The notes: generated from the letters alone by a model not told the origin. DNA of 64,000 bases from Auanema rhodensis (GCA_964057225.1 OZ059894.1:17050001-17114000), one strand, 5' to 3'. Positions 1 through 64,000 are shown, counted from the first letter of the stretch. Numbers and translations: made by a program.

Positions 1-3000
1 AATGCTGTTCACCTGCTTGAAGGTATAACAAAAAATTTTCTAGTTATAAATATCTTATCATTAGGTTTTGTTACATTCGCTCTTTATTTTTATGTCTGCC
101 ATTCTCATCCCTTTTTTCTTTGTCTGCCTCTCCTCTTATTTTCCCTCTCTCATCTCTTTCATCTTATTCTTATAGATTTATATCTTTGTAGGATTTATCT
201 TATATTACCTTGTGAAGTAACTCCTTATAACTTGAACATGCTTGTATAGTATTGGTTTTGCCTGCACAAACAGCGTGAGATTCACATAGATTTTGTTCAA
301 ATTTCGTATTCCAATCTAAATTTAACACAAATTTTCATTATATCTGCCGACATTTTATTCATATATATTTTTATTTATTCTTTGCTAACTAACAAATTTG
401 TTTCGTCTGTATATGCGCCAATTATTTTAACTATATAATATAGATATCATGAATATCTATGAACTTATATTGTTATTGTTTCTTATTTTCCAGCATTTTT
501 GCCTTTTATTTATGTTTTCTTTACAGTTGTCACTCTTATTTCAGCTTGCCTTCAATCTTCAATTCGTATAACGTTCAAACATAGAATAGCTCGTTTTTGA
601 ATTCAAATTCCCTAAAGGTCGACTTTTACTCACGTTCGGCTTTTCAACTGTCTTGATGTGCTTTCCTACTTGTAATAGTAGTAGAAGACTATGTAGCTCT
701 GTCCTTTGAAACTTGAGCTCATATTGTCTATTCGAAAAATGCGTTTCATGTCTATACAAGGAAAAAGGCAATGTGCCAGCATTAGCTTGATCATCTATCT
801 TACATCATGAACATAATACTACATAACATATCATCTGCCCTATCTCCTTAAAGTTGTTATTTCTCTTCAAAACCTATACTCAATTGAACAAAAATGTTTA
901 GCTTTTTTCATGCACATACTTTACTCTCTCTCTTGTCTATATCATCATTGTTGCTTTCAAGTCTGCTTTCCGTCTGCATCTCTTCCGACATCATTCTTTT
1001 ATCGTGTCGCATGTTTCATATTTTACTTTCAAAAACATCTTAACCCAATTTTTTGTATATTTTTATTTCAGTAAATCCTCCTACTTTTTGCTTTTACTTC
1101 ATATTACTGCCATATGACTCTTTTTTTTCTATTAGAAGTGTGAACGAGCGGAAGCAATAAGTTATAAATGCTTTCTCCTTAAAACATAGATTCTTCTAAA
1201 TTATTGAGATTATAAGATGATACAGAAAAATAGATGTTATACACAGAAAATATATTTTTGGAATTTAATTTATGAGAAATGTATTAAAAGCGAAATTGTT
1301 TCCGTATTTTTTGCTATAATTATGAATTTCTATTCAACAAACATACTCGTTCAGGTTTTGTTTAGACAGAAGGTAAGCGAGTGCTTGACTTGAGCTTATC
1401 TGATTCAATTACAAAACAAACTCTGTTTGAATTGAACATATATATATATATATATATTCATGGACGGAGTTATTTCAATAGATCTACAGCATTATTATTG
1501 TTGAAAAATCCTTGAATCCTTGTCATCATTTGTTTAAATATGTTTTGCCTGTTACTCACAAAATAGTTCCTTTATGGTATTTGCTATTTATTTATCGCGT
1601 ACTTTGCGCATTAATCAGTCTCAAGGAAGTCGTAGGGTTTCAGCCCATACTGGCCATTACTCTTGTAGAAACATATGCAGTGTAATTGATTACATTCAAC
1701 TTCAGTAGATAAATGATTTTTTTTTGAATTTTTGCTGTAGCCATTCAAGTCGAGCTTAACCAAATATATAGCTTAGTTAAGCGTGCATCATTGAAGCTGC
1801 ATTTCATTTGAAATCGGAGGTAGCTTCAACCAATTCCAACTAGTTTCTCTGTGCTTTTTACTTCCTATCTCTCTTTTTTTGCGGTTTTAGATGAGAAATT
1901 CTTTTAAATTTAGAAGAATTTAATCGTTTTGCTCTGAAGCAGATAAACCGTCCAGCAAGTGACTCTGTTTAACAATTAAGACAATATGAACTTCCACGTT
2001 TTTTTGTTTCTCATTACTAGATTATAATACTATGATTTAAAGTGATTTCATTAGTTTGTTAAGTTCAATCTATTCATTTCAACTATTCTACACATGTCCT
2101 TCATTGAGCAAGTTTGCGAATTTAATTGTTTTTTTAAAGTATTATTGTATTCGATATAATTTTTTTCAGTATTACCAAAAATTTATTAAACAATTATCAT
2201 CTATTTGCTCGATAATTATAAACAATTCTTATTTTTATGCATGATGGTTTGAGATCTTTATTTTGAATGATGTTCTCACGTTAAACATTCACACGCTGTG
2301 CATCAGAATAGTAATCTTACTAATAGAATACTAAGAATTCTGAGATTCGATATCTGTATTTTCCTGCTCTCATATTTTCATCTTTTTGTTCTCTTTTTCG
2401 TTTTTATATCTTCTACATTCTCATTCTAATTGATTGTTACACGCACGATGATATGCTATTTAGCGCGTTCAAACATCATGTTACCAATGAAAATCATGAA
2501 TATACAACAAGTATGCTTCTTTTGTTGTTATTTCGGTTTATTTAGCCTTGTGGCTTTTTGATTAAATTGCACAAATTGCATAAGGAACTAGTAGCCTAAG
2601 GCACATACACACACCTACTCAGAAGCTCATATGCTTTTTCATTCTGCTGTACACATCATTGCAATAACTTGTCACCTCCATGTAAATCATCATGCTCTTA
2701 CATCAACTTTTTGCGATTCATCGTTTTTTTTATCTTACATGAATTTGATGCTCGAAGAAAACATTCGATCAAAAGCTTGAAAATATGTAAAGCATGTCTT
2801 GCTGTAAGCTAGATAATTAGTATATCATTGCGATAATAATAATTAACTTTTATTAATAAAATCAAAATAATTTATTATGCTGTTTGGTTAGCTATCTCAT
2901 AATATACTGATAAATGGTTCATATGTTCCATTATCTTGAACGACAAGTTTCAATTCGACTGTTTGCGCTACGTGTTCCTGTTTTCTTCTCGGTCACATTC

Positions 3001-3270
3001 AGTTTTTTTTCCAATTTCCGCTTGAGTTTAGAATGAGCTCCTAACAACAATAGATTGAACATGACTATAAGCTCATAACATTTTATCATTTTCATAGTCT
3101 TTCATTCAGTCATTCTTTTTGGCATTTTACTATTATGTCTTATTTTATGTCAAGATGAGCTTAGTAGACAACCTCATCTATATATAATATACAGTTTTGA
3201 TCATATTATTTATTATTTCATTGTCTCTATTATCAAGTTCATACAGATTTAATTAAATTAGCCAATAACT

Positions 3271-3306
<36 letters not shown>

Positions 3307-5299
3307 GTTCTCAATTCATCATGCATTCATTCTAATTTTGTTACTTCTAATCATATGCTAGTATTTGAAGAAGAGCAAAGAAAAAATTTTCTATGATCCT
3401 TTTTTAATTTTAAATATTATATAAACTGCATAATATATGCTATTTCATATGTAATGATATCATTGCTATCTATTGGTATTTGTTAACATTTTCTCTAAAA
3501 TATCTGAGATTTGAGTTCAAAAATGTGATTTTTACTATAGAGTAAGTAAAACTTTACATTGAGGTAAAAAAGGAATATTCTTCACGACGTGTAGCTTGTT
3601 TATCTATTCATGAGCTAGCTACTTGCATAATTCCGTTGTGCATCCTTCTCTATCGTGTACAAGCATTGCCACATTTTTTACGCTCTTTTTATAAAAATCT
3701 TACCTTCCACCTTCGCTTTATCTTTTCTATTCTTTGTTATCAATTTGTTATTATATTTGCATAAGCTTTATATATATTAGGATACAGTTGCTAAAATCCT
3801 ACACATGAACGGCAAGTTACATGGCTCCAACCTTTTCTTTGATCTTTTTCACTTTGTTCAGCTCAACTTACATTCTTCCGACTGCTATTCATTTCTTGAT
3901 GCAGAAGATGAGAAAATAATTGTGAATTCTTATTGAATCAAACTTTTCTCAACATACTAATGGAAACTATTTTTTTTCTTAGTTTTTCCTCAAGCGATTT
4001 ATTGTGAATCTTAGTGAGATAAGCTAAATGTCTACCTTGTATCATGCACTCCTCGTTATTCAGCTAAATAATCTTATTCGTTCGCCTTAGTTTTTCTATG
4101 TTACTCACAACTAGCAGTAGCAGTTTTGTTCTTAAATTGAAAAGTTTCACTAAACTTTTTTCTTGTTGGATAGTTCTTTTGTCTATTCAAACAAATGGAG
4201 GAAATAATGCTTGTTATGCTCATACTCTTCAGGGACTTATGTTCAGAACGGTTATGAGTTTCAATTTTTCCTTTCCTCCATCTCACATCTTGTCCCCCCC
4301 CCCATCTTTTGCTCTACTTTCACCTCCCACTCTATTTCTTTCAATTCACCCTATCCAATTCTCTATTTCCTAGTCCTTCTCGCTATCTCCCTCTCTCTCT
4401 TCTTCTGTTCCTCTCTCATATATCAATCTCTTCTTCTCACGTACTCGCCTTTTCAATCATATACTTCCACTCTGCTTCTTCATCATCTTCTTCCCACCTC
4501 CTCTGCACTTGTCATGCTTCAATTTTGCCAGTTTTCTATAAACGGCCATGCTTTGTCCTGTCTTCTTATTCGATACTCCCGCATTAATCCACCATTTGAC
4601 TGCCCACATTTTCATTTTAAAAACTTTCTTCACTACTGCCATTAACTGAGTTTATTTGAATTGTAACAATCTTTGAAAATATTTAATGACTTGACCAGGA
4701 AATCGGTTTTTTCTTGTTTTAGTTTTTGAAAACTAAAATAATTGTTTATAGCTGTCATGAATAGTTTGGTAATAATTTAAACTTATTACTCTCGATTCTT
4801 ATAGTTTAGTTTTTTAGCTAGGTATATTACTTCATGTTTGTCACCCGTTTTGGTCATTTTTTTTGACGTCTTATCTCTTTTTGCAAGATTAGTGTGAATT
4901 CATTTTTTTTGTTGCATTGAAATCGAAAATGAATTAATTTTGAAATTTTTCTAATTTATGAGCAATGATTGAAAATGCATTTCTTTTTGTCCCAGGTAGG
5001 ATCATATTCTGCTTCAAATTTCATTTCCAAACAACCATTTTGAATATGTAGAGCTGTTTTCCTTTAAGAATTTTTCAATACTTAAAGCGCTGTTGAAATA
5101 TGAGAGATACTGCTATGCAATAACTGAACTGGGGAATATTCATCATATATTTTTATAAAATGTTGTAGTGATTTTCTTCTTGATAATTGTTTTTTTTTCC
5201 TTTTTTTATTCTCATACTTATCTTTTCATATATTTCAGAGGATGTTACAATAGTTCAAATAATAAAAGAGGATACATTTATTTGGATCAAACGGTGGCG

Positions 5300-22993
<17,694 letters not shown>

Positions 22994-25900
22994 CAGAATT
23001 CGGGAAAGAAATACATGAATACGTTCTTGTCCCGATGATATAATCACATTTTCATATTTCTGAATTTTATATGTTCATAATCTTATACATGGTTAACTTT
23101 GCTGCCTCAACCGCATAAGCCATGTGATCTGGATCGCTATTCAAAATTCCCATCATCTTCATTACGGCTCTTTTCATTTAGCATGAGCAAAGGATATATG
23201 TTTGAGCATACTCTCGTTCATATATTCTTTTCTTATAATATCATTTCTATAAATATTTTTTCGTTTTTTTGCATTCTTCGTCTTTTTCTACTTTTTGTTT
23301 TCTTGTTATGTTTGCATATCATTTTGTGTAAACATGTTTCTTAGTCTATACCCAACGATCTCAACCTATTGCATCTGAACTATCTCCTCCTTTCTCCATT
23401 TTCATCTCTTTATATTACTTCACCCTTTTTTTACTTTCCTATTCTCTTTGTCTATGTTTCTTGTACATTGATCTTAGTCTTTATCTCTTTCTAGCACTTT
23501 AACTTGCCATCGAGAGATACTAATCCATATAAACAAAATACTTTTCTCTCTTTCCCATTCCCTTGTCTTTTTCATGATGCAATTATGAAGAATGACATTT
23601 TCGATGGCATGCAGCACTTTGTACAAAAAATATACTGAAGCTTTCAATAACTTAGATGAATTTTCTATTTCCTAGAAATAACCACTTCTTATCAACTGTT
23701 GTGTACTTGTTCCTTCTTATTTCACTTCATATCAGTCTTGAAAGATGTCCACAAAGACGAAATGTAGTATATATAAATACTATCACATATGAATTAGTAT
23801 TTTATTAGTATTACAATCACCTTATTTCTGCATGAAGTTGGTGTATATCTCCGTCTTTTAAATGAACCACCCTGCCTGCCTAGATCTTATTTCAAAAGAA
23901 TGGACAGATTCTTTTCGGAACTACTCTTGTTTTTATGTGCAGATCTATTTGATTATATAAAATATAAATATATATTTATTATTTTTTTTCTCATTCTTGC
24001 TTAGAACCTTTCTAAGTAAGCAAGCAAGTTACAGCTCACGACGGTCGCATTCATATTTAAATCAAGAGAAGGGAGCTGAATATATGAATAAGAGGTTATC
24101 GTCTTAAGAATTCAAAAGAAAAAAATTTTAATGTTTTTTTTTGCGTTGAATACATCATACTTTCCCAGACATAGGTTTGAACATTTTCCGGTTCAAAACA
24201 GCTATTTTCCGGCTACGAGTTTCCCAGATTTTCAACAATAATGACTCAGATGGGTATAAAGATGAAAAAGAAAGACAATGGATATCTGATGAATTCACAT
24301 GACATTACTTTCACAAAAACATGACAAAATTTCTTTGTTAAAATTTCGTTTAATAATCATTAGCATACCCTAAATGAAGTTTGAATTGAAATTTGTTCAA
24401 AATTTTAGAAACCAGATTAGAAGAACACTTGCTGTAGATAATGCAATAATCGTATAATTATCTAAACGTCAAACTATTTACTAAGACTTCACCTTTTATC
24501 TATTTAATACTTTTTAAAGTCTTTATAAATTTATTTATTATTTATATATATATATAAGAATATTTAAAAATCTTCATAGTTACAGAGATAGGTTTAATGT
24601 GATCGAGTTAATAATATCTTGAAGATGTATTTGCACATTTTCCGGTTTCTCTGAAAGGATTAATAAACAACTTATATAATAATAATTTGAATGTTTTGCT
24701 GTATTAAAAAAAACATTTCGTCTAAGTTAAGAGAGGAGAAATCAAAAAAAAGTGTAAATCAAAAATGCGAACATGTAAACTAGGGAGGTCATTTTGTTTT
24801 TATCATATGTTTTTGTTTCTTTAGACACTAAAAGACATAATAAAAAGTTGAATTTTAGTATATTTCATTTACTTATTCATATGATCGTCCCAATAGTACG
24901 AATATTATAGTTTGCAGAGAAAAAAGTTAAATTTTGCTTTTCGAAAGCAAACTTTCAATAGTCTTCTAATATTTTTCTGTGATTATAGTTAAAAGGGATA
25001 ACAAAAACAAAATTGAATATATGTTTTTACTACATAAAATAGTTAATACTATATTTTAATTCTCATTATATCTCTGACGAAAGGACATTATAAACAGTAT
25101 AAACTAAATATAAACATATAATAAAACCAGGTCAATACTATACAATGCATACATCTTTCATCATAAAATATAAAATCATGAATTGGCTATCGATATCAGA
25201 CATATGCCAGTCAGTCTTTCAGTATCAAATGAAATACTTTGTTTCTGCTATAATATGTTGAATTTTGGGTTTGTTGTCTTTTTAATCTTATTGTAGATTA
25301 AATAAAATATGACAATCGTTTCATCAAAAAAGCCCACGTGAACTGTAATTGCAATTCATTTTGATTGCAACTTTTACATTCTATCGTCGAAAATAGTAAG
25401 ATTTCATCTGGAATATTAGATAATATTAACAGTCTAAGCGGCTTCTCAATTTTGTAATTCGAGTTATGAATGAAAGGAATTTTGATATTAACATCGTCCT
25501 TTATCGCTACTCTTTGTTCGATTATTAAATTGAATTTTTCGATCAACATTAATTATTTCAAGTGTTTTTAAAATTTGCTTAATGCGCAATCCATTTGATT
25601 ATTAATTTTATTGATGTTTTGCTGAATATTTATTGGTCATTTCTTCCTAGATAGCTAATTTCTTCTGTTTATTTATCATAGCTTAAACCACTCCATCGCA
25701 TAATTTTCGCGATTTCGCTGATTTGTTATCATTTCGTCCTGGCCGTTCCATTCTTTTCCTGCACTTGGAAACCACCTTATTTCGATTCCGATGAACTAGC
25801 TGCTGCTTATCCATATGCTTCAAATCCTTTTTGAAATGTTTATTCTATCTACCAAAAAGAATAAAAAAAAGTTTTTTATACGTTTTGAAAAGCATTGTTG

Positions 25901-26659
25901 TTTCAATTGATGTATTATAATCGATCTTCATATATCTCTATTTACTCTCATCAATTTCTCTTGTTCATCATCTGTTTTATGTAGTTTGAATACAAATGTC
26001 TCCACGTGTTTTTACATTTTTTTCATAATTCATTCACTTATTTTGATGTTCTACTTTCTTTCTTTTTTTGATTATAACAAAAAGACCGTGTTATCTTTAT
26101 AAATGCTTAAAAGAACAATGATTGAATGAACAAAATTTGTACATAAAACAATTATTATATACATCTCTTTTCATCTTTCAATCGAAAGATACAGTTCATG
26201 CTTTTGTTTATCACGCGTTGGAAAAAAATTGAAAGGTCACCATGTCCATCTTCCACAACATCTCCAATCTTTTTTTAATATTTTCTTGTTTTGGTTGTGG
26301 TGTGAATCATGAAACCTCTGACAGTTTCTCGATGCTATACCTACTCCCTCCATCACTCCTTCAATCTTTTTTTCAATTTTATAGAGATGCTGTACGAAAC
26401 ATGTTGAAGAGAAAAAGAGAAGTAGAGAGAGGAAGAGAAAATAGAGGTTGGATGTAAGTGGAGGCGGAACCACACTCTGCAACATTTCACATTCCAATCT
26501 CGTACTTATTTTTCAATGCTTTTTCACTCATAAAATCGCATATATCTTCTTTCATTTTTCATAATTTCTGATTCTTACTTTTAAAAGAAAAAGATTAATC
26601 ATCTCTTCTATCCCCTAATATTATTCAAATTTTCAGAGTTAATAAACAAGCTTTAAAAT

Positions 26660-27242
26660 ATGACTAGTGATGATCGAACTGTGCAATCTACTGAACTACT
26701 AAATCCCAGAGGTATTTTGGCACATTTCTATGTTTAGTCGTTGTTTTTCTTGTGAAATATTCCTTTCAACAAGCTTTATGGCTTAATAGACTCATCTTCA
26801 AAAAGATTGTTTCGGGATGCTTTCTTGCTAAAATTAGAAAAAACTGTATGAATTATCCTGATAAACAGCTTGACACTTTGATTCCAGTTAATGATCTCAA
26901 TAGGATTATGAGAGAATATGCTCGAGTTAATCAAGAAATCACGGAAGCTCTGAACATGGGCAATTTACTGATCGATGAATTCCGTGCCGTTCATGTAACC
27001 GGTGATGTACAATCGTCCGATATTGGGAAACTATTTATGTCGTTTCAACAATATATTGCTGAAAAATTTGAAGAACTCGAATCAATTGCTGTGAAAGTTA
27101 ATGACGTTTGATCGTGTGTAAGTAAGAGAACATTTGACTTGTTCATCACGAATTGTTTTTTTCTTCAGATGAATATGCTGATAGGATTCTCCTATTCAAA
27201 GAAAGGACAGCTTCATACATGAAAATCTTCAAAGCTTTTTGA
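26660..27242 (+). CDS. Hypothetical predicted alpha-helical protein (~130-140 aa); exon structure and 3' end uncertain
   Basis: TTTCAG acceptor at ~26636, ATG at 26660 (MTSDDRTVQSTELLNPR, then a GT donor), and a protein-like ORF LDTLIPVNDLNRIMREYARVNQEITEAL...EKFEELESIAVK. A further acceptor lies at 27168. No family recognised. Confidence 0.55.
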
Positions 27243-30200
27243 TTTTTATAGTGAAGGAGAAAAAAAATTATTGAGGAATCTGACTCATCACTGCATTGTG
27301 TCAGACCATTCAGTTTTTACTACTTATCTCATTGGGATTTTGATCGTTTTTTCTCATTTATATTGATCTTTCGTTCATAATAATATTATATTTGTATCAT
27401 TAAAATTCAATGTATAAACCTGTATTTTTAAAAAATGGAACAAAACGCTGCAAGAAGTGTAAAAAATGTTAAATTGAAAGTATTTTCATTGCTCAAGTTG
27501 AAATTTCTTTTGTTGTTTTCTTTTTTTTTTATTTGTATATACATAATAATATTATTAAAATTCGTAAAGTAAATCATTTTATGAAAGATGAAAGGTAAAT
27601 AAATTTGGTAGAACAAATTTCAAATTAACCGTTATTTTTAAAATTTCAATAAATTTATATATTTACGAAGTTGAAAATATATATTAAACACTGTATTATA
27701 ATAATATAATTATTAAATTGGAATAATTTAAATCAAAAACGCTTTTTTTTATTTAAGAGATAAAATATTTGTTTATATGTTTATATTGTAATTGTAGTAA
27801 TGAAATGAAACATTTATGTATTTTTTTAACATTTTCTTAAGGTCAAAGCCTTATCAAAGTCCTTTTAATGTAGCGGAAAGATTTTATGTTGTCATTTCTT
27901 GAGAAAATATATACAATTTGATCGAAAGATGTTCCATCAAGAAGAAAATTCAAATCTTTGGAAATGTGTTCACGTTAAGCTGAATTCTCTGGTTTTTGGG
28001 TTAAAAACTCAATGGACAGTTTGATTTTTTATCATGAACTTAACAAACAAATAAAATTCTTTGTGAGCAAACATATTAAGATAAGCTGCGAAGAAAGTTG
28101 TTTGCTGTAAAATGCCAGAAACTCTATACTTGGTGAACAGAATATTGAACGAATCAAATGTATTGTCATTGAAATAATAGTAAATTCATATTTGTTTTCT
28201 TTTGAAAGGAGCCAAAAACTGAAAATTGTTTCGTTAGCATCAAAGGTATTTGGCAAAAAGAGCTGAATCAATATAATGCTATTGTGTAAATATATATTGA
28301 ATTGAAAGATTAGTCATTACATTAGGGCAATATGGTTATATGCTTCTTCTACTTCATCATAACAATCATACGTCTCTATTTCTCTCATTCTATCTTTATC
28401 ACTTTAGAATCATTAATATCAATCAAATACTAAAATGAAAATAATACTTATGATATTCATATTTGCTCCCACAAGTTCCAATTGTGTCCTTAGCTTTTTC
28501 ACAAAAAAGAACAATTTGTCGGTCACCACTGTCGATGTCGCAAATTCATCAGTTCTTTCTATTTTGCCCGGAGGCCAAGATCAATTCGATTTTCAAGATT
28601 CAATCCTATCACCCATCGTTTTTCATTTAGAGTACACATCCGTAAAGCTGCTTCAATTAAAGAATAATTAGTTAAACGAACATTGGCACATAGTAAATCA
28701 TCAGAAACCATGTAAGCATTCACAAACTTATTGTGAAATTTCAATAAATATGTTTTTTATTCTACGCAACGTATGGGTGTTTGAGAAAAAAATTTCAAGA
28801 TAACAGTTGATAATACGATTTCTATCGGTGAAAGCATTAATATCCAATCCATAGTATTAGTATTCGAGTTTAGCCATTTTTAAGGATTTTGTCGTCCAAC
28901 GTCATCGTATAGTGGTTTCATCATAAAAGAATTAAGACAGTTGATGAGATATAATCTAAGTGGTATTCAAAGACAACACATTCTAGAAACAACATTATTG
29001 CCAACAGATAAAAAACTGCAAAATACGTTTAAATCTCAAAGTTATTTATTCAAATTTTGGCTAGGTCACCAGAATAGCTCTATGCCTTATCTTTGCTATG
29101 TCGGTCAGGTAGACATTTTCATGTCATTTATGAGCCCATTTGATGATGAGTACACCTGTTATCTGACAGTTTGCATGACACGCTTTTGAATTTTTTCTTT
29201 TTTTTAAAGGAAAATTATATTTGTTCTATATGAAGAATCATATAATCCAATTTTTACTTATGCTGCTAATGATAACATTCTATCTAAGGCTGAGAAAAGA
29301 GATCAAAACTTTAATAGAAATCGAATATTAAATTAATGATAAAGGTAATAAGAAAATAAAAGATAGAATGAGAGAGAGAGAGAGAGAATGAACTAAAAAG
29401 TATTTACCAGTTCGTATGATTTAGCTTAGCCTAGTTTAAAAAGGTAGGTTACGAGTGTAACAAGAGTTCATCGTCATCACCATTCTTATACAATCTACTA
29501 ACCAATACCAAATTAGACGAAACTTTAATGTAGGTTAAAAACTGGATAACATGGTTTTACTCTTCGCACTCAAAGTACAAAATATAGCTGCTTATTAAAA
29601 GGTTCAACCTTGAATTTTGAAAGTTCTCTGAGACGAGATTACTAGTTGAAGTCAAAATTGATTCGCTGCACACTGTACGAATCAAAACATTTGCAGTCGT
29701 ACATATGTATATGCATATCTATCCAAGTAAAATTTGACTAACAAATGAATTTCTAAAAAATAATCTGAAAATGATTAACAAAAGTTGGTAATGTCAGCCA
29801 GCAGTAAACTGAAGTAATAATGTGGAGTGATTAGTCCGTGGTTCATCGAAAGCAACATCTGTACTTCCTTAATCGAATGAGATGACATCAAGTTAGATTA
29901 TATGATTGCTATAGAAATGATAATTAAAGTAGAGGAAGAACAATAAGAAGATGAGAAGAGGTTAGTGAATGGAATAGAGAATATACGCTATACAAAGGAA
30001 TTTTAACTGATCTGGTTGGTTACTAACTTTTGGTGGAAACGATAATGATTCCTGATAGTTAATAGAGCATCGATGAAGACGGCGACAAATCTAAACCAGT
30101 TTGATAGATCCGTTTTTAATATTTATCAGCTATCGCGCATTGTCTCTCTCTTGATATATAATAGTCTATTTTAACTATGCAAACTTCAACTAACTATCTC

Positions 30201-30312
30201 CTCTTTATAATCATAAGCCGATCGTTCTGGGCTCATGGAACAAGACAGAAAATGATAAGATGGATACAAAGAAATTGAGAAGAAGAGAGAGTTCTTATAT
30301 AGCTTTGAAATA

Positions 30313-30430
30313 TAAAGAGAGAGAGAGAGAAGGGGAGACAGGGGGGAGAGAGGAAAAGGGAGACATTAAGAGGGAGAGAGAGTGTGCGCGACAGAGAGAG
30401 AGAGGGGAGTAGAAAAAAAGAGTCAGAGAG
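30313..30430. repeat. GA-rich purine tract upstream of the collagen gene
   Basis: Imperfect (GA)n and G/A runs. Confidence 0.75.
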
Positions 30431-31842
30431 GAATAAAGATTTTTCAATTTGCTGATCATTCGTGCCCGAACACCTAACATGCATTCATATCTACCAGTAT
30501 CCACGAACATAGCTTCATTACATCAATGACCGCACAGTTCTTGTTTAGTGAATGGTCAACAAATGTAGTGACGGACAGAATTGAATATGAAAGAAGGGAT
30601 AGCAGGTGATTTCGATGGGAGTAGATAACGGGAACCCCTAACTGGGTCTCTCACTTTCGTTTCCATGTTCATCAGAGCTAGACTTATGCTATCACGTTTA
30701 AAAGAAGAGTAGGGTGCGGCTAGCAGAAAATGAAAGACAACAAGAGAAGGAGACAGAGAGAAAGATAGAAAAATTGCGAGGTGCATAGTTTGAAAGTAGG
30801 AAATTTAAGCCTAGAGAGACAAGTGATTGATATGACTTGATATTCATTATCTATTACTAGAACGAAGTAATGTACGAAATAGTTATCGGATAAACTTTTC
30901 CTATCTGGAACTTGGTCAATCATTCATAAATTAAGTATACCGTATTCAATACCAGAAGTATGACAATCAAGGTGTGAAACCTATCTGATTATTTGGAGCA
31001 AAGCATTTATTCTGCAAAAGGATCAATGACCGCTTTAAGCTACAATACAACTTTTAGTCCAAATCAATTGGATTATATTCAACATTTTTGTGAAAATCAT
31101 TTCTTTTCTTCATAAGGCAAATGGTTTCAATTAAGAGAATAACCGTATTCATATAAGCGACAAAATCAGAACACTCAGCTGTTGAATTAACAGACTTTTT
31201 GTGAAATTAAAGCATCATTAAATTGAATTTAACGAAAAAATTAAGAGGAATAAGAGATCAAGAACAGCTAAATAGCCACGTGATGTAAATTTTTTCCTTT
31301 TTTTCTTAATTTCAACATAGAAAAATTCCAAAGATTCTTATAGTTATACGATTTTAGCTAAACTACGAATAATTTTGAAAGGCAAATACTTCACATATGT
31401 ATCAATTTATTATATTTTAACTATAATAACTGATATATTATAGTTAAATCTTTTAAGATTCTGATATTAACTCTAAACATATTTTTGGTTCTCGAGTTGT
31501 TGATGCCAATGAGACTATCGAGAGAGAAAGCCATAATTCCAATTGTGAAGTCATGTCTACTTCTTGCATTTCTATTCTCGTTAAAAATCTCTCCAGTTTT
31601 CATAATATTTTTTGATGATAAGGAAAATAAGAGAAATTTCTCGACTTATCACCCGGATAACTTCATCTAGTTTTTTCTTCGTCTCTAGTCTCTCCCAATG
31701 TCTCGCACTAATTATGGACGGTGCACGGACCCGCCCCTTATCCGATCCTTTAAATGGTCGAAGGACTCAAAAGGCTGAGAGCGTCCCCACTCCTCCACAG
31801 TTCGTTTCTACTTAAGAAGCTTCTGTGGCTAAAAACACAAAA

Positions 31843-33001
31843 ATGGAATCAGACGGCCGACTCAAGGCCTACAAATTCGTCGCATATGCGGCCGTCAGCT
31901 TCTCCATCGTTGCTGTTCTTTCCGTCGTCTTGACCCTGCCCATGGTCTACAACTACGTAAGCCATGTTCGCAGACAGATGCAACACGAAATCTCCTTCTG
32001 CAAGGTAAAATATTCTCTATTATATTTTTTCTTTATTTTTTACCCTTCACACTAAATTTTATATATTTTTCTTCTTTGAAATTTTTGCACACAAAGTTTT
32101 CCATCATTCGATTTTTAATTAAGACAATAGAAAAATATTTTATCTAATCCCAATCAATCATATAAAATACTGTTATATATATTTTCCTTTTGTAGGGCTC
32201 AGCCAAAGACATTTTTGCTGAAGTCAACTACATGAAGGGTCATGCTTCCGGTCCATCTGCCCCAGCCAACCGTACTGCTCGTCAATCTGGATACGGAGGA
32301 CCAGAAGTTAACCCATCTCCAAACCTTCAATGCGAAGGATGTTGCCTCCCAGGACCTCCAGGACCAGCTGGAACCCCAGGAAAGCCAGGAAAGCCAGGAC
32401 GTCCAGGAGCTCCAGGAACCCCAGGAATCCCAGGAAAGCCACCTACTGCCCCATGTGAGCCAACCACTCCACCACCATGCAAGCCATGCCCACAAGGACC
32501 ACCAGGACCACCAGGACCACCAGGATCCCCAGGAGACCCAGGAGAGGCCGGAACCCCAGGACGCCCAGGAAATGACGGAACCGCCGGACTTCCAGGACCA
32601 CGTGGACCCCCAGGACCACCAGGAGAGCCAGGACAGCCAGGACCACCAGGAGACTCCGGAGCCCCAGCCCAGAGCGAGCCACTTACCCCAGGAGCCCCAG
32701 GAGAACCAGGAGATGCTGGTACGCAACTTAATCACTTCAAAATTATGATTATGCTAACCCTCTCTGTTTTTTAGGACCACCAGGACCACCAGGACCACCA
32801 GGATCCCCAGGAAACGACGGACCACCAGGACCACCAGGACCAAAGGGAGGCCCAGGACCAGACGGACCAGCTGGAGTCGACGGACAAGCTGGACCACCAG
32901 GACCACCAGGACCACAGGGAACCCCAGGAGAGAAGGGAATCTGTCCAAAATATTGCGCTATCGATGGTGGAGTCTTCTTCGAGGACGGAACTCGTCGTTA
33001 A
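31843..33001 (+). CDS. sqt-3: Cuticle collagen (SQT-3/COL-1 type); exons 31843-32004, 32196-32718, 32775-33001
   Basis: N-terminus [18 protein letters not shown]...[21 protein letters not shown] cleavage site [15 protein letters not shown], Gly-X-Y repeats, and C-terminus [19 protein letters not shown]. This is near-identical to my recollection of C. elegans SQT-3. Confidence 0.93.
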
Positions 33002-34405
33002 ACAGCCATATTTCGGTAAATGGAATGAGCTCATTCCCTACAAGAGACTTAACTCTAACGATAATTTATTTTTATTTGTTCAATTCTTTTTCGCATACAT
33101 TGCTCATCATATTTCTGTGCAATAACAGTCATAATAAACCTGTTGAACGGATTCGCTTCTTATTATTATATTCTTCTGAAACTATCCAATAACATAAGAC
33201 AGCTCAGCCAATACATGCTCTTCTTTTCTTAAAATTCTTCATTCCAAAAGTGCAACACCAAAACTTGAAAATATGATTTCGTTACAAACACTGAAGCAAA
33301 CTTTTTTCCTTTTATCCAAGCTTTTTAAATCCGACAGAAATTCTCTACTAATAAATAAACAGGAACTTGAAATGGAGATATCTTCAAATGGTCGGTAACT
33401 TATAATTTTAATCTAATTAATCTTTGCTTAATCATATATTTATCTTTTCTCTTCAATATCTTCAAGATAGGAAGAATCATTCCTTGAAAAATAAAATCCG
33501 ATATAAAAAAGGAAGTTGAAACACGCTTTGTTCGTTATCAGCAGTGGACAGGAAAACGCTGTTAAAAATTTTTCGCGAACTCCTTTCAGTTTCCCTTTTC
33601 TCACTTTGACCGCTTTCTTCTATTCATGAAATCGTGGTATAGCGTAATGAGTTTACAAACAGCCAGATAACCAATAGAATAATTCTCCTTCTGCGATACT
33701 ACTTCTAGGCTTATATCCCGCCCGGATCCTATACAATTATTCAATTAAGGTAAACGTTTGGGTATCTTCATTCTACGAACACGCAAGCATCATGAACTAC
33801 ATATACTGTTCATGTGTATCTGTTCGAAAGACGAAAGATTGATCCCATGAAACTATTAACAAAGGATAGAACGAATTTAGAAGGTATCATCTGAAAAATT
33901 ATTCGGGCTGGTTATCAACCTGTTCTAAGAATGTGACGAAGCACAACAGGAACTGCTTCTCCAAATTTTTTCTTGAACTTTGGTACTAGTCTATTTTGTG
34001 AAAAAAAAATTGAAACGTATAATGATAGAAAATTATAAAATGAAATAAGTAACACAATTTTCAAATACAATTCATCGCTATTTACATCTTTCGCTCATTT
34101 AATGAATCGCAGCAGAATGATAAACAGAACCTTCAGCTGAAAAACAATCGCTCTTCTTGAAAGATTACAAGAAATGAAAACTAATTTAAACTTGCGTTGA
34201 ATCAAATAAGCGATACCATTCTTCGAATGTTCAATATCGCAATATTTTAAGAATAAAATCTGCCTTCAAATTTTTATACTGCTCCATATAAACTAGTTAA
34301 AAGATACAAAACCCGATAAAACTATTTTTTTTAATTATAATACTCATTTGAACCAGTAAGAATTATGGCAAGTTGCTGCAGTTTTTCTAATATAAAGTCT
34401 CCATT

Positions 34406-36290
34406 TTAAATTTTGAATCTATTAGCTGCTTCAGAAGCGATCATCTTAGCAATTGCTAAGCTACTTGTAGCACCAGGTGAAGGAGCATTGCGAACATGCA
34501 TAACACGAGATGAGAGCTGAAATCACTTTATAAATTATAGTAAATAGAGTATACGAACTTCTCCTTTTCCACTGTCAAAGACAAAATCGTCGACAAGATT
34601 GCCCTCGCTGTCCATAGCTTGGGCACGAACCCCAGCAGGGCCCCTATAAAAACTTAAGACAAAATTTTTAAAATATCAAATACCTGGTTACATCACTAAA
34701 CTTGAGTTCAGGAATAAACCGTTGAAGCTGTTTCACCTAAAAATCATAATAAGAAAAACTTCATTAAGGAATTTAACCTGCGCTTGAATCCAAATGCCAC
34801 GATACATTTCAGACATACCGAAAGTGAAATATTTTCCTACGAGCTTATGCATTCCACTTAAACGTTAAGTATTAACAAGAAATAATAAATAAAATACCTG
34901 TATGAAAGGGCATCATATAAATCTTTAATGGAAACATCGAAATAAGAATATCCCTCACGTTTATAGGCAAGTACTGCGTTTGGTCCGAGCCAAATATCAC
35001 CGTTCATTCGTGGAGTAAAGTGAACCCCCAAAAAAGGGAATCTGGGATCAGGAACCTGTATAATTAAAATTGTAAAATTAATATATTCAATCACGTACTG
35101 GATAGATATTAGTATTAACCAGATGACATTTATCTCTTTTGAGTAGAAGATATTCGCCTCTTAAAAGAACTGAGATCAATAAAACTAAAATAACGTTATT
35201 ACCGGAAAGGAACGATTTTTGGATCTGAACTACATCCACTGAGTTGGGCTACTCTATCGGCTTGTAATCCAGCACAAGCAATTAGCATTTTAGCATGAAC
35301 GTTCGCCTTGAAGCATCAAAAAATTTACGTTTTTCTATTTTTTTTTTACTAATTTATCCGATGTTAATCGTATAGGATATTTAGGGTCGCCGGAATTTTC
35401 AATAGAATTTACTGGATACTTCAAGAAAACCTAAATATCTAGGTAAAGTTTATAGTGACTGTCAAAATTTTACGGAGCCTCCTCGTTTCTCGAAATCCTC
35501 AGCAAAATGTTTGCAAACATACCCCCAATCAACAATTCCAGTATGGGGTGACCACAATGCTTTTAAACCCTAGAAAAATAACTTAACAGTGCTGATTCAA
35601 ATTAGTCGACTGGACTTGGCAGTGTGGTTCATAGTTCTTTATTTCATGTCCTTCAATCATCTTTATGTCACGACAATTATTTTTCTGAGCTCTTTCAAAT
35701 AGTGCCTGAAATATTGGTCTATTATGTTCGCAAAAAAAAAAAACACCTCAAGCCGAGGCACTTCGATTGGTTCGACAGCTACTATTAGTTTTCCTGTTTT
35801 CTTATATGGTATATTGTTTTCATCAAAGAACTTATAAGCAAGTTCCATACCTAAAGTTATCAAAACTTATGAATTAAATACTACATACATACCCTCGACA
35901 CATAATTTAGCTTTAAGGGATCCAGGGGTATAATAAATTCCAGCATGTATAACTCCACTGTTGTGTCCAGTTTGATGAGAAGCTAGATAATATGATATGA
36001 GCAGCTTCGCGTATTTTATAACTACCAAGTTTTTCCTCCTTCTCTAATACAGCAATCTTCAAGTTCGGATGATTGATTTGGAGTTGACGAGCTGTGGCAC
36101 ACCCAACTATGCCTCCACCAACAATAATTAGATCATATTCATGAGATTTGCTTTAATAATTCAGATAATTCCATTTTCAAGTTAATCCTTTGGTAACTTA
36201 CGATGTATGGTTAGGGAAATTTGAGATAGATCTACTAATAGTTGTTCCATGTCCTAATACTTTTGTTGCTCCAAAACACCGAGACAACAT
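34406..36290 (-). CDS. L2HGDH: L-2-hydroxyglutarate dehydrogenase, mitochondrial FAD enzyme
   Basis: Spliced minus-strand translation gives [57 protein letters not shown] and [17 protein letters not shown]. All introns are GT-AG. Confidence 0.95.
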
Positions 36291-36640
36291 TTTCTATAAG
36301 GTAATATTTATTTAGCTATAATAGACTAATCATATAAAGATATTCTGGAGCAACTGTTACAATGTCGTTTACTTATTGATATGAAGTTAGTTTGGAAAAT
36401 ATTGATTTTAGCTCCAGTTGGTGGTTAAAAGTTAATACACTACAAATGCAATGTTCAAAAGATCACACACCATTCTTCTTGCTTAAAAATATTTACAACA
36501 TACGTAACATCCCGCTTTGATGAAAATATCTTGGTTCAATTCGTTTTAAATTAATATAATTGTTTTCATTAAGTACGCATGGATTTAGCTTACACACTTT
36601 CAGTATTTGTTTAAAAAAAAGTCTTGAACTGTTTTAGGTG

Positions 36641-37077
36641 ATGTATTCCGTGAGCAGACTTATTCCACGAGTTTATACTGGTTTTTGTCGAGCACAGGCT
36701 ACATATTCCACTAAAAACGATGGACTAGAAGTTAGAAGGTGAAACTCTTGATACTAGCTAACGTTATATAGTTGTTTTCAGAGCAAAACTTTTGTATCAA
36801 AGCAAGAAGAGAGGAATTTTAGAGAATGATATTATACTAGGAGATTTCGCTGAGAAAAACCTCCAGAACATGGACAAGGCTGCTTTAGATGATTATGATA
36901 AGGTAAGTAATCAGATTATACAGTAATCCTTTTTTTTTTCAGCTGATCAATGGGGATCACATGGAATGGGACTTGTTTTATTACCTCAGTGGGAAGAAAT
37001 CACCGCCTGAAGATTTAGCAAGCTCTTCAATGTTCCAACAAATGAAAGCATTTGTAGATAAGAAAAGGGGATTGTAA
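36641..37077 (+). CDS. SDHAF2: Succinate dehydrogenase assembly factor 2 (Sdh5), 3 exons; not in the ORF track
   Basis: ATG lies 4 nt after a TTTTAG acceptor. Translation: MYSVSRLIPRV...RRAKLLYQSKKRGILENDIILGDFA...YDKLINGDHMEWDLFYYL...KRGL*. It carries the Sdh5 signature LLYQSxKRGxLEND. Confidence 0.93.
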
Positions 37078-37708
37078 AATTTTTGGTAAATTTATAGGAA
37101 AATCTATATATATAAATATATTATTTCGAATTTTTCTTAATTGAATTATTTTTGTGTGCATGTGAACAGAAAATGACAGGAAAGACTCAAAAGTTTGTTA
37201 GCTGATAGCGCGTTATCTTTTAGCTGACTTTTCTCCTCCACTCTTATGTAAATCACCATTTATGATCAATTTTCAGAATTATCACTTCTTTTTTTAACGC
37301 CAAGCTGGAAAGAACAGTTTGCACTTTGTTAGTTAATTTGTTTAACCAGCTGTAGCTTATTATAGGAGGGTTTAATTTGGTCATTCTGAAACTTATGAAC
37401 ATTTAAACTGATCTATAGACTTTATTACTTTTCCTTTCTACTTCGTAATATGAGCATATTTCATGGCAAGAACTGTTGAAAAATAATTTCACCATCCGGA
37501 ATTCCTGTGTTATCTTAAGCCGGGCTGATTCTTAGTTTCTCTTTTCCTTAACCATTTTGCTGAATCATCTTATCCCGAAATTCCAGCTCAAATGTTAAAA
37601 TTCTTATCATTGCTTTTACTTTTTCAAAGATTTTGAAGAAAGCGGAATTATTATATATTCTTTTTTCTGTTAGAAAACAACTCAAATTTGCTGATCACAT
37701 TTCACGTA

Positions 37709-39581
37709 ATGAAGATCCTATTCGGATTTTTCACCGTGTTACTGTGGACAAATGTTCAATCAGTTACTAATATTCATCAAAGCTATTCTGCCGAATCAGG
37801 AATAATGTATTCCCCTAATTACCCATCCAATTATGATAATGGGCAGAACTATATTATGTCTATTAAGGTAATGATTTTCAATTTTTTGAAATATTTAAAA
37901 TGTGAATATGCTCATAAGTAGTAATAGACAAATTTATTATTCACATCACCGTCCTAAAGTTAAAACAACCACTAAAAGAAGACAATTTTTTGAAAAGAAA
38001 TCGGCTTGAATTTTCTTCGTTTCTTTCATATGTGGTCTTATCGCGTTTTTGGAGGTAGCGTTTTTCTGATTGACGTAGAGTAGGTATAAAATGCTTGTTG
38101 CTTTTTAAAACATAACAACGAAATAAATTTTTTCTAGCATAACTTTTTCTATTTAGATGGCTTGTCTCTGTTATAAACGAAAGAAAGGGGCTTTAAAAGA
38201 TTGAAACAGATATGTTTTATGTTTTGTCTAATACTCAGTTGGTTCATATTTGAACTCTGAAAATCCATTCAAATTGTATCAATAACTTCTAAAGTGTTAA
38301 AAGAAGTTGGAGCCATCATGTCTTGCTTGATAATTTTAGATAGTTTCACAGAAAACAAAGATAAGGATTTGATATCATATGACGTATATGTAGCTCTTTC
38401 AGATCGGGAAGATTGCATTTTTTTACATAAGAAATGACGATTAATAATTTAAGTCGTAGAAGTATTTTTATTTCTAAGCATGTTGGACATTTTGATCTTA
38501 ACATCAATGTCACATCGTTCCATTTTGAATGGTTTTTTGATTATATGTAAGGCATTAATCATTGTGAGAAATCGGGAAATTATTGTAGTCACTTAGAACA
38601 GCTTATATAAAATATATTCTGACACACGTAATATTAATCTATGTGATTCATCATCAAATTGAATTTTTTATATGGCATATGCTAATTAAATAAGCAAATA
38701 TGACATCGTTTCTTTTTTTGAAACTGTATTAAGCCGTTGCATAAAAGAAATAAAAAAGTGATTCGAAACATTCTCATTTTTTCTTTTCAGGTAAGACCTG
38801 GCTATTATGTGTTACTGACTTTTTTGGATTTTGAAACGGAAGATTGCTGTGACAGATTATATATTTGGGATGGAGACAGTATTAATGCAGTAAATATAGC
38901 AAAGTTGGCCGTTTAAGTTTCAGGAACAACATTTGATTTAATTTTTTAGTGTTTCTGGAATCCAAACTGGACGTAAATTTTCTTCTACTGGTAGCTCTAT
39001 GACTCTTCTTTTTTATTCTGATCTGATGTATACCTATCGTGGTTTCGCAATTAAGTATGAACAAATCAAAGGTGAAACTTGAGTATTACAATCTTTAGCG
39101 AATATTAAATTGTGTTTTCAGTTAATAGTAGAATAGAAGCTTCTAATGCATGCGCACCCAACATCATTACTAATGTAGCAGGTTTCCTAACATCGCCTAA
39201 CTGGCCAGGAAATTATCCCAACAATGTTTCATGTTCGTATAAATTGACAAGTTCGAAAAACAAGTATTAGACAATCTAAAGTTAATAATATACATATTAT
39301 TATTTTAGAGTAATGATAACCTTTGTTTCTTTCCAAACAGAAGATTGTTGCGATAAGGTTTACATTTATGACGGATCCAGTGTAGATGCTCCAACCTTGG
39401 CTGTGTTAGTTTATGATAATTTGAATTTCAACATTCATAAAGAATATTTAGATTATCCGGTAATCTATCGTCATCCAATACAACATTTGTCTCCAGTGGA
39501 AAGGATATGTTCATATTCTTTAGCTCCGATTTCACTAATAACGCAATGGGATTCTCTGCGTTTTATTTATCAGTTGCATGA
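37709..39581 (+). CDS. Secreted protein with two CUB domains
   Basis: Signal peptide MKILFGFFTVLLWTNVQS. CUB motifs SPNYPSNY / FETEDCCDRLYIWDG / FYSD..RGF and SPNWPGNYPNN / FQTEDCCDKVYIYDG / FSSD..GF. TGA at 39579-39581. Confidence 0.88.
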
Positions 39582-39697
39582 ATTTCATTTGTAGCGATAT
39601 CAGTGAAATGAAAGTATGAAACATTTATTTATATCTTTAAATACAATATTCATATATCCACGTCATTTTCCTCATTGACAGTATATTAAGCCATTTT

Positions 39698-40782
39698 TCA
39701 AAGATTTTTGCTGAAGAACTGGTAGGTACCGTCTTTACCCTCACAACTGAAAGAGGAAATAATTTTTAATCTCATTATTTTTATAATCTCACTGATAAGA
39801 CTTGGTACCCTGAACAACTTTTCCGTTGAGTGGAATAACAGATGCAACTTCATCGACCTGTAATTAATAGTTTATTGAACTTGAATTTGTGAAAAATATG
39901 TTTTGTGCTCTTTGTTACCTTGCATCCAGTAATGCTCTGAATTCCATCTACACATTTTTTTTGGAAATGACCTTTCTCAATCCATTCTTCTCCTACAGTT
40001 TGAGTAAATTCAATATGATGTGGAAACATAGCGGATTCTTTAGTAACTCAAAAAACTGACCGTTATTCCTCTTATTTCCTTCGCTGTCACGGCAAGATCC
40101 CTCTCCTTTTACTGGACCAACAGAAACTTTACCATCGGGGTGTTCATAACATCCAAGAGTAATACCGTTAAACTTGAAAATATTTTGCATTTGATATTAA
40201 TTTATTAAATATTGAAATTACATCTCGGGTGGCATTGGCTGGCACATTTCCTAAGGAAGTGATGCATTCAGTCAACGATACTTTTCCTTTGCTCTCACAT
40301 GTAAAAGTAAAGGACCCCTTAGTCCATACCGATCCTGGAACCGTTAACATTGTCTTTCACAATAACTTGAGATAAGTTCATACCATATGGGTGGCCACCT
40401 GGGCAATCAGCTTTCTCTGGGATGCTCTGACGCAAGCTGATAGATCCAGGACTAGATTCGGAGCAAATCCATTCAACGTTATCAACGATGTTGGTTTTGT
40501 TAACTTCGACCTATTCAACATATCAATTTTGTGGTTTAAAACAACTTCCTACTTTTTGCCCGTTTGGTGTAATGCAAGCCTTAACTTCAAGCTTCCAAGC
40601 ACCATTGTCTTCTATTATACAAGTCATAAGAAAAGCATTGTTTTCCGTCTATAATCATAAAACAACTTGAGATTTATTATTTGAAATGTTACCCATTCAT
40701 CACCGTTTTTGTACGATTGTCCTCTGTGTTGGCATCCGAAAACGGAAGCAACAGCAATGAGAGATAGAAAAACGAACTTCAT
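39698..40782 (-). CDS. Secreted Cys-rich protein with three MIG-18-like (fibronectin type I-like) repeats
   Basis: Signal peptide MKFVFLSLIAVASVFGC, followed by repeated units G(D/S/E)xW...F..C......C (YKNGDEW..AFLMTC..KACITPNG; HPYGSVW..FTFTC..ECIT; NNGEEW..FQKKC..TGC). The reconstruction has 8 GT-AG exons. The family call is from motif recollection. Confidence 0.8.
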
Positions 40783-41372
40783 GCTGAAAAAAGAACTATA
40801 AGAGAGAACACACAAATTAGCCATTAATAAACACGAGAAGCACAAGGTTCTCTTAAGTCACAACTGTTTTTAATCTTTGGACAGTTCTGTTAAACTTATT
40901 AACAAAGAAGCTAACACAGTAGAGACTCAAACAAAACAAACGAAAAGCTCTCAACACATAAGCTGCTACATTGATATGCTCTAGAAATATTTCTAGCAGG
41001 CGATTCTTGATATGCTTGATGTTTGAAAGGCGGAGTTTGAGATGGATGATCAACAGTTGGTATAAGATATGTCGGGAAAAACAAAACAATGTAACAACGA
41101 TTTTCTATCTTTATCAGATCAAGCCAATTTGAGTTTACAAGAACACATTCTCCCGCAGTTAAAGTTCACGCGTATTTAAAAACGGGGAACTAATACATCA
41201 ACAGAATGATAACAAAGCTGTGGAAAAAAAGCAGTGATAGTACAGGCGTTAAGCTTAGTAGAAGCAGAATTTAAAATAAAATATCAATAAAAAGACTATA
41301 TTCACAAACGTTAAAACTCGAATATACATTAAATATAATTCACAGCTATTATTACAGAGTACAGTAACGATT

Positions 41373-43815
41373 TCAGCTTAATAGCTTCATACGAATCTCG
41401 CAGAAAGGCTCTGATTGTTGGACTTCAATCTTTCTTTCTTTCAATAGTTCTGCAAAATTTCAATTATTCATCATACGAAGCTAGTTGAAAAAACCTAAAA
41501 CACTTTGGAATGCGGCAGCTGCGGTTTTTCTTGAAGTGTTTCGGGCAGGAAACAGAGTTGAAAAAAATACACAGTCAGGTCCGACCTCATAGAGAACTCT
41601 GAATTAAAAAACGTGAGCTGAAAAAATATCATACTTACGTAATAATTCTATCTTTAGCAGTACGCCCGATTTTACTTCCGAAGAGTAACGACGTCTGGCG
41701 AATTGGAGTTCTAAATCACTACTAGATAATAAAACAAAGTTCAAAACATACATTAGAACACTGGTATTGGTGTTGTCGAATTTTTGCGATTCATTCCAGA
41801 CTAAAAATTCTGTTGTATTGATAATTTGAGCTAAAAACATACTGTTAACATTACGAGAAATTTCTAAAGGGGTCATGGAATGATCCACAGGACCTTTACT
41901 CTGTTCCTGAATTGTTTGGATGTTTATAGCATTTCTAAATAGATATATGTATTATAAAATCGCAAGCTGATTTCAGTTACGGCTCCGGTGTCTCTCTTGC
42001 AAAGCAATATCCAGGAGACCGCATACTTTGAGAATTGATAACATTTTTTTGACTTTCCTAAATAGTTTTCAAGATTAGAATATTAAATAGAATCAAACCG
42101 GGTATTTTTGTGATGATTCAAAACGCCAAAAACTCTGAGATTTCCCTCTCTCTATATCTGACAAATGGTTAGTTTCATTAGATTCAAAAAACGTCCCAGG
42201 ATTTTGTATTCTCGAATTGAAGAACTTGGTTAAGAAGGAATCTGAAATATAGAACTACACACATATCAAGTGGTTCAGAATTACTTTTCGGATACCAAGG
42301 AGGAACTACATTAAGTAGCTCTTCCGTACTCATAACAGATTTAGTTATTTTGGCTTTTGAAGGATTTGATATAGTGTCAGCGTAGTTATTGATATACTCA
42401 CGCATCTCGCTCTGAAACCTAAATAAATAAAAAAAGGCAAATTACTCTAGTTTGCCTTTGTCAATTGCGTGTCTTCATCCACAATCAGCTGCCTTTTCCT
42501 TTTCACCGGCTGTCCGGACCGTCTTCGCTTGATTTGAATGGAGGACAATTCAAAATCACTGTTCGATTGCCCACTAGGTCTTCTTTTAGGTGTTTCACAT
42601 ATTGGCTTTATGATTGGAGAAGTATTCAGAGGAGATTCTTTTTCTCGGCTATTTCGGAAAGGTGTAAATATCTTCATCTTAAACATAAGAAATAAGATGA
42701 AAGTGTTTAACGGCAGCATACTGGTTCGAAGTCTAAATCAATTGGGTTATTTTGAATCATAGCTCCTTCTTGATTAGTTGGAAGCTCGATAAGCATGTTT
42801 TCATTTGACGTTTTTTCACTACTCACTTGAGCAGTAATTTCTTGAGAGTTAATACTTGATAAAGAACTATTAAAAGTTGTTTTACTGAACAATGATATTT
42901 CATCGTTGATTAGCTATAATGAATCAATTTCTTAAAGTCCATGGCATTAAGTTATACCTGCTTTGCACTAGGTGTGCAGATATCTTTTAAGCATTCTTTG
43001 TTTTTTCTAGCAAATGCACACCAGTCTTCTCCAGAACTAAACACAAATTAAAAAATTGGCTACAAAACAATCATACAGATTATTCAGACTTTGATCATCA
43101 ATCGAATCAAAAATCAAGCGATCCTTATATTGGGTTTCCTTTAAAGTGATATCTTCCATTCTTGGTTTAGATATACCAAATAAAAGATCAGGTATATCTA
43201 ACTGTAAATAACAAAAAATCAATATATAGTAATTGGTAACTTCTTACTGCCTTATGGAAGGTTTCGTCCAGATTGAGCTCAAGTTCTTCCAGTACTTTAG
43301 TAGCTTTAAGCTTGCGTCCACGTTTTGGAATTCTAAAGATTGTAATTAAAACTCATCATTAATATCTGAAAGAAAAAAATACTTTGATGAAGCTGCTGAT
43401 GTTTTAATATTCTCAAAATTCGAAACACGGATGAAAGACTCATATGCTGTCTGCACATCGGCTGAACCTTTATATTTACAAATTACATTAAAAAAAAAAA
43501 ACCTTCCAGATAAATTAACTTTCTATCCAGTACTAACACCAGTCCATAAACTAGTTGTGATGTTATGTACAGAGAAATTTTTTTAGTTGTCCTATGTTTT
43601 TCTACCGATGGTATAAGCTTTTCTAATTCAATACTGAAAATTGTAATTATAATGTCGCAAATAATACTTTTGAATAACCATGCTGAACGAATATCATAAC
43701 AATCTATAGTGATTCTCGATAAATTTTCTATTTTTTTATTAGATCCGGTAGCCAAGAGCCATGGCACAGAAAACTGTCCTCCATTTCGTATTACAGTATC
43801 ATAATCAAAGCTCAT
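41373..43815 (-). CDS. Rad21/Rec8-family alpha-kleisin, probably meiotic (REC-8 or COH-3/4-like)
   Basis: N-terminal kleisin domain GQFSVPWLLATG...ISLYITSQLVYGLVLV, central KRKRQLIVDEDTQL motif, and C-terminal winged helix SRKTAAAAFQSVLELLKERKIEVQQSEPFCEI. Confidence 0.85.
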
Positions 43816-44847
43816 TTTCTGAAGAAGAAAAAATTTAATTAAAAAAAAAACCAAAAAAACTTCAAATAATTAGCCACGTTAACTAAGCGTCCTTTCCCTA
43901 CATTTAATTAATTTGAATAAATTTGAATAATTTTGTTTAGTGCCAGTCAGGACCATTTTTTAAAATATAATATAATAAGATGGAAAGCGTTAGCTCAAAG
44001 TATTTACAGCAATATTTTTTCCATTTCCACCTTATCCATCTATTCCGCACTTAAAAAATTAATACAATGAAAAATATGTATGAACAAGATCTAATTAGAG
44101 AAAATATTATCGTTGCTTTTTTTCCTTTCAAGGCAATTAATACTAGTCAACGACTTTCATCATCATAGTTACGTGTCTACTTTCACTACCTTCTAATTCT
44201 CCCGTGAACTCTTTTCACTGGTGAAAGTAGTTATTTAGTTTGGCGGATGAAGTAGGTCATCGTAAGTAAAAACCAACGAATTACGCTAAAACATGCTTGT
44301 TCTTATAGCATTGAAAGTTTAATGGTACAGAATTTAGAATTGCTTCTTATGTACCATTTCATACTTCTTTAAAATAACCAACCACTTCCAAAGAGAGAAT
44401 TAATAAAGTCATTTATTCCTTTTTTTGTTCCAAAAAACTACACATATTTTTGCTCTTCAATAGTTGTATGGCTTTTCTTCATAATTCTTTATCACTTTTA
44501 CACAGCTTTAGATGTGGGTCAATGATCAGGATTACATAACGTGTTATGATTTTCCTTTTCGTAGAATGTCATCGTATTTCTGACTAGCACGAGAGAACTA
44601 AAGCCATTTATGAGATGACCTCAATCGTGTACAATAAGCGAACATTGAAAGAGAAAGATTGAGAGTGAGAGTGAGAGTACCGGGGTCTGGGTCTAAATTC
44701 TGATTTGAAATGAGAGTGAAACTAGGCAATTGGGTCAATCCAACGTCCGTCGGCGGCTCCCTCCACCGTCACCTTCGTCTCTGCCTGAACTACCTTCACG
44801 TTCATCGCAATCCCTGTAGTCCCTTTCATCCACTCCCTTTCTTTCCG

Positions 44848-46164
44848 ATGACGACCATCAACGTGCAACCTCAGGTCAGCTCAAGCTTTAACGTTATTTT
44901 ATTATATTTTACTTGCTTTAATGATAAAAGTATGTAGGAAATTTTTAATAAGTTAGTTGCTCACCCGAGGCTTCTAGTTGTCTCGATATTCTTCTTTTGG
45001 ATACACATGTGTAAAATATGAAATATGCTTTGTTAAATCACCACTTTTCGCTTTCAGTAATAGTTGTTGAGAAATTTTAGTTGCAATTAGCCATCAAAAT
45101 TATTATTTTTTAATGTTTTTTATAATGATTTCATTTCAGTCGATTCCTTTGGATTTGTCTCCTTTTAATTTACCATCTCAAATTATTCCCTCTATATCAA
45201 ATTTTCATCCTGCCTTATACTCACTTGTTGAACTTCAAAAACAATATCAGGTACACCATTGTTTTAATTATTTTTAATATTATTTGTTTTCTTCAGACTT
45301 ATAATGTTGATAAGGCTTACTGTTCATCTGAACATAATAATAATCTTCCCCCAATTCAAGTATGATATATATTTTAATTTCACAGAATACGCTGTATTGT
45401 GCTTTACAGATAGATTCATCAGGATCATCTTCTTGTTCTAAGTCTGACAGTGATTCTATTGCATCACCTCCACATCGTAATAATGTCATAGTGAAAGCAG
45501 AGTTCAAACGAAAAAAAGTTTGAAGAATATCTACCATTTTCAAGCAGTTAATATTTTTAGGAGTTAGTTAAAGATAATGCTTATTGGGAAAGAAGAAAAA
45601 AAAACAATGACGCAGCTAAAAGAAGTCGTGATCATAGAAGAATGAAAGTAAGTTTTTATTATTACAGTCAATAATAATTTCATTGCTAGTATTATTTTCG
45701 TTGACTTTGTAACTTGGAATAATCATCTATTCTTGATATCAAATTAATTTATTATTTTATGATAAAACTACTCTTATCATGATTCGCATGTAAAATTAGT
45801 CTCTTCAGGAAGACGAAATAGCTTCTCGGGCTGCCTGTTTGGAACAAGATAATATTCGCTTACGGTCTGAATTAGAACAATTACGAAACGAAACTGAAGC
45901 TCTCAGAAATATTATTGTGAACACATCCGCAAGCCAACAACTTAATATTAAGGTTATTTTACTCATTTACTAAATTTTTATCTTCGCTGTCTCTAGGTTC
46001 CAGTGCCGATACGCCCTAACCCTACGATACCAACATCTACAAACCTCCTCACAACTATGCCATCAGTGATCACTTCTAGTAGTAGTGCTCAACATCCAAT
46101 ACAATATCCTGATTCTACACATAGAAGTACCGTTCTCGTAACTAATTATTCAATTTCTACGTAA
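44848..46164 (+). CDS. PAR/giant/CES-2-type bZIP transcription factor
   Basis: Spliced basic-zipper region [52 protein letters not shown], built from 7 GT-AG exons. The start exon (MTTINVQPQ) is less certain. Confidence 0.88.
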
Positions 46165-46397
46165 ATGCTTTATATATGTACACTACTAATAACTATATAT
46201 TTTATTCAAATACTATGTCCTGACGTTTTAATACTAACATCGGAATGAATATTTATATTCAATCAATATAGTTTTCTTTCACAAAACAATATCAAAAAAG
46301 GCCCACAGGTCTTATATCTTGCCAGTGGGGTTTTTTTGAGGAACAACAACAATATTTTACTACGAATATACTAGTTGACGGTTGACCACGCCTATAT

Positions 46398-46406
46398 TTT
46401 CGCGCC
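46398..46406 (+). promoter_or_regulatory. E2F/DP (EFL-1/DPL-1)-type site TTTCGCGCC upstream of dpy-30
   Basis: Exact match to the TTTSSCGC consensus, ~320 nt upstream of the dpy-30 ATG in AT-rich DNA. Confidence 0.5.
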
Positions 46407-46726
46407 ACTATTATGCATAGATATTTGAGTTGAGCGCGTAATATATTTTAATTTGACTGTACAGGTATATTTTTTTATTATCGATTTGATGAGCAGATGC
46501 GCCAAATTTTATTTCCTAGTTGTAATGCAAGTAAATTATTCGGCAAGTTTTGAACTGTATATTGAGTTAATTTGCATCTTTGAATAAATGTGAATTTGAT
46601 TTAAACTCTCATCTTTTAGCATTTTTCGTTCTTACATATATGTAGCATATATATATAAATAAATATATATATATATATATTTAACAAATTTAAACATTTT
46701 ATAAAGTAATTTAGATATAATTCAAA

Positions 46727-47242
46727 ATGAGTGAAGCTGCCGCTGAAACTGCCGTTGCTCCCGTTTTGGTATATTTTTGTATTTAATGTGAGAATTAATT
46801 TTTTTGCGAATTTGTTAGGATGACAAACCTCAGGAACCAATGGAGACTACTGAAACTCAAGAGCAACCCACATCTGAAGCTCCACCAGCTGAGGTAATGA
46901 ATTCCACCGTCAACGTCGTTATTGATTTCTCCCTTAAGGCTGCCCCAGCTGCTGAGGACAAGCAAGCTGCTCCAGCTCCTGCTGCTGCCCCAGCTCCTGT
47001 TACTGCTCCATCTGCTGGAAATGTTTCTCGTCCCCATACCACTATGCCAACCAGACAATACTTAGATCAAACTGTAGTACCAATCCTTCTCCAGGTATAT
47101 TCAATTTTTATTTTGAATTTTCATAACTTTAACTCAGGGTCTTGGAGCTCTCGCAAAGGACCGCCCAGAAAATCCTATTGAATATCTCGCCAATTTCTTG
47201 CTTAGAGAGAAAGAACGGTTTGCCCCTGCTACACAGGATTAA
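46727..47242 (+). CDS. dpy-30: DPY-30 (COMPASS / dosage compensation subunit)
   Basis: Four exons; Dpy-30 motif [42 protein letters not shown]. Confidence 0.96.
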
Positions 47243-47396
47243 TAAAATTATGTGTCGATTTTAACTAACCATTAACCCTGTGTAAAACCAAAAGTATGCT
47301 TTGGTATTTTTTTGTCCCTTGTTATGCTTGTGTTGTGTAACTTTGTTATTGCCTATATATTTCATGTTTCTCAGCGTAATATAAGGTGGATCTAAA

Positions 47397-47495
47397 AATA
47401 AAAGTTATTTAACAGTTTATTCAATTGAGCAATAGGTTTAATTACCTAGTATTTATAAAATCATTAATGCTCTATTTTCTAAGTGTATTTAACAG
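47397..47495 (+). promoter_or_regulatory. Operon intercistronic region: AATAAA, Ur-like stem-loop, trans-splice acceptor
   Basis: AATAAA at 47397-47402; TAGGT-ttaatt-ACCTA hairpin at 47433-47448; TATTTT at ~47473; TTTAACAG acceptor ending 47495, 2 nt before the rnp-1 ATG. Confidence 0.65.
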
Positions 47496-47496
47496 G

Positions 47497-49339
47497 ATGG
47501 TGAAATTGTTCATTGGAAATTTGGCTGAAACTGTTGATTCCAACAAAATTAAAAAAGTTTTTCAACAGTTTACACAAGTAACTGAGTGTGATGTGGTTAA
47601 GAACTACGCTTTTATTGTGAGATCACTATTTTTTCCTTGTAATAATATCATGTTCAGCGTGTTCCTGATGACGATGTAAACGAAATCATTACCCGTCTTG
47701 ATGGCTATATTATGGATGGGAAAGCTATACAGATTAAATTGTAAGATAGTAAACCAATTTGTTCATAAATTTGAATACAAACTAAGGTCTACATCTAAAT
47801 TACGAGCAGTTCCTGGTTTAACTAGTGCCCACTGTCTACGTTGTGCTTCTACCACTCATCGTACTCCTCAATGTCCTCAAGATCCTCAGAATCAGTCCGT
47901 TTTCTTTAGCTTTCAATAGAGAAGACGTCCTTTTCAGAGTCAAAGAGACTATAAAAATTGATCTAACAAAGAGTTTAAAGCGTGAAGGAGAAGCAATGTA
48001 TGTGTCATTGTACACTTTTGTAATTGGTTTAATTTATTTTAGATCTGGAGGTGAAACGAAGAAAACAATTTTATCTGATCAGGAAATACCTCGACCAGAT
48101 GAACCGTATGTTATCGATATGGTTCTCGATAATCATTTGTTTTCAGTGAGTTACAACATTTGTACGATGAATACCGTCGTACTCGACAACAGTACACTTA
48201 TTATCGCGATCTTCTAATTAAAGAAATTGAAGCTAAACGCGGTGTTGGAAATGTATATTCCGCTCAATCGAAGCCAACGATGACTTCTAACCAGTATTTT
48301 TTTACAGTTCTTTATTTAATTTTCAGGGCATCTTCTTATTTCTTAATATGCTCGCTCAAATTAATTTATCATAGATTTTTCGATATTGATGCTGTCGTTT
48401 AGCTCCATATATCTCATACTTTCTCATTCTCATTTGGTCGTTCCTATCATTAATATGTTTCGTATACCTTGTGATTGTTTCTTTCCTATCTTCTTATATT
48501 TTCGAATTCTTGGAATTGCTCATTTCTCGAATGCTGCGGAAGCGCGGTGGGTAACTCTCGGGGTTTCCGTTTTTACTATTCACTTTCGGGAAGTTGTCAT
48601 CTTCAACATCGTTTATCGATTTCGTTTTATCAGTGTCATTTTTACTTAGTGTCGTTCGTGTTTCGAAAATGGTCGTGCCCTCGTCTCACTATGACGCTGT
48701 TTAATTTTTCTCAGTGAACATCTCTGTTCACGCTTGTAATACCCAAATTCAATTTCTGTTTTCAGACTTTCTTCCGCTCCTGTATCTTACATATCATCTT
48801 CTGGAAACCCTGTATCATATACAGTTCCTGCAGTATCCGGCTCTCATCCTTATGGCGGTGCTCTTAAGGTATGAAAGTTTACTTTAAGATGTCTATTAAT
48901 TTTTCAATTTTTAGGCACCTTATGCTCCTTCCTTGAATGCTCCTTATGCTACATATAGCCCATCTACACAGGTTTGTTGTATTTTTGTGTTATCTAATTA
49001 ATATTCCATAACAGACGGGTAATTCCACGACATCCGGGACTACTCCAACATACGTAACGTGAGTAAAAGTAGACGATTCAGATTTAATCGGATTATATTT
49101 TTAGAAACGTCCAGGCTAACAGTATGCCTTCTGTCTCTACAACACAAGTGTCTGCATCAGGTTCGTAAAGTTAATTCCACGAAGATAAATAATTTTTTTT
49201 AGTCGGACTGTCATCGTATGGCTCTTTAGGGGGGACGATTACAGCTGGGGTGGGTCAAATGGGATGAAACGCGTAGTCAAATTTGCATTTATAGGCAGGT
49301 TCTGTCGGAGGTGGACTTGTGAAATTGAATATGCAGTGA
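47497..49339 (+). CDS. rnp-1: RRM + CCHC zinc-knuckle RNA-binding protein (Lark/RBM4-like)
   Basis: MVKLFIGNL...ECDVVKNYAFI (Lark-type RNP2/RNP1), knuckle CLRCASTTHRTPQC, and an S/T/P/Y-rich tail. It lies directly behind dpy-30, as in C. elegans. The stop is at 49339, or at 49267 if the last intron is retained. Confidence 0.85.
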
Positions 49340-49599
49340 TATTTGGAGTAATTATATAATTTTGAACGTTTACTTTGTAATTTGCAAGTTATTAGATGAT
49401 ACTACATGTCATTTGTACGCTAATGGAAACATATTTCCGATCTCAATGTTTGTATTTTAAACATTTAATAAAATCTTAAATATTTATTGATATTTACATA
49501 GAGGATCACCTCATGGAACTACATTAAGGGTACAATTTCTATATTTTTTTGTTAGTTGATCAAACTATTTGTAGTTCCTTAGTTAGTCATAGAATCAGA

Positions 49600-52500
49600 A
49601 TGTGGCTATCTCGTGTAAATGGTTTGATAAACAGACAATCACTAGGTAAGACTATTCTTCTTAAAGCAGCATTGCTAGAACAACTCCAGCTACGATAAAA
49701 GCGCAGAGAGAAAGAACTGCCATACTGAGAAGTATCATTTTTAATCAATGAAATGTTCAAAACTCACATTATAACCAGCGAGTATAAAGCCAAATCATTG
49801 GAACTGAGGCCTTGGGGTGCCCTTCTATTAATAAAATATATGATAAAAAGCGAAAAAAAAACAAATAAACCTGTTGCGTATGCGAATTTCAGCTTCTTCT
49901 TTGGGGCACCTGTCAAGCTCCATGAGTTCGATAATGTTGTCTGTGCTTCTATCCATTGTTTGCTCTAGCGGGAAGCGCGGAAACGTCAAAAACTGTTACA
50001 AAGTTTTACAATGTTCAATTTGTAATATTTTTCTGAATGGGAATTCAATTGAAACAGTAATTTTCAATTGCTCAAGTCAAGCTTTTCAATCGCCCTAAAT
50101 ACTTCCTTTATTCTATCAAGTAACTTTGACATTTGCTTAAATCAAAGCGTGTTAAGGCAAAATTTCAAAGTTACTAAACAAATATTGAAATAGTGAAGAT
50201 GAGTAAATATTAGAATTTACACGGGTCAGCTTCAAGCATGGAGATTTTATTTAAAAAAAAAGTGAAAACACAAAAAAAAGCTATACGTTTGCCATACATA
50301 TGAAGACGCCATATACTACTACATTTAAGTAAACATTCCCAGACAGAGGTCATCATATGTTGCTTTACTTAGAAGAATCTCAAGAAATATTTATCCATGT
50401 AATAAAGCGATTTTAATTAATCTTTTTCTTTGTTTCAGGTCAAATTGTTCGTAGTTACCATGCTGCTGGATACCAGTATGGCCATCTTCCTGATCCTCCA
50501 AAATCTTCATTTCTTCCTGAAGGTTGAAATTTTTATCCGAAAAATACTTAATATTAGTTTGCAGGTGGAATGAGTCCTGAGGACAGTCAGAGAATTCACT
50601 TAGTAAATGCTTATAGAAGATATGGATATCTACAAGCTGATCTTGATCCATTAAACCTGAAAAAACCTCAAGAGTTGGTTCAAGAATCAAACATTATGTA
50701 TGCTTTTTCTTTTTAGAGTATCTGAGTTGAACCCTGAGGTGTACGGGATTAATACGAGCGATGTTTTACCAGGAAAAGATTTGAGCATGAATGATTTAGC
50801 TGAGCAGTTGAAACTTATTTATTGTGGACCAATGGGTATTGAGTTTATGCATATCAATGTGAGTTCGTATACTTCACTATACAATATTGTACGAACCTTT
50901 TCAGAATTGGGAAGAAAGACAATGGCTATCTCAGAATTTTGAAAATGCTGTAGCAAGTGAGCTCACAAACGAAGAAAGAATTAAACTCGCTAAATTGATG
51001 ATCCGATGTGAAGTAAAACAATTGAATATTTTTTCTTTTGTAAATCATAATTATGTTCTAGGATTTTGATCACTTCTTAGCCACCAAGTTTTCCACTTTG
51101 AAGAAGTATGGAAGTGAAGGGGCTGAAGCTATGTATGGGTTCTTCAGTGAGCTATTTGATACTGCTCCTGAACATAATATTGAACAAGTATTGTTGATTC
51201 TGATATAAATTTTTGGAATTCATACTTTAGATTTTCATCGGCATCGCTCATAGAGGAAGATTGAACTTATTGAACGAAATGATGCAGTTTCCCACGGTAC
51301 AAATGTTTAGAAAGGTAAGCATGTGCACCTTGAAATTTTACTTAAAGAGTTTTAGATTCGAGGAAAAACGGAATTCCCTGAAGATGTTCAAGGATCAGGA
51401 GATGTACTGTCTCATCTCGGTAATTTCTCCACTTAGGATAACAATAAACTAGTTACAGTTTCTTCATTTGATCATACATCCAATGAAGGCAAAGTTCATA
51501 TATCAATGCTTCCCAATCCTTCTCACCTTGAAGCTGTTAACCCAGTAGCCATGGGCAAAGCTAGAGCTCGTGCACGGTTCGTTTCAAGATTGTAAAAAAT
51601 TTTCCAATCTTTTTATATTTAGTAGTTTGGGCGTAGGGGAATATAGTACTGATCGTGGTGCCCGTGTTGGAGATGGTGTTCTCTGTGCTTTGATTCATGG
51701 TGATGGGGCTTTCTCTGGACAGGTTTTTTTTATTTCAAAGAATTTTAGACTAATTTATTTCAAGGGAGTTACTTGGGAATCTCTGGCGTTGAGTAAGGCT
51801 CCTCACTTCCGTTTGGGTGGAACTGTTCATCTTATAACAAATAATCAAATTGCTTTTACTGCTGAATCTCACGTTGGAAGATCATCTACTCATTGCACAG
51901 GCTTGTTTAGTTGCAGATTCAGAAAAGCAATGAATTATTTTAGATATCGCCAAAGCATTCGAGTTCCCAGTCATTCATATCAATGGAGACCATCCAGAAG
52001 TAGAAATTACATAGATATTCTTTTCAAAAAGTTTTATATTTTTTAGGAAGTTGTAAAAGCTACTCGACTTGCTCTAGCTTACCGCCAAAAGTTCCGAAAG
52101 GACATCTTTATCAATCTTATCTGTTTCCGTAAATGGGGACATAACGAATTAGATGATCCCTCTTTTACCCAGCCTCTTATGTATAAAGTAATCTAATTTT
52201 TAAAAATTAACTTTTATTATTTAAATGTTTCAGCAAATCACTTCACGTCAGTCAGTTCCGCGTGAATATTGTGACTTTTTGATTGATGAAGGAGTTTTGA
52301 CTGAAGAGGAAATCAAAAAAGAGAAAGAACAGCATACAGCTAAGCTTTTGGAAGACTTTAGAGCTGTAGATAGTAGTAAACCAGAGTAAAAATACTAGGA
52401 ATTTGATTTTCTGATTTTAATACAATTTTAGAGTAAATCATCTTAATGGATATTGGAAGGGATTCAAACAAGCGCCTGCTGCCGTTGAAAAATGGGATAC

Positions 52501-55119
52501 TGGAGTTGATACTAATCTTCTAAAATTTGTTGGGGCAGCTTCTGCTTCATTTCCTGAAAATTTTGTACATCTAAAATAATATGAACAAGCGTATGATTTA
52601 AATCTTTCAGAATGTTCATCCACATATAAAAAAAACTCATTGTGAAGCTCGTGTAAATAAGCTTGTAGCTGGTGAAGGATTAGACTGGGCTACAGCTGAG
52701 GTTTAAAATGTTCTGGAAATCTTGCATATGATTTGTTTTTAGTCATTGGCTTTTGGTTCTCTCATCATGGAGGGCAATGATATTAGAATCAGTGGTCAAG
52801 ACGTTGGCCGTGGAACTTTCTGCAACAGGCATCCTTTTATATAATTGATGATTTTTATATTAATCATTTTAAGACATGCTATGCTTGTTGATCAATCTAC
52901 AGATGCCAATTATATTCCTTTGAATCATATTACAGAAGATCAAAAAGGATTCATTGAGGTCGCTAATAACTTACTTTCGGAAGAAGCTATTTTGGGATTT
53001 GAATTTGGATATTCTCTTGACAATCCTAACAGGTTATGTATTTGGGAAGCTCAGTTTGGAGACTTCTTCAATGGAGCTCAAATTATGATTGATACCTTCA
53101 TCGCTAGTGCTGAAAGTATTCATAATTGATATATGAAAACTAATCTTTTTGATTTAGGTAAGTGGCTAACTCAGTCAGGCTTGACCCTACTCCTTCCTCA
53201 CGGTTTCGACGGAGCTGGACCAGAACACAGTAGTTGTAGAATGGAGAGGTAGTTTTTCCACTCTTCTAGAAAGACAACATAGTTTCAGATTCCTTCAACT
53301 CTGCGACTCTAAAGAAGATCAGATCCCCGTTGATGGAGAAAACGTGAACTTCCGTGTAGCTAACCCTACCACCAGTGCTCAGTACTTCCACCTTCTCCGG
53401 AAGCAGGTGTCGTGTTTTACACATGTTTAGAAGTCTAAAATATTTTTACAGGTGGTCCCTAAATATCGTAAGCCTTTGGTAGTAGTAGGTCCTAAAATTC
53501 TTCTTCGCCATCCCAAGGTTAGCATTATTATCAATAACAATACGTTTAGCACAGTTTTTGTTATCAAAAGATGTACAATTGTGGTTTAGTATTATTAAGC
53601 AATAATATTTTTAAAAAATCTAAGTACCGCTCTTTCAGGCAGCATCATCATTGGCCGAGCTCGCTCCTGGAACGTCTTTCAAGGAGGTTATTTCTGATGA
53701 TACTTGTAATGCTCAGAACGTGAATAAGGTAATAAGATTTTATAAATATCTATATTTTTCTCATAATTCTTTTATTAAGATTATTTTTGTTTCTGGAAAG
53801 CACTGGATTGCTGTTGAGAAGGCTCGGGATGAACGTGGACTTAAAGATTCCGTAGCTATTGTTCGCTTGGAAAGTTTATGTCCATTCCCTGTTCAGGGAC
53901 TTCAAGATACTTTGAAGAAATACCCCAAGGCTACAAGTAGGTTATTCCTGTTTGCATTTATTTTTACTTGACCCAACTTTTGTTCCCCCGTTATTTGCTC
54001 CCGGAAGAGGTAATAGTTAAATAACAGTAGTAGTAGGCTCTAGACAGGTGTACATAATGACCGTAACTAACCTTTTATCTGAAGATTAGGGATAACAATA
54101 TCTTCCCTGAGATCAAAAAATGGCAGCTGTAACTAGAGGCATATCCGTTATTTCATTCGTATACTCTAGAAGCCATGTGGCAGGTGCAGCCATCATTGTC
54201 TTAGTTTAGAAGGTTCAAGGACTGCAACCTTGTTGTTTCTTCTCAATTGCCCTCTTCACAGTTCCACTATGTCATCATAGTATTAGACAATTAGAGATTA
54301 CTGGACTTGATTGTGTTGCGAATCCCTGGTATGTACGATGTTTTTGCTACATTCTAAGCATTCGAAACTGTGGGTTTATGGGATTCTAATGGCCTTGACA
54401 AATTGGGTTGTTTAACTCAAATGTTTCATCTGCTCTTTTAACAGTTCTGACTAATGTGACTGTTGGATTAAAAATGAAATCTGAATATTTGTTGCCAATT
54501 ATCTGAAATTTATCTGTCGGAATGAAGTTAACTGAAATAGGCGGTAGTGGATCAAAAGAAACTGTCCATTAAAAGACAATAATGGTGACACCTCTTATGA
54601 AAAGATTTGGTGAGAATGGAAGCAATTTTATTTGGTTCGAACTCGCTTTAACGATATTTCGCCGTGAGAATGAGCCTATTATGTCACCGGACAAACAGTT
54701 TTATATCTTTAAGTTTTTGGGTTTATCGTTTTAAGAATTCATCTCGAAAAATGAATTACTTTGCCATGTGTTTTAAAATTTTTCTTTGGAAATAGCTTAA
54801 AGAAAGTAACGAAATAAATGTAAACAAGTTGTATCATTATTAGCTAGCAATAGAATGGAAAATTAACGTTAACATTTTTTTAAGATTTCGTTTGGTCTCA
54901 GGAAGAACCCCGTAACGCCGGAGCTTGGTCATTTGTACGCCCCCGTTTCGAGAATGCTCTTGGTCTTACTGTGAGTATTTCTATATATATGGTTTTGTGT
55001 ACATTAAAATTTTTTAGCCTAAATATGCTGGACGTAAAGAATTAGCCTGGACTGCGACTGCCATTGCTGAAATTCACGCAAAAGAATTTGAAGATGTCAT
55101 TAATCAGACATTTGCCTAA
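49600..55119 (+). CDS. ogdh-2: 2-oxoadipate/2-oxoglutarate dehydrogenase E1 (DHTKD1 type)
   Basis: [19 protein letters not shown], ThDP motif [67 protein letters not shown] (DHTKD1-type HSSCR) and [11 protein letters not shown] at 55117-55119. Confidence 0.95.
49661..49956 (-). CDS. 68-aa tail-anchored membrane microprotein nested antisense in DHTKD1 intron 1
   Basis: Exons 49956-49871, 49824-49768 and 49724-49661 total 207 nt. The introns are 46 and 43 nt, GT-AG, and phases join without a stop: [68 protein letters not shown]. Confidence 0.78.
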
Positions 55120-55399
55120 AACTGTTATTCAGTTTTAAAAACAAAATCAGGAAATTATTATAGCATAGGTGCCTGTGAGGTTTTATAAACCTAAATAGTT
55201 ATTGTTTTCAAATTTTATTTCTTTGAGGGATTCTTTTTACGGTTTTTTTTTGTATAAATGAAACAGCTCTATTTTGTATTCTAGTTTTTTAAGTTTCTCA
55301 GCATGATAAGAATAACTTCGAAGTTACGAGCATTTTAACCTTCAAAAAACGATGCGACAAGTACCTTTCTATTATCCTATTCATATGGAAATGGATGAT

Positions 55400-58300
55400 C
55401 AGTTTTTGTTCTTTGGCGGTTAGAAGTCGAACAATGTCGATAGGAATTAACCGAATATCTTCGTTTTTAAACTGAAACAGCGATTAAGGAAAATTTACTG
55501 TGGAAATGTATTGAAATGTATGTCCAAGAGCCTGCATTGTTGGTTTCTTCGCGTAAAGCTTGTAATTGTGTCGTTGAGTTGTGCTGAGCATAATTTGATT
55601 ATGGCCCATTCGCAGGCTTGAAACCCAGTCCATTTTAGGAAGAAGACCATATTATACGTAATTCGTAACCATTTCATCCCATAGGCTTGCTCTGCCATCC
55701 TTTCTTTCTGCCTATTAGTATGCAATAGTTTGCTGTTTCTAGTTATATATTCATGTTGAATTTTTTTGCAATCAACTTGTACCTTTTGTTCTAAAAAAAT
55801 GATTCGGAAATAAAAAAAACTATATGAAAACATCTGGCTGACCTCCAGTGTAGTCGGTCTTCAATCCGTTTTTTATGGTCCTCCAAATTTCGTTTGTTGA
55901 TTAATGAATACTAACGACAGTTCACTCGTTTTTCGTTCATTTCTTTCCTCGATTTTATTTCAAAAAGTTTATTTCCAACAAATTACATTCCTTCATATTA
56001 TTAAATATAAAATTACATTGAACCTTCACTTCAAACGATTTTATTAACTTTTATACTAAATGCTTTGAACCCTCTATCTGAGAATCGGTCTCTTTAACAG
56101 GAAATGTGATTTCTTCTGAGACCTATTTTTCAACGCTTTAGCCAATTTCCTGATTCAACATCAGATAAACCGTAATAGTATGGCATCTGTTTTTAGTTTC
56201 CGGTATTTTAAATCTTATTTAGCTTAGTAGTAGATAGAGAGAAAGAAGAAACATAGTCGGCTTCTATTTAAGGCTTGTCATCTGGAAAGTATATTTGACC
56301 TGTAAAAAACATGAACTGATCGTGCTGGGTATCGTTCATCAATTTTTACAACATCTGGTCTTACTTTCTATAAGGTTTTCTATTATATTCATCAGTCTCC
56401 TCATTTTTTCGTAACTGGGATTTCTTTAAAATTTTTGCTTTTGAAGTATATTCTTCTATTCCATTCTTTTTCAGAAATTGCAAATCGTCAATTTTCGCGG
56501 TAGAGTATCGGTTCACTATTAGCTAACCATTTATCTCTTCAACTACCTGGGGAGGTCTATCCGACCTCGTCAATTCAATCACTGTCTCACTGTTCACCGA
56601 ATTCGTATACTCTCTTTCATTCTTCTATCCTGTTGTCTATTTCTCCCTTTAGTACAACTCATGTATTATCCTTCAGTTCTGTTGAAGGTTTCCACAAATT
56701 TAGTATTTCGATCAAATATATATTAAATTAGATAGGTGTTTAGAAATTTTTTATGTTTTCAATAGTCCCCGGAAAATCTTTAACCCTATCCGATTTCTCC
56801 TGATAGTACAGCTGTTTTTGGTTAGCTCAATTAGCACTCTATAATACACCATAAAATCCAAAGTTAACTTGAGAATATAAGATGTTTATATACTAACAGA
56901 TGATAACTCTTGACCGTTTCCACTCTGATTACGTAAATCCTATGGCCGTTATTTTAGAATGATGGATGTATGATCGCTTGACAAACATAAACACACCTGA
57001 CCGATATCCAAACGATTACATACCGCTTAATCCTCAAATTAGGTTTCAATTTCAGCATTTTGAAAATGTGTGCAAAATCAGGATATATTCAAATATCATG
57101 AATATAAAATGCATCTATATATCATCATAAATATAAATCGTGTGACCATTTACGGTTTTTAGAGATCGTTTCTCGTGGTCATATTTCAATGGAATTCATG
57201 TAGCTTATTGACATCATTACTTAAGCTATATATTTAAGATATAAGGAACACCTGTCGTTTAACTATGATTCTTTTGTCCTTCTGTAAGTAGTTATGAATA
57301 CCGTATTCTCATATTCTTCAGGGGTGTTTCCCATATGTTTTGTCGGAACATCATGTTCGTGTTGTGTGGACTACTAAGCATCTTCATTCTATTTTAAAAT
57401 ACACACACAAAAAAATAGAATCGAAAACTATTTAAAATACACAAACATACTTTTTTACCCATTTTTTTATCGCTTTGAATGCCGGATGGCCTTTTAACTT
57501 TTTGGATTACTTATCTAACGATACCATCTTATTTCTCCTTTTAGTCCTGCTTTTCACATTCCAGCTATTTAATCTATTTTACCCTACAAGTGTCACCCAG
57601 TTACTTCTGTATAATTCGGAATAAATAACGAACTCTCTTTGATTTTGTCGTCTCTCGTGCCAAACTCTGATCTCAGTTATATTTCTACATTCTTTAGATT
57701 ATGCCTTTCTTTCTTCTTGGCCGATTTCAGCACCCATTCTTTGATTTTACTTTCTTTTTTCCTTTGGCAGAGGTTAACCGACTAAAATCTGTCTCCAAAG
57801 ATGCCGATCAGCAAACGGACTTTTATATACTGCCAGAAAAATCCTTTTTGCAACTTCCTTTTTTTATTTTTCGAAAATTCGGTCTATACAACATTCTCAG
57901 TACTTCTCACAACTTTAACTGGGTTATCAAAAGTTTGAAAAAATATGTTTTTCTTTTCAGTGATTTTCCTCGCACTTTTAAGATCTGTCACTAGACATTC
58001 TATGTTGTTAGATTACAACATAGATAATGTTTATACAAAAAAAAAACTGAAAATCATTTAGGTTTTTGGCATTTCATGACTTGTTTAATTATTCTATTTT
58101 AAGATCCTATTTTATTTCAATTCGTTATAATCTTTTGATGTCGGTATCTTGCGTTTCACTCTTAGCATTGGCAACTCTTGCCACGGATTTCAGCGTATTG
58201 TTCTTACGGACTAACCTTAACATAGAGACAGGCTATGATGACAAGATTCTTCCTCATAGAAACTAACGTCTCAGATAAGAAGCAATTTATGTTACAATGG

Positions 58301-61300
58301 AGGAGATTTTTCAAAAATTTTCAACCGATTGGCAGACAGCACTTGTGCCACGCGTCAGTCGGATAGATTGACTGAACGAACAAGTGTCTCAGCTTTTCCT
58401 CCTCCACGAAACTCTTTCTCTTTTTCCTTCTTCCTCTTTAGCTCTTTATATCTTATCTTTTTTCTCACTATATCTCTTCATGTTTTCTCATCATACATAT
58501 TTTAAAAATTTATCACTTCACTTTTGCAAGATATATTGCCCATAAATTGACACGTTCGCGTAAGAAAATTTCATTTTCGGAACGGTATCTATATGGAGCG
58601 GTTGAAATTTTGTTTATGTTCTGTACGTAATTAGAAATGTTTACAATACAGGAAATCTTCATGTTTAAGCATATTAATATAAAAAACATTTTATATTATT
58701 ATCATTTCTTTGTTAACCTTTTAGCCTTCCTCTTCATTGTTTCAAACCATTTTAGATATTTGAGAGTGAACTTGTTTTTGAAGATAAAATGAAAATTGAA
58801 ATATTAGATATCAAAAGAAAACTGCGGTAAATAAGCATTCATCCATTTCCTTTTTACACTTCTTGTCCAAATGTCATTTTGATAGTCAATAATACGACAA
58901 TTCTACCGGACATATGTCTGATTGATCTTCATAGCCTAAATCAGCAAATCTTCATTTCTATCCAAACTTTAATTTTTTTTAGACATCGAAAATCCTCGAG
59001 CTATTCCTTTTTCTAAAAAATTATAGAAAAATCTATGGATAGAAGTGAGGGTTTCTTTATTTCTTTTGTCGGTTATGTAGCATCTGTTTGACACTGTACG
59101 CCGCCATCTTAATCTAAAAAAACTAAGTTCATTACCGGTCTTCGGTGGAAGGACGGTTGGCCTTCACTACACCTCACTCTTTCCGTTAAAGATGTGCTTT
59201 GTTTTTCTTAAAAAGGTTGAAAAAGTCACTATATCTCACTAAAAACCGTCACTTTCGAAATATGACAATGAGATTTTTCTGATTGAAGACTAAGGTAATT
59301 GAATGTGATCGGCAGAACGCTAACCCCGAAGGGCTAAGAACAAGCTCATGCAGATGGTGAATAGACATATATAGCATTCCCATATCGTCATTAATAAACA
59401 GCTGTCGTTCACTGAAAAAAAAGATTTTTTTTGCAGAAACAGAAGCTTCATAATATCCATAGATTTGTCTGTGGAAGATAATTCTCTTCTCATCCAAAAA
59501 TCGCAATATTCTTACAAATTCATCTTGAATCGTCACCCTTAGGTACTACTATAGTAATGGCTAAAACACCATGCGTTATGCAGGATATTGGTTGACAAGT
59601 TGAGATTCCCAAGGGAACTAGACGTCAAACACAATGTGTTATGGAGGTTTGACTAACGTTATTCCGGGCCAAACTAATATTAAAGCGTTCTCAGTAAAGC
59701 AACAACTTCTAAACATGTTTCTTTCATCCTTCGAGATGACAGACAGACATGAAAATATCCATAAATGCCATTCTGCTTTGATGTGTGGCGTTCCCGATGC
59801 AGTTGATCCATCGAAAGATTCGGGAACAACGCTACTTCATAGCAAAATTCTTGAGGAAAATGAATTACTGTTTATTTCACACGAGAAGATGGGCGTAGCG
59901 TTGAAACCATCAAGAGATGACCTCGGATACTTTGGACCTCACAGTGTGGCGAGAAGCTGGCCTAACCAACTCATTATGTTGACATGACGAATGTCTACGT
60001 GTGAGAAGACTGATTTCATGAGGCATACAACCATCAAGAGAACTCCAACCTTGGTCATAAATTGTCTCATCTTCGTTGACTAAGATTCCGAAAAATGATT
60101 CTGTCTTCCATGTCTTAAATGGATTTGTTTCGGCAGCCGGCAAGCCCGTCCAGTAGAACAACCCCTTTTTCTAGCGGTCACGCCCTCTGTTTTTGGGAAA
60201 TAGACGAAAAGCAGTGGAAGAACTTTTCAAACACTATGAGCAATATAGATAATGTAACTCAAGTACTATTCTAATTTACATCCTAACTCTCTGTTGCTAT
60301 TTTACATTGCCCTTCATCCAAAAATCGAATTATACGTATTACTACTGATACTTCTCACATTGTACTGTAGTTAATAACAATTGATAAATCAATATCAGCT
60401 TGACGCCACAAATTTTTCATTTTCTGTTTCCGTATTCAATTCAACGGAGGTTCTTTCTCGTTTTGTAATCATCTCGTATTATCATCAACATCATCATCTT
60501 CAATGTCTTCTTAACCCAGGTCGACATAGTCACACCCGTGGGCTTTGGAAAACCGTTGAAGATGCTTCAGAGTATAACACGAAACTGAAATTCTTTTTTT
60601 ATGTAACTCGAAAACTCTCTAAATATCGTCATGATTTAAGTTTGCAAAATATTTTTTTATTTTTTCTGCTACCATATCGTGTTTGGATGAATGCCGCCAT
60701 ATCAACGGAAACAGAGAATGCGATTCTTAGTTTCTCACCCAATTAACACAAACAGTTAGAACATAGCAGTTTAATCATAAGAGCATTTTAGACTTACTTA
60801 ACTCTACGTGGTTATATGTATCTAAATAGTCTCATTTTCACATTTCTGTTTCTCCTGCTGAAAAATCTTCTTTCTCCTCTTATTCCATTTCTTGATCAGC
60901 TGTTATCTTTCTTAGTTAGAGTTTGGTCTCGTGTAATTCAGATATCACACATCTGCGAAATAGAGAAAGATAGCTGATCACCAACAATTTCAATAGCTAT
61001 TTTCCTATTCTTCGTCTTTCTTACCTTCTTTTAGCTATTTTCTCCTCTTTCTCCTATCCACCTTCATAGATCAGCGTTCTTCTTTTCTTTTACTATCTAT
61101 CTCTCTGTTTCTTCGTTCATATTTCTCTCGCACTGCTTCAACACATTCGCCACCCGGCTGTCTTATGGCAATTTCCAGCAGATTTATTACGCCAATACGG
61201 ATGTCAACCTTGTCATTAACCACTTTAAGCTGGTCAAGTTGCAACTTGAGGAACTGCTGAAGCAACACTAACATCTTATTGCTTTTCCTAAAAAAATAGT

Positions 61301-63100
61301 CATGAAACTAAACCGAATATCATATTCTACAACATTCTGTGGCATAGATGACCAATTCAACCAGATTTTTTTTGCCGGCCACCCCCACATTCGATGTTTC
61401 TTTCTAATCCTATCAGCTCCGCTCCATTTGGTCTTGTTATTACGAGATAACTCCTTATCACCTTATTTCTTTTTCTTTTGGCCGTCCATTCGACCTTCCT
61501 TTTTCTTGGCCAGACAAAAGAAAATAGATAAGCATACCTCAATATTTTCTATATTTGTTTATTTTTGGTTTTCTTCTGTTTATCAGAAGTTTTTTACTAT
61601 CAATTCTATATTAGTTACTATATCCTGATGCATTTCTTCTAACAACCTTTTCTTTGGCAGAAAAAAAATCTTAAATCGGCGACTGGCCCACAAGTTCTTT
61701 GAAAGCGTTTTTGTCTTCTTGGACCGCAGAGGGCTGCGTCCGACCCGTTTTTTTCTTGGATGAGAGGACAGTTCTCTTCTTCGTGACATTTGTATATAGG
61801 AACACATTTCGCTATTTCGTCTTCTTTGTCGGAAAATTTTTAAAAAATCGATGCTTTAGTCAATAAGCTTATTGTTATTTTCTATTATTTGATATAGTTT
61901 AGTCTATTAGCAATAATTTCTTGCTTTGAACTATCATTACTTGTTTTGAAGTTTTCAAACTAATTATCTGTCATTTAATATGCCGGCTAAATGTACATCA
62001 ATGATGATTAAATATTTGTCAAAACTACATTAATTTGTCTATATATTTAGTTGTTCTATATTTTATAATTAGTACTAAAATTTCTATTTCGTAATGATAT
62101 GATATTTTGCTATTAAATCCACCAAATCATTAGTTTGAGTTTATAGACTGAAATGAACATCCTAGCTTTATCTTATGTTCCTTTTATATTTTATGGATGC
62201 AGACAGTTTTTATGAGCATCGTATCAGTTAAATAAGCATAAACATTTAAAAATATGTCATGAGCAATTGAAATTCAATTGTCTTGGATGACAGCAATTTT
62301 TCTATTAATATGTTACATATTCAACAATGGGGTTTGCTGAATAGGTATTAAATGATTTTCATATTTCTCATCTCCAACTTGATTGATAATTCGGTCTAGG
62401 AGCTTTGCGTTCTCTCTAATATTCCCAGAATTTCCATATTGATTTTTTCAATAATAATCGTTGTCCGATAATCATATACGAGAATCATGTTGAATCTTGT
62501 AATCGTCAGTATTGAACCAATGAATTCGTGATCGAACATACATGGATTACTTGGTCTTGGTTTTCTATTACTTCACCTTGTCTTCCCCTCTTAACTAACC
62601 TTTCTTATGAATCATTACATGTATTTCTTTTTAAAATACAACTTGCAAGTGTTTCTGTAAGATAATAATAAGTTCTGAACAGGATTCTCATATATGTATT
62701 CGAATAGACAGATGAGATGAAAGATTTAAATGTGGAATGTGTGAGAACTAGTAAAGATACTTATGTTTGTGTTCATCAACTAACACAGCTCGTTTGCTTA
62801 CCTTTCGAATGTTGTCATTCATCCGAACCTCTCCTATCTTCACTATCACAACTGTTTTGATTTTCGCATCTTCTTCTTACTCTTCTTCTACTACTTCATC
62901 AACGACCTCTTTTAGCTTCTACTTTACCGACAACCTATTTAAAGTATTTTTCTTGCCTTTGCTTTTCTTCTCATCGTTTTCTCTTTTTTTTCTATTTTAC
63001 GATGATTTTTATGTAGTTTGCATCTTGTAATTATCATCAGAACATAGTCTTTATTTCTCTGAAATCTGTATTTGTTTTTTTCTTGTCATTTATGCCAGAT
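55400..63100. pseudogene. Decayed coding-like or transposon-like sequence; no intact gene recovered
   Basis: Patches with protein-like composition, broken by stops (55495-55833, 59249-60161, 60850-61807, 62800-63000). No consistent exon chain and no diagnostic transposon motif were found. Confidence 0.3.
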
Positions 63101-64000
63101 GATGAACCATTACCATTCAGTCAAATTCTTTCGCATAACGGTCATCTGATATTCTATATTACAACTTTACTTTGTTCACAGCCTTTGTTCTAATTCACCT
63201 ACCGAAGTAAAAATTTTAGGAGCAAGCATTGAGAAAAAGAAGAAAGATGAGATTACGTAGAACGAGTTTATTTTCTTTTTCAAAATAATTTTGTAACTTG
63301 TGAGAGTTCATTTTCAAGTTTGCAATGATCTCATAATTCAAAGTTGCAGTTACTCTTTGCAAGAATAAAGCCATATCGTCTGATTTCATGAACACTCTTC
63401 ATATATGTCTCCACATTATGAACTCATTCTTATAGCTAAGTATCTCAGTAGCATTCAATTGTTCCCCAATCTCAAAACATCATTTGGTGCTCATTGTGCT
63501 TATATAGATATTTTGAAGATTCTTCTACACATCACATCACAAACAGAAATCACTCCATGTGTGAAAACTGAAACAACTACCATCACATGAAATCTTAATG
63601 ACATTCTGATGTTCATGATTTTCCTCGTTATTTCAAATGGAATAATGGGCAAACGAATTTATTTTGCATATCGTTTCCAGTACTAAGTATCGTAGTCATC
63701 TTCAATATAAATCTGATGTTAACTATTTTTCATTCATACTTTATGCCTATCTACATGCTACAATCTTTGGACATATGTAAAGTGCTTATTTAGATGTTCC
63801 ATGTATGGTGTAGTAGTTGCAGTAGTAGCAATAGCAGCAGCAGATTATGTATCCAACCATCTTCTACTATCTGGAGGTCATTCCAGAATGAGCATGGTCT
63901 CTCCGTTCAGCTATCTAATAGACCTTCATCCATATGCCAGTTCCATCTATGTGCACAGTCAGCTATAATTGGCTACCATTGAGACCCATCATTATATATT

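What the first reader, a model, noticed from the sequence alone, without database searches (positions are those of the whole stretch)
49661..49956. Hidden 3-exon tail-anchored microprotein gene nested antisense in DHTKD1 intron 1
Seen: DHTKD1 intron 1 (49646-50438, 793 nt versus ~45 nt typical) holds three minus-strand exons. They are joined by 46-nt (GTTTAT..TAG) and 43-nt (GTGAGT..TCTCAG) introns in matching phase. The product is 68 aa, with a charged N-terminus and a ~28-residue hydrophobic C-terminus reaching the stop. The ATG has an A-rich context (AAACAATG) and an AG acceptor 8 nt upstream. The ORF track misses it. Inference: it is a tail-anchored membrane microprotein of no family I recognise, possibly coupled in expression to the host enzyme gene.
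Basis: partly seen in the sequence, partly recalled or inferred. Interest (0 to 1): 0.85.

Follow-up and report, generated by a model that had tools for sequence, protein, structure and literature searches.

The report
Conserved nested tail-anchored microprotein gene
The long first intron of a nematode DHTKD1 enzyme gene holds, on the opposite strand, a real three-exon gene for a 68-residue membrane-anchored protein that has kept its sequence, its intron positions and usually this nested location across distant nematodes, but whose function is unknown.

Summary
Minus-strand exons 49956-49871, 49824-49768 and 49724-49661 join in frame to 68 codons. RNA contigs confirm the 793-nt host intron (49646-50438).

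ORF length alone proves nothing: the other strand of the intron gives a 112-codon spliced ORF. Conservation decides it.
- Auanema sp. JU1783 has an annotated 78-aa minus-strand gene at the same place, with the same two phase-2 introns and identical exon 2 and exon 3 lengths.
- Window against Auanema: 77% protein identity (host enzyme 68%), no indels in the exons, differences of 14/7/35 by codon position, pN 0.12 against pS 0.80.
- Orthologues with the same structure occur in Steinernema, Diploscapter, Pristionchus, Necator and two Caenorhabditis species. Four of them are nested in DHTKD1 intron 1.

The product has a cytosolic N-terminus with a conserved acidic motif, a basic stretch next to the membrane, and a 27-32-residue hydrophobic helix that reaches the stop. 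That is a tail-anchored topology. No Pfam, PDB or Atlas family matches it.

Relatives already carry it as "unnamed/uncharacterized protein", so this is a new member of an uncharacterised kind.

Two things remain unshown. The four small RNA runs contain no spliced transcript, only one low-depth unspliced contig. Coupling to the host gene is untested.

The parts
49871..49956 (-). Exon 1 (86 nt). ATG at 49956-49954. Encodes the charged N-terminus with the conserved S-x-[DE]-N-I-[IVM]-E motif and ends AAC AG|GT (phase 2).
   Evidence: 79% nucleotide identity to Auanema without indels. The exon ends in Asn-Arg (AAC AG| or AAC CG|) before GT in Auanema, Diploscapter, C. auriculariae and P. pacificus.
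49825..49870 (-). Intron 1 of the nested gene: 46 nt, GT..AG, 15% G+C, 65% T on the minus strand.
   Evidence: The Auanema counterpart is 40 nt and diverged, with indels. Retained in the single low-depth RNA contig 49803-49965.
49768..49824 (-). Exon 2 (57 nt). Basic stretch next to the membrane (R-R-x-P), then G-L-S-S-x-D-L-x-L-Y, then the start of the membrane helix.
   Evidence: Exon 2 is exactly 57 nt with the same phases in Auanema, Diploscapter, P. pacificus, Necator, Strongylus, C. auriculariae and C. bovis, and 54 nt in Steinernema.
49725..49767 (-). Intron 2 of the nested gene: 43 nt, GTGAGT..TCTCAG.
   Evidence: The Auanema counterpart is 46 nt and diverged.
49661..49724 (-). Exon 3 (64 nt including TAA at 49663-49661). 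The rest of the hydrophobic helix, running to the stop.
   Evidence: Also 64 nt in Auanema, P. pacificus and Necator.
49646..50438 (+). Host (DHTKD1-type E1 dehydrogenase) intron 1, 793 nt. It contains the nested gene.
   Evidence: Spliced RNA contigs in four runs. Other host introns are 39-49 nt. The Auanema intron 1 is about 795 nt.
49574..49645 (+). Host exon 1 (ATG at 49600, 15 codons plus 1 nt). It ends 15 nt from the nested gene's stop codon, so any 3' UTR of the nested gene longer than 15 nt runs antisense over it.
   Evidence: The same tight spacing is seen in Auanema (12 nt) and Steinernema (18 nt).
49483..49507 (-). Conserved block carrying the first canonical AATAAA (49488-49483) I found downstream of the stop on the minus strand. 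It is a candidate poly(A) signal for the nested gene. It could instead be an element of the rnp-1-like/DHTKD1 intercistronic region read on the plus strand.
   Evidence: Nearly identical in Auanema. No RNA support. The function is inferred.
50216..50231 (-). 16-mer AGCTGACCCGTGTAAA about 260 nt upstream of the ATG. It is identical in Auanema and is a candidate promoter or regulatory element.
   Evidence: Not found in the other genera. The function is inferred.
49963..49967 (-). TAG|AG acceptor-like site 6-8 nt upstream of the ATG. It may be a trans-splice acceptor.
   Evidence: Sequence only. The single RNA contig ends at 49965 and carries no leader sequence. Untested.

Best explanation
This is a genuine protein-coding gene, transcribed from the minus strand inside intron 1 of the DHTKD1-type gene. 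It has three exons and two phase-2 introns of the genome's usual size, about 45 nt.

The 68-residue product has three parts: a cytosolic N-terminal region of about 39 residues (an acidic, probably helical S-x-[DE]-N-I-I-E-L-M-E motif followed by a flexible linker), a basic N-R-R-x-P stretch next to the membrane, and one very hydrophobic helix that ends at the C-terminus.

Such a protein cannot use a co-translational signal sequence. It would be inserted after translation as a tail-anchored protein. The long, strongly hydrophobic anchor has no basic residues after it, which points to the ER membrane through the GET/TRC40 route.

Once inserted, the recurring small residues (Ala/Gly/Ser/Thr) on the helix, together with the conserved N-terminal motif, would let it bind and modulate a larger membrane protein or complex.

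Shown here: the reading frame, conserved gene structure, purifying selection, conserved nesting, and predicted helix topology. Inferred: the insertion route, the organelle and the partner-binding role.

The confidence given is for 'real, selected gene for a tail-anchored membrane protein'. ER targeting alone I put at about 0.5.
For: - Gene model and composition contrast.
- Host intron confirmed by RNA.
- Orthologous annotated 78-aa gene at the same place in Auanema sp. JU1783.
- Window against Auanema: no indels in 198 coding nt while both introns change length; 50 of 65 residues identical (host enzyme 68%); differences of 14/7/35 by codon position (chi-square p = 1e-5); pN 0.12 against pS 0.80.
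- Same three-exon, phase-2/phase-2 structure in Steinernema hermaphroditum (annotated, 86 aa, nested), Diploscapter, Pristionchus, Necator, C. auriculariae and C. bovis.
- An uncharged C-terminal span of 27-32 residues with mean hydropathy 2.4-2.8, and at most one residue after it, in every orthologue.
- AlphaFold model of the Auanema protein: helix 47-77 at pLDDT about 90, reaching the C-terminus.
Against: - No spliced transcript was seen in this species. The four available RNA runs are small. They contain only one contig over the gene (49803-49965, depth 2.5), and it retains intron 1.
- No proteomic or ribosome-profiling evidence exists.
- The start codon is not conserved in position. Auanema uses an in-frame ATG further upstream, and N-terminal lengths vary.
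- The P. pacificus assembly has an in-frame TGA in exon 1.
- The gene was not found at the locus in Strongyloides ratti or Mesorhabditis belari.
- The organelle and the function rest on general rules for tail-anchored proteins, not on any test.
Confidence: 0.85

Rival explanations
1. Chance spliced ORF. An AT-rich 793-nt intron happens to contain GT..AG pairs that link three open segments.
For: ORF length alone is not significant. No spliced RNA was seen.
Against: The structure is conserved exon for exon in at least seven other nematode genera, with third-position-biased substitutions and no exon indels. The structure scan hits nothing else in the 64 kb window.
Confidence: 0.02
2. The conserved sequence is a non-coding element of the host gene, such as an intronic enhancer or an antisense regulatory RNA over the DHTKD1 5' end. 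The ORF is incidental.
For: The stop codon lies 12-18 nt from the host exon-1 donor in three genera, so an antisense transcript would cover the host start. Non-coding blocks are also conserved with Auanema.
Against: Non-coding constraint does not predict the 14/7/35 codon-position pattern, pN far below pS, preserved frame, preserved splice sites with freely diverging introns, or a hydrophobic helix kept through different residues in distant genera.
Confidence: 0.04
3. The gene is real, but the product is anchored in the mitochondrial outer membrane (or peroxisome) and works with the mitochondrial host enzyme. The nesting reflects shared regulation.
For: Nesting inside a mitochondrial-enzyme gene is conserved across nematode clades IV and V. 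Tail-anchored proteins do populate the outer membrane (general knowledge).
Against: The anchor is long and strongly hydrophobic (best 19-residue window 2.7-3.15), and basic residues after it are absent in all orthologues but one. By the usual rules that favours the ER. In C. auriculariae and C. bovis the gene lies outside the DHTKD1 5' exons mapped here. S. ratti keeps DHTKD1 without the intron or the gene at this locus. The host is abundant in the RNA runs where the nested gene is nearly silent.
Confidence: 0.15
4. The gene is real in relatives but silenced or decaying in this species.
For: Only an unspliced, very low-depth contig appears in four RNA runs.
Against: The frame, the ATG, the stop and all four splice sites are intact, and the protein is 77% identical to Auanema's. 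The runs are small (13-18 million letters of contigs), and contigs cannot show absence.
Confidence: 0.05

Closest known systems
Uncharacterised nematode proteins CAI4222978.1 (Auanema sp. JU1783, 78 aa), CAD6186778.1 / A0A8S1GVL2 (C. auriculariae, 71 aa), CAB3396916.1 / A0A8S1DZT8 (C. bovis, 92 aa), and the annotated 86-aa gene in Steinernema hermaphroditum DHTKD1 intron 1
   Same: Orthologues. They share the three-exon, phase-2/phase-2 structure, the 57-nt exon 2 (54 nt in Steinernema), the N-terminal S-x-[DE]-N-I motif (weak in C. bovis), the basic-Pro stretch next to the membrane and the C-terminal anchor. In Auanema and Steinernema the place and strand inside DHTKD1 intron 1 are also the same.
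   Different: N-terminal length and start-codon position vary. In the two Caenorhabditis species the gene lies between the RRM gene and the DHTKD1 5' exons mapped here, not inside intron 1. None has a name, a Pfam family or a known function.
Tail-anchored membrane proteins as a class (for example Sec61-beta, cytochrome b5, RAMP4/SERP1)
   Same: A single hydrophobic helix within the last 30 residues, no N-terminal signal peptide, and a cytosolic N-terminal domain.
   Different: No sequence relationship to any of them. Insertion route and organelle are untested.
SERCA-regulating micropeptides (phospholamban, sarcolipin, sarcolamban, 'regulins')
   Same: Overall design: a protein under 100 residues with a short cytosolic helix, basic residues before a single helix that ends the protein, and small residues along the helix. 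This resemblance comes from my memory of the family and is only a lead.
   Different: No Pfam hit to any family at E<=10. No PDB hit to phospholamban or sarcolipin chains with a profile. The features that looked alike in the window protein (R-R-A-x, terminal M-L-L) are not conserved among the orthologues.
Opposite-strand genes nested in introns of animal genes
   Same: A complete small gene lies inside a host intron on the other strand. That intron is the only long intron of the host.
   Different: The pair is conserved in genera from nematode clades IV and V. In three genera the nested stop codon lies only 12-18 nt from the host's exon-1 donor, which forces 3' UTR/5' exon overlap.

Membership tests
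Unnamed nematode microprotein family (Auanema CAI4222978.1 and orthologues) | Three coding exons, both introns in phase 2, middle exon 57 nt | tested here: met
   Window exons are 86/57/64 nt. Auanema has 116/57/64. Diploscapter, P. pacificus, Necator, C. auriculariae and C. bovis all have a 57-nt exon 2. Steinernema has 54 nt.
Unnamed nematode microprotein family (Auanema CAI4222978.1 and orthologues) | Significant protein similarity with a substitution pattern of purifying selection | tested here: met
   tblastn E = 1.4e-18 over three exons. 77% identity, pN 0.12 against pS 0.80, and 14/7/35 differences by codon position.
Unnamed nematode microprotein family (Auanema CAI4222978.1 and orthologues) | Location on the opposite strand in DHTKD1 intron 1, downstream of an RRM (rnp-1-like) gene | tested here: met
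   Window. Auanema, P. pacificus, Necator and Steinernema are nested. The Caenorhabditis species are adjacent rather than nested.
Tail-anchored membrane proteins | Single transmembrane helix within about 30 residues of the C-terminus, with no other hydrophobic segment or signal peptide | tested here: met
   Uncharged span at residues 40-68 with mean hydropathy 2.75. The N-terminal 39 residues are charged. The AlphaFold model of the orthologue has helix 47-77 of 78 residues.
Tail-anchored membrane proteins | Post-translational, GET/TRC40- or SND-dependent insertion with the N-terminus in the cytosol | not testable with these tools
   Needs localisation and insertion assays.
Phospholamban / sarcolipin-type SERCA regulators | Match to the family profiles or to solved members | tested here: not met
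   No Pfam family at E<=10 for the window protein or three orthologues. A profile search of PDB gives only chance hits at E>=0.69, none of them a regulin.
Phospholamban / sarcolipin-type SERCA regulators | Binding to and inhibition of the SERCA pump | not testable with these tools
   Needs co-immunoprecipitation or a Ca-uptake assay with nematode SCA-1.
Expressed, spliced mRNA in this species | Reads joining 49871|49824 and 49768|49724 on the minus strand | tested here: inconclusive
   Four small runs were available, as assembled contigs only. One unspliced contig covers 49803-49965 at depth 2.5, and no spliced contig was found.

The most novel reading that the evidence does not exclude
The pair could be an ancient functional unit, predating the split of nematode clades IV and V.

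- The nested gene's 3' UTR would be obliged to run antisense across the DHTKD1 5' exon and start codon, because its stop lies 12-18 nt from the host donor in three genera.
- That overlap would give reciprocal control of the two genes.
- The tail-anchored product would itself act on the mitochondrial 2-oxoadipate dehydrogenase pathway, for example at the outer membrane.

This would be a conserved sense/antisense host-nested regulatory module built around an unstudied microprotein.
Probability: 0.1. Interest if true: 0.7.

Novelty: new member of a known kind. Interest (0 to 1): 0.45.

Why it matters
The result shows that reading raw sequence can recover a real, selected, spliced microprotein gene that single-ORF scans miss.

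It also defines a nematode-wide family of tail-anchored proteins of about 70-100 residues. Public records hold this family only as scattered "unnamed protein product" entries. It is unannotated in P. pacificus and Necator and mis-modelled in Diploscapter.

The family is more conserved than its housekeeping host enzyme between this species and Auanema (77% against 68% identity), so it probably does something important.

The conserved nesting, with the stop codon a dozen bases from the host's first splice donor, offers a compact natural case for studying sense/antisense interplay in nematode operon-linked genes.

The practical value is modest: better annotation, and a candidate for knockout and localisation in a model nematode.

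Tried and rejected
1. ORF length as evidence. Rejected, because the opposite strand of the intron gives longer spliced ORFs.
2. Word-index protein search with the 68-aa product. It came back blank. This was a false negative: the Auanema orthologue P0269 is in the collection and, by my reading of the two sequences, shares about 14 five-residue words with the query. The same search run with P0269 found only P0269 itself.
I did not send that peptide to any remote tool afterwards. I used public orthologue ids instead and kept the window peptide to local scripts.
4. Atlas search with P0269. It returned only generic short helical look-alikes with scores below 0.9.
5. Pfam and a PDB profile search. 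No family matched.
6. Rfam over 49400-50600. Only sub-threshold plant miRNA chance hits, so no known intronic RNA gene explains the conservation.
7. RNA support. One call on four small contig-only runs gave no spliced evidence.
8. Closest-relative search through the host enzyme. L003 (GCA_036418165) and Strongylus were too distant or truncated. The Haemonchus protein was not on record.
9. S. ratti has no intron at the orthologous place and no hit. Mesorhabditis has a 1.7-kb intron 1 but gave no hit even with a relaxed scan.
10. The C. elegans orthologue and its gene name could not be reached with the tools. Guessed cosmid names gave nothing in the literature.
11. The phospholamban resemblance was considered and rejected as membership.

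Full report
**What is in the sequence**

On the minus strand, an ATG at 49956 opens a frame that runs to AAC AG|GT at 49871. After a 46-nt intron (49870-49825), the frame continues through a 57-nt exon (49824-49768). After a 43-nt intron (49767-49725), it ends in a 64-nt exon with TAA at 49663-49661. The joined CDS is 207 nt, giving 68 residues.

Both introns are phase 2. They have the size (39-49 nt), low G+C (15% and 28%) and T-richness on the transcribed strand that 13 RNA-confirmed introns of the host gene show. The three exons are 42-46% G+C, like host exons.

The host is a DHTKD1-type 2-oxoacid dehydrogenase E1 gene on the plus strand. Its first intron, 49646-50438 (793 nt), is spliced out in assembled RNA contigs of four public runs. 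Host exon 1 (ATG at 49600) ends 15 nt from the nested stop codon.

**Is it more than chance?**

Not by ORF length. When up to two GT..AG introns of 38-60 nt are allowed, the plus strand of the same intron gives a 112-codon ORF and the minus strand gives 68.

A scan for the specific architecture is far more selective. It looks for an AG|57 nt|GT exon open in the right phase, with a basic-Pro start and a hydrophobic end, followed by a terminal hydrophobic exon. It finds only this site on both strands of the 64 kb window, and exactly one site in each of five related loci.

**RNA evidence**

RNA evidence is weak. The only runs found are four small ones from a single study, held as contigs. The host contig has depth 9.5-166. 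Over the nested gene there is a single 163-nt contig (49803-49965, depth 2.5, one run), and it is colinear with the genome, so it retains intron 1.

That contig could be host pre-mRNA, the nested gene's own pre-mRNA, or DNA carry-over. Contigs cannot show absence. Splicing in this species therefore remains unshown.

**Comparative evidence decides the case**

I used a host exon to find DHTKD1 proteins and ranked them against the window. The closest is Auanema sp. JU1783, at 68% identity.

Its locus (L004) carries an annotated 78-residue gene on the opposite strand at 6059-6381, at the 5' end of DHTKD1.

- The window peptide matches it in three pieces at 73%, 81% and 72% identity, E = 1.4e-18.
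- A nucleotide alignment of the whole interval shows the three exons aligning without a single indel. Both small introns and the rest of the host intron are diverged and full of indels. The small introns are 40 and 46 nt in Auanema against 46 and 43 nt in the window.
- Exon 2 is 57 nt and exon 3 is 64 nt in both species.
- Of 56 nucleotide differences in 65 aligned codons, 14, 7 and 35 fall at codon positions 1, 2 and 3 (chi-square p = 1e-5).
- pN is 0.12 and pS is 0.80, which is saturated.
- Protein identity is 50 of 65 residues (77%), higher than for the host enzyme.

The same gene is recognisable in other genera.

- **Steinernema hermaphroditum:** annotated, 86 aa, minus strand, inside DHTKD1 intron 1. 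The stop is 18 nt from the host exon-1 donor. Exons are 146/54/61 nt and both introns are phase 2.
- **Diploscapter pachys:** exons 1 and 2 are clear. Exon 3 lies beyond an assembly gap that misled the public model.
- **Pristionchus pacificus:** unannotated, inside intron 1. Exons 2 and 3 are 57 and 64 nt. The assembly has an in-frame TGA in exon 1.
- **Necator americanus:** unannotated, inside a 3.7-kb intron 1. Exons 2 and 3 are 57 and 64 nt.
- **Strongylus vulgaris:** exon 2 only, because the contig ends.
- **Caenorhabditis auriculariae and C. bovis:** annotated at 71 and 92 aa. The gene lies between the RRM gene and the DHTKD1 5' exons mapped here.

All three annotated proteins I looked up are "unnamed protein product / Uncharacterized protein".

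I found no copy at the locus in Strongyloides ratti, where DHTKD1 has no intron at this place, nor in Mesorhabditis belari.

**The product**

All orthologues end in an uncharged span of 27-32 residues with mean Kyte-Doolittle hydropathy of 2.4-2.8. At most one residue follows it.

Before that span comes [N/H/A]-R-[R/K] and usually a Pro within a few residues. In most species the N-terminus carries S-x-[D/E]-N-I-[I/V/M]-E.

An AlphaFold2 model of the Auanema protein, built on a three-sequence alignment, gives a low-confidence helix at 3-22, a disordered linker, and a confident helix at 47-77 of 78 residues (pLDDT about 90).

This is the topology of a tail-anchored protein. From established rules for that class, a long and very hydrophobic anchor without C-terminal basic residues is handled by the GET/TRC40 pathway and ends up in the ER. 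An anchor in the mitochondrial outer membrane is the main alternative. These last steps are inference.

Small residues recur every three to four positions along the helix in all orthologues. This suggests helix-helix packing with a partner, which is also inference.

**Comparison with what is known**

No Pfam family matches the window protein or three orthologues at E<=10. A family profile finds nothing meaningful in the PDB. The ESM Atlas returns only generic short helical proteins with scores below 0.9.

I considered the SERCA-regulating micropeptides because the design looks similar. The profiles do not match, and the features that looked alike in the window protein are not conserved in the family. 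It is therefore not a member, though a regulin-like mode of action is not excluded.

Two literature searches found nothing on a gene nested in DHTKD1/ogdh-2.

**Arrangement**

An RRM (rnp-1-like) gene sits directly upstream of DHTKD1 in all these nematodes. Some public models even fuse the two genes.

The nested gene explains why intron 1 is the only long intron of the host.

In the window, Auanema and Steinernema the nested stop is 15, 12 and 18 nt from the host exon-1 donor. A normal-length 3' UTR must therefore be antisense to the host's first exon.

The first canonical AATAAA I found on the minus strand (49488-49483) lies in a block that is nearly identical in Auanema. The same block could equally be an operon intercistronic element read on the plus strand. 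In Pristionchus and Necator the spacing is about 137 and 640 nt.

Whether the overlap regulates either gene is untested. In the available runs the host is abundant and the nested gene is nearly silent.

**Verdict**

The feature is a real, selected gene for a tail-anchored microprotein. It belongs to an uncharacterised but already partly annotated nematode family. Its nested position in DHTKD1 intron 1 is seen in genera from clades IV and V. Function, localisation, expression in this species and any coupling to the host remain open.

Noticed in passing
window 50216-50231 (-); L004 about 6640-6625 (-): The 16-mer AGCTGACCCGTGTAAA is identical in the window and in Auanema, about 260 nt upstream of the nested gene's ATG. 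The surrounding intron sequence is otherwise diverged. It is unique in the window and absent from the other genera's loci. It may be a promoter or transcription-factor site.
   Followed up: partly
window 49483-49507: A block (minus strand GATCCTCTATGTA..AATAAATAT) between the rnp-1-like 3' end (about 49447) and host exon 1 is nearly identical in Auanema. It could be the nested gene's poly(A) signal, or a U-rich operon intercistronic element read on the plus strand.
   Followed up: partly
L008 about 5885-5740 (-), Pristionchus pacificus GCA_000180635.4: The orthologous exon 1 carries an in-frame TGA between the conserved N-terminal motif and the exon end, while exons 2 and 3 and all their splice sites are intact. 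The gene is not annotated there. This could be an assembly error, a strain allele or a different 5' structure.
   Followed up: no
L005 2808-3274 and 1782-2511, Diploscapter pachys: The public 76-aa model joins the true exon 1 to a spurious terminal exon. A run of N sits directly after the real exon-2 donor. The real exon 3 lies at 1851-1782.
   Followed up: yes
L007 2737-3334 and L010 2335-2907: In C. auriculariae and C. bovis, the separately annotated 70-aa plus-strand genes contain the 5' exons of DHTKD1 (the G-H-L-P-D-P-P-K exon and the next one). The annotated DHTKD1 models are therefore N-terminally wrong, and a gene of about 325 aa on the minus strand is nested in the following intron.
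   Followed up: partly
P0002, P0177, P0181 (S. ratti, Parastrongyloides, Rhabditophanes): Public gene models of 1231-1250 aa fuse the RRM (rnp-1-like) gene with DHTKD1. This reflects the very short, operon-like spacing also seen in the window (about 130 nt between 49447 and 49574).
   Followed up: no
window 49803-49965: The only RNA contig inside the host intron starts 9 nt upstream of the nested ATG, next to the TAG|AG acceptor-like site, and retains the nested gene's intron 1. It is too shallow (depth 2.5, one run) to interpret.
   Followed up: no
tool behaviour: The word-index protein search missed the Auanema orthologue, which is in the collection and, by my reading of the two sequences, shares about 14 five-residue words with the window peptide. 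Blanks from that tool for very short proteins should not be read as absence.
   Followed up: yes
window 49874-50098 (+): A 74-codon open frame on the plus strand mirrors exon 1 of the nested gene. It is the usual antisense shadow of a coding exon, not a second gene.
   Followed up: no
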